From an uncultured Verrucomicrobiae bacterium (GTDB lineage: Bacteria > Verrucomicrobiota > Verrucomicrobiia > Limisphaerales > JAFGQR01), in the NCBI GenBank assembly GCA_963788655.1, contig CAWBHS010000110.1:32001-96000 (forward strand): a DNA stretch of 64,000 nt. Reading direction: 5' to 3'. The notes under the pieces are model-generated. The model worked only from the letters and a program-made list of their open reading frames with translations. It was not told the origin of the DNA and searched no databases. Positions 1 through 64,000 of the stretch are shown piece by piece. A program made the position numbers and the translations under genes. The stretch's first letter is position 1. The number at the start of each line of letters is the position of its first letter.

Positions 1-4
1 TTAT

Positions 5-1363
5 GTGCGGCACGATCGCGCCCTTGCCATTTTCAGAGATTCGAAGTGCATCAACGATTACGGGCGCGGTGACCGAGTGTTTAACCGGGGCGTCGGCTTG
101 GACCGTGCGGCTCGATTGTCGCGCAGCCAAATCCGCGAAGTCAGTATTCGCGAAGCGCCGATGACATCGCGCAGCGGAGCGCGGCGGGAGCAATTGGTCC
201 ATGATGGTTCGCGCTCGCTCCTGGTGCATGACACGTTGCCCCCGTCCGTGAAAGCCGGCGGACAGATTCCCGGCCGAAAGACCTTCTCGCGTGGTTCGAC
301 GGCCGCTTCGATTAATGCTAATGCGACCTCACGCGCCACCCGCGCCGCGCCACCGGCTGCGTCCAGATCCATGGAACGTCAAGGGACGTCGTCCGCTCTC
401 ACCGCGTCGCCTTCGCGCCGCGAACCGGGAACGGCAGAGCGTTCAACACCGCGCGCCCAACCGCGCACGGCTCCCCGCGCCGCCAATGCGACCGTGGCTG
501 AATCCCCATCCGCAGCCGATCGCACCACGCGCGCCGCGCCCTTGACTTCGCCGCGCTCCACAGGCACTGCGCCACCCTCGGCCCGTTTTCGAACCGAGGA
601 TCGATCCTCCCCGACGCGCCAATCCACCCGCAGCGTCGAGGTCAGCCGACCGGCATCGCGCGACAGCGCGCCGCCTCCGACGTTCAGAAATAATCGAGTG
701 CCCGGTCCCCGGAGCGAAGCGCCGGCGTCGCCCACCGCCACGCCGCAGTCACCATCCCGACGGCAACTGATGGAGAGTACCCTGGCGCATCCCGCGCCCA
801 CGACGAGCTTTTCGGCACTCGACCGGTCGCAACCGGTGCAACGGAGTGTCCCCTCGGCCGCGCGGACTTCTCGTTCCTTGAATCCTCCGCCACCGCAGTA
901 CCGCTCGGACATGTATCGCAGCTATGCGGACGCGCCCAGTAGCTCGCGATCGCCCGTGCCCAGCGTACGAAGGGAATCGCCGACCATCAACCGGTCCGTG
1001 CCCTCCGCACCACGGGTAAATACTCGGCAACCGTTTAGCTTCAATTCCTACACGGCGCCGAAGTCGTCCACGCCGAGCTATCGGGCCAGCCCTAGTCCGG
1101 CGCCATCAAGTCGGTCGGTCCAACCCTCCGTGCGTTCATCAAGCCCACCGCGGTCCATCATGCGATCGGCGCCGGCAGTGCGTTCAGCCCCCTCAGTCCG
1201 ATCCGCGCCGGCGGTTCGGTCCGCGCCGTCCAGGCCCTCCTTCCAACGATCTGCGCCCACCCGTTCGGCTCCGGTCACGCGAAGCTCTCCGCCGGCTCGA
1301 AGTTCGCGTTCGTCGTCCCCGGCGCCCAGTCAGCGTTCCTCCCGTTCCGGGCGCGAGCGGTAG
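5..1363 (+). CDS. C-terminal part of a protein with a long Ser/Arg/Pro/Ala-rich low-complexity tail (5' end lies outside the window)
   Basis: Frame is open from the window edge; strongly S/R/P/A-biased with SAPAVR/SAPSVR repeats; stop TAG 1361-1363. Confidence 0.7.
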   Translation: MRHDRALAIFRDSKCINDYGRGDRVFNRGVGLDRAARLSRSQIREVSIREAPMTSRSGARREQLVHDGSRSLLVHDTLPPSVKAGGQIPGRKTFSRGSTAASINANATSRATRAAPPAASRSMERQGTSSALTASPSRREPGTAERSTPRAQPRTAPRAANATVAESPSAADRTTRAAPLTSPRSTGTAPPSARFRTEDRSSPTRQSTRSVEVSRPASRDSAPPPTFRNNRVPGPRSEAPASPTATPQSPSRRQLMESTLAHPAPTTSFSALDRSQPVQRSVPSAARTSRSLNPPPPQYRSDMYRSYADAPSSSRSPVPSVRRESPTINRSVPSAPRVNTRQPFSFNSYTAPKSSTPSYRASPSPAPSSRSVQPSVRSSSPPRSIMRSAPAVRSAPSVRSAPAVRSAPSRPSFQRSAPTRSAPVTRSSPPARSSRSSSPAPSQRSSRSGRER

Positions 1364-1406
1364 GATGGCCTTAAATCCATAACCCTAAAACGCAGGTGGT
1401 AGTTTT

Positions 1407-2399
1407 GTGAGCATGATTTCATTTGTCTTCAATAATCGCGGGCGCTGGCAAGTCGGATGCACCGTGGCGGCTTGGTGGCTAATGGCCCATTTCGCCACCG
1501 CTGCCACTCCCACCGTGCTTTACCAGACCAGCTTTGAAGCAGAACAAGGATATTCCGCCGGGGAAGCCTTGGAAGGGCAGGACGAATGGGTCGGCTGGGG
1601 GGAGGACCAGTATGTAGGGGAAAATGGTATTACGACCGGAGTGTTTTCCGACTTTGGCCAACAGGCCTATATCGGCGGTTCGTTGGACGCGATTGGCACC
1701 AATTACTATTATGTATTACGTCCATTGGGTTTCGAATCGGTGCCCGCAGAATACAGTTCGCTTCACTTCTCGGGTACTGATGAGCATTTCTGACTCGTCG
1801 AATGGCTATTGGGATGACTTTCACTGGGGCGTATATAACGTCGATGATGAATTTCTCTTCGAGCCTGGATTTCGACAATTATTACTTGGGAGATTTACTA
1901 TTGGCTGCAAGATGCCACGGAGGGAGTGTATACCGGGCGTCACCTTCACCAACGACGTGATTTACCAACTCCAGATTACGATGGACTTTACCCAAAACCG
2001 CTGGAGTGCCACTCTTGACGATCAATTGTTGGCGACCAATCAACCGATCACCACCGGGAGTTCTGCCTTGAACCTGGCGGACATCGATGCCGGCTGGGAG
2101 GTGATATGATCAAGGATTCCCCGGACGATAACGTCATGTACTTTGATGATTACCAAGTGCTTGGTGAATCCATTATTCCTCCAGTTTTCTCCAACGTGAG
2201 CAAGTCGCCGCAAGGTAATTTTGAAGCCCAAGTGACCGGGCAACCGGGACGGAATTATGCGATCGAGATTACTCAAGATTTCCAGAGTTGGACCCCAATC
2301 GCGACCAACACCGCTAATGTCCACGGGACCTTTGACTTTGTGGACCGCACCACCATCAATACAAGTAGCCGCTTGTATCGGGCCCGGTTATTGCCCTGA
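1407..2399 (+). CDS. Secreted hypothetical protein (lectin-like beta domain plus terminal module), split by frameshifts
   Basis: ORFs 1407-1793, 1624-2109 and 2106-2399 join into a signal-like N-terminus, LYQTSFE...GQDEW, and an end in YAIEITQDFQSW...RLYRARLLP. Confidence 0.6.
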
Positions 2400-2525
2400 C
2401 CCAACTTGTTCATCACCCCACTTGAATTCCTCCCCGGAGCAAGAAACTTGCGTTGCCCGGTTGGGTCGTTACCATGCTCCCCGCACATTGAAACTCAACA
2501 AACGGAAACGGAAACAGAGCAACCT

Positions 2526-3041
2526 ATGATGATCAGCAACGATATGAACGCCGCGATCAACCAGCAGATCGGGGCCGAATTTGGGGCCAGTTTGCAATAT
2601 GTGGCGATGGCATCCTACTTCCAGGTGGAAAGCTATCCGGTCCTGGCCGCCCATTTTTTCAAACAGAGCGCGGAAGAGCGCGATCATGCCATGCGGTTCG
2701 TGCGCTACGTGTTGGACGCCGGCGGGCACATTCAAATCCCCGACATTCCGGCCCCCAAGAACGATTTCAAGAGCGCCGATGAAGCCGTGGCGCTGGCGCT
2801 CGATTGGGAAAAGAATGTCACCACCATGATCAATAATTTGGTCGGCCTGGCCATCAAGGAAACGGATTACCTGACGCAAAACATGCTCGGCTGGTTCGTC
2901 AACGAACAGCTCGAGGAAGTGTCGAGCATGGACAACCTGTTGAAACTGGTGCGGCGCGCCGGCGAAAAGAACCTGTTCTACGTGGAGAACTATTTGTCCC
3001 ACCAATCCCCGGCCCCGGCTCCCGGCGCTGGCCCAGGCTGA
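2526..3041 (+). CDS. ftnA: Non-heme ferritin
   Basis: INQQIGAEFGASLQY, EERDHAMRF, WFVNEQLEE ferroxidase pattern; ATG at 2526. Confidence 0.9.
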   Translation: MMISNDMNAAINQQIGAEFGASLQYVAMASYFQVESYPVLAAHFFKQSAEERDHAMRFVRYVLDAGGHIQIPDIPAPKNDFKSADEAVALALDWEKNVTTMINNLVGLAIKETDYLTQNMLGWFVNEQLEEVSSMDNLLKLVRRAGEKNLFYVENYLSHQSPAPAPGAGPG

Positions 3042-3067
3042 ACCCCGCCCAATGTCCTTCGCGTTCC

Positions 3068-3676
3068 GTGGGCATTTCACCGCGCCAGTTTGAAGCATTG
3101 CAGCAACGCCTGCGGGGCGCCAAGGCCACCGGGAGAACTGCCCGGAAGCCCCCGTCCACTTCGTCCCCGGCGCGGCATCGGATTATCCTGGGGGTTGATC
3201 CCTCGTTGCGCGGTACCGGCTACGGCATTATTCAGTTGGCCAAACCTTCGCCCACCGTGCTGGGGGAAGGCACGATCCGTTGTCCGGCCAACTGGGAGCG
3301 GTCCCGCTGTCTGCTGAAGATTGCCGAAACCCTTCGGGAAATCCTCCGGCAGCACCAGCCGACAGTGTGCGTCATCGAAGGATTGTTCTACGCCCAAAAC
3401 CTGCAGACCGCCCTGATCATGGGCGAGGCGCGCGGGGCGAGCCTGGTGGCGGTGGCCGAAGCGGGCCTGGACATTTTTGAGATCGCCCCGCGCAAAGTCA
3501 AACAAGCCATTGTTGGCTACGGCGCCGCCCAAAAACTGGCGGTTGCCAAGATGGTGCAACGTCTGTTGAGCATGGAGAAAATACCTCAGCCCGACGCGGC
3601 GGACGCCTTGGCCTTGGCCCTGACCTACGCGCAAGAAACCGGCCGTTACGCGCTGCCCGCACTCAAAAAGATTTGA
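3068..3676 (+). CDS. ruvC: Holliday junction resolvase RuvC
   Basis: ILGVDPSLRGTGYG, VIEGLF, KVKQAIVGYGAAQK, DAADALA motifs; adjacent to ruvA. Confidence 0.93.
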   Translation: MGISPRQFEALQQRLRGAKATGRTARKPPSTSSPARHRIILGVDPSLRGTGYGIIQLAKPSPTVLGEGTIRCPANWERSRCLLKIAETLREILRQHQPTVCVIEGLFYAQNLQTALIMGEARGASLVAVAEAGLDIFEIAPRKVKQAIVGYGAAQKLAVAKMVQRLLSMEKIPQPDAADALALALTYAQETGRYALPALKKI

Positions 3677-3778
3677 GCGCCGGAGCCGCGCTTTTTCCGA
3701 ATTGTTCCCGCTCCCGCTTGCCCCGTCGTTGCACATTTTGCATGGCAACTCATTTCCGACCGTGGATAATACCCGGCG

Positions 3779-4387
3779 ATGATCAGCTTTTTGCACGGTC
3801 AATTGGTCGAAGCGTTGCCTACGCAAGTCACGGTGGAAGTCCACGGCGTGGGCTACGACGTGTTGATCCCGCTTTCCTCGTTCGACAAGCTGCCGGCGCC
3901 GGGCACCGAAATCAAATTGCTGACCCATCTGAGTGTGCGCGAAGACGCCCACGTTCTTTACGGCTTCATGACCACCGCCGAACGGGAGCTCTTTCGCCTG
4001 CTCATCAACGCCGTCAGCGGTATTGGCCCCAAGCTCGCCCTGAACGTCCTGAGCGGCATGAACCCGACCGCCTTCCGCGGTGCCGTGGCGCGTGGCGATG
4101 TCAAAGCGCTTTCGCAAATCTCCGGTGTGGGCAAGAAGACCGCCGAACGGATTGTCGTCGAGCTCAAAGACAAGATCGGCGTGGTCGGTGCCTGGGAAGC
4201 GTCCAGTGCCGAGCGCGGCTTGTCGGCCGAAGACCAAAAACTCAATGACGCCGTGCTGGCTTTGATGGCGCTGGGCTTCAAACAGATTGAGGCCCATGAC
4301 GCCGTCCGCGGCGCCCAGGCCTTGCTGGGATCCCAGGCCACCATCGAAGACTTGGTGCGGTCGTGTTTGAAGAAAGGCGGCGGATGA
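3779..4387 (+). CDS. ruvA: Holliday junction branch migration protein RuvA
   Basis: MISFLHG, VGYDV, VREDAHVLYGF, VSGIGPKLAL, GVGKKTAERIVVELKDK. Confidence 0.96.
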   Translation: MISFLHGQLVEALPTQVTVEVHGVGYDVLIPLSSFDKLPAPGTEIKLLTHLSVREDAHVLYGFMTTAERELFRLLINAVSGIGPKLALNVLSGMNPTAFRGAVARGDVKALSQISGVGKKTAERIVVELKDKIGVVGAWEASSAERGLSAEDQKLNDAVLALMALGFKQIEAHDAVRGAQALLGSQATIEDLVRSCLKKGGG

Positions 4388-5094
4388 CTGTGGAGCCCGC
4401 CTCGCCTCCACCTCGACCCGCGCGCCGAAGCAGCATTGTGGTGCCGCACAAGCTCAACTGGCAAAAGCGGGTGACAGCTTCGTTCGCCTATTACCTGATG
4501 CGCCTCGTCGCTGCCACGTTGCGGTACGAATGGAATTATCATCCCGCGGTTTTTGAACGACAGTCCAGCCCGGCGATTTTTTGTATCTGGCACAATCGGC
4601 TGGCAATAGCCCTGACCATTTACCGTGATTACGTACGCCGCCGCCGAGGCCCGTACCAAATGGCCGCCATGGTCAGCGCCAGCAAGGATGGCGCAATCGT
4701 GGCCCGAATTCTGGAGCACTTCCACGTGGTACCCGTGCGGGGTTCCTCCAGCCGCCGCGGCCCGCAAGCGTTGTTGGAAATGACCACCTGGGCCGAACGT
4801 GGATATGACCTATCCTTCACGCCCGACGGCCCGCGAGGTCCGCGTTACCAGGTGCAGGATGGAGTGATTTACCTCGCCCAGTTGACAGGGCGGCCGGTCA
4901 TTCCCGTTTCGTGTTACACGCATTGGAAGAAATGCGCGCCCAGTTGGGACGGATTCCAAATTCCGCTGCCGCTGAGCCGGGTCGAGGTCCGGTTGGGCGA
5001 ACCGATGCACTTATCGCGAGCAGCCACCGACCGCGACCGCGAGGCGTTCCGTCAGCAGCTCGAGCAAACGCTGAAACAGCTCGGGAGGGATTGA
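4384..5094 (+). CDS. Lysophospholipid acyltransferase family (DUF374) protein
   Basis: WHNRL, SASKDG, VRGSSSRRG, TPDGPRGP, WDGFQIPLP; overlaps ruvA stop (ATGA). Confidence 0.85.
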   Translation: MTVEPASPPPRPARRSSIVVPHKLNWQKRVTASFAYYLMRLVAATLRYEWNYHPAVFERQSSPAIFCIWHNRLAIALTIYRDYVRRRRGPYQMAAMVSASKDGAIVARILEHFHVVPVRGSSSRRGPQALLEMTTWAERGYDLSFTPDGPRGPRYQVQDGVIYLAQLTGRPVIPVSCYTHWKKCAPSWDGFQIPLPLSRVEVRLGEPMHLSRAATDRDREAFRQQLEQTLKQLGRD

Positions 5095-5298
5095 GCCCCA
5101 CAGTGCCGCTTTGACGCATAGCACCAAGAACTTAGGCTTGACGCGAGGGACCGCGGCGTGCCATGCTGGTGACGTTCCCGGGTTTTTGGGAAATGCGCAG
5201 TTTCTTCTTTTCTATTGTCATTGGATTGAAGGTTTGGAGGACAGGAAGTCCCGACGGACAAGCAAATGGTCAGGCCGCCCCTGCAGAAGAGAGTGCTG

Positions 5299-6391
5299 AT
5301 GTCGAAACAACCCCATTCAACGCCAATTGCGCGCTGCAAAACGAGCGCTGCGAGTTCGCGGCGGACCATTTGTGTGCCGCCCGCCAAGCTGTCCATTAAA
5401 CCATTCCTCACCACCCCAACCCTGATCGCAGAATATCGAAAGCTGACGCGCGACCGTCTGGCCGCTTTTCCCGCGCTCTTCAACCGACTCACGGGCCTCA
5501 AATGTTCGCTGGCATGGGCACCGGCCTGGCCGTATCCCTGGAGCGCACAGGACTTGCCTACGCGCTCACCATGGTGCCGGCAGTTAACCGCCGGGAACGC
5601 CAAGGTTCTGGCGCACTGCCGCCGCTGCCGCACCCAACATCTGGCGACAACCCTGCGCTCCGGAGCCGCGGGCCACCGGTTCACTTGCCCTTACGGCGTC
5701 CACAATTTCTGGTTTCCGGTCACCATCGGCAGTTGCTTGGTCGGCCTTGCGTCCGTCCAGGCACGGGATCATGCTTGGTCCCAAGGGATGCCGCTCGCTG
5801 CCATGGGGGGAGCAGCAGGGCTCGATCGCTCGAAATTCGAACAGGCCGCCAAACTGTTACGGCTTATTTTCCAGCACGTGCAAACCTTGGTGGTTGCGGA
5901 TTTGAAGGAGTTGGGCCTGACCAAGACGCATCAGGCGTTGGCGGAGTTGCCGGCCGTTTCGACGCAAATTCGCGTCGAACTCGATGCTCTCCGGCCGGCG
6001 TTTCACATAACGCCTCCCGGGCTCCGGTCTGCGACCAATGCCGAACGAATGGTCAAAGCCGGTACTGGGGCGTGTCTATCAAGATTATGCACAGCCGCTC
6101 ACGCTCAAGCAATTCGCGGTGGACGCGGATTTGAACGCCGCGTATTTGTCGGCACTGTTTTCGTGCATCATTGGGATGCCGTTTAAAGTCTTGCTCACCC
6201 GGGTCCGGATGGAGAAAGCCATGGAACTGCTCAGCGATCCGCAGAAAACCCTGACCTCCGTCGCCCTTGCCGTCGGCTACTCCAGCGAGAATCGTTTTCG
6301 GCTGGTCTTCCGCAAATTCACCGGGCTCTCGCCCAAAGTGTGGCGCGAGACGCAGCGGAGAGAGCCGCCCGATCAGCCCGGTTCGATTTGA
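5299..6391 (+). CDS. AraC-family regulator with PocR-like sensor domain (frameshift near 6060)
   Basis: Cys-rich PocR-like segment (PWCRQL...HCRRC...FTCPYG...PVTIG) and, in the next frame, AraC HTH (YLSALF...RMEKAMELL...VGYSSENRFRLVFRKFTGLSP). Confidence 0.8.
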
Positions 6392-6778
6392 CGTTCCCTG
6401 TTTTGGGTGGCCCACAGACTTCCCGTTGTCCCTGTTGGGTGCCGGTTCGAACTTTTGCGTCCTTCCTCTCTGTTTCCGCGCTCAAATCCAAACAAACGAC
6501 TAGTTTTCCAAACTATCGCCCGTTGCGCCGGAAGGTTTGAGCATGGAAGAGTCTGCCTGTGAATCCTCTTATTCCGCGGAAGCGTCCGAAGGCGCGTTGC
6601 CCTCTGAAGCTAGCCGTATGGTCGAGATGCCATCTGGACAACTCAACTCCAGCGGTGGCAATGGAACAGCAAATCAGAAGGCGGGGCGGCCAATCCTCTT
6701 CTTCACTGCAAAGAAGTACTCCCGGCGTCCTTTCGCCCGGCGCTTTACTTTCGAACCCAATCCCATCCTAGCAATTCT

Positions 6779-9700
6779 ATGAAACCAACAATCCTCAAAC
6801 GTTTGGCGCTGTCCGCTTTACTTGCCATGCTGCTTTCCGCGACCGGCTCCGGCCTGCGTGCAGCTACCATCACTGTGTCCAGCGCCGCCGACAGCGGGCC
6901 CGGATCGCTGCGGGCCGCGATTGCCAGCGCGGTGGCTGGCGACACGATTGTCTGTGCCGTTACCGAGCCGGTCATCGTGAGCACGGTGGGCGACAACACG
7001 TATGGCCCTTCCGCGTTCGCAGTCACCAAAACGCTGACCATTGAAGGCGAGGGCGCCACCATCCAACGGGATGCGGGCGTGGCGAACTTGCGCCTGTTCT
7101 ATGTGAGCGCCAATGGGAATCTCACGTTGCGGAATGTAACGTTGCGGGATGGTCGGGCTCAAGGCGGCAAGGGTGGTGACTTCTATCAACGGGGTGGCGG
7201 AGGTAGGAGGAGCGGCTGGCCTGGGTGGGGCCATCTTTAACCGGGGCACTCTGGCATTGGAGAACTCCACACTCGACGCCAATAGAGCGACCGGCGGAAA
7301 CGGTGGCACAAGTGCCGGCGTGGGTGGTATCGGCGGCGGAGGTGGCGGGGGTGGATTATCCTGTAGTGGCGGCACCCAGACGGAGCCCTACGAAAGCTAC
7401 CGTGGTGGGAATGGCGGCGGGCCGAACGGCGGCGCAGCAAGCCCCGACGCGGGCGGCGCGGGCGGCATCGGCGGTGGCGGTGCGGGTGGATATACGCATG
7501 GGTACGCAGGAGGAGCAGGAGGGTTTGGCGGGGGTGGCGGTGGTGGAGGAGGCTATGGCACAGGCTCGGGTGGCAGAGGAGGATTTGGGGCGGGCGGCGG
7601 CGGGGCTGGTGGTGGTTCCGCTGACGGCGCGGTACCGGGGGTTGGCGGCTTTGGCGGCGGTAGCGGCGCTCTGGGTGAAAACGGCGGTAATATCGGTGGT
7701 CCCGGCGGCGGTGGCGCGGGTTTAGGCGGCGCTGTTTTCAATGACGCTGGAACGCTGACAATCATCAACAGCACCATCTCCGGCAATACGGTCCAAGGAG
7801 GCAACGGAGGCGTAAATCTCAACACTGCGGGCGCCGGTGCTGGTTTCGGGGCGGGCGTCTTTAACCGTGATGGCACGGTCACGATCCTGAATAGCACGTT
7901 CGCGAACAACACGGTGGCCGCCGGCACCGGGGGTGCGCCGACCCAAAACGGAGGTGCGATCTACAACCTCCGCCAATCCGCCGCTGGAAACTTGGTGCTG
8001 AACAATTCGATCTTGGCCAACAGCTTCGGCGGCAACGATGTCTTCAATAACAGCGGTACGGTCACCGGCGATTCCAACTTGGTTGAAACCAGTAGCGGTT
8101 TGCCGGGCGGAGTGGTGGGCCTGACCAGTGATCCCGCGCTCGGTCCGTTGCAGAACAACAGCGGACCATCGTTCACGCATGCGCTCTTGCCCGGCAGTCC
8201 CGCCATTGATGCCGGCAACGACTCAGCCTGCTCTGACTCCGACCAGCGCGGCATCCCCCGGCCCCGGGACGGCGACGCGGATGGCATTGCCCACTGCGAT
8301 CTCGGGGCTTATGAGGCAGGCTCGGTACAACCCCCGGTCGTCGTCACGGCGGCGGCCGGTGCGATCACCACCAACACCGCCACGCTGAACGGCACGGTCA
8401 ATCCCGGCAGCCTGCCCACCGCCGTCTGGTTCGAGTGGGGCGCGACCACCAGCTACGGCAAAGCGACAACCGTCACCGACATGGGCAGCGGGAATATGCC
8501 GATGCCCATCGCTTTCACCCTGACCGGTTTGACGCCGGGTGCCACCTGCCACTATCGTGCCATCGCCAGCAACAGCCTCGGCGTGGTTCGCGGTTTGGAT
8601 AACAGCTTCCGAGTCTTGCCGAACGCGATGACGCTGACACTGGACGCCATTCCCGACCAGGCTGTCTGGTCGGGCGGCACCAATGAATTCCTCGTGCATT
8701 GGACGGGGATCACGCCGGTAACCTTCACCATCGAGGCCTTCCCGCCACCCAGCGGTAACCTTTCATTGGTGGCTAGATCGGCAAACGACTGGTTCTTCCA
8801 GTATGTTCCGGCTCTTGCAGACAAGGCTCCTTTCACGGTGACGATCACCGCGTCAGCCAGCGGGCAGATTGTTTCGCAGTCTTTTCTTCTCACTCCCCAG
8901 CTCAATCTTCCGCCGGAACAGACCGTTTTTGGGATGGACAGGCATACCCAGCCGGTGGCCGTTACAACTTATGGGATGACGATCTTTGACCGGGAGAGCC
9001 TCCAGCCCGAGCCGTTGAATTATCAAACCGGCACCGTACACAGTGTTCGCATCATTGGCGAGACGGTGGAAATCCAGGCGGGGCATGCCAACGGCCTTTA
9101 CGGGGCGTACTTCAATTCGGACGAAATTCTTGCCCGCCGCGACATCAAGGAGATGGAGATCATCGCCGACCGATTGATCATCCGCAGCCCCGTGCGCCTG
9201 AAACAGACCGACGTGACCATTTACGCGCGGGAATTGCGCTTTGAAGGAGACGGGCGAATCATAACGAGGCCGGAGGAGATCACGACTTCACCGGGAAGCG
9301 ACAACACCGGGGGACTGCTCGGCAAGGATGGATTGAAGGCGGGGAATGTGACCCTGCACATCGGCGCACTGTCATCAGATGCCCTCGGGCTGAGGTTCGA
9401 CCTCACGGGCGGCAGCGGCCAGCAGGGGGGGCCTGGGGAAAACGGCGCCGATGGTTATGATAATCCAAACGGCTGGACGAGCGTTGTTTGCCATGATTAT
9501 ACATATTACTATCCGCCACAAGGCTATCTGGTTATTTACGCTTACGGCAGTTGCGAAGGAGGGATTGACAAGTGGCCTGGCAATGGCACTGATGCGAAGC
9601 CTTCCGGCAAGCCCGGTGAAGGCGGATTCGGCGGCAACATCATTTCCAGTTCCGATGCCGTTGGTTTCTTTGCCAATACGGGTGGGGCCAGCGGCTCGCT

Positions 9701-12420
9701 TCCCACGGGGGAATCCGTTTACCGGGGCGGTGAAGCCGGCTGGCCGGAAAGGGCTGCGCGCGGACATTTTTGGTGGAACCTGAGCGGTTACCATTCGGAA
9801 GGAGCCGGAACCTATGAAACCGCCGATGGTGCCGATGCCCCCGTCAGACAGCCGAACACCCCCGCCGGGCTGAGAGGAAGCTACAACCTGGAGGGGATCC
9901 AACAACTCATGGCTCCACCCCCTGTTGGTAAGAAAGATACTGGCTCATGCGAAGGACGACTACCTCGGCAGCCGCATCCCGGAAGCGGAAGCACGCTTGA
10001 AGGACTATGTCGCCGCGATCGAAACGTGCAAAGCGGACACCAACTACTGGGCAACTCTGAGCGAGATGGACCAGTTTGAACTGGAGCAGATGTGCAACGA
10101 GATGCAAATCCTGCGCCAACGGATCGCCAACGGCCTGGATTACTTTGGGAATCCGGCGGGGTGGGTGCCGATGCTGAGCTTCGAAGTGAACCAGACCTTG
10201 TTCAACAATGAAGTAGACCGCGCCATTGACATGCTCTATCTGTCATATTGGATTAGAAACAAGGCGGAGACTGAGCAGCAAAAAGTGGATGCCCTCTCCG
10301 CCGCACGCGACAAGTTGCGCGGCGAACTCGCCGAGGCCAAGACGAACTATAACGCGGCCGTGGACCGGCTTCCGGTCCTCAAGAACAAGGCGCTCACGCT
10401 GCAAAACCAAATCCTCGAAACGCAAATGGAGATGCAGTTCAAGGAGCAGGAGTTGCTCGAACAGACCGGTGATCCGGACTGGGTGACGGGCGTGAGGCTT
10501 GGCCTCAAGATGTCGGCCATGGTCTGCCAAATGGTCCCGGTCTATCAACCGGCCCTCGGGGCGGTCGGCGGCGGATTGAGGTTGGCGAGCGACTTTAATC
10601 CCGACACTCCCTGGACCACCATCACCGGCGCCGTGAATATCACAACCGCCTACTTGAACTCGTCCTACGAGAGCAAGGCCAAAGCACAGCAGAATGCGGC
10701 GCTAGGAATTGATCCCCAATCGGTTGAGTCACAGAAATTGCAATACCTCGGCAACCTGCGAACGGGCAGCACCGGCCTGTCGGCGGGGTTGAGCGACATC
10801 AACGGCTTTCTGGCTGCCCAGCAGGCGCCCAGCGCGGACATGCTGGCGGAACTGGAACGGCTCAAAAGTGAATCCCCGGAATACCAGGCGTTGGTCGAGA
10901 AGGTGCAGGGCCTGATGGCGGACGAGCGAAAATTTACCGACGAACTGATTACCACGATGCAGGCGGTCGCCACACTTTCCGACCTCATTACCCAGGACAT
11001 CCTGGCGATTGATGCCATGAACCGGCAGACTGCCTCGGGCCTGATCGTGCTCGACGAACGGGCCACGTCGTACTTGGGAGCCATGGAGCGGCGGGCTTAC
11101 GACCGGCTCCTGAAGTACCATTATTACATGGCCAAGGCGTACGAGTATCGCCTGCTTCAGCCCTACACCGCCCCGCTGGACCTCGAAGGGTTAATCACCA
11201 AGTTCCAGGACATTGCTGATTTAAACACGAACCAGTCGATCACCCCGGCACAGTTCAGTACTTTGAAAAGCGTGTTCAAGGATGCGCTGGCCCAGGTGGC
11301 AGAGACGATTTTCGATGAATACAATGCCAATCGGCCCGACAGCGCTGCGCCGAGGTTCTTTGAATTGACACCCGATCAGCTCGCCAAGCTCAACAGCAGC
11401 GGAACGGTGGTGGTCAATCTCGTCGAGGAAGGCCGGTTTTTCCCGTACGAAGAAAATGCGCGGATCATCCAGGTGGGCGTTGACAGCATCACCACCGCGC
11501 CAGTGGACGGAAACTACACGACAGCCTCCGAACTGGAGCTTTTCTGCGAGCATTCGGGCATCTCGAACTTGAAACTGGATGGGGTCGTGCATCAGTTCCG
11601 GCATTACAATCACGAAACCAAGAACCCCATCATCTGGGAAACCCGTTACTTTCCGTTCAACCAAGGCATCAGCAACTTGCAGATCAGCGCGGCCAGCACT
11701 TCTCTGTTGCGTTCGCTGCTGTCCGGAGACGCGGTGTCGGACATGCTGATTTACTCACGACCCGCCGCGTGGGCTGACCTGTACATCCGGCGCGATGTCG
11801 GTGGGCCGGTGGGGATCAACATCACGTCGCTGCGATTCGTGATGAATTATGACTTCACGCCGCGCAGCACGCCGACCCTGTTCAGGAATCTCGACGTGTC
11901 TGTGACCACGGCACTACCGGATGGCCAGGGCCAGATTGTCACCAATCAGTCGAGCATCACTCCCTACTTCATTGTGGACACTCCGGACGTGAACGGTCGG
12001 CAGGATGCCCGCGGGCAGTTCCTGCGCATTTATTTCGATTCCGAAACGGTGAACGTGACCGCTCAGGCCGACTACGGCGGGCTGGTTTTCGGCAAATGGA
12101 CTGACCGGTACGGCCGGGATTTGCCGGGCGGACCGCAAACCAACGCCACCATCCATTTGACCCTGACTGATGATAAAGCCATCTGCGCGCAGTACGTGCC
12201 GCTGACTTCCGTGCCACGCGTCCTGAGTTGGCCCGTTTTCTCCGCCCTTGGGGATACCTTTGCGCTCTCCTGGAACGGTTGTGGCAAGTTGAAGCTCCAG
12301 ACGGCCGCCAACTTGACCCCACCTGTCCCCTGGCAAGACGTGCCCGATTCAGTGAGCCGGAGCACCGTTGACCTGCCCACGACCAACAGCACGATGTATT
12401 TCCGACTCGTAATGCCCTGA
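6779..12420 (+). CDS. Very large secreted modular protein (~1,880 aa): Gly-rich/choice-of-anchor-Q-like region, FN3-like domain, helical toxin-like region, terminal module; frameshifts near 7200 and 9895
   Basis: ORFs 6779-7240, 7149-10079 and 9925-12420 join; signal peptide, DSGPGSLRAAI, DPALGPLQNN...SPAIDAG...DQRG...CDLGAYE, ATLNGTVNP...FEWG, GLDYFGNPAGWVPMLSFE. Confidence 0.8.
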
Positions 12421-12552
12421 CGCCCACCGGAAGGCCTTGAATGGTTAACGGGTTGAAACGTTCGAGGCGGAAATGGTGGAGCGGCTCGCGTGGGTTACGG
12501 ATAATTTGCGGGATCGAGCTTCGCCTTTTTCTTTGCGTGGGCTGTGACAATC

Positions 12553-12592
12553 AAAGCGGGAGCAAGCTTCATGCACTCTGAATACGTCGCGA
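12553..12592. repeat. Degenerate single REP-B half
   Basis: aaagcgggagcaagcttcatgcactct resembles the aaagcgggagcaagctcc.cgcactccaa copies at 37508 and 42320. Confidence 0.45.
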
Positions 12593-12630
12593 CTTTTGGA
12601 AGCCGCTATCCACTCGTTGTGGGTACGTCC

Positions 12631-13203
12631 TTATTTTGCCTGGTTCGCAAACTCATTACGGTAGTGTTCCCGACGTTCCATCACGGTTTGCACGTAGCGG
12701 CGGGTGCTGGGAAACCCGATTTGCCGGATGAACAAAATGCTGTTGGTGGCCGCCGCACCTCGGCTCCATTTGGCTACGTTGGATGGCCCCGCGTTGTAAG
12801 CGGCCAGCGCATACGGAACCGGATCGTCGGTCTTGGCATAGCGACGGAGCTGTTTGCGCAAATACCACGCGCCCGCCATGACGTTGCGGACTGGATTGAA
12901 CATCTGGAGGTGATTGAATCCCGCCAACCCTTCGGCGTTGGCCCATTCCTGGGCCGCCTCCGCGCGCAGTTGCATCAATCCGACTTCCCCTTTGGTTCCC
13001 TTGGCCTGGGGATTGAACCGGCTTTCCCGCCAGACGACGGCTTTGATCAAGGCGGCATCCATTCCGTAACGCCGCGCCGCTGCCCGGATGGCCCCATCCT
13101 GACTGTGGTCCCGCGAATATTGCCAATACTGAAGCAGCGCGATCATCCCGCCCAGCAGGATAATCGCGAGCCACCACCAGCCATGTCGCCGCATCCAATC
13201 CAT
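12631..13203 (-). CDS. Lytic transglycosylase (SLT domain), N-terminally anchored
   Basis: AVVWRESRFNPQA, GEVGLMQL, ALAAYNAG, TRRYV motifs; N-terminal TM helix. Confidence 0.9.
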   Translation of the reverse strand: MDWMRRHGWWWLAIILLGGMIALLQYWQYSRDHSQDGAIRAAARRYGMDAALIKAVVWRESRFNPQAKGTKGEVGLMQLRAEAAQEWANAEGLAGFNHLQMFNPVRNVMAGAWYLRKQLRRYAKTDDPVPYALAAYNAGPSNVAKWSRGAAATNSILFIRQIGFPSTRRYVQTVMERREHYRNEFANQAK

Positions 13204-13320
13204 TACATCCAGTCCGTTGAATCCGTTGTCCGCACCACCAAGCCATAAAGTTGCCGCGAAGAAAATCCTCTTTTCATTCCTGGTCGCTTGTTCGTGGCTC
13301 GGTTGGTAATTTCGGAACGC

Positions 13321-16300
13321 ATGATCGCGCGTGTCACCTTGGAAATCGCGCTCCGGAAGGAGTTCGACTACTTGATTCCGCCCGAATTGGCCGGGCGGAT
13401 CGAGGTGGGCAGCCGCGTCAAAGTGCCCTTCGGCCCGCGGCAGGTGATGGGGGTGGTTACCGGCCTGCCGGAAGCCTCACCGCATACCAACTTGCGGAGC
13501 ATAGTCAAAGTGATCGGCGCCCAAAGTCCCGTCACGCCCAAGGTGCTGGCGCTGGCCCGCTGGATTGCCGAGTACTATTGTTGCCCGACCGAGATTGCCC
13601 TCAAGAGCGTGCTGCCCGAAGCGGTGCGCCGCGAAAAACAAGGCTGGCGCGAACGCCTGTTTGTGCGGGCCCTACCGGTGACCGGCGAACCACCCAAGCT
13701 GACCCAACGCCAAGCCGAAGTGTGGAAGGTGATTACGGAATGGCACGAGCTGCCGTTGACCGAAATACTGCGCGTCGCCGACACCACGGCTGAAACTATT
13801 CGCCGGCTTGAAGATAAAGGCTTGGTCGCGATTCATTCGCAAGTGTCCGAGCGGGATCCTTACGCCCACGAACATATTCTGCCCACGCAGCCGCTGACGT
13901 TGAACCCGGAACAAAGCCGGGCATTGCGGGCCATCCTGGAAGCGATGGACCGCCCGCAACGTGCTGCCGGCGTCTCGCCGGCAGAAACGGACACGCCGGG
14001 TGCGCTCGCACTACGCGCACGCTCGAACTCTCCCCAGTCCGATGCGGATCCCCTGTTCGGTCTGCCGGCAGGATGCCGGCAGCACGCTCCGGCCAACGTG
14101 CTGCTGGCGTCTCGCCGGCAGAAACGGACCCGCCGGGCACGCTCGAACGATCTTCCCAGTCTGATGCGGATCCCCCGGTCGGTCTGCCGGCAAGATGCCG
14201 GCAGCACGCTCTAGCCAACGTGCTGCTGGCGTCTCGCCGGCAGAAACGGACCCGCCGGGCACGCTCGAACGATCTTCCAGTCTGATGCGGGCTCCCCCGT
14301 TCGGTCTGCCGGCAGGATGCCGGCAGCACGCTCCAGCCATCAAGACGCACAACGTCCCATTTCACCTTTCTTCAACAAAGACGCCCTGACTGAAAAGTAT
14401 TCCGGTTGGCTGCCTCATTGGCGGCAGGCAAGCAAGCTCTACTTTGTTACCTTTCGGCTCAATGATTCGGTGGCCCAGGATCGACTCCGCGCCTGGACCG
14501 AGGAAAACCGCATCTGGCTTTCCTGCCATCCCCAGCCGTGGAGCGACCACGATTGGAAAGAATACCACGAACGGTTTACTGAACGGATGGAGGCATTTTT
14601 GGATGCGGGCTATGGTTCATGTGTCCTCGCCCTCCCGGACATCGGCAAGCTGACCGAAGACGCACTGCATCATTTCGACGGCAACCGTTATCGGCTGGGC
14701 GACTATGTCGTGATGCCCAATCATGTTCACGTTTTGGTACAACCTGCCGGCGATCAGGATCTATCGTCGATTCTCCACTCTTGGAAGTCATTTACGGCCA
14801 AGCAGGCCAATCAACTGCGAGGAACATCCGGCGCATTCTGGCAGGATGAATACTTTGACCACTTGGTGCGAAGCGAAGCTCAATACAACAAGTTTTGTCG
14901 TTACATTCTGGAGAATCCGTCACAAGCTAATCTGCCGCCAACCCGCTACCGGTTGGGGAAAGGCACCTTCGCGCTTCAGCGTGCTCCGGGAGTCGGGTCG
15001 GCGGAACCGAACGCTCAGTGTGCGCTTGAAATCCAGTCACCGATCGAACCGACTATCTCCGCTCGATCTGCCGGCAAGATGCCGGCAGCACGCGCTCAGC
15101 CAACGTGCTGCTGGCGTCTCGCCGGCAGAAACGGACCTGTTGGGTGCGCTCGGACTATCTCCCCAGTCTGATGCGGGATTCCCCGTTCGGTCTGCCGACA
15201 GGATGCCGGCAGCACGTTGTTCCAGCACCACCTTTCTGCTTCACGGCGTCACCGGCAGCGGCAAGACGGAGATCTACTTGCAGGCCATCGCCCACGCGCT
15301 GGAGCAGGGCAAGGGCGCGATTGTGCTGGTGCCGGAAATTTCGCTGACTCCGCAAACCGTCGAACGGTTCAAAGCCCGGTTCTGTTCGGGCCAATTGCAG
15401 ACGCTGGTGGCGGTGCTGCATAGCCATTTGTCCGCTGGCGAACGGCATGATGAATGGCACAAGATCCGTCAGGGCCGTGCCCGCATTGTCATCGGCGCGC
15501 GCTCAGCTATTTTCGCGCCGGTGGAGCCGCTGGGATTGATCATCGTGGACGAGGAACACGAGCATACCTACAAGCAGGAGGAAGCCCCGCGTTACCACGC
15601 CCGCGACGTGGCGGTGGTGCGCGGTCAACGGAAGGTGCGGTCGTGGTGCTCGGTTCGGCCACGCCTTCGATGGAGAGTTATTACAATGCCAAGCGGGGCA
15701 AATACCAACTGCTCGAATTGCCCGACCCGCGTCGATGACCAAAAAATGCCGATCGTACGCGTGGTCGACATGCGCATGGAAACGCGCAAACAAAAAGGCA
15801 CCCCGATCTTCTCGCCTCAACTTAAGGAAGCAATCACCCAGCGACTTGAGAAACATGAACAGGTGATTTTGTTTCTCAACCGGCGTGGCTACTCGACGTT
15901 CGCTGCAATGTCCGCAATGCGGTTACGTGGCCGAATGCCCGAATTGCAGCGTCGCCCTGACCTACCATCGCCCGGTGCAAAAACTCCTCTGCCACATCTG
16001 CGGGCACGAAGCCGTCGCCCCGAAGGTGTGCCCCAATGAAACGTGCCGCAATCCGGCCATCCGCTACGCCGGACTCGGCACGCAGAAGGTCGAGGAAACC
16101 CTGGGCAAACTGTTTCCGCACGCGCGGATCACGCGCATGGACTCCGACGCGCTGAAGCGGAAGGACGATTACCGCCGCATCCTGAGCGAATTTCGCTTGG
16201 GCAAAATTGATATTCTGTCGGCACGCAAATGATTGCCAAAGGGCTGCACTTCCCAAACGTGACGCTGGTGGGCATCATCTACGCCGACCTGAGTCTGCAC

Positions 16301-16799
16301 ATTGCCGACTTCCGCGCTGGCGAACGCACGTTCCAACTGCTCACCCAGGTGGCCGGACGAGCCGGGCGCGGCGACGTGGAAGGCGAGGTGTTTGTGCAGG
16401 CGTTCACCCCGTTTCATCCGGCCATTCAATATGCGCGCCGTCACGATTTCGTCGGGTTTTACGAGCAGGAAATCGAGTCGCGGACAGCTCAAATATCCGC
16501 CGTTCAGCCGGATGGCGCTGTTGATACTCAAAGGCCGCAACGAGGATAAAGTCCGGTTTGCCGCCGACCATGTGCGCCGGGAGCTGGACCCGGCAACCGC
16601 GACGCTGGCCGACTTGGTCATTGCCGGGCCGGCGCCGGCGCCGTTGCTGCGAGCGGAAACGTTTTACCGCTACCAACTCATGATGCGCACGCGGCAGATG
16701 TCCCACTTGAGCCGCATACTGGCCAAGTTGACCGAAGGACTTGTCCTCCCGGAAGGCGTCACACTCACGGTGGACATTGATCCGGTGAACCTGGCTTGA
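13321..16799 (+). CDS. priA: Primosomal protein N' (replication restart helicase), carrying an internal REP/RAYT insertion and several single-base frameshifts
   Basis: EFDYLIP...[24 protein letters not shown]; after the insertion [49 protein letters not shown], four CxxC pairs, [21 protein letters not shown]. Confidence 0.93.
13957..14337. repeat. Three tandem REP-A doublets (REPINs) inside priA
   Basis: Units start at 13957, 14094 and 14216 (137, 122, 122 bp): CGTGCTGC(C/T)GGCGTCTCGCCGGCAG-spacer-CTGCCGGCA(G/A)GATGCCGGCAGCACG. Confidence 0.92.
14317..15171 (+). CDS. REP-associated tyrosine transposase (RAYT / TnpA-REP, Y1 HUH family)
   Basis: [21 protein letters not shown] (HUH), [24 protein letters not shown] (catalytic Tyr); flanked by REP doublets. 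Confidence 0.9.
   Translation: MPAARSSHQDAQRPISPFFNKDALTEKYSGWLPHWRQASKLYFVTFRLNDSVAQDRLRAWTEENRIWLSCHPQPWSDHDWKEYHERFTERMEAFLDAGYGSCVLALPDIGKLTEDALHHFDGNRYRLGDYVVMPNHVHVLVQPAGDQDLSSILHSWKSFTAKQANQLRGTSGAFWQDEYFDHLVRSEAQYNKFCRYILENPSQANLPPTRYRLGKGTFALQRAPGVGSAEPNAQCALEIQSPIEPTISARSAGKMPAARAQPTCCWRLAGRNGPVGCARTISPV
14977..15223. repeat. Two REP-A doublets closing the priA insertion
   Basis: Degenerate unit 14977-15100 (124 bp) and intact unit 15101-15223 (123 bp) that reads in frame into priA STTFLLHG. Confidence 0.85.
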
Positions 16800-17290
16800 C
16801 AACGTGCTGCCGGCATCCTGCCGGCAGATTTGGAACGGCGCGTGGGAAGTCACGCCAGTGGACAAAGTCGGAGCTGGCTCCTGCGTTCGTTTCTGCCGGC
16901 GGGACGCCGGCAGCACGCTGCCCAATGTGCTGCCGGCATCCTGCCGGCAGATTTGGAACGGCGCGTGAGCAGTCACGCCAGTGGGCAAAGTGGGAGCTGG
17001 CTCCTGCACTCGAATCTGCCGGCGGGACACCGGTAGCACGCTGCCCAACGTGCTGCCGGCATCTTGCCGGCAGATTTGGAACGGCGCGTGAGCAGTCACG
17101 CCAGTGGGCAAAGTGGGAGCTGGCTCCTGCGTCCGTTTCTGCCGGCGGGACGCCGGTAGCACGCTGCCCAATGTGCTGCCGGCATCTTGCCGGCAGATTT
17201 GGAACGGTGCGTGGGAAGTCACGCAAGTGGGCAAAGTCGGAGCTGGTTCCTGCATTCGTATCTGCCGGCGGGACGCCGGCGGCACGCTGT
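16800..17290. repeat. Array of four REP-A doublets, 123-bp period
   Basis: Units start at 16800, 16923, 17046 and 17169, immediately after the priA TGA; orientation opposite to the intragenic units. Confidence 0.95.
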
Positions 17291-17378
17291 TGGCGGCAGC
17301 TTAAACCCTCATGTCTCCCATTTCATTTCCGGGCTTTCGTTGTGCGGTGGTTCCTGCTAAACACGCCTCACAGACCAG

Positions 17379-20013
17379 ATGAAAACCAACTTGCTTCTAT
17401 TGATCGCCGCAGTGTGTTTCTGCGTTTCCGCCAACTGGGCGCACTCCGAGGACGAACTTGATCTCGGCCGCGAGGCCGCAGCTTTTTGGCAGGATTCAGC
17501 GGACGTCCCGACGCGCCAATATGCACCCAGCCGGAAGATCGACATTTTGCACCTGGCCCTCGACATCACGCCGGATTTCGAGCAACGCCGCATTCAGGGC
17601 ACCGCCATACTGCAGTTTAAACCGATCGCCCTGCCGTTACCGGAGCTGTGCCTGGATGCCGTGGACTTGGAGATTCAATCGGTGACGGCCACCGAAAAAG
17701 TCATGGGCTGGCAAACCACCGACGAGCACTTGGTAGTGACCTTCGACGAATCCATCACGCCCGGCAAAGAAACGACGGTGACCGTCCATTACCGGGCCAC
17801 GCCGAAACGCGGGCTCTATTTCCGCACGCCGGAGTTGGGTTATCGCCCCGAGGACATCCATTTGTGGACCCAGGGCGAATCCATTCAGGCGCGGTATTGG
17901 TATCCGTGCTACGACTCACCGAATGAAAAATTCACTTCGGAAATCACTTGCCGTGTTCCCCGGGGCATGATGGTGCTTTCCAACGGAAAACTCATGTCCG
18001 AAGAAGGCGACGCCGGCTCGGACCGAGTGGCGGTGCGCTGGCTCCAGGACAAGCCGCACGTCAATTATCTGATCTCCCTGCTCGCCGGGTATTTCAAGGG
18101 CCTGCACGACACGTATCGGGACATCCCGGTCAGTTTTTATACGCCGGTGTCCGAATTCGCGTGGGCCAGCAATTCGTTTGCGGGCACCAAAGACATGCTG
18201 GCGTTCTTCGAGCAGGAAATCGGTGTGCCGTATCCCTGGGCGAAATACGATCAGGTGTGCGTACAGGATTTTGTCGTCGGGGGCATGGAAAACACCAGTA
18301 TCACGACCCTGACCGACCGCACGTTGCACCCGTCGGCATTCGAGGATTTGCGCAGCAGCCAAGGGCTCGTCGCCCACGAAATGGCCCATCAATGGTTTGG
18401 CGATTTGGTGACCTGCAAGGATTGGGCGAACGTATGGCTCAACGAGGGTTTTGCCACCTATTACGAGAAGCTTTACGACGCACACCAACATGGCCGGGAT
18501 CAATTTCTTTACCGGATGTATCAGACCGCCCAGGGCATTCTCGCTCACGCCAACGACACGAATGCGATTGTCCGGCGCGATTTCAAGAAACCCGACGAAC
18601 AGTTTAGTTATCTCGCGTACCCAAAAGGCGCGTGGGTGTTGCACATGCTCCGTTGCCAACTGGGACCGGAGCTCTATCGACGTTGCATCCGGACTTATGT
18701 CGAACGCCATCAATATGCCACGGTCGTCACGTCCGACCTGATTGCGGTTATCGAGGAACTATCCGGCCGCTCGTTCGACCAATTCTTCGATCAATGGGTT
18801 TACCATGCCCATTATCCGGAACTGGCCATCAACTACGGTTGGGACGAACGCAGCAAACTGGCCAAAGTGACCGTGCGCCAAACGCAGAAACTCAGTGCCA
18901 ACGTGCTGCTGTTCCGACGTGCCGCTCCCGGTGCGCTTCAAAGGCAAATTCGGCGCCCTTGACCGGAAGATCATCGTGAACGAACCGGCGGAAGATTTCT
19001 ATTTTCCACTGCCCGAACGTCCGGAAATTGTGCGCCTCGATCCCGAATTGACCCTGTTGGCGAAGATCAACTTCCGACCGCCCACCGCGATGCTGCACGC
19101 CCAATTGGCCGATTCGACGGACATGCTCGGACGCCTGCTGGCGGTGGAACAATTGAGTGGCAAACGCGAAGCGTTGGACCGGTTGCAGGCCGCCCTGGGC
19201 CATGATCCATTCTACGGAGTGCGCCTCGCGGCGTCCAAGGCGATCCGTGCCGTCGGCTCGGATGAAGCCCTTGAAGCGCTGCTGAAATGCCTAAACGAAT
19301 CGGCCAAGAATGCGCAGGTGCGCGAGCGACTGGTGACGGACGCGACGAGTTTCTATCGCCAGAAAAGCTGGTCCACGGCGTTGAAGATTGCGGACGAGGA
19401 CGACAATCCCGACATTCAAGCGGTGGCCATTACGGCGCTGGGCGCTTGTCCTTCCGAGCAAGCCAAGGCCAAGATGGTGGACTTCCTGAGCGCTCCTTCG
19501 TTTCGCAATGTCCTGGCCGACGCCGCCATTGCGGCGATGCGGTCGCAGGATGATCCCGTTTACGTCGAACCTTTGCTGGCTTGTTTGCGGACCAACGAAA
19601 CGGCGTTTACCACCCGCGGATTTTCCCGCGCATTGGATACGCTGGCCTGGCTGGCACGCCATGACGAACATAAAGAACGCGTCCGGGAGTTTCTCTTGAG
19701 TCACATAAACCACCCGAAAGACCACGTTCAACGAGCCGTCATCAGTGCGTTGGGAACGCTGGGTGATTCTCAAGCGATTGCCGCGCTGGAGCGGTTCACG
19801 TACGGCGACGAGGATAGTCCCCTCCGGACGGCGGCGGATAAAGCCGTGGCCGCCCTGCGCGAGGAAAGAAAACCGGCCGTTGAGTTTCGTGCGATGCGGA
19901 AAGAAGTGCTGGACCTGCAACGAGCCAATCGTGATTTGCGAAAGGAACTGGACGACTTAAAGAAGCAGGTGGAGGCCGCAACCTCCCGCGAGCAAAAAGC
20001 AACTGCGCCATAG
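17379..20013 (+). CDS. M1-family aminopeptidase with C-terminal HEAT repeats and coiled coil (frameshift near 18915)
   Basis: Signal peptide, GGMEN, HEMAHQWFG...WLNEGFA, YPKGAWVLHML; HEAT-like repeats in ORF 18895-20013. Confidence 0.9.
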
Positions 20014-20137
20014 CCGTTCAAAAAATCGATTCGGAGTTCCGCCGTCGGGCAGCAGGCAGCCAAAACAGGTAGCGCGGATATTTATCTCCCAAACTGTACT
20101 CGACGTAACCATTCCGGAAATTACACTTCCGCCCGTT

Positions 20138-22961
20138 ATGCACATTCATTCGCTTTCGAAGCTGAGCGCGCGCGCGTATTTCCTGACCGCCGTCCTGTTC
20201 TGCAGTGCGACGGGAACCGGGTTGGCTCAACCAGAAACCACCCCTATTCCCTTGCCCGAGCATCCCCGGCCGGATTTTCAACGGCCGGCCTGGCAAAACT
20301 TGAATGGCCCCTGGCAGTTCCGTTTCGACAAAGCCGACGCCGGGTTGGCCGAACAGTGGTTTGCCGGCAACGTCAAATTTCCGGAGACGATCGTGGTCCC
20401 GTTCCCATGGGGCTCCGCGCTGTCCACCGTACCGGACCAGGCCCGGATCGCCTGGTATGGGCGCACCGTGCGAATGCCGGACGACTGGCGCGGACAGCGC
20501 GTGTTCCTCGTCATCGGCGCGTGCGATTGGGAAACGCAGGCTTGGCTGGACGGCAAACCGCTGGGCACGCACCGGGGCGGTTATACGCCCTTCGAGTTTG
20601 AGCTGACGCCGCAGCTCAAACCGGGCCAGGACCACCGCCTGGTGCTGCGCGTGGACGACGCGGATCGCCCCTTCAAACTCGAAGGCAAACAAGGTTATGG
20701 CAACGCCCGCGGTATCTGGCAAACCGTGTATTTGGAGGCCCGTCCGGCGACCCATTTGCAGACCATCCATTTTGTGCCGGACATCGACCGAGCCGTGGTT
20801 ACCGTGAAAGCAACTTTGAATCAGCCGGTGCCTGCCGGTGCGGAAATGCGTCTCCATTTCACGACCGGCAACGTCGCGGACACTCAACGTCCCGTCGCTC
20901 AAGGAACGCGCGACATTGAATTCGAAATGCCCATTCCTCAAGCACGTCTGTGGTCGCTGGACGATCCGTTTCTTTACGAAGTCACCGCCACCTTGCGGGC
21001 GGGCGAGGCGGTTGACACGGTATCCACCTATTTCGGTATGCGAAAAATTAGCGTGACCAATCTGCCGGGCACTGAGTTCCCCTACGTTGCGCTAAATGGC
21101 AAACCGGTTTATCTCGAAATCACCCTCGACCAGTCGTATCACCCGGAAGGCTTTTACACGTTTCCGAGCGACGCGTTCATGCGGGATGAAATTCTCCGCT
21201 CGCGCCGCCTCGGCCTGAACGCCAACCGGCTGCACGTGAAGATCGATGTGCCCCGCAAACTGTATTGGGCCGATCGGCTGGGATTGCTGCTCATGGCGGA
21301 CGTGCCGAATAGTTGGGGCGAGCCGGATTCCGACATGCGCCACGAAATCGAGTTCGCCCTGCGCGGCATGATCCAACGCGACTTCAATCATCCCGCCATC
21401 TTCGCCTGGGTGCCTTTCAACGAAACCTGGGGACTGTTCACCCGGCAAGGCGACCGGCGAACTTACCTGCCGGACACGCAGGAATGGGTGGCGTCCGTCT
21501 ATCGGCTGGCCCGGCAGCTCGATCCCACCCGATTGGTCGAAGACAATTCGCCGTGCAACCACGATCACGTGGTGACGGACATCAACAGTTGGCACGCGTA
21601 CCTGCCCGGCTATGCTTGGCGGGAACATCTCGATCAGGTGACCCACGACACCTTCCCGGGCTCGAAATGGAACTTTATTGGGGGACGCACTCAGGACCAC
21701 CAGCCGTTGCTGAACAGCGAGTGCGGCAACGTTTGGGGTTACGAGGGCAGCGCCGGCGACGTCGATTGGTGCTGGGATTATCACATCATGATGAATGAGT
21801 TCCGGCGCCATCCGAAAATCTGCGGCTGGCTCTACACCGAGCACCACGACGTGATCAACGAATGGAACGGCTATTACCGGTTTGATCGCTCCGCCAAATA
21901 CACCGGCCTGGAAGAGCTGGTGCCCGGCATGAGTTTGCGCGATTTGCACGGTGCGTTTTACCTCGCGCCCGGCGGGGACCAATGCCGCACGTGAAGCCCG
22001 GCGAGAAAGTCCAGGTGCCGCTTTGGGCTTCCTTCCTCACGGACCGCGCCGCGGGGAACCAGTTGCTTTTGCGCACGGAACTGTACGGCTGGGATTCGTT
22101 GGGCCAGCGGGAAACGTACGCGCAAGCCAACCGGCCAATTGCGTTCGAGCCGTGGATGTCGCGCGCGCTCAAGCCGGTGGAAATCACCATGCCTGACAAA
22201 TCCGCGGCTAGCGGTGCTGAGTTTTACGCTCGAAGACGGCACGGGCGGCGTGTTGCACCGGAACTTCACGACGTTCCTGGTGGCGGACGGACCGTCGCCG
22301 CGCCTGGCACCCGCCAAAATCAACGGCCGGGAAGTGCGGTTGCTCCGCTTCGCGCCCAACCAATTCACCTCGGCGCAATGGTCGGTGAAGCAATGGAATG
22401 TGTTCGACGGGTTGAAGGTCAACGGCGCGGGCCAGGGCTACTTCGAATACCGTTTGCCCTGGCCGCAGGGACTGGACCCGCAAGCCATCGCCAGTGCGCA
22501 GCCTGCGCTTTGAGGCGTCGGCCAAACAACTGTTCGGCAAGGACCGCGAGGGCGCCGCCCAACGGGAGGGCGATTTCATGCGCGGCAAAGGCACGCACGA
22601 TCCGAGTCGCAACCCGAACGCCTATCCGATGACCGACACGGAGTGTTACCCCAGTGCCGTGCGGGTGCGCGTCAACGGTGCGGTGGCCGGCACGTTCGAT
22701 TTGCCGGATGATCCCGCCGATCACCGGGGCATTCTTTCCTGGCACGCCCAATTGCGGGACAAGAAATTGCGCGAGGCCGGCTCGTATGGATACCTCATCA
22801 ATGCAACGATTCCCACCGCCGCGCTGCTTTCCGCCGCCGCCAGCGAAATTGTCGTGCGCCTCGAAGTCGATGCGGCCCTGGCAGGCGGTTTGGCCCTCTA
22901 CGGCGAACGGTTTGGTCGGTACCCAATGGATCCGACGCTGATCTTCGAGATGAAGCAATGA
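20138..22961 (+). CDS. Glycoside hydrolase family 2 (frameshifts near 21990, 22205, 22500)
   Basis: EHPRPDF...WQNLNGPWQF, GIWQTVYLE, LWSLDDPFLY, YWADRLGLL, NHPAIFAWVPFNETWG. Confidence 0.88.
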
Positions 22962-22977
22962 AGTGCCGCCCTGCGGC

Positions 22978-23047
22978 GTAGCGGCGTCTCAGAGCGCCAC
23001 AGACTCGCTGGGTCCAAGATGGCGGCGCTCTTCTGGGATGCCGTTAC
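22978..23047. repeat. GTAG-type REP doublet (family H)
   Basis: GTAGCGGCGTCTCAGAGCGCC ... GGCGCTCTTCTGGGATGCCGTTAC inverted pair; related copy at 51922. Confidence 0.6.
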
Positions 23048-23187
23048 GTGAAGGAACCACGGCTTTGACGCGGCGCGGGTACCAAGAAAATCCACCGGGT
23101 CGCCGAACTGTTGGCGAGCTTGTTTCAGCAATTGGCGCAAGTGGGTCAATTCGATGGAGTGCTTCGGATCGGATTCAGGTTGATCAA

Positions 23188-24684
23188 TTACTCCTGCTTG
23201 GCCGCCTTCTTCTTGGCCTTCCGCGGATTGGGCACCGGGCGATAGGCCTTGGCCCAGTTCGCGCGAACCAACGCTTTCAACTTCGCCACGACCGCTGCGT
23301 GCGCGGGATCGTCAATCAGGTTGTGCTGTTCGCCCGGATCGTTGGCGTAGTCATGGAGTTCAGCGCCTTTGTCGCCATTGTCCCATTCCGTGTAACGCCA
23401 GCGTTCAGTGCGGACGCTGTAGCCGGGAAACCGGCCGCGCCACACCTGCGTGAAGGCCGGCTGGTCCCACGCGGCCTGCGGGTTGTCCAGCAACGGCTTG
23501 AGGCTGCGCCCCTCGAGGCTCGGCGGCGGGGTCAGGCCGCACAGGTCCGCCAGCGTGGGATAGAGATCCAGCAGTTCCACCGTGCGCGGACACGACCGGC
23601 CTTTGGTCGTTTGGTCCGGCGTCGCGATGATCAACGGCACGCGGGCGGAATTCTCGAACAAGCTTTGTTTCATCCACAGGCCGTTTTCCCCGACGTGATA
23701 GCCATTATCGCTCCAAAAGACGACAATGGTTTTTTCGCTCAAGTGGAGACGTTCGAGGGAGGCCAGCAGCCGGCCCACTTGGGCGTCCATAAATTCAATC
23801 GCCGCCCAGTAGGCGTGCTTGCTTTCGCGCGCCTGGGCTTTGGTCACTCCAAACCAGGGCCAGGGTTTGGTGAAAGTCGTGGCCGGCACCGGCACCTGGG
23901 TCAGCCAGGCGGCCGACACGTCCGGCATGCGTGTCTGCTCGAAGGGCACGTGTTCGAAATACTTCCGCGGAGCCACATACGGACAGTGCGGTCGATAAAA
24001 GCCGCAGGCGATGAAGAACGGACGGTCCCGGTTGGCTTCGAGCAGCTTGATGGTTTCCGTGGCGCCAATGCCGTCGGTTTGTTCTTCGTCCGTACCGTCG
24101 GCGGCGAGGAAACTCAACGAACTGCCGAGCCCGCGTTTGGGCGTGCAATTGGTGAGCTTGCCTTCCTCGTCTTTGTCGCGCCCGCGCGGATTGACGAATT
24201 GGTCCCAGGATGCCGGATCATCGAGGCCGCTGGTACCGATCTGGCCCGGCACGCCGTAGTGGTAAATTTTCCCGACGCGCGCCGCAAAATAGCCGTGGCG
24301 CTTGAACATTTGCGGGAGGGTGACCACGTCGGGCAGCACTCGGCGGAAATGCTTCTTCAGATCGAAAACCTGCGTGGTATCCGGACGCAAGCCCGTCATC
24401 AATGAAGTGCGGCTGGGACTGCACAAGGGGAATTGGCAATACGCCCGCTCGAAACGGATGCCCCGGGCGGCCAGCCGGTCGATGTTTGGCGTTTGCACCA
24501 CGGCGTTGCCGTAGCAGCCCAAGTCGCAGTTCAGATCGTCGGTGGCGATGAACAGGACGTTGTACCTGACCCTTGGGGTTTCCGCCACGGCGGCGTATAG
24601 AAGTTGGCAACTCAGGAAGAGGGCCAGCGCCAGCGCAGTTCCGGTTGTTTGGCGTCCAATTGAACGAAGGAGTTTGGGCTTCAT
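23188..24684 (-). CDS. Sulfatase (iduronate/choline-sulfatase-like)
   Basis: NVLFIATDDL, CSPSRTSLMTG formylglycine motif, GKIYH, GFYRPHCP, SDNGYH. Confidence 0.92.
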   Translation of the reverse strand: MKPKLLRSIGRQTTGTALALALFLSCQLLYAAVAETPRVRYNVLFIATDDLNCDLGCYGNAVVQTPNIDRLAARGIRFERAYCQFPLCSPSRTSLMTGLRPDTTQVFDLKKHFRRVLPDVVTLPQMFKRHGYFAARVGKIYHYGVPGQIGTSGLDDPASWDQFVNPRGRDKDEEGKLTNCTPKRGLGSSLSFLAADGTDEEQTDGIGATETIKLLEANRDRPFFIACGFYRPHCPYVAPRKYFEHVPFEQTRMPDVSAAWLTQVPVPATTFTKPWPWFGVTKAQARESKHAYWAAIEFMDAQVGRLLASLERLHLSEKTIVVFWSDNGYHVGENGLWMKQSLFENSARVPLIIATPDQTTKGRSCPRTVELLDLYPTLADLCGLTPPPSLEGRSLKPLLDNPQAAWDQPAFTQVWRGRFPGYSVRTERWRYTEWDNGDKGAELHDYANDPGEQHNLIDDPAHAAVVAKLKALVRANWAKAYRPVPNPRKAKKKAAKQE

Positions 24685-24743
24685 TGATTCAAGGTATAAC
24701 TCGACTCCACCCGCAGCGCGACTCCGGTTTCCAGCGCCCGAAC

Positions 24744-25535
24744 TTACCACGGTCGCGAGAGCCGCGAGGGCTCGTCCACCACCGGGATGGCTGACCGCAA
24801 GGCCCGGTGCCCAATGGCGCCGATGGATTCGACGTATTTAGCCGCGCCGCCCTGCATCACGTTAAAGGTACGCACCAAGTCGCCGAACCAATCCGGAAAC
24901 CGGTTGGTGAATTTCAATTCCAGGATGACCAACGGGGTAAAGCTTTTGTGGGGGTGGTGGACTTCGGTCGTCAGGTGGCTGGTTAAATTCGGTTCGGCCA
25001 CCACGTCGCGATCCATGGTCAGGCGATAGGTGTCATCATCGCTGACGTAGGCCTCCCGGAGGTAGGCAATGTGAACTTTGGGCTTGGCGCGCAGCTTGGC
25101 CGTGAGTTCGCTGAACCGCTGCAGCGCCATTAATTGGCCGGGATTCTTTCGGGACACCAGGTATTCCATTTCGGGGAAATTCCCGTTCAACAACAAATCC
25201 ACAGCAGAGCGCCGCACACCGCCCCGTTGTTTCATGATGATATTGTTCATGCGGCGTTTGATTTCGAAGAAGACGGGCGAGTCCGGATTGGTGCTGTAAA
25301 ACCGGATGCGCAGTTTGAACCGGTTTTTCATCCCGTTGATCGTGTCCCAATAGGTTTTCAGATCGTCCGAATCCAGGTAAAGACTGTGTACCGGATAGGA
25401 AAAGTTCGGCCGCCCCACGCTGTACTCGTCAAAATCCAGGTAGGTCTGCACATAATCGCGCACGCGCAAAGCCGTTTCCTCGCTGATCAAGTATTTCAGC
25501 TCGAAACGCTGTTTCTGCATCCGGTCTCTGGCCAT
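24744..25535 (-). CDS. VTC (polyphosphate polymerase) domain protein
   Basis: RFELKYLI, SLYLD, RFKLRIRFY, FFEIKRR, YLREAY, RLTMD, ILELKF. Confidence 0.85.
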   Translation of the reverse strand: MARDRMQKQRFELKYLISEETALRVRDYVQTYLDFDEYSVGRPNFSYPVHSLYLDSDDLKTYWDTINGMKNRFKLRIRFYSTNPDSPVFFEIKRRMNNIIMKQRGGVRRSAVDLLLNGNFPEMEYLVSRKNPGQLMALQRFSELTAKLRAKPKVHIAYLREAYVSDDDTYRLTMDRDVVAEPNLTSHLTTEVHHPHKSFTPLVILELKFTNRFPDWFGDLVRTFNVMQGGAAKYVESIGAIGHRALRSAIPVVDEPSRLSRPW

Positions 25536-25671
25536 AATTCAACTCGCAGGGTCGGAATAAGGGCTAGAATTATTGGCACCACTTGGGGGGGGAACGCAAC
25601 TTTTTTCCGTGCAACAATTTATCCTTCGCCGAACGAGAGGTCTTGATCAGTGTGAGCCGCCCCGTCGTTGA

Positions 25672-26247
25672 GCGTGCTGCCGGCGTCTCGCCGGCAGAAA
25701 CGAACACGACCGGCGCGCTCGGACTTTTGTCATCTTCGATTGAAACGCTTTCCTCCGTTCGGTCTGCCGGCAGGAATGAATGGTGAGGCGACCACCGAGT
25801 GCAGATGCGCGGAGGAAAGGGCCAATGACCAAGCCTTAGAAAAGAAGCAATTCCTAAACGCCAGTGCATGAACAAGCGTCTGACACAGCTTGATTTGGGT
25901 ATTGAGCCTTGGACATTCTCTGGTCATTGGGTATCGGACATTGGTCATTTACAACGCTCCGTTCCAAACTGCCGGCAAGATGCCGGCAGCACGTTGGCAA
26001 CGTGCTGTCCGGCGTCCCGCCGGCAGGAATGAATGGTGAGGCGAGCAGCGAGTGCAGATGCGTGGAGGAACGGGCCAATGACCAAGCCTTAGAAAAGAAG
26101 CAATTCCTAAACGCCAGTGCATGAACAAGCGTCTGACACAGCTTGATTTGGGTATTGAGCCTTGGACATTCTCTGGTCATTGGGTATCGGACATTGGTCA
26201 TTTACCAACACTCCGTTCCAAACTGCCGGCAAGATGCCGGCAACACG
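25672..26247. repeat. Composite REP-A cluster with a 253-bp tandem duplication enclosing heptamer repeats
   Basis: REP-A doublet at 25672-25773, then near-identical blocks 25766-25993 and 26019-26247. Confidence 0.9.
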
Positions 26248-26357
26248 ATGAGAGTAAGCGTAACCGACTGCACGCAAGGTTCAGGAACTCCCAGCGAGAT
26301 CATCGGCCAGCTTTCCCCTTGGACCGTCCAGGCGTCGCCCGTTACCATCGCACGCCC

Positions 26358-26822
26358 ATGAACAAGCAGCAGATTTATGAGGAAGTGCTGGTCAAATTGC
26401 GCGGTTACCTGGCGGATGAAACCGATTTTATTGCCGCCATGGCCACGGTGGCGTGTGAACTGTTCCATTCCTTCGAGCACTTCCATTGGGCGGGGTTCTA
26501 CCGGGTCGTGGGTGAGGGCCTGTTGAAAATCGGGCCGTACCAGGGCCCCCACGGTTGCACCACCATCCGGTTCGACCAGGGCGTTTGCGGGGCGTGTGCG
26601 CGCAGCCGGCAAGTCCAGATGGTTAACGATGTTTCCCAAGCGCCGCATCACATCGCCTGCTCCAGCACCACTCAATCCGAGTTGGTCGTGCCGGTGTTCG
26701 ATGCGGCGACACAATTGATCGCGGTTTTGGATATTGATTCGAATTCGTTAAACGCCTTCGACGCAGCGGACACCACCGGCCTTCAGCAAGTGACGCAACT
26801 GTTCGCCCAACGAATCTGGTGA
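26358..26822 (+). CDS. msrC: GAF-domain protein, free methionine-(R)-sulfoxide reductase-like
   Basis: WAGFY, GPYQG...C, GVCGAC, HIACSSTTQSELVVP, VLDIDS. Confidence 0.8.
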   Translation: MNKQQIYEEVLVKLRGYLADETDFIAAMATVACELFHSFEHFHWAGFYRVVGEGLLKIGPYQGPHGCTTIRFDQGVCGACARSRQVQMVNDVSQAPHHIACSSTTQSELVVPVFDAATQLIAVLDIDSNSLNAFDAADTTGLQQVTQLFAQRIW

Positions 26823-28178
26823 TCAGATGCGGGCCGGATCCGGATGCTCCCACGGGGCGCGATACGGCCGGCGCAAGAGCTTGTTCGCTTCATCATCGCC
26901 GCGCATCCGGCCTTGGGCTTCGTCCCAGGCCAGGCTGCGACCGAGCTTCATGGAGAGATTGGCGAGAATGCACGAGGTGGTGGAGATGTAGCCTTGCTCG
27001 ATGTCCGCCACCGGCCGGCCCCGGGAGGCAATGTTGGCGAGCAAATCCTGCATGTGCCAGCGAATGGCGGAGGCGCAATGCTTCTCCAATCCCTTCTCCG
27101 TCTGGTCTTCCGGGTATTTGTCGTATTCGTAGAGCGGTTCGCCGTGCAGCGCTTCGCCTTTGCCCAACGGGATGAAGTCGTAGCTGAATACGCTGGCTTT
27201 CAACGTGCCCTTGTCGCCGTAGAAGGTCGCGCTCCACGGGTATTTGGGATCGACGCCTTCGCCCCAGGTGCGATGGTTCCACACAATCTGCAAATCGTCG
27301 TGATCGAACGTGGCGGTTTGCGTGTCCGAAATGTTCGCCTTGCTGGCTTTGTCCACCAGAATGCCGCCGGAGGAAGCAACCGATTTCGGCCAGCCCAATT
27401 CGAGCATCCACCGCACCATGTCGTACATGTGAATGGCCATGTCGCCCATGATGCCGTTGCCATATTCCATGAACGCCCGCCAGCCGCGCGGATGCGTCCA
27501 TTTGCAGAACGGCCGCATGGGCGCCGGCCCGGTCCACATCTCGTAATCCAAATACGGCGGCGGGTCGATGTCCGGCGGATTGCCCGAAGCGCGCATGTGC
27601 CAGTAACAGCAGATTTCCACGTGCGCGATCTTGCCCAGCCGGCCTTCCTTGATGACGCGGTCGCGCGCCTCGATCAAGTGCGGCGTGCTGCGCCGTTGGG
27701 TGCCGACCTGCACCACGCGTTTGTGCTTGCGAGCGGCGGCCAACATGGCCTGGCCTTCGAGGATGTCCACGCTGATCGGTTTCTGCACCCAGATATCCGC
27801 CCCGGCTTCGGTCGCGGCGATCATCGGCAGCGCGTGCCAGTGGTCGGGCGTATCAATCAGCACGATGTCGAGGTCTTTTTCCTTGAGCATCTCCCGGTAA
27901 TCGCCGTAGGTGCGCGGCTTCTTGCCGGATTTCTGGCGCGACGCCACAATGTCCGCCGCCTCGGCCAGCATGCGCTTGTCCACGTCGCAGAGGGAAACCA
28001 CCTCGACCGGCGCCACCTGAATCAAGCGGAGCAAATCACACTTGCCGTACCAACCGGTGCCAATGAGGCCCACGCGCTTTTTCTGATCGGCGAATTCGGC
28101 GGCAAAATTGCGGAAGGAAGATAACGCCAAGCTCGCGGCGCCCACCCCACTGACTTGAAGGAATTTTCTGCGATTCAT
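26823..28178 (-). CDS. Gfo/Idh/MocA oxidoreductase, Tat-exported
   Basis: MNRRKFL Tat signal, GLIGTGWYG, TPDHWHA, QKP, QVGTQRRS. Confidence 0.9.
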   Translation of the reverse strand: MNRRKFLQVSGVGAASLALSSFRNFAAEFADQKKRVGLIGTGWYGKCDLLRLIQVAPVEVVSLCDVDKRMLAEAADIVASRQKSGKKPRTYGDYREMLKEKDLDIVLIDTPDHWHALPMIAATEAGADIWVQKPISVDILEGQAMLAAARKHKRVVQVGTQRRSTPHLIEARDRVIKEGRLGKIAHVEICCYWHMRASGNPPDIDPPPYLDYEMWTGPAPMRPFCKWTHPRGWRAFMEYGNGIMGDMAIHMYDMVRWMLELGWPKSVASSGGILVDKASKANISDTQTATFDHDDLQIVWNHRTWGEGVDPKYPWSATFYGDKGTLKASVFSYDFIPLGKGEALHGEPLYEYDKYPEDQTEKGLEKHCASAIRWHMQDLLANIASRGRPVADIEQGYISTTSCILANLSMKLGRSLAWDEAQGRMRGDDEANKLLRRPYRAPWEHPDPARI

Positions 28179-28309
28179 GATGACATTTTTAGTCCCAAGC
28201 ACGGCACAAACACAAGCAATCAAAAAACGAATTCCTCCGGCCATGACATGACCGTGCCGCCGTCACAAATCGCAAATTCGAAAAGGCCCTCAACTCCTTC
28301 ACCTCCCCG

Positions 28310-28479
28310 GTAGGGCGAGACTCCGTGGAGTCCTGACTTCCCCGGAGCAGGATCGACCAACAGACGGCGCTGAATGGAGAATCCATGGCGTTCGAAATAC
28401 AATGGACTTCCCGCGGTTTCGGTTTTTGGTATCCGGAAGCGATGCGGGGAAGTCAGGGCTCGACGGAGTCTCGCCCTAC
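28310..28479. repeat. GTAG-type REP doublet (family C)
   Basis: 35-bp inverted repeat GTAGGGCGAGACTCCGT(G/C)GAG(T/C)CCTGACTTCCCCG with 2 mismatches. Confidence 0.85.
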
Positions 28480-28645
28480 CGGGTTGGTTTCGTCAAAACA
28501 CGCAATGCTCGATACCATCCGGCATTTGGCCTCCCGCCTCCCGCCTCCCCACATTCTCCTTTCAGCGGTCAATTCGCAGTTGCGTCCCCGCCCGTCTCCG
28601 GGTTTGCTGGGCGCGGTGGATCGCAACCAGTCTCCGGAAACACCG

Positions 28646-30466
28646 ATGAACGCTGAACCGGCACCCGCGCCACCGCGCGCGGTCAGCCACCGCGCTGGTT
28701 TGCCGGTCGGATTCATGGTGGTGGTGGGTATTTTGGCCTTTGGCTCACTGGGCCTGGAGCACGGGTTCAACATCAGTGATGCGATTGCTACCGCGCTGAC
28801 TTTCCTCAACTTATTGCTGGCGGGATGCTATTTGGCAGATCGGGTATTGGTATTGATCCGTTCGAAGCACCGTCGGGAAGCCTTGCTCCAGCGGAAGTTT
28901 GAGTATGGGGTGCTGGGCTTGTTCTTCCTGATGCTCGTGATCTATTTGGTGCTGCCGGGGCCGGCGTTTCTCAATGTGATCCGGACCCTGCACCAGTCGT
29001 CTTCGCAATCGTTGCTCCTGGATGTCGTCCAGCTTTTCTTGCTGGCCAACCTGCTGATTCAATTCTTGCGCTTACAGCAACGCATCCTGGTGAAAGGCGT
29101 GCGGCCCGAGTTGATCTTGACCGGTTCCTTCCTGGTGCTGATCGGCGCGGGCACGCTGCTGTTGTTGTTGCCCCGGGCCGGCGCGCCGTTGCAGAAGCCC
29201 ATCGGGTTCATGGACGCCTTGTTCACGTCCACCAGCGCGTGCTGCGTGACCGGCTTGGTGGTGCGTGACACGGGAACCGCATTCTCCGGGTTTGGCCAGA
29301 CGGTGATCATGCTGCTGTTCCAGACTGGCGGGCTCGGCATCATGACGTTTGTGGCCTTCCTCTCGGTGTCCTCGAGCAAGTCGCTGCCCATGTCGCACAT
29401 GCTGGCTTTCAAACATATCGTGAGCGCCCGGACGCTGGCTGGATTGAAACGGCAAGTGTGGGCCATCGTCTCGGTGACGCTGTTGATTGAGGTGGTGGGC
29501 GCCATCTGTTTGTATGCCAGTCTGCCGCCGGGAGCAGATCTCTTCGAGCGGATGCGCTGGAGCTTGTTTCATTCGATCTCGGCGTTTTGCAATGCCGGGT
29601 TTGCTCTCCAGGCCGATAGTCTGATGCCCTTCCAAGGCAACGCCGGCCTCATGGTCACGTTCATGGGGCTCATCGTTTTGGGCGGACTCGGATTCTTGGT
29701 GATTCCCGATCTGGTGGGCATCCAGGTGACGCGGTTGCCATTGATTCGGCGCATGCCCATGGTGCGGCGGTTCAACCAGCACTTGGCGGCCCGGCGGTTG
29801 CCGATTCAGACGCGGCTCTCGGTGCTGGTTTCCGTCGCGCTGCTGCTCGGCGGGTTCGCGGTTTTCTGGCTGCTGGAAGGGCATCATATTATGCACGGCC
29901 AATCTTGGGGCAATCGCGTGCTGATGGCGGCGTTTCAATCGGTCACCTGCCGCACCGCCGGTTTCAATTCCGTGCCCATTGATCGATTGCAGGATACCAC
30001 GCTGATTCTGCTGATGGGTTTGATGGTCATCGGCGCCTGCCCGGTTTCGACCGGGGGCGGCATTAAGACGGTGACCTTCGGGGTGTTGTTGCTGGCCCTG
30101 CGGGCGATGATTACCGGACGGGAACGGGTCGAAGTCTTTGGCCGGACGTTGCCGATGAAAGTCCTGTTTGCGGCGTTGAGTGTGTTTGTGCTGTACGTCG
30201 TGGTGGCCGTGTGCGGCGTGTTCGCTTTGTCATTGTTTGATCCGCAGATGACCTTGCAGAGCCAGACGTTTGAGGTGGTGTCGGCGCTTAGCACGGTCGG
30301 GCTTTCCACCGGCATCACCGCGCAGTTGAGTGTGGCCAGCAAACTGGTCTTGTGCCTGGCGATGTTCATCGGGCGCATCGGCCCCATTTCGCTGGTGTTG
30401 TCGATGTTTCGCAGCGGTTACCAATTGAACTACGAGTATCCGGAAGAAGATCTGGTCGTGGGCTGA
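28646..30466 (+). CDS. Trk/Ktr potassium uptake membrane subunit (KtrB/TrkH family)
   Basis: FTSTSACCVTGL, SAFCNAGF, SVTCRTAGFN, STGGGIK, SALSTVGLS pore-loop motifs. Confidence 0.9.
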   Translation: MNAEPAPAPPRAVSHRAGLPVGFMVVVGILAFGSLGLEHGFNISDAIATALTFLNLLLAGCYLADRVLVLIRSKHRREALLQRKFEYGVLGLFFLMLVIYLVLPGPAFLNVIRTLHQSSSQSLLLDVVQLFLLANLLIQFLRLQQRILVKGVRPELILTGSFLVLIGAGTLLLLLPRAGAPLQKPIGFMDALFTSTSACCVTGLVVRDTGTAFSGFGQTVIMLLFQTGGLGIMTFVAFLSVSSSKSLPMSHMLAFKHIVSARTLAGLKRQVWAIVSVTLLIEVVGAICLYASLPPGADLFERMRWSLFHSISAFCNAGFALQADSLMPFQGNAGLMVTFMGLIVLGGLGFLVIPDLVGIQVTRLPLIRRMPMVRRFNQHLAARRLPIQTRLSVLVSVALLLGGFAVFWLLEGHHIMHGQSWGNRVLMAAFQSVTCRTAGFNSVPIDRLQDTTLILLMGLMVIGACPVSTGGGIKTVTFGVLLLALRAMITGRERVEVFGRTLPMKVLFAALSVFVLYVVVAVCGVFALSLFDPQMTLQSQTFEVVSALSTVGLSTGITAQLSVASKLVLCLAMFIGRIGPISLVLSMFRSGYQLNYEYPEEDLVVG

Positions 30467-30502
30467 GCCCCGGGACCGGGAACGTGTTAACCATACCTGA
30501 CT

Positions 30503-31183
30503 ATGAAATGTGTGATTGTTGGACTGGGTGAATTTGGCCGGGCGGCCGCCGTGGGCCTGGCGCGCGCCGGCGCGGAAGTGATCGCCGTGGATACCAAGAT
30601 GGAGCGCGTCAATCTGGTCAAGGACGAGGTGGCGCTGGCCATCAAGTTGGACGGACGCCAGCGAGACGAATTGAAGTCGCACGGCATTGGGGACGCCGAT
30701 GTGTTGGTGGCCGCGATTGGTGAGGACTTCGAGGCCCAGGTCCTGTTGATCGTCCACGCCCGGAAGCTGGGCATCAAACGCATTGTCGCGCGCGCAACCT
30801 CGATGGACCATCGCCGGGTGCTGGAAGCGGTGGGGGCCGACGAAGTGTTCAACCCGGAAGAGGAAGCGGCGCATTGGATGGTGCGGCGGCTGACGATCAC
30901 CAACATTTCCAATTACTACGAACTGGCCGAAGGCTTCAGCATCGTGGAAGCCAAAGCCCCGCCCGGCATCACGGGCAAGACTTTGCGCGACCTGGATCTG
31001 CGCCGACGATTCCGCATCAATCTGGTCGCCATCAAAAAAGTCGAAATCGGACCGGAGGGCGAGGAATCGCTCAAGTCGTTCAATCCGGTGCCACTCCCGG
31101 ATGAAGTCATCCAGCCCAACGACGTGCTGGCCCTGCTCGGCAGTGTGCTGGATTTGGCTTCGTTCATGGGGGAGTACTCTTGA
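30503..31183 (+). CDS. Trk/Ktr RCK regulatory subunit (KtrA/TrkA family)
   Basis: VIVGLGEFG Rossmann motif, VFNPEEE, TrkA-C GKTLRDLDLR. Confidence 0.9.
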   Translation: MKCVIVGLGEFGRAAAVGLARAGAEVIAVDTKMERVNLVKDEVALAIKLDGRQRDELKSHGIGDADVLVAAIGEDFEAQVLLIVHARKLGIKRIVARATSMDHRRVLEAVGADEVFNPEEEAAHWMVRRLTITNISNYYELAEGFSIVEAKAPPGITGKTLRDLDLRRRFRINLVAIKKVEIGPEGEESLKSFNPVPLPDEVIQPNDVLALLGSVLDLASFMGEYS

Positions 31184-31285
31184 TTCGCCGCCCGCATGCG
31201 CCGCCCGCACCTTGCGCCTGGCACTACCTTCCGGTGCCCTGCCTATCTGGCCGCCGCAGTTGCAACAAAAGAAGCGCGAACGTTT

Positions 31286-31471
31286 CTATTTTTGAGCGGC
31301 GGGAGCGTTGGTTTGTGCCGGCGCATTCAAGGCTTTGATGCGTTTGATCCTGGCCACCTCGACGAGCAACCAGAGCACGGCCAGGAACACAAACAAGAGG
31401 AAGGCCGCCAGCACATACTTCGGCCACGCGTATTTCCTTGGGCTGGTGCGCACAGGTTCAGTCATAGGCAA
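31286..31471 (-). CDS. Small single-TM protein
   Basis: YAWPKYVLAAFLLFVFLAVLWLLVEV hydrophobic helix followed by basic residues. Confidence 0.55.
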   Translation of the reverse strand: MPMTEPVRTSPRKYAWPKYVLAAFLLFVFLAVLWLLVEVARIKRIKALNAPAQTNAPAAQK

Positions 31472-31688
31472 TACTCAACCCCGTTGAAACCAGACCGTTT
31501 CGCTGCTGATTTCCGCAACCTTTTTTTCGAACCAAGCTCATCCAAATCTACCAAGAGTATTGACCGATCCTGTTTCAACCTCGTTACGCTGGCCTTGGAT
31601 TTTGGTCCTTCGGGCTCCGGACTTTTTCGCGTTGCGAGCTTCGGATTTCGGATTTGCTCCAAACGGCGGCTTGCGTCGAAACAATCCA

Positions 31689-32981
31689 TTACCTTCCCCC
31701 CGCCCATTTCGGCGGCGTCTTCAGGTGGAAGAGCATTTCACCGGCTTTGGGCACCAGCAGAATGCCTTCGTCCTCGCGGTTGGAATACGCGGCAGTCTTG
31801 ATGGTCTTCGGGTTCCGATAGCCCAGGTTGATTTTTCGGCAGACTTCCGCCGGTATTCCGGTGGCCAACGTGACTTCTGCGCGGCACTTCTCGGCGTCGA
31901 GTTCGTAGGTGCCAATGCCCCGGACGTGGGTGGAATGCGCCAACACGCCCCAGGGATGTTGTTTGAAGCGATCCCACTGCCGCAAAAAATAGTCACGGCA
32001 ATGGTAGCCGACTTCGAGGATGACTTTGCCGTGGGTAACGCACACTTCGGTGATGTGCGGCGCGTAGATGATCAATTCCCCGCCGTCCGCCAGTACGGGT
32101 TCGAGTTTGTACATGCACTTGCCGCCGGTCCACAGTTCGTCATACATCGTCGGCGCACAGGACAGGATGGTATGGAACGGCCGGTCTTTATACGTGATGT
32201 GCAATTGGCGGGAAAGCTCGCTAGCCGCGTCCCAGGCCGCTTCCGGCGTGCCGGCATACAGGCCCGCCAGTTCGGTGCCTTCGACCACCAGACAGAAACA
32301 AAGCTTCGGCATCGAGATCATGGCCCCTGCGCGGTCCACCACTTTGCGAACCGGCGTCCATTTGTTGCCGATGATCATCGGATTGGTCACCACCGCGCCG
32401 AGCCAATGGAAGAAGTTCAGAATGCGCGGTCCGGCGACCCCCGGGAACAGGTATTTGTTGCCGCCAGAGAACCCGACCACTTCGTGCGGGAACACCGGTC
32501 CGACGATGATGATTTGGTCGTAATCAAACAGCAGCTTGTTGATCTCGACCGGCACGTCCATGGCGAACAAACCGTTGGTCAACTGGCTGATTTCGTCGGC
32601 GGGAATGGTGCCGACCTCCCGCAACGCCTCCGGATTGTCCCAATCGTGATTGTGAAACTGGACCTTGGGATATTTCTCGCGGCGCTCCGCCGGACTGAGT
32701 TCCAGTCGCTCGCAAATCGCTGCTTCACTCATCGGCTGATGGGTGCCCAGCGCAATCAGCACATCCAACTGGCGGGTCACGGCCCCAATCTGCGCGTGCA
32801 ACGTTTTGAACATGGCGCCGATGGGCGCGGTGCGGGTGCCATCAGGCACAATGAGCAAGACGCGCTGTCCGCGGTAGCTTTCCGTCGGGCAGGCGCGCGC
32901 GATGACGTCGGTGATTTGTTCCGGCGTGACGCGGCGATTGTCCGGCGCCACGAAGGTCAATGGTTGATGATCAGCGGTCAT
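31689..32981 (-). CDS. LarA-superfamily (lactate racemase domain) epimerase
   Basis: IVPDGTR, ALGTH, PHEVVGFSGGNK, FFHW, GGKCMYK. Confidence 0.85.
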   Translation of the reverse strand: MTADHQPLTFVAPDNRRVTPEQITDVIARACPTESYRGQRVLLIVPDGTRTAPIGAMFKTLHAQIGAVTRQLDVLIALGTHQPMSEAAICERLELSPAERREKYPKVQFHNHDWDNPEALREVGTIPADEISQLTNGLFAMDVPVEINKLLFDYDQIIIVGPVFPHEVVGFSGGNKYLFPGVAGPRILNFFHWLGAVVTNPMIIGNKWTPVRKVVDRAGAMISMPKLCFCLVVEGTELAGLYAGTPEAAWDAASELSRQLHITYKDRPFHTILSCAPTMYDELWTGGKCMYKLEPVLADGGELIIYAPHITEVCVTHGKVILEVGYHCRDYFLRQWDRFKQHPWGVLAHSTHVRGIGTYELDAEKCRAEVTLATGIPAEVCRKINLGYRNPKTIKTAAYSNREDEGILLVPKAGEMLFHLKTPPKWAGGR

Positions 32982-33013
32982 GGAGCGTTACGAATCGGCC
33001 GGCAGTGCGTTCA

Positions 33014-33823
33014 CTAAATTGTCTGCGCCAGAAATCCGCCGTCCACCCGGATGTCGGCGCCAGTCACGAAACTGCTGGCCCGGTCACTGGCGAGGAAAAT
33101 GGCCGCGCCGATCAGTTCGTGCGCTTCGCCGAAACGGTTCATCGGCGTGTGGCCCCAGACCGATTTGGTACGGTCGTTCGGGGAACCGTCTTCGTTGAAC
33201 AGCAGCTTGCGGTTCTGGCCCGCCGGAAAGAAACCGGGCGTGATCGAGTTGACGCGCACGCCTTTGGGCGCCCATTCGCGCGCCAGGAAGCGCGTCAGGC
33301 TTAGCACGGCGGCTTTTGCGGCCGAATACGACACCACCCGCGACAACGGGATATGAGCCGACACGCTGGCAATGTTGATGATGCTGCCTTTGCCGCGCGC
33401 GGCCATGCCGGGACCAAACACCTGGCAGGGCAAATACGCACCACCCAGCAGATTCAGATCAAAGTTCCGATGCCAATTGTCGAGGGGAATGTTTTCGAAG
33501 GGATTGTCGGCGGTGACGGTGGTTTTGGGATCGTTCCCGCCGGCGGCATTCAGCAGAATGGTGGGAGCCCCCAGGGCTTTTTCAATCGCCTGAGCCGCAT
33601 CCTTCATACTGGCCGGTTCCACCGCATTAGCCTGGAACGCCTGGGCAACGCCCTGCGCGTCGCGAATCGCCTTGGCCCGGGCCTCGGCCGCGTCGGCAAC
33701 GAAATCCACCACGGCGACTTTGGCGCCGGCTTCGGCAAAACCGCTGGCAATCGCTCCGCCCAACACGCCGCCGGCACCAATTACGACGGCCACTTCACCC
33801 GCAAGATCAAAAAGGTTTGTCAT
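33014..33823 (-). CDS. SDR oxidoreductase, D-mannonate oxidoreductase (UxuB)-like
   Basis: GAGGVLG, NAAGGN, PLSRVVSYSAAK, RVNSITPGFFPAGQNRKLL, HTPMNRFG. Confidence 0.85.
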   Translation of the reverse strand: MTNLFDLAGEVAVVIGAGGVLGGAIASGFAEAGAKVAVVDFVADAAEARAKAIRDAQGVAQAFQANAVEPASMKDAAQAIEKALGAPTILLNAAGGNDPKTTVTADNPFENIPLDNWHRNFDLNLLGGAYLPCQVFGPGMAARGKGSIINIASVSAHIPLSRVVSYSAAKAAVLSLTRFLAREWAPKGVRVNSITPGFFPAGQNRKLLFNEDGSPNDRTKSVWGHTPMNRFGEAHELIGAAIFLASDRASSFVTGADIRVDGGFLAQTI

Positions 33824-33888
33824 AGATTCATGACACTATGCGACATGCTGGCAGGCGGGTGAAGTGAAAAGTAGCGTGGGCATGCTTG

Positions 33889-33997
33889 CGAAAGCGCCGG
33901 CAAGCCGGGCGCACTCCAAACGCTGGCGCGGCGTTGCGGCTGGCGTTGCCAAACCTCGCGCAGCGTTTGGAGTGCGGGGAGCTTGCTCCCGCTTTCG
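33889..33997. repeat. REP-B doublet
   Basis: aaagcgccggcaagccgggcgcactccaaacgct ... agcgtttggagtgcggggagcttgctcccgcttt. Confidence 0.85.
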
Positions 33998-34147
33998 GTT
34001 CACGCAGGGCACGCAGGAACAATTACAGTGTGCGCCGTCAACTGGCCCGCCGCAGTCGCCGCCAGGCGTAGCGCAGATTTCCAATCGGCAGGGCGTCCGC
34101 AACTCCGGACGCGTCGGGAATTGCCAACATCCAGAGGATTGCACGCC

Positions 34148-34885
34148 CTACTTCGACGGGTGTTTGAAGAACGAAGTCGGCTTGGTTTTGACCGAGGGTC
34201 CCCAGATGCGGATGTTGTCCACCATGCCAGTGTCATCGAATGATCCAAAGCCAATGTAACCGGAGATAAAGTGTTTATCCGTGGCTTCCATAATGGGCGT
34301 GTTCATGTCATCGAAATAGACCTTGATCGCCCCGTCCGCGGTGTTGCGCGTTAACCGGACATGGTGCCAGACATCGTGGCCCCAATCGATGCCCTTGGTC
34401 GTCTTCGTGGCAAACTTGATGCGGTCCGCCGCGTTCACGATGAATACATTGTGCGCGTGCGGATCGGCGGCGGTGGCCATGTGGACATAATAGAAATGCG
34501 CCGGATCCTGGACCTCGAAGAACAGGCACATGTCGCGATGGCCATAATCGCGGCCGGTTTGCTTGAGACTAACGTCCAGCACAAAGTCGCCAAACACCTT
34601 GTCGGCGATCAAGGCGATGTTCACCGGCGAACGGTGCGGCGGTTTGTATTGGCTCTGCTTGGCCAACTCCAGCGCCGCGGTTTTTTCGTCGTGGGCTAAC
34701 TTCCAGGCCGCTGGATCGGTGAAGACGAAATCCTTGAGCGCCGAAGCGCCGTTGAAATCCTGCTGGTAAAGCAGTTGATAATTGTCCGGTACACCGGCGG
34801 GTTTGTCGGCGGCGTGTGCGTTGGTGTTGGCGACCGTCAAGCAGCCGACCGCTGTGAGCACAGAGAGATAAATTGAGATCTTCAT
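34148..34885 (-). CDS. Secreted beta-sandwich (DUF1080/lectin-like) protein
   Basis: Signal peptide; WHHVRLTR, IKVYFDD, GYIGFGSFDDTGMVDNIRIW. Confidence 0.65.
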   Translation of the reverse strand: MKISIYLSVLTAVGCLTVANTNAHAADKPAGVPDNYQLLYQQDFNGASALKDFVFTDPAAWKLAHDEKTAALELAKQSQYKPPHRSPVNIALIADKVFGDFVLDVSLKQTGRDYGHRDMCLFFEVQDPAHFYYVHMATAADPHAHNVFIVNAADRIKFATKTTKGIDWGHDVWHHVRLTRNTADGAIKVYFDDMNTPIMEATDKHFISGYIGFGSFDDTGMVDNIRIWGPSVKTKPTSFFKHPSK

Positions 34886-35001
34886 TTCAGGGGATTCGAT
34901 GGTTTCAAGTTTGGTTCAGCCGGAGGTGATTCAAACGATGCCTTGTTGATTGTCATGCGAACGATGGTGTGTTCCGGATGACCTCGCAACATGCCTTTCG
35001 C

Positions 35002-35982
35002 TTACTGCCCCGCCCATTGCTGGTAATGCTCGGCGACTTTGGCTTCCTGCTCGTTTCCTTCGTGCAGGTAGAATCGGTATTTGAAAGTCGCGCTCTGGCC
35101 GGCTGGAATCTTGAAGTCGCCCGTGCCGCTGGGCTTGCCTTCAAAGTAGTGAACGCCAAATGGATTGGCGGCGAACAGTCCATAATCGCGCACGTGCCAC
35201 CACGTGGGATGCCGGGGGTTTTGCGGATGATCGAAGATCGCGATGCCGACCGTCTTGCCGTTGACCGGCCCGTAATAATCACACCAGGCCGCCCGTTTGC
35301 CCCAGGTTTTATTGTCGCGCACGCCGGTGCTTTGGACGATGTGGCCCTGGCCGGGCTTTTTGTCGATCCCCAGCAGACGCATGCTCGACGCCACGCGCAT
35401 CGCCATCGAGCCTTCCTTGGTGTCGCCCAGTACCAGGTCCTTGTCGCCGGCGTGGTAGGTGATCTCGAAGTCGAATAGCCGCTCGTTGGCGGGACGCGCA
35501 TACACGCGGAAGGTGCGTTCATCAGTGCAAACCACCGTGCCGTCCGGCGCAACCCATTTGTTGGCGGACCGGATCACTCCCGATTCCTTGCCGGATTTGA
35601 TTTCGAGGAATTTGTCATGAAAGATTTTCCCGGCTTTGGCGCTTTCGGACCAGAAATCGACGCCGTTGACTTCGCCGTGCGAATACCACAGGGAACGATG
35701 GTGCGGATGATCGTGGGCCTCACCTTTCGAGTCCTTGTCCATCGGATAATTGCGCGTCATCGGCAGCTCGTCCGGCCCGATGACCGGATAGAAATAAACG
35801 TGGGGCGCGCCGGTGAAATGGTATTCGGTAAACAGGTCGCCATTGATTTCCACCCGCAATTTACCCGGTTGCTCGGTGATGGTGACGCCGTCAGCCGCAC
35901 GCGCCGTGCTGGAAAAGCCCAACGTCAGTCCTGCCAGCAACGCCAGGCTTGCCGGCCCAAAGAAGAAATAGTTTCGGGACAT
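35002..35982 (-). CDS. PmoA-like family secreted protein
   Basis: Signal peptide; DHPHHRSLW, DTKEG, IAIFDHPQNPRHPTWWHVRDYGLFAANPFG. Confidence 0.75.
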   Translation of the reverse strand: MSRNYFFFGPASLALLAGLTLGFSSTARAADGVTITEQPGKLRVEINGDLFTEYHFTGAPHVYFYPVIGPDELPMTRNYPMDKDSKGEAHDHPHHRSLWYSHGEVNGVDFWSESAKAGKIFHDKFLEIKSGKESGVIRSANKWVAPDGTVVCTDERTFRVYARPANERLFDFEITYHAGDKDLVLGDTKEGSMAMRVASSMRLLGIDKKPGQGHIVQSTGVRDNKTWGKRAAWCDYYGPVNGKTVGIAIFDHPQNPRHPTWWHVRDYGLFAANPFGVHYFEGKPSGTGDFKIPAGQSATFKYRFYLHEGNEQEAKVAEHYQQWAGQ

Positions 35983-36079
35983 AACTTAGAGCCTAAGACG
36001 CGCCCCCGCCCGGTCAAATTCAAAATTCGAGCCGGAGCGCGGATGCCTTCATCCGCGTGTTCTTAGCCGTGACTATTCA

Positions 36080-36212
36080 GTAGGACAGGCGTCCCGCCTG
36101 TCCCGAACGAGTGCAAACCACCAACTTGTATCATGGCGCCGCGAGTCTTTCTATGTCACCAAACGGTGAGGATGCCTTGGACTATTCGAGACAGGCGAGA
36201 CGCCTGTCCTAC
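36080..36212. repeat. GTAG-type REP doublet (family D)
   Basis: GTAGGACAGGCGTCCCGCCTGTCCCGAA ... TTCGAGACAGGCGAGACGCCTGTCCTAC. Confidence 0.85.
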
Positions 36213-36345
36213 CACGCCGAACTGCCTCATCGCAGCACCAGCCACTGAATTGATACGGCTTAGCCGATTGATCGTGCGCATGAAGGCCTCCGTGCTCCGC
36301 AGCGATGGCGAGTGCCGCTTGCTGCGCCGATACCAAAGCGCCCTC

Positions 36346-37447
36346 CTACCGTCGCCAATTCTCCACCTGGAGGGTGAAGTTGACCGGGAACTCCAGTTGC
36401 CCGTTCCAGATCGATTTGAAGGTCGGGTCGTAATCGGCGCCTTCCGGCCAGGCGCGCAGAATCCAGGTTCCCGAATAATCGCCCGACTGGGTGAGCGGGA
36501 TGTCTTGAAATGCTTCGATAAAGTTGCCGTGAGTGCCCGCCAACATCCGCTGGGCTTCCGATGGCCGCTGTTTGGGGATGAACTCCTCCCCCGCGGCGTT
36601 ACGAAACACTCGCTGAAACGCGACATTGGCAGGCAGGTTGGTGTAGGCGATGCACAAGGAGCCCGAACAGCGAAAGTCGTTGGAGCCGATCCGATAGGTG
36701 CAGGTAGCGGGTACGCTGGGTCGCTGGGTGAAGGCGGCTTTCATGGCTTGGTCCAGTTGGGGATTGGATTGCAGGGCGATTTGTTCTGCTTGGTCCGCCT
36801 CGACGATCAGCACTTCAATTGGCACGTCGAAGCTGCAGCGGTACAGTGGAGGATCGCCAGGGTAGGTACTTACTGGTTGTTACCAACCGCGGCAGAATGT
36901 TCCAGGGAAAAGGGCGTCTGGAGTTCCACGACCAGTATTTGCTGGTGATTCGCTCCGGAAATAACGAATAGGAATAACTCGAGATAATCTGGCATTTGCC
37001 GGGCTTCTTCGATGGCATTGAGAACAACTCCGGAGCAGCATTCAGAGAGTTGAACCCGGCGCCGGACATGCCGCCCAGATTGTCTCCGTCGGCGGCCTGC
37101 TTGTGAGTTTTTTTCTTGATCCGCGCATGCGCGAAGCTAACGGGGTATGGGAGTTTCAACTCCACGACCGGACTTTGACCCGCAGGGTAAGCTGCCCGTT
37201 TCACCACCTGAGGCCGGGCCAAGGCCGCCAGAATCCTGCCGCCCAATTCCGGTGACACCCGTTGTTCGTCCAGCAGGCGCACAAGTTCCTTGGCCTGGGC
37301 CTCGGACGGGGAGCTTTCAAACTGCGCCAGTTGGTTGGCGTAATGATGTTCCTGCCAGATAGGAAGCACCCACCACAAGAAGCCGACGCCCAAGAACAAC
37401 ACTCCGCCCGTGACCAAGGTAATTCGTATAATGCTTCGCAATCTCAT
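36346..37447 (-). CDS. Membrane-anchored hypothetical protein (probable frameshift near 36840)
   Basis: ORFs 36815-37492 and 36346-36825 overlap end to start; N-terminal TM helix. Confidence 0.5.
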
Positions 37448-37507
37448 GGCTTGTCTCGCGGGCAGACTGCGATAAAACCTTATCCCTGGCAAGTCGCACT
37501 TTGGTCA

Positions 37508-37608
37508 AAAGCGGGAGCAAGCTCCACGCACTCCAAACGCTTCGCGAGGTTCGCTGCCCTTTCAAGGTCGCGCCCGCGTTTGGAGTGCGCCCGGCTTGGT
37601 GGCCCTTT
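37508..37608. repeat. REP-B doublet
   Basis: aaagcgggagcaagctccacgcactccaaacgc ... gcgtttggagtgcgcccggcttggtggcccttt. Confidence 0.8.
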
Positions 37609-38083
37609 CGAATCGGCACGGAGTTCAAAACGCGCAGGACGCCGCCAGTAAGGCAATCCCCTTCCCTGCCCGCCGCGAGCAACCCGCGTTCTCCCGACCC
37701 GGCGGGACTCGGACCGAGCCCTGCCAGCATAAGCTCACGACGTGGCCGCAAGTTGAACCATCTGACTTTGACCGCACAGCTTAAACGCTCACCGCAAGTT
37801 CCCGCTTGATTGTCCGGGGACGGTGTTTCAGGTTGGGAGGCAGGCCGGACGCCAACGCATTGGTTTTGACTGGTTCGCGTTCTGATCTCTGCACGTTGGA
37901 ACCTCCTCAAGTAGGCTCCAACACGATTGAAGGACAATTGATGCGCAATTTCGAATTTCTGACCGTCGTCAGCCCCCTGGCCGTTTGGGTCGTGGCGCTG
38001 GCTGACCGGGCTTGCTTTGAAAAACAATCCCCTTCCTGGCCATCTGAAAGCGCGGGGCAGTCTTATGAGTCCACGCGAACGCT

Positions 38084-39086
38084 GTGAAGAAAATCCTTCT
38101 TAGTTTTATCATAGTCGGAGCCGTGGCGGCGGGCCTCATTTTCGCCTACCGGGAAATGAGCCAGGAACGGGAAAGCGAAGCTGAGAGCGAAGCGCCGGTC
38201 AGCGCGCCTTCTCGCGTCAAGCGCACTGCGGAGGGCCAGGTGATCATCACCCTCGAGGCGCCAACGCAAAAGCTCATCCAGTTGCAGGTCGCGCCGGCGG
38301 TCGCTACCACGCTGCCCCGGGAAGTCCGCGGTTACGGTCAAGTGCTGGACCCCGCGCCTATGGCCAGCCGGCTGGTGGACATTGCCTCGGCCCGCGCCGC
38401 GTTGGAAACTTCGACCAAGGAACTGAAACGGTTGGAGACGTTGACGCAGCAGCAGAACGCTTCCGTACGCGCCTTGGAAACCGCCGAAGCTTCCGTCAAG
38501 CGGGACCAACTTGCCCTCGAAGCCGGCCAGTTACTACTCGTCGCTGCGTGGGGCAAGGCCGTGGCCGACCAATCCGACCTAACGGAACTTGTCAAATCGC
38601 TGGCCACCCACGAGGCGGCTCTGGTCCGACTTAACGTGCCGGCGGGAACGCTGGTGGACGCCACGCCCAAGGGCGGTCGGGTGACGATGGCGAACGACAC
38701 CAATTCTCTTTTCGGCCCGATACCTTGGGCCGTCCGCCACTATCGATTTGGCCGCACAAGGCCAGGGCTTCCTGTTGCTCGTGACCAACGCCCCGGCCGG
38801 ACTTGCCCCGGGCTTGGCGGTGTTCGGTTTTCTGGAATTTCCCGGCAAACCATTGTCGGGCGTTACCGTGCCGGAGTCCGCGGTGGTTCGCTCGGCCAAC
38901 CAGGCGTTTGTGTATGTGCAGGCCGATGACACGACGTTCGCCCGGCGCGAGATCAATCTGGTGCATCCGGTGACGGGAGGATGGTTCGTGACTTCCGGGT
39001 TAAACCCCGGTGACAAACTGGTGGTGCAAGGGGCGCAGACGTTGTTGTCCGAGGAAATGAAGTCGCAAATTCACCTGGTGGACTGA
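38084..39086 (+). CDS. RND efflux periplasmic adaptor subunit (frameshift near 38710-38745)
   Basis: N-terminal TM, helical hairpin, VPESAVV...GLNPGDKLVVQGAQTLLSEE; directly upstream of the RND permease. Confidence 0.85.
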
Positions 39087-39091
39087 TCGTC

Positions 39092-42000
39092 GTGCTCAAT
39101 CGCATCGTCCATTTCTCGCTGCGCTTCCGAGCCGTCATCATCGCCTTGGCTTGTGTGCTCCTCGGCTATGGGATTTTCGTGACCACCCGCGTGCGGCTCG
39201 ATGTGTTCCCGGAGTTCGCCCCGCCGCTGGTCGTGGTGCAGACGGAAGCGCCGGGCTTGTCGTCCGAAGCAGTTGAACAACTGGTGACGCGCCCAATTGA
39301 AACCACCCTCAATGGCGCGCCCGAGCTCGAATCGATCCGGTCGCAGAGCATTCAGGGCCTGTCGATTATCACGCTGATTTTCAAAGATGGTGCCGACATC
39401 TTTCGCGTGCGCCAAATGGTCGGCGAGCGGCTTACCGAAGTATCCGGCGACCTGCCCCAAGGCGTGGGCGCGCCCAAGATGGGACCGCTCACTTCGTCCA
39501 CCAGTCTGACGCTCGTGTTGGGATTGACCTCGACCAACCGCACGCCGATGGAATTGCGGACGTTTGCGGATTGGACATTGCGTCCCCGGCTGCTCAGCGT
39601 GCCGGGCGTCGCCAAGGTGGACATCTTCGGCGGCGACATCCGGCAACTCCAGATCCAGGTCAAACCCGAACGGCTCATTGCGTATGGCCTTGCCCTCGAC
39701 GAGGTGTTGGTGGCCGCCCGCAAGGCCACTGCCATTCGCGGCGCCGGGTTTGTGGAGAATGCCAATCAGCGGATCATCATTCACACCGAAGGCCAGGCCC
39801 TGACTCCGGCGCAACTGGGTGAAGTGGTGCTGGTCCCGCGTGCAGGGTTGAGCGTCCGGCTCCGCGACGTGGCGGACGTGGTGCCGGGCCCGGAGCCGAA
39901 ATTTGGCGACGCCCAAATCAATGGCACCCAGGGTGTGGTCTTTCTGATTTACGCCCAGTATCAGGCCAACACGCTGGAGGTGACCCATGCCTTGGATGCC
40001 GCGCTGGCCGACATGGCGCCGGTGTTTGCCGCGGAACAAATTCATACCGATCCGACTTTGTTCCGGCCGGCCACGTTCATTGAGACGTCACTTCACAACG
40101 TGAACAAATCGCTGCTGATCGGCGGGGGGCTGGTGGCCATCGTGTTGTTGCTCTTCCTGCTGGACCTGCGGATCGCTTTCATCTCCTTTGTGTCGATTCC
40201 GCTGTCGCTGCTGGCGGCGGTTATCGTGCTCGATTGGGCGGGTATTTCCATCAACACCATCACCCTGGGTGGCTTCGCGATCGCGATTGGCGTGGTGGTG
40301 GATGATGCCATCATCGACGTGGAAAACATCCTGCGCCGGTTGCGGGAGAATTCGACGAGAGCGCAGCCGCGTTCGCTGTTTGCGGTGGTGCTCGACGCCT
40401 CGCTCGAAGTGCGGAGCGCGGTGGTGTATGCCACGTTCATTGTGGCGCTGGTATTTGTGCCGGTGCTGACGATGAGCGGCGTGCAAGGGCGATTGTTTGC
40501 GCCGTTGGGCGTCTCCTTCATCCTGGCCACGTTCGCGTCGCTGCTGGTGGCGCTGACGCTCACGCCGGCGCTGAGTTACCTGCTGCTGTCAAAGATGCGT
40601 CCGCACGAGGAACCGCGGCACGTGCGCTGGCTCAAGGAACGGCACCGGCAATGGCTCGAGTCCGTGGGCCGCCATCCGCGCATGGTGCATCGGCGTTGGT
40701 GCTGGTGGTGTGCCTGGCTTCGGCGGCGACGCTGCGTTACTTCGGCGGCGAGTTTTTGCCCGAGTTTCGCGAAGGCCATTACGTGTTGCACATGGCGGCG
40801 GTGCCCGGAACGTCCCTGGCAGAATCCATCCGGCTGGGCAAGTTGGTGTCGAGAGAACTGTTGAAGAATCCGCACATCCGTTCGGTGTCCCAGGAAGCCG
40901 GGCGCGCCGAAAACGGCGAAGATCCGTGGGGCCCGCACTACAGCGAATTGCACGTCGATTTGAATCGGCTTGCGGGCGAGGAAGAGGAGGCGGTCACCGG
41001 TGAGATTCGCGAGACCCTGGTTAAGTTTCCCGGGCTGTCGTTCAAGGTCATGCCGTTCCTGGTCGAGCGCATGGAGGAAACCATCTCCGGCACCACGGCG
41101 GAGTTTGTCGTCAATTTGTTCGGTGAAAATCTCGACACTTTGGACCGCAAGGCCGAGGAAGTCCGGCAAGTCCTGGCCCGCGTGCGGGGCGCGGTGGACG
41201 TGACGCTCGAGGCCCAACCCGGCTTGCCGGAAATGGCGGTGCGCCTGCGGCCGGAACGGTTGTTGCAATACGGATTCCAGCCGGTGGACGTGCTGGACGC
41301 GATCCAGACGGCCTACCAGGGCACCATCGTGTCGCAAATCTACGAGGGTAATCGCGTCTTCGAGGTGGCGGTCATCCTGAACGAAGCCGCGCGCCGGGCA
41401 CCGGAGTCCATCGGTTCGCTCGAACTGCGCAACGCGCAGGGAACCCGGGTGCCGATGCGGCAGTTGGCGGACATTCAGCCGACCGGCGGACGGTACGTGG
41501 TGCTGCACGATGACGCGCAACGGCGCCAACAAGTCACCTGCAACGTCCAGGGACGCGACGTGGCTTCGTTTGCGGCCCAGGCCAAAAAACAGGTGCGGTC
41601 GAAAGTGTCGTTGCCGCCCGGAATGTTTGCCGTGTACACCGGCGCGGCGGAAGCGCAGGCCCGCACGCAGCGTGAGTTGCTGGTGCATTCGCTGTTGGCG
41701 GGCGCGGGAATTTGCTCTGCTGCTGGCCATTGTGTTCCGCAGCGGACGGAGCCTGCTGTTGGTGCTGGTCAACCTACCGTTTGCCCTCGTCGGCGGCGTG
41801 TTGGCGGTGTTTGCGACCGGCGGCTTGCTGAGCATCGGTTCGTTGGTCGGATTTGTGACGCTGTTCGGCATCACCACCCGCAACTCGATTCTGATGATTT
41901 CCCACTTCGAACACCTGGTCCACGAAGAAGGCTTCGCCTGGGGATTGGATACCGCGATTCGGGGCGCATCGGAACGGTTGCTCCCGATCTTGATGACCGC

Positions 42001-42202
42001 GCTGGTCACGGCGCTGGGCCTGTTACCGCTGGCCATTGGCACCGGCGAAGCCGGCCGCGAAATCGAAGGCCCGATGGCGATTGTGATTCTCGGCGGCTTG
42101 GTGACTTCCACCGTGCTGAACTTGCTGGTGCTGCCCACGCTGGCGTTGCGATACGGACGGTTTGCCAAAGAACAACAAGAGGAAATGGCGCCGGCGAAGT
42201 GA
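39092..42202 (+). CDS. RND efflux permease, CusA/CzcA family (frameshifts near 40690 and 41715)
   Basis: DVFPEF...TEAPG...VEQLVT, GVVVDDAIIDVEN, GGEFLPEFREG, ERLLPILMTAL, GGLVTST. Confidence 0.92.
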
Positions 42203-42212
42203 GCGCGAGACG

Positions 42213-42360
42213 TCGCGCCAGCGTTTGGACTGCGTCCGGCTTGCCGGCGCTTTCGCGTGGAACGGCGGAAACGAATTCTGACGCCGGTTGGTTTCTATTG
42301 GCAGAACCTCCATCGAACGAAAGCGGGAGCAAGCTCCGCGCACTCCAAGCGCTGGCGCGA
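42213..42360. repeat. REP-B doublet (opposite arrangement)
   Basis: cgcgccagcgtttggactgcgtccggcttgccggcgcttt ... aaagcgggagcaagctccgcgcactccaagcgctggcgcg. Confidence 0.8.
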
Positions 42361-42552
42361 CTCTCAAGCGGCCAATGAAACGCCGATCATGCCAACCCTA
42401 CGCGAGCATCTTGCCTGCTTCGAGCTTCCCACGGCCGTCCAATTCTGCGCGGAATACTCAGTGCCAACGAAGCGGCTTGGGCCATTCGGAACAGCCGGGA
42501 CGGCTGTCCTACGGGAGCGAATCACGTCGTTGGGGGGAAGATCCCATCGCAC

Positions 42553-43200
42553 CCGCCGTTCCCGTTCGTTTCTGCCGGCGGGACGCCCGCAGCACGTTGT
42601 CAGCGTGCTGTCGGCATCTTGCCGGCAGACCGGATACAAAAATGCGCTCCGAATCGAACCGGACCTTCGGACCCAGCGTTCCCGTTCGTCTCTGCCGGCG
42701 GGACGCCAGCAGCACGTTGCCAGCGTGCTGTCGGCATCTTGCCGGCAGGCCGGATACAAAGATGCGCTCCGAATTGAACCGGACCTTCGGACCCGCCGTT
42801 CACGTTTGCTTCTGCCGGCGGGACGCCCGCAGCACGTTGCCAGCGTGCTGTCGGCATCTTGCCGACAGGCCGGATACAAGAATGCGCTTCGAATTGAACC
42901 GGACCTTCGGACCCACCGTTCCCGTTCGATTCTGCCGGCGGGACGCCAGCAGCACGTTGCCAGCGTGCTGTCGGCATCTTGCCGGCAGGCCGGATACAAG
43001 AATGCGCTCCGAATTGAACCGGACCTTCGGACCCGCCGTTCACATTCGTTTCTACCGGCGGGACGCCGACAGCACGTTGCCAGCGTGCTGCCGGCATCTT
43101 GCCGGCAGGCCGGATACAAAGATGCGCTCCGAATCGAACCGGAACTTCGGACCCGCCGTTCCCGTTCGTTTCTGCCGGCGGGACGCCCGCAGCACGTTGC
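42553..43200. repeat. Array of five REP-A doublets plus a half unit, 120-bp period
   Basis: Units start at 42601, 42721, 42841, 42961 and 43081 with cagcgtgctg. Confidence 0.95.
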
Positions 43201-43211
43201 GCTACAAACGG

Positions 43212-44507
43212 CTAATCGGCGGGTGGCCGGAATGGCAGGAACTGCACTTTGCGAATGAAGCCGTTGTCGTTCTCGGTGATGATCAGGTTGCCCTCGTAGT
43301 CCATGGTCACGGCCCGGCATTCGCTGACTCGCGCTTCGAGCGGACTGTAAAACCAGGTGCCGTCGCCGGCCGGATAGCCGCTCCGCTGTCCGTTCAAGAA
43401 CAAGTGAATGTATCCTGCGGTATCGACATACCAAACCTGGCTGCCGCGATGGGTGCAGAGGAAATACGCCCCGGTCGGCAGGAACCACACGCCGCGCACT
43501 TCGTTCAGGCCAGTGGCCAGCGCCGGGTACCCGTCACCGCCGCCATACGTCAGGCCATTGCCGGCGATGGCTGTTTTGTTGCCTTCGTCATCCAGGCGAT
43601 AGACAAAGTGCCCATTGGGATTGGCCTTGCTCCGATCCGTCACCACGAGATGTCCCCAGGGATCCATCACCAGGTTGCCCAGCTCGGTGTAACCGGTGGA
43701 AAAGTCCGTGACGCCCTCGCCCTTGACCCATCTCTTGACGACGGTCAGGGACGAAACGTAGGCCACGGTTTCGTCTTCGTTCACCCAGAGGCCGCGGCCC
43801 CCTAAGAGCCCGCCTGGGACAGCGAACAACGTGTGGATCATGCCGTTGGTATCGAGCCGGCGGATCTTCCCATTGCCTAGATCGAGTATATAAACGAGGC
43901 CGTCGCCTTTTACCCAAAGGCCATTGGGCCAATACAAGGCACATTGCGTTCCGTTCGTCTCATAGTCCGGCCCATCCGCTGGCAGGTTGATGCCGGCCAC
44001 GGTGACAATCGTACCGTCGGGGCGGACTTTGCGAACGCCGTGCGCGTCTTTGTCGGCGATGTAAAGATTGCCCGCGCGATCGGCCATCGCGATGTGAGGA
44101 CTCGAGAGCCAGGCGTTGGTGGCGGGACCGCCTTCAAATTCGGACCGCCAATTGATTTGTTCCTGCGGAGCGCCCGCGCCGGCAATGGTTGTGAGCAGAC
44201 CGTAGGCGTGGGTGAGATTGGTGAAACCGGCCTGGCCATCCGCAAGATCCAGGGCATACGCGCGGTAGAACCCCACGGCGCCAGCCACCGACAGGCTGAC
44301 GGACGCCACCGTCGAAGTGGTAAAGATGTTTCGAACCGGCTGGAAGGTGCCGGTGACCGACTCCGCCCGTTCCACGACGCAAACCCCGTTGGTGAACACA
44401 TTGGTCAGCGCCGACGTGCCGGAAGAGGCGAGTTCGGTGAATTGCAATTGCGCCGACAAGCTGCCGGCCCAGAACGTTAATCCCAAAAGACAACAGACAA
44501 ATTTCAT
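43212..44507 (-). CDS. Secreted NHL-repeat beta-propeller protein
   Basis: Signal peptide; DRAGNLYIAD...VRKV, LYWPNGL...YILD, GDGYPALAT, DYEGNLIITE. Confidence 0.8.
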   Translation of the reverse strand: MKFVCCLLGLTFWAGSLSAQLQFTELASSGTSALTNVFTNGVCVVERAESVTGTFQPVRNIFTTSTVASVSLSVAGAVGFYRAYALDLADGQAGFTNLTHAYGLLTTIAGAGAPQEQINWRSEFEGGPATNAWLSSPHIAMADRAGNLYIADKDAHGVRKVRPDGTIVTVAGINLPADGPDYETNGTQCALYWPNGLWVKGDGLVYILDLGNGKIRRLDTNGMIHTLFAVPGGLLGGRGLWVNEDETVAYVSSLTVVKRWVKGEGVTDFSTGYTELGNLVMDPWGHLVVTDRSKANPNGHFVYRLDDEGNKTAIAGNGLTYGGGDGYPALATGLNEVRGVWFLPTGAYFLCTHRGSQVWYVDTAGYIHLFLNGQRSGYPAGDGTWFYSPLEARVSECRAVTMDYEGNLIITENDNGFIRKVQFLPFRPPAD

Positions 44508-44950
44508 AGGCTGCTTGGTTATGATTGTTACACATACGCGACGAATTATCCATTCACGTACTCAGGGAGTTTTCTGGAAGTGTTACCGGCGACTGATCGA
44601 GAATCCGATCCTCGAGATCCAATAACTCCTTCGAACGGACCGCAGAATATGCGAAAGCACCGAGCCAGAAACTGCGGTGGCCTGCATGCCGAGGGTCACC
44701 GAATGGTGATTGGCAAACGAGTGGCCCCGGTAGTCGCTGTACTTTTGTTTTCGCGTGGTTCACGTTGAACTCACCGGAGTAGCATCGGATAAGCAATCTG
44801 TCCGGCAGACTCTTGCGCGACTGCCAATCGAATCCGGATCGGCTTTCGGGCTTCGGACATTCAACCCTCCCCTCTCTGTCGTTTCTCCTGCCAGCGTCCT
44901 TTTAGGTTTCCAGTTGGCAACGTTTTTGGTTCAATCCCCGGCAAACACCT

Positions 44951-46036
44951 ATGAGCAAAACCAAAGTCGCCTTGCTGGGAGCCGGCTTCATTGCCGACAT
45001 TCACGTTGAATCATATCACCGTTTCGTGCCCGATGCCGAAGTCGTGGCGGTCTATACCCGCGATCCAAAGAAGGCCGAAGCGTTTGCCCAAAAGCATCAT
45101 ATTCCCCAATGGTTCAGCGATCTGGACCAGGCCATCACCGAGTCTGGATGCGAGGTGGTGGACATCGGCATTCCGAATTTCCTGCACCATCGCGCCGTCC
45201 TGGCTGCCGCGCGGGCCGGCAAGCACGTCATCATCGAAAAACCGCTGGCGTTGAACCTTGAGGAGGCTGACGAAATGATCACCGCCTGCCAGACCGCGAA
45301 CTGCAAGCTCATGTATGCCGAGGAACTGTGCTTTGCCCCGAAATACGAGAGGGTTCGAAAACTGGTGAACGAAGGCGCAGTCGGCACCCTTTTTCAAATG
45401 CGCCAGTGCGAGAAACATTCCGGGCCGCACAGCGACTGGTTTTACGACATCAACCAATCGGGCGGCGGCGCGATGATGGACATGGGCTGCCACGGACTCG
45501 CGTGGTTTCGCTGGATGTTGGGTGGTCGTCCGAAGGCGGTGTCGGTGTATGCGCACATGCAGCGGAACCTGATCCACAAGGGCCGAACGCAGGCGGAGGA
45601 GAACTCGATGGTCACCGTGGAATTCGAAGGCGGCGCGATTGGCGTGGCGGAGAACAGTTGGGCCAAGCACGGCGGCATGGACGACCGCGTGGAAGTCTAT
45701 GGCACTGGAGGTGTGATTTACGCCGACTTGTTCGTGGGCAATTCGGCACTGACCTACAGCGAAGCCGGTTACGGGTATGCCATGGAAAAGGCCGGCTCGA
45801 CCAAAGGCTGGAGCTTCACCATCTTTGAGGAGGCCTTCAACCAGGGTTACCCGCAAGAACTAAAACACTTCATCGAGTGCGTTCGCACTGGCCAGGAACC
45901 AGTAGTGACCGGCGAAGATGGCCGTGCCGTGCTCGAAATGATGATGGCGGCTTACCAATCAGCCCGCACCGGCCAACGGGTGCCGTTGCCCTTTGCCGCC
46001 AAAGTGAAGAAGCCGGTGGATTTGTGGATTGGTTAA
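44951..46036 (+). CDS. Gfo/Idh/MocA oxidoreductase
   Basis: LLGAGFIA, PNFLH, EKPLA, GGGAMMDMGCH. Confidence 0.9.
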   Translation: MSKTKVALLGAGFIADIHVESYHRFVPDAEVVAVYTRDPKKAEAFAQKHHIPQWFSDLDQAITESGCEVVDIGIPNFLHHRAVLAAARAGKHVIIEKPLALNLEEADEMITACQTANCKLMYAEELCFAPKYERVRKLVNEGAVGTLFQMRQCEKHSGPHSDWFYDINQSGGGAMMDMGCHGLAWFRWMLGGRPKAVSVYAHMQRNLIHKGRTQAEENSMVTVEFEGGAIGVAENSWAKHGGMDDRVEVYGTGGVIYADLFVGNSALTYSEAGYGYAMEKAGSTKGWSFTIFEEAFNQGYPQELKHFIECVRTGQEPVVTGEDGRAVLEMMMAAYQSARTGQRVPLPFAAKVKKPVDLWIG

Positions 46037-46048
46037 TCACCGTACAAC

Positions 46049-46766
46049 ATGCACTTGTTCAAATTTGACTCCGAAGCGGCGTGGGCCGAAACCATCGCCG
46101 GCTTGTGGTGCGATCGACTGCGCGCCAACCCGCAATTACGCCTGTGCCTGCCCGCCGGCAATACCCCGAAGCCCATCTATGCCAGAGCTGGTTCGGGCCG
46201 TCGCAGCGGGACATGTCTCATTCCGGCAGGCGGAACTATTCGCACTCGATGAATATGGCGGCTTGGCGGCTGACGATCCCGGCGGTTGCGCCAACACGCT
46301 GCGGCGCCTGCTCATTGACCAGATTGGTGTGCCGGCCGAACGGTTTCATTATCTCGACCCGTGCGCGTCGGACTTGGAACGGGTTTGCCGCGAATACGAC
46401 GCGGCGATCGGGCGCGGTTTTGATCTGACGTTGCTGGGCCTCGGGCTGAATGGTCACTTGGGTTTGAACGAGCCGGGCACGCCTCCCGACGCCACCACCC
46501 ATCGAGTGCAAATGCACCCCGCGAGCATTCAGGCTTCGGGCAGTTATGTGCAAGGGGCAACCCTGCCGTCATGGGGCGCCACGGTGGGCTTGCAACACTT
46601 GCTGAGGTCGAAAGAAGTCTGGCTCCTCGCCAACGGTTCGGCGAAAGCCGAGATCGTGCGGCGCACGCTGCAAGGACCCGCCACCGCGGGGGTTCCGTCT
46701 TCGCTGCTGCAAAGTCATCCTCGTTGTTTCTTGATGGTGGATGCCGCTGCGGGAGCGCTGGCGTGA
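46049..46766 (+). CDS. Glucosamine-6-phosphate deaminase / 6-phosphogluconolactonase family (frameshift near 46180)
   Basis: CLPAGNTP, FALDEY, LLGLGLNGHLGLNEPG, LLANGSAKA, PSSLLQSHP. Confidence 0.8.
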
Positions 46767-46956
46767 CTGCGATGGCGCCCCCACCCGGAGTTGCACCGAG
46801 CTGAAATGCACTTCCGTTTCGGCACTCCGCGCAACGAAGGAGGGAGTATTTCCGTGCGGGGCGCAATGGGCTCATCGTGCTGCGAAAAAATCGCGTTTCA
46901 CCCACCAAAAAGCTGTCCTTGGGTGACGGCAACCGATACACTCCACCCATCGCTTT

Positions 46957-48372
46957 ATGAAAACACAATTAAATCGTCGTTCGTTCCTCCAAACCGCGGC
47001 GCTGGCCGCTGGGGCGCTCTCCACCGCTCCTTTCAACATTCTTCACGCTGCCAATGCCGGCTTGAAACTCAACTGCGTGGTCATCGGCTGCGGCGGCCGG
47101 GGCCTCAACAACCACGTGGGACCCGCCCTGACGCAAAACCTGGTCGCCATCGTGGACCCGGACGAGAACCGGCAGGCCATGGTCCGGAAGAAAGTGGCGT
47201 CCGGCAAGAAGGGCAGCGCCCAATTGCAGGTGTTTACCGACTACCGGAAAATGTTCGACAAAATTGCCCGGCAAATTGACGTCGTGTTCGTCGCCACGCC
47301 CAACCATCACCATGCGCTGGCGGCGATGCTGGCCATGCAACACGGCAAAAACGTCTATTGCGAAAAGCCGGTCTGTCATGACATCGGCGAGGCGCGTCAA
47401 CTGCGCGCAATGGCGGCGAAGACCAAGGTGGCCACCCAGATGGGCAACCAGGGCCATTGCATGGAGCCTTACCGTCGCCTCTGCGAATATATATGGGGCG
47501 GCACCATCGGGAACGTCACCGCAACGTACAGTTGGACCGACCGTGCCAACGGCGGTGAAGGACCGCGGCCGCCCACAAAACCCGTGCCCGCCGGTCTGCA
47601 CTGGGACGAATGGATCGGCCCGGCTCCGTATCGCGATTTCCACGACGACCTGCACCCGCACGAGTGGCACGGTTGGTATGACTTCGGCAACGGTTCCATT
47701 GGCAACATGGGTTGCCATGTGCTCGACGGCGTCTTCTGGGCGTTGAAAGTCGAGCATCCCACCAGCGTCGAGGTCGAGCAGATGCGCGGCGGCAGCGACG
47801 AGCGCTATCCGCTGGGCAGCCGCATTCGCTGGGACATTCCCGCCCGTGGCGATATGCCGCCGGTCAAGTCCTACTGGTACGAAGGACTCAATCCCACGAC
47901 CACCGATAAGGCTTCCGGCGGTTTGCACGCGGCCAAAGGCAAAGCCCGGTACCTGCCGCCACTGTTCGTCGAAATGTGCGCCAAATATCCCGACGAAGAA
48001 CTCGACAGCCGGGACAGCGGCACGCTCTACGAGGGTGACAAAGGCATCATCTACACGGGCACCTACGGCGATCGCATGCACATTCTGCCGATGGAAAAAA
48101 TGAAGGCCACGCCCCGGCCGCCCCAGGTGTTGCCCCGCACCAAGGACATTTTCACCGACTTCCTCGAGGCCTGTCTGGCGGGCAAGACCGAAACGGCGGC
48201 GAGCTTCGACTACGGCACGCGGCTGACTGAATTCACGTTGCTCGGCAACCTGGCCCAACGCGCCGGCGCCGGCAAGCAACTGGAGTGGGACGGCCCGAAT
48301 ATGAAGGTCACCAATCACGCCGCGATGAACGCCTTTGTGCAGCGCGAAAATCGCGCGGGCTGGAAGAGCTAA
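46957..48372 (+). CDS. Gfo/Idh/MocA oxidoreductase, Tat-exported
   Basis: NRRSFL Tat signal, IGCGGRG, TPNHHHA, YCEKP, TQMGNQG. Confidence 0.9.
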   Translation: MKTQLNRRSFLQTAALAAGALSTAPFNILHAANAGLKLNCVVIGCGGRGLNNHVGPALTQNLVAIVDPDENRQAMVRKKVASGKKGSAQLQVFTDYRKMFDKIARQIDVVFVATPNHHHALAAMLAMQHGKNVYCEKPVCHDIGEARQLRAMAAKTKVATQMGNQGHCMEPYRRLCEYIWGGTIGNVTATYSWTDRANGGEGPRPPTKPVPAGLHWDEWIGPAPYRDFHDDLHPHEWHGWYDFGNGSIGNMGCHVLDGVFWALKVEHPTSVEVEQMRGGSDERYPLGSRIRWDIPARGDMPPVKSYWYEGLNPTTTDKASGGLHAAKGKARYLPPLFVEMCAKYPDEELDSRDSGTLYEGDKGIIYTGTYGDRMHILPMEKMKATPRPPQVLPRTKDIFTDFLEACLAGKTETAASFDYGTRLTEFTLLGNLAQRAGAGKQLEWDGPNMKVTNHAAMNAFVQRENRAGWKS

Positions 48373-48504
48373 GAGCCTGTTTGAACAATGGTAGCAGCCG
48401 ACGTAAGGAGGCTCATTCATGTCGGACGCGTCGCGGTTTTTCGAAGAAAAATGAGCCTCCTCACGTCGGCTGCTACGGGCCGGCTAGAGTTTTAAAACAG
48501 GCTC
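48373..48504. mobile_element. Putative MITE with GAGCCTGTTT terminal inverted repeats enclosing a GTAG REP doublet (family E)
   Basis: GAGCCTGTTT at 48373 and AAACAGGCTC ending 48504; flanks TAA and TAG; inner GTAGCAGCCGACGTAAGGAGGCTCATT / AATGAGCCTCCTCACGTCGGCTGCTAC. Confidence 0.65.
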
Positions 48505-48661
48505 TAGGGGCTTCGACCGGCCCCCATTTCCCGGTGCGGCTGGGAATCCTTTCGCACCGGCAGCACCGGCAGCATCTTGCGGGGGCTACCAGCGGCTGTT
48601 ACTCTCGTTGCGCTATGAAACGCATTGCGCTCGTCAGTTGATGGAGCCGGTAAAGACTTGG

Positions 48662-50729
48662 ATGAAGACGATCACAAAGCTGTTCTCGCGTACGGCCTTG
48701 GCAATCGTGTCCCGCAAGGTGGCGCTGGTGGAGCTCGTCGCCGTGCTGTGCCTGGGCGCAACGGAGCGGATGCAAGCTGCCAGGCTGATTGCCCACTGGA
48801 AGTTCGACGAAGGCTCTGGCACGACCGCGCTAGATTCCTCCAACAGCAGCCACGCCGGCACCATCCTTGGCGCCGGTTTACGTCGCGGGCCAATCGAATA
48901 CCGCTTTGTCCTTCAATGGTGCCAACCAATACGTGTTCGATTCCGACGCCCAATCCGGCGGCGTCACCGGAGCCGGCCTGGATATGGGCACCCGGGATTG
49001 GACCGTCGCCGCCTGGGTCAAGACCACCGCTTCGGGCATGGTCGTAACGAAAATGGGATTTGTCGGCGGGGCCAACCCGGATGGATGGGGCATGAGCATT
49101 TCCCCCAACGGTACGGTCGGAGCGGTCCTCCACAAATCGAGCGTGGGGACGGTGAATATTTTCGCCGGCGACGGCGCGACCGTGAATGATGGGCAGTGGC
49201 ATCACGTTGCCGTGGTCTTTAACCGCAGCGCGAACATGATCCGCTATGTGGATGGAGCGCCCAGTGGCACCCAGAACAGCCTCTCTTTCCTCAGCAGTCA
49301 ATCTCTCGATAACACCAAGCAACTGCGCATCGGAGCGCGTGACCAATCCGGCGACGAAATCTATTTCAGCGGCCTGATTGATGACGTGCGCGTGTATGCC
49401 AGCGTGCTGAGCGTTGAGGAAATCGCCCCGCTCGCTGGAGTCGAACCTCCAAAACCGCCCGTGTGGTCAGCTCCGCTCACGCTCGTATCGGCTTACGGCC
49501 GGTTGGCACTTGGCAATCGCGTTCACGTGGTCGGGCATAGCGGCGGAAACCTGGTGTATCGGTCCTCGCAGGACAACGGCGCCACGGGGAGTGCTGCGTC
49601 CATCGTGGCTTCGGCCGCCGGCAATTACCCGATGCAATACGGTGGACTGTTCGCCGTTGGAGATACGGTTTATCTGCTGACCGCGGCGGGAGATATGGGG
49701 CCATCCAGTCAACCACTGGACTTTCGCAAGTCCACCAACAACGGCGCGACTTGGAGCCAGCCGGTCCGCATCACGCGGGCAGGACAGGAAATCCGCCGCG
49801 CCAACATTGTGGTCCACGGCGATACCGTCCACGTTTTTGGCGGACAATCCGGCGCCGGCGGGTATGGGACCGGAATCTTCTACTTCCGTTCGACGAATGG
49901 CGGAGTGAATTGGGAGCCCGGCGTGCGCTTGTACACGGAAGCTGATGCCAGCGCCCGGATGGCGGTGGATGGAACTACCGTGCATGTCGCTTTCGGCGCG
50001 AAACTCTCCACCAACTCGTTTGGCGGACGGACATTTTACTTGCGCTCCACGAACGACGGCGCCACCTGGAGCGAGCCGGTCTTCATCGGTGAAGCCAGCG
50101 CGGAAAGTGACGTGCAAGCCCGTCAGCAAATTGCCGCGGCCGACGGGCGGGTCATTGTGATGTGGCAGCGGGAACGCCCGTCTGCCGGCGGCCCGTTGCC
50201 AACGGCACGATTGGGATACAACCGCTCCGAGGATGGCGGCGTGACTTGGACGGGACTGAAGCTCCTGCCCGGCGACCAGATCCGGCCCAGCGACACCGGC
50301 GTTATCCGGGACCACCATCAAGTGTGGATGTTACCCGGCGGGGGCCTCCACGTGGCGTGGGCTCATGGACCCCCGGGAGATCCTTCGACGCCGATGGGAT
50401 ACATCTTCTCGCCCGATTACGGCGTGACCTGGAGCGATGCCGAAATTGCCATCGACCCGCCGGGCGACCTGCCTTACGGAATCGTCGCGGACGACAATTG
50501 GGTCCACATCCTGGCGGAGCCCGGCCTCTACGCCCGGAGGCGTGTCCCGCCCGTTTTCCGTTCGGCGCGACGTGCCGGCCAATCGGTTGTTTTGGAGTGG
50601 GTCGGCCAAGGAACGCTGCAACGATCCGACGAAGTCACCGGTCCGTGGGAAGATCTGTTGAATGCGGTCAGTCCGGAAACGGTAACGATTAACGCCCCAA
50701 AACGCTTCTTCCGAATCCTGGCGCAGTAG
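48662..50729 (+). CDS. Secreted LamG-like domain plus BNR/Asp-box (sialidase-like) propeller protein (frameshift near 48870)
   Basis: AHWKFDEGSG, WTVAAWVK, DGQWHHVAVV, IDDVRVY; repeated S-x-D/N-x-G-x-T-W Asp boxes. Confidence 0.8.
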
Positions 50730-51006
50730 CCTTCCCATCCAAGCACCCGGCGCCAAGCCCGATGGGACCGGTTGGCCCATTGAACAGAGCGCTTACAGGC
50801 TGGACGGCGCGCCGCGACCCGGTCGTAAGCGGGGTGAACGCGATCCCGTTGGTCACGTCGTTCATCTGTTGGAAGCCTGACTTCAAGCCCCCGGGCTTCG
50901 ATAGTTGGTCTGCGGGCCAGAATCTTTGAAATTGAAGTTGTCAATATTAACACTTATTGCTAAATTTGTCGTATTCAGAAGATTACGACCGTCGAAACCA
51001 GCAAGT

Positions 51007-51228
51007 ATGGCCACCGATAACAACAACGAGCAGGAAGACGATGATATGCTGAAAAGCTCTTCGCTGTACCGCGAGTTTCAAGCCGAGCGTGAGGAGATTT
51101 TGAGACACAAGTGGCTGGAATCCGAAAAAGCCGGCTACGACATTGGTTTTGAACAAGCATTAACGGATTGGATTGTGAAGCATCGTTCCAAGTGGCGCCG
51201 GAGCCGCCAGTCGCTTCAATCGCATTAA
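51007..51228 (+). CDS. Small DUF4032-like protein
   Basis: EREEILRHKWLESEKAGYDIGFEQALTDW. Confidence 0.75.
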   Translation: MATDNNNEQEDDDMLKSSSLYREFQAEREEILRHKWLESEKAGYDIGFEQALTDWIVKHRSKWRRSRQSLQSH

Positions 51229-51254
51229 TCAGACCTTTCCCCAATTCTTGAATT

Positions 51255-51355
51255 TCCTTTAAACCGATCCGGCCCGGCCGTCTGGCGAGGCCTGGCAAAA
51301 AAATTGATTTACCGGCACCGATAGGGCGCGTTTACTACGCCCGTTCGGTTTTTTT
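51255..51355 (+). promoter_or_regulatory. Putative PyrR-dependent attenuator leader
   Basis: CCTTTAAA...GTCTGGCGAGGC resembles a PyrR binding loop; hairpin ACCGATAGGGCG/CGCCCGTTCGGT (51317-51349) followed by a T-run ending at the pyrR ATG. Confidence 0.55.
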
Positions 51356-51889
51356 ATGCCTGAAGACAACGTCATCCTGAACGAGGCGGCCATCCATCGC
51401 GTGCTCTCGCGCATTGCCCATGAGCTTGCCGAGCGCAACGAAGACAGTCACAACGTGGCGCTGGTCGGCGTGCAAAGCGGCGGGGTCCATCTGGCCGGTC
51501 GGTTGGCCCGGATGCTCGAGCACATCTGGGGACATCCGGTGTTCCTCGGTGAACTCGACGTGGCCATGCATCGCGATGATCTCAATCATAAGGCCGCACC
51601 CAAGGTGTACCCCACCGTCATCCCGTTCGATCTGAACAACAAAACCGTGGTGCTGGTCGATGATGTGTTGTTCCGGGGGCGAACCGTCCGGGCGGCACTG
51701 GACGCGCTCAACGATTTTGGGAGACCCAAACGGGTGCAATTGGCGGTGCTCGTGGACCGCGGACATCGGGAACTCCCCATCAAGGCGGATTTTGTCGGCA
51801 AGAACGTGCCCACCTCGGAACGCGATGAAGTGGACGTGCGTTTGAAAGAAGCCAACGACGAAGACGCGGTTTACCTGAAGCATGACTGA
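51356..51889 (+). CDS. pyrR: Bifunctional pyr operon regulator / uracil phosphoribosyltransferase
   Basis: RIAHEL, LVDDVLFRGRTVRAALDAL, DRGHRELPIKADFVGKN. Confidence 0.95.
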   Translation: MPEDNVILNEAAIHRVLSRIAHELAERNEDSHNVALVGVQSGGVHLAGRLARMLEHIWGHPVFLGELDVAMHRDDLNHKAAPKVYPTVIPFDLNNKTVVLVDDVLFRGRTVRAALDALNDFGRPKRVQLAVLVDRGHRELPIKADFVGKNVPTSERDEVDVRLKEANDEDAVYLKHD

Positions 51890-51921
51890 CGGCATGGCCT
51901 TCCCTGTCCATGAAGCTTGTC

Positions 51922-51994
51922 GTAGCGGCGTTTGGGCCGCGCGCCGCATTCTCTGGTCGTCCCCGAGGGCGGCGCTCGGCCGAGACACCGCTAC
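51922..51994. repeat. GTAG-type REP doublet (family H)
   Basis: GTAGCGGCGTTTGGGCCGCGCGCCGC ... GCGGCGCTCGGCCGAGACACCGCTAC between pyrR and pyrB. Confidence 0.7.
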
Positions 51995-52057
51995 GGTTCA
52001 GGAATTTACTGCGCGAATTTTTTCGGGGAATTCTCACCCTAACTCTCGCTGCTTCCC

Positions 52058-52999
52058 ATGACCTGGCATCGCAAACATTTGCTCGACATCGAATCCCTCA
52101 CGCCGGAAGAAATTCTCCTGGTCCTGGACACCGCCCGGGCGTTCAAAGCCGTCGGGGAACGGGCCATCAAGAAAGTGCCGGCGTTGCGCGGCAAGACGGT
52201 CGTCAATCTCTTCATCGAACCATCCACGCGCACCCGCACGAGTTTTGAACTGGCGGCCATCCGGCTCAGCGCGGATGTCATCCATTTCAACGCCGAAGCC
52301 TCCTCGTTCAAAAAAGGGGAAACGCTCAAAGACACGGCGCGGAATCTCGAAGCCCTTAATGCGGACATTTTCATTGTCCGCCACAGCGCCGCGGGCGCGC
52401 CGCATTTCCTGTCGCGCTTTGTGGGCGGCAGCGTCATCAATGCCGGTGACGGCGCGCACGAACATCCAACCCAGGCGCTGTTGGATCTGTTCACGATTCG
52501 CGAGAAGAAAGGGACGATTGCCGGTTTGAACGTCGTCATCCTCGGGGACATTCTGTACAGCCGGGTCGCCCGCTCCAATATCTGGGCCCTGACCAAACTT
52601 GGCGCCCACGTGACCTTGTGCGGGCCGTCCACACTGGTGCCGCGCGTCTTCGAGCAACTGGGGTGCCGGATTACTCATGACGTGGATGAAGCCATTGAAT
52701 CTGCCGACATCATCAACCTCCTGCGCATCCAACACGAGCGGCAGCGCAAGACCATGTTTCCGGGGACCAGCGAATATGCCAACCTGTTCGGGCTCAATCA
52801 AGCCCGGTTGGCCCGCACCAAACCGGAGGTGTTGATCATGCATCCCGGCCCGATCAACCGGGGGGTGGAAATTGACAGTGAGATCGCCGACGGCGGCCGA
52901 TCCGTCATCCTGGAACAGGTCACGAATGGCCTGGCCGTCCGGATGGCAGCGTTGTTTTTGGTCAACGGCGGCCAGGATCCCCAAGCGGTTCCCGAATAG
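52058..52999 (+). CDS. pyrB: Aspartate carbamoyltransferase catalytic subunit
   Basis: [46 protein letters not shown]. Confidence 0.96.
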
Positions 53000-53005
53000 C
53001 CGTGT

Positions 53006-53055
53006 AAAAACAAAAACCCGGGTACCTCAGATCAGGGGGTGACCGGATACCCGGG
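53006..53055 (-). terminator. Intrinsic terminator on the minus strand
   Basis: Minus strand: CCCGGGTA...TACCCGGG stem followed by TTTTTGTTTTT. Confidence 0.7.
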
Positions 53056-53179
53056 GGAATTTTCGAATTAATACAAACGTAGGATTACGTGGGAATCTCG
53101 ATCCGGGCTTGTATCCAACCCGAGTCGAAAGCTTCATCAGTCAAAGAACAACTTCAAATTCAAAAATCTTCAAGCGACG
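53006..53179 (-). ncRNA. Candidate small RNA (~170 nt)
   Basis: Bounded by a sigma70-like promoter (TTGACA-17-CATGTT, 53213-53185) and the terminator; internal hairpin; no ORF called. Confidence 0.4.
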
Positions 53180-53433
53180 CAGGGAACATGGTCACAATAT
53201 GCAAGCTTGTCAAGCGAGCTGGCCAAAGTATTTGTTGAACTGGTAAACCCGCACCCCCCGCCGGCACCTTGCTGCGGCCGGGATGATGGGGCTGCCGGCA
53301 CCAACCTTCAGGGATGCGCTGGGGGCGAAAAAGACCGGGGATACAGCTTTACAACCCCTTGGCCGGGCGTAAGCTGAGACACCTTTTTCGTCGTGGCGGA
53401 TTGCGTTTCATTGGAAACCAATCGGGGCACGAC

Positions 53434-54138
53434 ATGACCACGAATCAATTTATGTTTGCTGCTTTTGCTGGAGCGCTCGCGGGGTTGCTGCACGTGTTTT
53501 CCGGTCCGGATCACTTGGCTGCGGTCGCTCCCTTGTCCCTGGAACACGGTCCGAGATCGTGGCGCATCGGGCTGGGCTGGGGTGTGGGACATTCGGCCGG
53601 AGTCATTGTGCTGGGCTTGGTGTTGTTGCTCCTCAAAGAATTTTTGCCCCTGGAGGGGATTTCTTCATGGGCGGAACGCCTGGTGGGCGTGGTGCTGATC
53701 GGCATTGGTATTTGGGGACTGCGCAAAGCTTTTGCCAACAAGGTTCACCTTCACGCGCACCAGCACGGCGGTGAGCAGCACGCGCATTTCCATGTCCATG
53801 GAACCAAAACCGCGCACAGTCCCGCCCGCTCCAGTGCCCACCAACATTCCCATGCGGTCATGGGGGTCGGGATGCTGCACGGACTGGCCGGTGGCTCGCA
53901 CCTGATGAACATGGTGGTGGCGCTGGCTTTCCCGACGCGGGTGCAGACCCTTACTTACATCGGCACCTACGTTTTGGGCACCGTAACGGCGATGTCTTTC
54001 TTCTCTTTACTGGTCGGCTGGATCGCGGCCCGGTGGGCCGTGGGCAGCCAGATGGCCTATCGAAATCTCATGGTGGCCTGCTCGGTCGTGGCCCTGCTCC
54101 TGGGAGGGTATTGGCTGCTGGCGCCCGTTGGGCCATAG
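53434..54138 (+). CDS. His-rich membrane protein, nickel/cobalt transporter (UreH/NicO-like)
   Basis: HVFSGPDHLAAV, WGVGH, His-rich loop HLHAHQH...HAHFHVH, GMLHGLAG. Confidence 0.8.
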   Translation: MTTNQFMFAAFAGALAGLLHVFSGPDHLAAVAPLSLEHGPRSWRIGLGWGVGHSAGVIVLGLVLLLLKEFLPLEGISSWAERLVGVVLIGIGIWGLRKAFANKVHLHAHQHGGEQHAHFHVHGTKTAHSPARSSAHQHSHAVMGVGMLHGLAGGSHLMNMVVALAFPTRVQTLTYIGTYVLGTVTAMSFFSLLVGWIAARWAVGSQMAYRNLMVACSVVALLLGGYWLLAPVGP

Positions 54139-54300
54139 GGATTTTCGCAAAAAAACTCAAAAAAACTTGTTGTCAAAGCCGGGGCTTTTTCCTATGTATC
54201 GCGCCAATGCACCGTTTTTGGTGCGCGGGCAAATTGGTTTTTTGCCCACTAAAACGCATAAAAACGAAACCGAAACATAGTTCGCAGGAGGAACATATTG

Positions 54301-55583
54301 ATGAAAGTAAATAAATGGACAGTGGGGCTGGCAGCCGTTGGGCTGATCAGTCTCCCCGCGGCCTTACAGGCCGAAGAACAAATGAGCCCGGTCGAAACGG
54401 CCTTGGCTTCAACAGTCATTAGCGGTTACGTCAACACCGCTGCGCAATGGAACTTCGGGACCGGCAATGGCTATATGGACACGCTGGACGGCGATTACTA
54501 CGGCTTGCCCAGGTATTCATACAATACCCCGAATAAACAGGACGGATTCAGCCTTAACGCAGTCAAGCTGAGTATCGAAAAACCGCTGGATCCCAACCAA
54601 CAATGGTCGGCTGGGTATCAAGCTGACTTGATGGTTTGGTCCGGATGCCAACTTCCTGGGCAGCACCTCGGTGGCCGGGGGCAATACGTCCGACTTCGCG
54701 ATTCGGCAAGCCTACGTTGCATTGCGAGCGCCGGTTGGGCATGGGCTGGACTTCAAGGTGGGCGTTTTTGACACCATCATTGGTTACGAAAGCTCCGATG
54801 CCGGCAGCAACCCGAACTACACCCGGTCATACGGATACTCGATTGAACCGACGACGCACACCGGGCGTTTTGGCCTCGTACAAGTTCAGTGACTTGGTTT
54901 CGGCGTCCGTGGGTATCGCGAATACGGTCGGCCCGATGATCAACGAGCAAGCTTGGTTGGCGTCTGGTTATCAAAAAGCCGAATCGTACAAAACCTACAT
55001 GGGCTCGATCGCCCTGACCGCTCCGGAATCCATGGGATTCCTGGCCGGTTCAACGCTTGTATGGCGGCGTGGTGAGCGGATTTAATTCAGCCGGCCCGCG
55101 CTGATACGACTAGTTGGTACGCGGGAGCCACTATCGCCACTCCCGTAGATGGACCTCAGACTGGGCGTATCGTACGACTACCTGGTATTGGCAAACAACC
55201 CGCAACGAGTGGCCCCGCTGCTATCTCTAACGGTGGCTACGCCAATGCTCTCGCCCTTTATCTCACCTACGAATTCACTGAGAAACTCAGCTCGCATACT
55301 CGCGCCGAATATGCATGGACAAGTTTTGATGGTCTGTTGCTTCCGCTGCATCCCAGCGATCCTCCCATTGTCCGGCACAGCGACACCCCCGGAAAGTTAC
55401 AGAGTCATGGCGCTCACTGAAACGCTCCAATACGACCTGTGGAAGAACGTGCTGACCCGCTTGGAATTCCGTTGGGACCATCAAGCCGATGGCTTCGGTC
55501 GCGCTTACGGTGGAACTCCCAACACCACGCAAGGCAAACGCAACAACTTCATCTTGGCGGCCAACGTCATCTACAAGTTCTAA
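54301..55583 (+). CDS. Outer-membrane beta-barrel porin-like protein (several frameshifts)
   Basis: Signal peptide, ISGYVN, IRQAYV, GVFDTIIGYE, NYTRSY, RLEFRWDH, C-terminal Phe (YKF); RBS AGGAGG upstream. Confidence 0.8.
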
Positions 55584-55602
55584 CCTAAATTAGGTTCATC
55601 GC

Positions 55603-55633
55603 AACCCTCCCGAGCCATTCGGGAGGGTTTTTT
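55603..55633 (+). terminator. Intrinsic terminator
   Basis: AACCCTCCCGA-GCCAT-TCGGGAGGGTT followed by a T-run. Confidence 0.85.
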
Positions 55634-55734
55634 GTTGCCCGCTTCACCCGTCGCAAATCTGCGCATGTTCTTGGCGCTTGCAGGGTCCGGTAATTTCTCT
55701 TTATTTGCCGGACAGCTTATGCTAAACAGCCGCC

Positions 55735-56460
55735 ATGCCGTCCGAGAACGAAAGTATTGGATTCACGATTTGGGGTGCGGACAAGCAAAGCTACGGCCCG
55801 GTGGAACTGCCCGCCTTGGTGGACTGGGTCAAGGAGCATCGCGTCACCGCCGACACCTGGATTTTCTGCGACCAGCACAATGCCTGGCGCAAGGCGAGCA
55901 ACGTGCCGGAATTGCAGATGTTTTTTCCGGGCAACACCCAAGGGCCCGCCGCCGTCAAAGCGGGCGCCGGCGTCTCCGAGCAGACCGCGATCATCTCCGT
56001 GCAACCCAATTCCTTGCGCCGGGTGAAAGTGCTCGCGGAATTCAAGGACGACCAACTGGTGCGCTTCGCCAACTTCATGGAAGTGATCAAGGTGCGCCAA
56101 TGGGAAGTCGCGGTGAAGCAGGGCGACCACGGGGACGCCATGTTCATGTTGCTGGAAGGCGAATTACGTGTCCGCATGATGATCGACGGCAAAGAAACCA
56201 TGCTGGTCGTTCTGGCTCCGGGCGATTTCTTCGGCGAGGTTTCCTTGTTCGACCACGGACCGCGTTCGGCTGACGTGGTGGCCAATAAGGACAGCAAGCT
56301 GTTGAAAATCTCCGCGTCGTCTTTTGAACCCATGATGACTGAAGCGCCCGACTTGGCGGCGCCATTTCTGTTCTCGATGAGCAAAACGCTCACCGCCCGC
56401 ATTCGCGCCGACAACAAAAGGTATCGCGACGCCATCAATTACGCCCGCACAGCACGCTAA
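55735..56460 (+). CDS. GYF-like N-terminal domain plus cyclic-nucleotide-binding domain protein
   Basis: YGPVELPALVDW...DTWI...W; QGDHGDAMF, GDFFGEVSLFDHGPRSADV. Confidence 0.8.
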   Translation: MPSENESIGFTIWGADKQSYGPVELPALVDWVKEHRVTADTWIFCDQHNAWRKASNVPELQMFFPGNTQGPAAVKAGAGVSEQTAIISVQPNSLRRVKVLAEFKDDQLVRFANFMEVIKVRQWEVAVKQGDHGDAMFMLLEGELRVRMMIDGKETMLVVLAPGDFFGEVSLFDHGPRSADVVANKDSKLLKISASSFEPMMTEAPDLAAPFLFSMSKTLTARIRADNKRYRDAINYARTAR

Positions 56461-56462
56461 CA

Positions 56463-56601
56463 GAATGACAAGGTCCAAAGCCCAAGGTCCAAAGAATGAT
56501 CAATTTCCAAGCTCCAACCCAATCTGGACATTCTTCCTGCATAAACTGGACATTGAGCATTGGATATTCTCTGGTGTTTGGGCCTTGGGCTTTGGTCATT
56601 C
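56463..56601. repeat. Inverted heptamer-repeat element
   Basis: CAAnnnn units on the left arm, TGGnnnT units on the right arm, ends GAATGAC / GTCATTC. Confidence 0.75.
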
Positions 56602-56604
56602 AGT

Positions 56605-57567
56605 TCACGCGCGCGGGTGCGCGGCATCATAGGCGCGTTTGAGCCGTTCGGTGGTCACGTGCGTGTACACCTGAGTCGTGACAAGGTGCGCGTGACCGAG
56701 TAATTCCTGGACGCTGCGCAGATCGGCGCCGGCATCCAACAGGTGCGTGGCGTAACTGTGACGCAGCTTGTGGGGGGTCAGGTGCGGATCCAATCCCGCG
56801 GCGGCCAGATAAAGTTTGAGCCGCCGCTGCACCAATCGCGGCTGCAACGGGCGGAACTTCTTCTCCGCGGCCAGGAACACCGGCATGGCGCCGACTGGGG
56901 CCGCGGGCAGCATCGACCAATAGAGCCGCAACGCTTCCAAAGCCGGCGCACCGACGGGCACCATCCGTTCCTTTTTGCCTTTGCCGCGGAGGCGCAGGAT
57001 CTGATCATCCCAGCCGATGTCTTCGGCGCGCAAACCGCACAGTTCACTGATCCGCAAACCGCACGAATAAATGGTTTCCAGGATGGCCATGTCACGATAC
57101 GGCACCGTGGGTTCGACCGGGCGGCCGGCCCGTTTGCCGGGTTCGGATATTGTTTTCAACGGCGCGCGCAACAGGTTCAACATTTGTTGGACGGTAAGAT
57201 ATTGCGGCAGCCGCCTTTCAGGCTTGGGTAAAGCGATGTTCTTGATCGGGCTGGATTCCAGCATGCCGCGCCGGATGAGCCATTTGTAAAAGGTCCGCAG
57301 CGCACTGAAGCGAAGTTGAATGGCGGCACGGCTGAACTGCTTTCGCCCCAGGAACCGCAAGTAGCTGCGGAAATCGTCGCGCTTCAGCACCGGCCATCGC
57401 GGGGACGCCCGGCGCTCGTCCTGATGCCAGCGGCAAAACTCAGCCAGCGCCTGGCGGTAATTGCGTTGCGTGTAGAGCGACGCGTCCCGGTCCGTGGCCA
57501 GATGGTCGAGGAACTCAAGGATCTGGGGATCGAGTTGGACAGCGTTGTCAACCGTGCGTTCGCTCAT
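56605..57567 (-). CDS. xerC: Tyrosine recombinase XerC
   Basis: SLYTQRNY, CGLRISEL, GKGKKERMVP, HKLRHSYATHLL, LLGH...TTQVYTHV. Confidence 0.85.
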   Translation of the reverse strand: MSERTVDNAVQLDPQILEFLDHLATDRDASLYTQRNYRQALAEFCRWHQDERRASPRWPVLKRDDFRSYLRFLGRKQFSRAAIQLRFSALRTFYKWLIRRGMLESSPIKNIALPKPERRLPQYLTVQQMLNLLRAPLKTISEPGKRAGRPVEPTVPYRDMAILETIYSCGLRISELCGLRAEDIGWDDQILRLRGKGKKERMVPVGAPALEALRLYWSMLPAAPVGAMPVFLAAEKKFRPLQPRLVQRRLKLYLAAAGLDPHLTPHKLRHSYATHLLDAGADLRSVQELLGHAHLVTTQVYTHVTTERLKRAYDAAHPRA

Positions 57568-57665
57568 GCCGCCAGCGTAGCGTTACCATGGGCAAAGCCA
57601 AGCTTCTCCTTCTTGGTCACTACGCTTGTCGGCGGCTGAAAGTGGACCTAGGCTGACGCGTAGTT

Positions 57666-58481
57666 ATGCCGACATTTTACGATACGCACGCGCACCTGGA
57701 TGATCCGCGGTTCACCGACGATCTTGTGGCGGTGGTGGAGCGGGCCCGGGCCGCGGACATCGCGAAGATTATTTGCGTGGGCACAGATTTCGAAAGCAGC
57801 CGCCGAGCCATCCAGTTGAGCGAGCAGTTTGCCCAGATCTATGCCGCGGTGGGCTGGCACCCGACCCATGTCCTGGAGGCGCCGGAGGATGTCCGTCCGG
57901 AACTGCGGGAACTGGCGCAACATCCCAAAGTGGTGGCCATCGGAGAAACCGGACTGGATTATTTTCACGCGCCGGGCCGCCGGGCCGGCGGCGCGGAGGT
58001 CGGTTGGGAAGAATATAAAGACCGGCAGGCAACCCTGTTTCAGCAACAGCTCGAAGTGGCCGCCGAGTGCGGACTCAACATCGTGGTTCACCATCGCAAG
58101 TCACTGGACGATTGTCTCAAGCTGGCGGCCCCGTTCGCCGGCAAAGTGCGGGGGCAGTTCCATTGTTTCGAGGATGATGCCGCCGCCGCGCAACGAGTGT
58201 TTGAACTCGGATCGCTCGTGAGTTTCACCGGCATCTTGACGTTCAAGAACAAACCGGTGGTTCGCGAGGCCCTGGCGGCCGCTCCGTTGGATCGGTTCAT
58301 GATGGAAACGGATTCTCCTTACCTGGTGCCGGAACCCAACCGGGGCAAGATCAAACGGTGTGAGCCGGCTTTCGTCCAAGACACCGCCGCTGTCGCGGCG
58401 CAGGTCAAAGGTTGCTCGCTGGCGGAATTAAGCGAAGCCACCTGCCAGACGGCGCACGAGTTCTTCCCTAAACTTGGCTGA
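57666..58481 (+). CDS. tatD: TatD-family hydrolase
   Basis: DTHAHL, GWHP, AIGETGLDY, HCF, ETDSPYL. Confidence 0.92.
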   Translation: MPTFYDTHAHLDDPRFTDDLVAVVERARAADIAKIICVGTDFESSRRAIQLSEQFAQIYAAVGWHPTHVLEAPEDVRPELRELAQHPKVVAIGETGLDYFHAPGRRAGGAEVGWEEYKDRQATLFQQQLEVAAECGLNIVVHHRKSLDDCLKLAAPFAGKVRGQFHCFEDDAAAAQRVFELGSLVSFTGILTFKNKPVVREALAAAPLDRFMMETDSPYLVPEPNRGKIKRCEPAFVQDTAAVAAQVKGCSLAELSEATCQTAHEFFPKLG

Positions 58482-58516
58482 CGCACAGGGACAGTTCTGG
58501 AGATTGGGCGGCTGAT

Positions 58517-58837
58517 TCAGGCACTCCAGCGCAACTCGCGGAATTCTCCGGACCGCATCGAGTTCACGGCGTCAGCCACCTCGGATTGGTGTTGCTGAAT
58601 CGTCAGCCAGTTGGTGGTGGGCAAAACCAAGATCGCCAATTGCCGGCCGGCGAGGTTCTGTTGATACACCAAATTCTGATCGGTGGTGACCAAGACATCG
58701 AAGTGTCCCTCGGCCGCACGCAACAAGTCTCCGTTCTCAAGATTGGACCATCCCAACTCATACGCCGTGGTGACTTGGTTCGGGGTGAGAGCGCGGCGCA
58801 AGGGAACTGGAGTGCCTTGATCGAAAAGGACGCGCAT
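58517..58837 (-). CDS. PIN-like toxin (DUF5615 / VapC45-like)
   Basis: MRVLFDQGTP, NGDLL, FDVLVTTDQNL; directly downstream of a DUF433 gene. Confidence 0.8.
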   Translation of the reverse strand: MRVLFDQGTPVPLRRALTPNQVTTAYELGWSNLENGDLLRAAEGHFDVLVTTDQNLVYQQNLAGRQLAILVLPTTNWLTIQQHQSEVADAVNSMRSGEFRELRWSA

Positions 58838-58849
58838 GGGACGGTCGGC

Positions 58850-59074
58850 TCAAGTCATTACCACCGCCAACGATGACTTGGCGAACTTGAGCACGGTCAA
58901 TGCCTGCTCGCGGGTTACCCCAGGAAACCATTCGAGAAATTGGTCCACGGTCGCACCGCCTTCGAGATTCTCGAAGAGGGCCTGCACCGGCACGCGCGTT
59001 CCCTGGAACACCCAAGCGCCGCTCACTTTGCCGGGCACACGCTCCACCGCTACACAATTTGTCCAATCCAACAT
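58850..59074 (-). CDS. DUF433 antitoxin (VapB45-like)
   Basis: PGKVSGAWVFQGTRVPVQALFENLEGG...FLEWFP. Confidence 0.85.
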   Translation of the reverse strand: MLDWTNCVAVERVPGKVSGAWVFQGTRVPVQALFENLEGGATVDQFLEWFPGVTREQALTVLKFAKSSLAVVMT

Positions 59075-59124
59075 GCATCACAAACTAAGCCGTCGCCCAG
59101 ACACGGGCAAGGGGTAAGGTCGGA

Positions 59125-60385
59125 TCAGCGCAGGAACATTTCCGCCACCGTGTCGGCGAAGCGAAGTCCCTGGCGCGTCAGGCGAAACCGGTCCGGTTCC
59201 TGAAGGCCCCAACCTTGGGCCGTCAATTGGTCCAGTGCGTCATGCCATTCCTGGCGCAGGTCGAAGCCGGTGACCCGCTGGAATTCCACGAACGGCCAGC
59301 CAGCGGTCATGCGGAGTCCGAAGGCGGCGATTTCTCCCGCGCGTTGCAAAGGAGCCAGTTCATCGCTCGTCTCGAGGGCGCGTTGACCCCGCTCCAGTTG
59401 CTGACAATACAGGGGGGTGTTGGACCAGTTCTTGGTGCGGACGCCGTTCATGTAACTGGCTGCGCTGGGCCCCAAGCCAAGGAACGGTCCACCGCGCCAG
59501 TAGTTCAGATTGTGCCGGCAAGCCAGGGAGGGGAAGGGCCCGTTGGAACTCGGGTCAAACGGCGCCGTTGCCGATTGGTTGGCCGTTGCCATGGGGGAAG
59601 AATCAGCTTGAAGCGGCTGGCCGGGACCAAGTTTGGGGAGGCGCTGGTCGCGGGCAAAATTAGCGACTTCATATTGGACGAAGCCGTGAGCAGTCGCCTG
59701 TTCCAGCAGTTCGTCATACATGGCGCAGGCCAGATCTTCGTCCACGCTGAATTCATGGGCCTGAAGTTGCGCGTAGAGGGGCGTGTCTTCCTCGTAAATG
59801 ACTTCGTAGCTGGAGAGATGTTGCGGTCCCAGGCCCAGGGCTTCATCCAAGCGTGGCGCGCCAGACTTCGAGGGTTTGGCCGGGAATGGCAAACATCAGG
59901 TCGAGGCCGATGTTGTCGAAGCCCGCCTGCCGGAGCACGGCCAAGGTTTTGAACACCATCTCGCGGCTGTGAACGCGGCCCAACCGGTCCAGGAGGTTTT
60001 CGTCGAGCGATTGGACGCCCAGCGAAATGCGGTTCACTCCGAACTCGCGCCAGAGCCGGGCTTTGTCCAGCGACACCGTGGCCGGATTACACTCGATGGT
60101 CCATTCGGGGACCGCGAGCCAATTGAGTCCAGCCATCGTGTCGAGGATTTGCTGCCATTGGTTGACGTTCAGCAAGGACGGAGTGCCACCGCCAAAGTAG
60201 ATGGTTTGCGGACGAAGCGAGCTGGCGACCAATTCCATTTCCCGGCGAAGGGCGGCAACGTAGCGATTAATGGTGTCACCGGAGGAGGGTTCCGAATAGA
60301 AGGCGCAATACTCACACTTGTGCGCGCAGAACGGCACGTGAACGTAAAGACTGGCGGCAGCGGTGGTGCCCGACGATTGCAACAC
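59125..60385 (-). CDS. hemW: Radical SAM heme chaperone HemW (frameshift near 59850)
   Basis: LYVHVPFCAHKCEYCAF, YFGGGTPS, ECNP, RISLGVQS, YEVANFA, HNLNYW, GLGPSAAS. Confidence 0.9.
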
Positions 60386-60469
60386 GACGACATCCTACGG
60401 CGGCGGCCGCAGTACGTCGAAGCAAAAGGGCGGGTGGAAACCGCCCGGTTGGCCGGCGAGACCGCCGAG

Positions 60470-60676
60470 TCAACTCTGGGCGCGTTCCACGTTGAGCGCC
60501 TTGGGTCCTTTGTCGCTGGGGACGAGTTCGAAGCTTACGGGTTCACCTTCCTGAAGCGTCTTGTAGCCGTTGCCCGAGATGCAACTGTAATGCACAAAAA
60601 CATCCTGTCCCGCTTCCTGGATAATGAAGCCAAATCCCCGCTTGTTGTCGAACCACTTAACTTTGCCACTGGCCAT
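60470..60676 (-). CDS. cspA: Cold-shock protein
   Basis: GKVKWFDNKRGFGFI, DVFVHYS, KGPKALNV. Confidence 0.93.
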   Translation of the reverse strand: MASGKVKWFDNKRGFGFIIQEAGQDVFVHYSCISGNGYKTLQEGEPVSFELVPSDKGPKALNVERAQS

Positions 60677-60816
60677 AACGATGTCCTTCCGTGATTATCC
60701 TTCCAGGGCCGGTGTCTAGCTGTGAAACCATTCAACGAAAAGGGCTTGCTCGCTTCTTCGTTGCTGACTGAAGAGTTCATGGGTTCCATTGACACTAGCT
60801 TTCTCGAATGGCCGGC

Positions 60817-60845
60817 AGGCTAAGCAGTTGCGCCCCACAGGTCAA
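60817..60845 (-). promoter_or_regulatory. Sigma70-like promoter of the csp gene
   Basis: Minus strand TTGACC-17 nt-TAGCCT. Confidence 0.5.
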
Positions 60846-61118
60846 GCGTCAGTTTGGAAAACTTTTACCCCCCCGTCGGAAGCAGGGGCCTTAATGCTGG
60901 GCGACCCATCAGGCCGGACCGGTTCCAGGCTTGGCCGAGCGGAACTACGATGCCAGCTTTCGCGACCGGGTTAGCGTCGAACGCACCAACGTGAGGCCGA
61001 GGTTTTCAGCCGCCGCTCGTCAAGAAGGTCCAGGCGCCGGGCACGACTTTCCGGTTGAAACAGCGCGGGTTAAGGCGGAGACTCGCGGTAGTTGGTCAAT
61101 CACGTGGCAGATGAAGTT

Positions 61119-61556
61119 ATGAATGAAGGCAGACCCATCGAGATATTCCTCATCGAGGATAATCCCGGCGACGCGCGGTTAACGGTGGAAGCGTTGCGGG
61201 AAGCCAAGGTTCACAATCGGCTCAGTTGGGTTACGGACGGCGCCGAAGCGCTGGCTTTTCTGCAGCGCGAGGGCAAGCACGCCAATGCGCCCCGGCCCGA
61301 TCTCATCCTGCTGGACTTGAATCTGCCGCGCAAAGATGGGCGGGAAGTGCTGGCTGAAATCAAGAAAAACGATAAATTCCGGCGCATTCCCGTGGTCGTC
61401 CTTACCACCTCCCAGGCGGAGGAAGACATCCTCAAGGCGTATCATTTGAACGCCAATTGTTACATCACGAAACCGGTGGATTTGGACAAATTCATTGAGG
61501 TGGTTAGGACGATCAAGGACTTCTGGCTCTCGATTGTCCGGCTGCCCTCCGAATAA
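61119..61556 (+). CDS. Single-domain response regulator (Rcp1-like)
   Basis: [35 protein letters not shown]. Confidence 0.92.
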
Positions 61557-61588
61557 ACGCGGTCGGTTATGCGCGAAAGGCACCACCC

Positions 61589-63906
61589 ATGAATTCGCCC
61601 GGCCCGGTCGGCGGAACCCCTCAGGGCCCAATTCCACGACGGCGGCTGTGGCCGGCGGTGCTGGTGCTGGCCGGCGGGTGCGTCCTGTCGGTGCTCTTGT
61701 TCTGGCTGGTGCATGAGAACGACCGGCAACGTGTGCAGTCGGATTTCACCCGTTGGGCGCATCAACGCAAAGCCACGTTGCAGCGAACGGTGGAAGACCA
61801 CTTGGATATACTGCGGTTTCTCGGCGCGCTTTTTTTCTCTTCCGAGCACGTGGACCGGCGGGAATTCCGTAGGTTTGCTCGCGACAACAGGGACCGGTTG
61901 CCGGCCATTGGTTTGTTGGAATGGCTGCCGCGGATTCCCCAAGCGCAACAGGCCGGGCACGAAGCCAAGTTGCGGGCTGAAGGTTTCCCCGATTACCACA
62001 TCGTGATTCACAGTCCGGCGGGGGGGCTGCAAGCGGCTCCCCCCCAGCCGTTGTATTTTCCCGTCGTGTATGTGGTGCCGGCCCGGGCGGAGAGCAATCA
62101 CCTCGGACTGGACCTGGCGGCAGTGCCCGAGTTTGCGGCGGCTATGAAGGGCAGCGTGGAAGCCGCCCGTCCGGTCATGGCCCGAATGCACTGGACGAAC
62201 ACCGTGAACGGTCGCGTTCCGGACTGGCGGGCGTTTCTGGCGGTCTATACCAACGGCGCCGCCCATGATACACCGGCGCAACGCGAGGCGAATTTGGCCG
62301 GTTTTGTTTCCGCCGAATTGAACCTTCGTGAGCTGACGAAGGATCCCTTGGTCGAAGCCGGAGAGGACGCGACGGCCACCCGGAGGATGATGGCGGTGGC
62401 GGACAACGTGGCCATCCAGTTGCAGGATCTGGCCGCCGGTTCAGAGGTGGCTTTTCAATCCGAGAATTGGCCGTCGGACGCACGGCCCGCAAACCAATGG
62501 TCCCAGCGATTCGACCTGCGCCTGGGGGGGCGACCCTGGAAACTGATTTGTTTGCCGACCCCCGCGTACCTGACCCGGCAACACATCTGGCAATCGTGGG
62601 CCACGCTGGGTGGGAGTCTGCTGTTGAGCGTGCTGGTGGCTGCCTACCTGTTCAGCGCGTCGAACCGTGAGCTGAAAGTGAACCGGATCGTGTGGAATCG
62701 CACCACTGAACTCAGCCAGGCCAACGAACAGTTGCGGGCCGAAATCCTCCAGCGCCAAGCCGCCGAACAGACGCTCGAGGAGGAACGGCATCTCTTGGAA
62801 GCTCTGATGGATTCCACCCCCGACCACATTTATTTCAAGAACCGTCAAAGCCGGTTTTTGCGCATCAACCGGGCGCAAATGGAAATTTTCAAACTGACCG
62901 ATCCCGCGGAGGCGGTGGGCAAGAGTGACTTCGATTTTTTTACGAATGAACACGCCCAAGCCGCGTTTGATGATGAACAGGAAATCATGCGCACCGGCCA
63001 ACCGTTGATCGGCCGGGAAGAAAAAGAAACCTGGTCGGACGGGACGGTGACGTGGGTTTCGACGACCAAGCAATGTCTGCGGGACAAAGCAGGAACGGTG
63101 ATCGGCACCTTCGGCATTTCGCGGGACATCACCGCGCACAAACTGGCCGAGGAAGCGCTGGCCGAAAAGACCCAGGAACTGCTGCGCTCCAACCAGGAAC
63201 TCGAACAGTTCGCTTACGTGGCGTCGCACGATTTGCAGGAACCGCTGCGGATGATTGCCAGCTACACCCAATTGCTGGCCCGTCGCTATCAAGGCCGGCT
63301 GGACCAGGATGCCGATGAGTTCATCGGCTACGCGGTGGAAGGGGCCTCGCGCATGCAGACGTTGATCAACGATTTGCTGACGTATTCGCGAGTGGACCGC
63401 CGGGGCAAACCCTTCGCGCCAACAGACTGCGACCAAGCCCTGCAATTGGCGTTGGACAATTTGAGGGTGGCCATCGAAGACGCCGGAGCGGTCATACACC
63501 GCGATAAGCTGCCCCGCGTAATAGGCGACGACGTGCAGTTGACACAACTGTTCCAAAACTTGATCAGCAACGCGATCAAGTTCCACGGCGAGCGCGCCGC
63601 CGGAGATTCGGGTGACGGCCACCTTGGGGGATAGTGCGGTCCAGATGGGCCCCTCGCCCCGGCACCAGGAATGGGAGTTCCAGGTGCAGGACAACGGCAT
63701 TGGCATTGAGCCGGAGTATTTCGAACGCATTTTTGTCATTTTCCAGCGCTTGCACACGCGGGAGCAGGTCCTCGGGCACGGGCATTGGATTGGCCGTGTG
63801 CAAGAAAATCGTGGAACGGCACGGCGGCCGGATGTGGGTCAAATCCGAAATGGGGCAGGGTTCGACCTTTTATTTTACCATCCCTTGCATCAAACTGGAC
63901 TCATGA
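61589..63906 (+). CDS. CHASE-PAS sensor histidine kinase (frameshifts in the HATPase region)
   Basis: Two TM helices around a CHASE-like domain (YFPVVYVVP...LGLDL), [21 protein letters not shown]-box, [27 protein letters not shown]. Confidence 0.88.
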
Positions 63907-64000
63907 ACGACCGAGCCGTGGAAATTTTGCTGGTGGAGGATAATCCGGGAGACGCCCGCCTGACCAAGGAAGCGCTCAAGGAGGCCAAAGTCCGCAACCA
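63903..64000 (+). CDS. Second Rcp1-like response regulator (3' end outside the window)
   Basis: [36 protein letters not shown] overlap with the kinase stop. Confidence 0.85.

Follow-up and report, generated by a model that had tools for sequence, protein, structure and literature searches.

The window analysed here (the whole stretch of 64,000 nucleotides) contains a priA gene whose loop preceding the ATP-binding motif is occupied by a cassette of palindromic repeats and a nuclease-coding region. The cassette spans 13957–15223, after LNPEQ...AMDRP and before the Walker A motif, and consists of a 639-nt RAYT core preceded by three REP doublets and followed by two. Unit alignment places the boundaries as the first-pass annotation had drawn them, and the units sum to the length of the cassette (137 + 122 + 122 + 639 + 124 + 123 = 1,267 nt). 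The features are as follows.

13321–13956, plus strand: priA N-terminal part, 3′ DNA-binding domain and winged helix (PF17764, E = 3.4e-27)
13957–14093, plus strand: REP doublet u1, 137 nt, with a 15-nt internal duplication (unit alignment, hairpins, translation)
14094–14215, plus strand: REP doublet u2, 122 nt, translated in a second frame (...CRQDAGSTL), with TAG at its end (unit alignment, translation)
14212–14214, plus strand: TAG stop (CGG or CAG at sibling junctions)
14216–14337, plus strand: REP doublet u3, 122 nt (unit alignment, translation)
14338–14976, plus strand: RAYT (Y1 HUH nuclease) core, 639 nt (PF01797, 33.5 bits)
14977–15100, plus strand: REP doublet u4, 124 nt, with a degenerate first hairpin (unit alignment)
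15101–15223, plus strand: REP doublet u5, 123 nt, open in the helicase frame (...RMPAARCSS) (ORF 14723..16039, unit alignment)
15224–16799, plus strand: priA helicase core, Cys-rich zinc ribbon and C-terminal domain (Pfam DEAD, ResIII, Zn_ribbon_PriA, PriA_C)
16800–17291, minus strand: intergenic array of four 123-nt REP doublets of the cassette’s REP family, in inverted orientation (repeats, unit alignment)

Pfam matches follow the order PriA_3primeBD, Y1_Tnp, DEAD/ResIII, Zn_ribbon_PriA and PriA_C; those belonging to PriA itself (PF17764, PF00270/PF04851, PF18319 and PF18074) are in the expected order and collinear with intact PriA. The N-terminal part is 75% identical over 211 amino acids to the intact fusion protein P0009, with an unbroken frame. 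Compared with relatives, the two PriA parts join intact, in agreement with the earlier claim that no PriA sequence is lost at the junctions. A second priA was sought, and only one was found in the genome assembly, which is 86% complete. The array of inverted REP doublets begins directly 3′ of the priA stop codon (16797–16799).

The Y1_Tnp match of the insert scores well above the curated Pfam cut-off of 23 bits. Its HUH codons lie at 14722–14730, within NHVHVLV (14719–14739), and the codon for the catalytic tyrosine is at 14902–14904. In the alignment to Escherichia coli TnpA-REP (4ER8), the tyrosine of RYILENP falls on Y115, and the catalytic tyrosine can therefore be placed in the conserved YxxxNP motif; the same alignment ruled out a candidate that we had considered, the Y/S of E(Y/S)FDH, with which many embedded copies would have been inactive. 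Both NH[VI]H and YxxxNP are present in 115 of the best 120 long matches, the five exceptions being one truncated protein and four that still carry the tyrosine. Across our set of 43 full-length fusion proteins, H342, H344 and Y402 are invariant (43 of 43). The RAYT core shares 54–73% identity with its counterparts in intact PriA fusions; unlike stand-alone extragenic RAYT genes it lies inside priA, and the embedded RAYT of relatives has neither a start nor a stop codon of its own. In the predicted structure the RAYT part forms a block with pLDDT values of 66–90, and the linkers at 212–241 and 431–441 fall below 50; the REP-encoded linkers are thus predicted to be disordered around a folded RAYT domain.

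Each REP unit is a doublet of two inverted 8-5-8 hairpins of the form CTGCCGGC-N5-GCCGGCAG, and inverted REP hairpins flank the RAYT on both sides, as in a REPtron. The insert starts with QRAAG in u1 and ends with ...MPAARCSS in u5, and relatives translate their REP hairpins as QRAAG(V/I)xPA and CRQDAGST inside an intact PriA ORF. Across 14 species, the right-hand hairpin is 94.6% paired, with both sides changed in four of eight pairs and a covariation score reached by none of 500 shuffles; at the level of sequence, this comparison shows that the translated hairpins are kept paired through compensatory changes. Compared with u2, u3 lacks one nucleotide on one side of a TGA and has an extra one on the other, so that the reading frame stays open, and these two differences look selected rather than erroneous. 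The corresponding TGA is retained in u5 (15169–15171), where the RAYT frame closes. The proposal that one-base corrections would make every unit 138 or 123 bp is weakened by the rest of the genome, in which same-orientation REP periods are 122 (15 cases), 123 (12) and 121 (6) and do not favour multiples of three; after this count and a comparison of copies we dropped the idea that all units were meant to be 123 nt.

The genome holds 287 perfect hairpins of this REP family in 137 clusters. Among its 13 Y1_Tnp loci, only the priA locus has five hairpins within 1 kb, and one other has a single hairpin 520 nt away. We infer that the PriA-borne RAYT is the cognate enzyme of the genome’s CTGCCGGC-type REP family. 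Counts in just five other genomes, mostly fragmented, gave 0 sites for three hairpin variants in an insert-free genome of the same genus and 8 to 45 REP sites in four insert-bearing genomes. Open frames span 12 of the 137 clusters; of the eight such frames scanned against Pfam, two (HypF and an FAD-oxidase/Fe-S protein) have the REP between matched domains, three have it upstream of the domains and three gave no useful match. Given that the hairpin occurs 287 times in the genome and that the architecture recurs in relatives, the arrangement of the cassette is far beyond chance.

The earlier proposal of a translated, unspliced insert within one ORF turns out to describe a real and widespread arrangement among relatives. 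Single ORFs matching both PriA and Y1_Tnp are common in public data: 56 of the best 120 long matches are PriA with an internal Y1_Tnp at the same site, in single intact ORFs of 950–1094 amino acids when complete, some on contigs of 0.66–1.24 Mb. One relative (G031) has a 998-amino-acid priA ORF with a RAYT-like insert at the equivalent site, and the canonical fused form, with no internal stop, is present in 14 of 401 sampled genomes of the order. Numerous relatives have the PriA–RAYT architecture in one unbroken ORF. RAYT inserts in other genes were also found: 35 DinG and 4 RecG proteins among the best 120 long matches, and, for the same RAYT subfamily, AlaRS-like proteins, PGDH, D-Tyr-tRNA deacylase, Mur ligase and methylases. 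The loop between the LNxEQ segment and Walker A is hypervariable in length, ranging from about 10 to 65 residues among 18 insert-free relatives, which bears out the earlier description of it as tolerant and supplies the empty alleles; one genome of the same genus has no insert in priA. The insert described here (about 420 amino acids, compared with 238–366 in the 43 relatives) is the largest among them because REP doublets have been tandemly amplified inside priA.

Only one pair of loci (L043/L044) gave usable dN/dS estimates, the dS of the RAYT being saturated in three other pairs and 2.3 in a further one. For this pair dN/dS is 0.085 for the RAYT, 0.08 for the PriA N-terminal part and 0.024 for the helicase, values indicative of purifying selection on the RAYT part. 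Pairwise identities of the RAYT and of the PriA core are correlated (r = 0.64, 903 pairs), as expected of a domain that is inherited vertically and co-diverges with PriA. In the RAYT tree, 71 of 72 PriA-hosted rows and four RecG-hosted rows form one supported clade, and host labels change 13 times. Fused and plain alleles are intermingled in the PriA tree, with 15 changes compared with 17.2 when labels are shuffled, so many losses or transfers are needed; both trees were built by FastTree only.

In the assembly, the gene does not read through. The PriA N-terminus and the RAYT share one frame and, as the first-pass annotation observed, are separated only by the TAG at 14212–14214, a position at which CGG or CAG occurs in sibling junctions. 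A one-base offset separates the helicase frame from the RAYT frame; u4 is one base longer than its siblings at its 3′ junction, consistent with the extra base suggested near 15091–15100, and the last doublet is open into the helicase core, as described (ORF 14723..16039). The five other frameshifts previously noted in priA are all in the helicase part: an ungapped tblastn frame map against P0009 places them near 15629, 15724, 15899, 16220 and 16481, within 1.57 kb of otherwise conserved sequence (segments 67–94% identical) and at short homopolymers, for a total of one TAG and six frame changes. The adjacent aminopeptidase N and glycosidase genes are likewise broken, and dinG in the same genome has three frame changes. 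The 1,251 nt of the priA N-terminal part and RAYT are free of frameshifts, as are two genes located on other contigs, recG and a SNF2 gene. The error rate of the assembly is uneven across the genome rather than uniformly high, because frameshifts are unevenly spread and ORF lengths per contig look normal; these lengths do not separate error-prone from clean contigs.

We consider it probable that the window’s priA belongs to a Verrucomicrobiota lineage that carries a whole in-frame REPtron, and that the real gene is one ORF of about 1,150 codons, because errors in the consensus most likely account for the TAG, the one-base offset and the five other frameshifts. The REPtron (REP hairpins, the RAYT Y1/HUH nuclease and inverted REP hairpins) sits in the variable LNxEQ–Walker A loop and would be translated, in frame and without splicing, into a folded RAYT domain held by flexible linkers that the REPs encode. 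The element would persist there because an indispensable, weakly expressed gene offers both a safe harbour and an expression platform, and imprecise loss of the cassette would kill priA.

The strongest competing explanation, which we regard as rather unlikely, takes the lesions as real: tandem REP amplification, a CAG-to-TAG change and a one-base insertion would truly interrupt priA, which would then be either dead or expressed as three separate proteins (the N-terminal part of PriA, a stand-alone RAYT from ATG 14317 and the helicase part from about ATG 15203) that might still cooperate. A genuinely split gene is conceivable because these in-frame ATGs, inside REP hairpins, precede both downstream parts. 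The TAG, moreover, implies a substitution, whereas the evident errors elsewhere in priA are indels; 122-nt units are the commonest genome-wide, so that unit length is no sign of error; the insert exceeds in size those of all 43 intact relatives; and a stand-alone RAYT of the same clade, 60% identical, exists (P0122). Set against such a nonsense or split allele are the single-copy state of priA in the assembly and the helicase part, which has neither stops nor excess amino-acid change and whose best segments are 91–94% identical to P0009; for this reason we read its five frameshifts as errors and not decay. Together with the broken neighbouring genes, these homopolymer frameshifts point to assembly error. 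The u3 indel pair speaks for recent selection for an open frame, and canonical copies are open in 14 of 14 other species.

That PriA has co-opted the RAYT for the benefit of the host, to cut single strands site-specifically or to bind hairpins at REP structures exposed at stalled forks, rather than tolerating it as a selfish passenger, seems to us unlikely. Such a role would fit purifying selection as strong on the RAYT as on the PriA N-terminal part, the invariant catalytic residues, the concentration of intragenic REPs in replication and repair genes reported in PMC3733652, and the recurrence of the subfamily in other fork and repair helicases (DinG and RecG), although so few independent insertions underlie the host clades (13 label changes on the tree) that this enrichment is statistically insecure. 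The insert is, however, lost or absent in most relatives, being canonical in 14 of 401 genomes and missing in the same-genus genome, and the subfamily also resides in unrelated genes. Finally, the splicing of a free-standing REPtron into priA by the assembler, through its repeats, is highly improbable: the region is repeat-rich, the assembly error-prone and the contamination of this metagenome-assembled genome 5.6%, but the identical site and RAYT clade recur in 14 independently assembled species genomes and dozens of metagenome proteins, and the junctions join PriA sequence without loss.

An in-frame REPtron in priA resembles several known systems and differs from each. Inteins are enriched in replication and repair ATPases and, like the cassette, are selfish in-frame elements beside conserved motifs of essential members of this group, where imprecise loss is lethal. 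Inteins splice out, whereas this insert must be tolerated in the mature protein: a Pfam scan of the insert matched Y1_Tnp only and no Hint-family domain, and the translations show no Cys/Ser/Thr and His-Asn splice-junction residues at its ends. HUH nucleases and helicases also share one polypeptide in conjugative relaxases and Helitron Rep/Hel proteins; in those cases the domains are in tandem with SF1 helicases and evolved as a unit, whereas here a Y1 RAYT has been inserted secondarily within lobe 1 of an SF2 helicase.

In-frame palindromic repeats that add 20–82 residues, often to replication and repair genes, were described by Di Nocera et al. in 2013 (PMC3733652), with a verrucomicrobium, O. 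terrae, as the richest case of intragenic REPs; ‘fused’ and ‘primosom’ each occur 0 times in the portion of that article covered here. In these elements, as in the Rickettsia palindromic elements, palindromic units are translated within a host ORF as they are here, but the portions covered describe repeats only, whereas in priA the transposase-like enzyme itself is in the host ORF. REPtrons are RAYT (TnpA-REP) genes flanked by their own REPs (PMC2817692, PMC3333891, PMC8266576 and bioRxiv 10.1101/2021.07.10.451892). They share with the cassette a Y1 HUH nuclease with the HUH motif and catalytic tyrosine, inverted REP hairpins on both sides, a REP family dispersed in high copy, vertical inheritance and RAYT/REP co-evolution. 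Known RAYTs are described as stand-alone extragenic genes; here a whole REPtron lies in a host gene, in frame, with its REPs translated, and in intact relatives it lacks start and stop codons of its own. Neither literature searches nor the portions covered of PMC6006769, PMC3733652, PMC8266576 and bioRxiv 10.1101/2021.07.10.451892 gave any account of a RAYT embedded in the ORF of a host gene.

RAYTs and REP/REPIN populations have been discussed as vertically inherited, single-copy and extragenic, with unclear expression and benefit. The PriA–RAYT proteins add a RAYT that is conserved over an order-level span as an in-frame PriA domain, with REPs that are translated yet kept as hairpins. In error-prone assemblies, fused genes of this kind are annotated as three unrelated ORFs. 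Besides inteins, the cassette would be a new example of a selfish element sheltering in essential replication genes. We tentatively suggest that in-frame REPtrons may constitute a distinct, long-lived lifestyle, in which the REP nuclease lacks its own gene and exists only as a domain of an essential replication or repair helicase (PriA, DinG or RecG); the upkeep or mobilisation of REPs would then be coupled physically to the processing of stalled forks, and PriA–RAYT would act both as a restart helicase and as a site-specific single-strand nuclease. As a natural fusion in which a replication-restart helicase would set the expression, dosage and location of a RAYT, PriA–RAYT connects REP biology with fork restart in a way that can be tested directly.

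The REP–RAYT–REP cassette in priA is a real feature of the window, and its make-up of three REP doublets, a RAYT core and two more doublets has exactly the coordinates and lengths that the first-pass annotation claimed. The window comes from contig C110 of assembly G000 (8.96 Mb in 115 contigs, 86% complete, 5.6% contamination). The loci discussed here are as follows.

13321–16799, + strand: priA, from Pfam domains across several open reading frames (ORFs)
13957–14337, + strand: three REP doublets of 137, 122 and 122 nt (units 1–3), from repeats and unit alignment
14338–14976, + strand: RAYT core of 639 nt, from Pfam Y1_Tnp
14977–15223, + strand: two REP doublets of 124 and 123 nt (units 4 and 5), from repeats and unit alignment
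16800–17291, inverted: four further REP doublets of the same family, 123 nt each, after the priA stop
17379–20013: aminopeptidase N gene, split by one frameshift near 18900–18960
20138–22961: glycoside-hydrolase-like gene, split by at least three frameshifts
G000:C75:71670–72488 (2670–3488 of fetched locus L035), − strand: second RAYT, a 272-aa stand-alone ORF, 51% identical to the priA RAYT

Pfam places PriA_3primeBD in the first priA ORF; ORFs farther downstream match DEAD/ResIII, the PriA zinc ribbon and PriA_C, and an ORF between the N-terminal and helicase ORFs matches Y1_Tnp (33.5 bits; cut-off of 23). Each doublet holds two inverted 8-5-8 hairpins, CTGCCGGC-N5-GCCGGCAG.

We conclude that the window priA is a member of a conserved class of in-frame REPtrons (REP hairpins around a RAYT Y1/HUH nuclease, here inside a host gene). 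A search of 5.8 billion proteins with the window RAYT gave 2,006 matches among proteins of 374–2,000 aa (E ≤ 1e-10). The best 120 of these include the single ORFs combining PriA and RAYT for which the first-pass annotation had proposed to look: 56 are PriA with a RAYT inside, 54–73% identical to the window RAYT, 950–1,094 aa in length when complete and in some cases on contigs of 0.66–1.24 Mb. Inserts in other genes, also anticipated, make up the remainder of the 120, with 35 DinG-type helicases, 4 RecG and 25 other hosts, including AlaRS-like, PGDH, D-Tyr-tRNA deacylase, Mur ligase, SNF2 and restriction/methylase proteins. Across the order, 49 of 401 sampled genomes have a match at E ≤ 1e-55; 52 of the 55 matches lie in open frames of at least 565 aa, and both G000 copies and one in G018 account for the three short ones. 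Among 32 loci from other genomes that were classified, a subset of all matches (30 from the 401-genome search and 2 fetched separately), 14 are canonical PriA, 1 is PriA with a divergent RAYT, 11 are DinG and 6 are other hosts. Stand-alone relatives number 6,079 (117–373 aa); with the window's own ORF set aside, identity to the window RAYT is 60% for the best and at most 56% for the others, and the window RAYT therefore falls in the PriA-resident clade.

Several related loci were noted alongside. The same RAYT subfamily is in frame at L027 (G013:C6) and L031 (G016:C54), in open frames of around 1,410–1,440 aa, and at least 10 more order-wide matches lie in open frames of 1,372–1,531 aa. In 11 other genomes of the order, dinG contains a RAYT in frame, placed behind the TSATL motif; the G000 dinG (C75:84914–87080, − strand) lacks a RAYT and shows three frame changes.

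The REPs, although apparently translated, remain REPs. Inserts in relatives are bracketed by QRAAG(V/I)xPA on the left and CRQDAGST-F on the right, the two hairpin orientations read as protein. At the DNA level, left and right hairpins match within each species and differ between species (stems CTGCCGAC/GTCGGCAG, CTGCCAGC/GCTGGCAG, CTTCCGGC/GCCGGAAG and CCCGGC/GCCGGG, for example). Across 14 species, the hairpin on the right-hand side of the RAYT is paired in 94.6% of cells, compared with 11–63% in slid controls; four of eight base pairs have changed on both sides, and the covariation score was matched by none of 500 shuffles. Some fused PriA proteins have extra in-frame REPs elsewhere, for example P0041 in the Cys-rich zinc-ribbon region (WQRASGVAPEE...LPAGSTAAR) and P0004 in the variable loop of the C-terminal domain (QRAAGVAPA).

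The RAYT itself appears, judging from conservation and a structural model, to be functional sequence and not debris. Its predicted catalytic tyrosine, in RYILENP, aligns with Y115 of Escherichia coli TnpA-REP (4ER8). NH[VI]H and YxxxNP occur in 115 of the 120 best long matches, the exceptions being one truncated protein and four that have the tyrosine without NP; both histidines and the tyrosine are invariant in 43 aligned full-length PriA fusions. L043/L044 is the only locus pair whose synonymous divergence is not saturated; its dN/dS ratios are 0.085 (RAYT part), 0.08 (PriA N-terminal part) and 0.024 (helicase). AlphaFold2 models a 986-aa fusion with a modest mean pLDDT of 67.5; the RAYT is folded confidently (block means of 66–90), the helicase core folds normally, and the flanking residues 212–241 and 431–441 (pLDDT < 50) are the REP-encoded stretches.

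Whether the window priA is itself one ORF depends on its lesions. As first proposed, and as unit alignment and translation confirm, the PriA N terminus and RAYT share a frame in which the sole intervening stop is TAG 14212–14214, where sibling junctions have CGG or CAG. The RAYT frame extends to TGA 15169–15171; the helicase frame, open from before 14723, is offset by one base and translates through unit 5 into the helicase core, and the single extra base separating the two is indeed present, at the 3′ junction of unit 4, which is one base longer than its siblings. Ungapped tblastn with P0009, an intact PriA–RAYT fusion, mapped the five other expected frame changes near 15629, 15724, 15899, 16220 and 16481, all in the helicase part and, read against P0009 residues, each at a short run of identical bases.

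We put the chance that the window priA is one ORF at about two in three; its apparent breaks are probably assembly errors. Five homopolymer frameshifts aside, the helicase core shows 67–94% identity to relatives and has neither a stop nor an excess of replacements. The splits in the neighbouring aminopeptidase N and glycoside-hydrolase-like genes show indel errors to be frequent in this part of the assembly, the G000 dinG is also broken, and a search for a second priA found a single copy in the 86%-complete assembly. Unit 3 is 95% identical to its near-copy unit 2; relative to unit 2 it lacks one nucleotide and has one extra, and these two indels bracket a TGA in exactly the reading frame of unit 3. 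The compensating indels therefore keep open a frame that the same TGA closes in unit 5, and speak for translation of the array, whether past or present. The gene could instead be truly split, with ATGs within the hairpins as independent starts of the RAYT and the helicase part: the TAG needs a substitution, the 1,251 nt of the N-terminal part and RAYT together contain no frameshifts, nor do recG and a SNF2 gene on other contigs, and ORF lengths look normal contig-wide. The idea that all units are really 138 or 123 bp is weakened, because 122-nt units are the commonest genome-wide; unit lengths are thus no evidence of error.

Pairwise identities of the RAYT (mean of 60%) and of the PriA core (mean of 78%) are correlated (r = 0.64, 903 pairs). 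In a FastTree phylogeny of 157 RAYT domains, host labels change 13 times (shuffled mean of 73), and 71 of 72 PriA-hosted and 4 RecG-hosted rows form one clade (support of 96). Fused and plain (insert-free) alleles are interspersed in the PriA core tree (15 changes versus a shuffled mean of 17.2; FastTree, 76 rows), and the nearest neighbour of the window priA is the plain allele of the same-genus genome G001 (support of 98). Together, interspersed alleles and near-monophyletic resident RAYTs suggest that an old insertion may have been lost many times, or may have spread between priA alleles. Aligned orthologues include the empty alleles sought: in 18 plain relatives the site is a hypervariable loop, with lengths from about 10 to 65 residues, and some loops, such as that of L019, resemble REP remnants. 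At the identical site, the same-order genome G031 has an intact 998-aa priA ORF with a strongly divergent RAYT-like domain (L033, G031:C88; 39% identical over the matched part), and its close PriA relative G350 (L042) carries a canonical RAYT, which suggests that one element may have replaced another.

The window insert, at about 420 aa the largest seen, grew through tandem REP amplification within priA. L040 (G270:C57) has three tandem REP copies on either side of its priA RAYT (DCRLQVGST three times); the window is therefore not the only case of REPs amplified in the coding loop.

A large, probably cognate REP population goes with this priA: the family has 287 perfect hairpins in G000, grouped into 137 clusters. 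Only the priA locus, of 13 Y1_Tnp loci, is closely flanked (five family hairpins within 1 kb); one other has a single hairpin at 520 nt. In a small sample of mostly fragmented assemblies, in which repeats are under-counted, G001 had no sites for three hairpin variants and four fused-priA genomes had 18 (G270), 19 (G275), 45 (G125) and 8 (G287). Single priA-type hairpins also lie in frame between Pfam domains of an FAD-oxidase/Fe-S protein (L066, G000:C62:125297–127741; ...AGKMPAAR...) and inside HypF (L067, G000:C62:180906–183278; ...AGRMPAAR...), and the family therefore decorates other G000 genes. The C75 RAYT has a histidine kinase gene on one side and a response regulator gene on the other; the REP that flanks it is a different one, GTAG-tagged (GGACAGGC-N5-GCCTGTCC), and forms the ends of the RAYT ORF in translation (GQASRLS, GGTPVLP).

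Intragenic REPs in replication and repair genes have been published, and the verrucomicrobium O. terrae is the genome richest in them (PMC3733652). One preprint describes RAYT genes as extragenic and present in single copy (bioRxiv 10.1101/2021.07.10.451892), whereas the window RAYT is inside priA; a family survey dropped ‘unexpectedly long proteins’, which it took for fusions or errors of annotation (PMC6006769). Our literature search found no description of a RAYT within a host ORF and, as far as could be found, the in-frame REPtron class is unpublished. New here are the insert of about 420 aa, intragenic tandem REP amplification, the unit 3 indels around a TGA and the large, probably cognate REP population.
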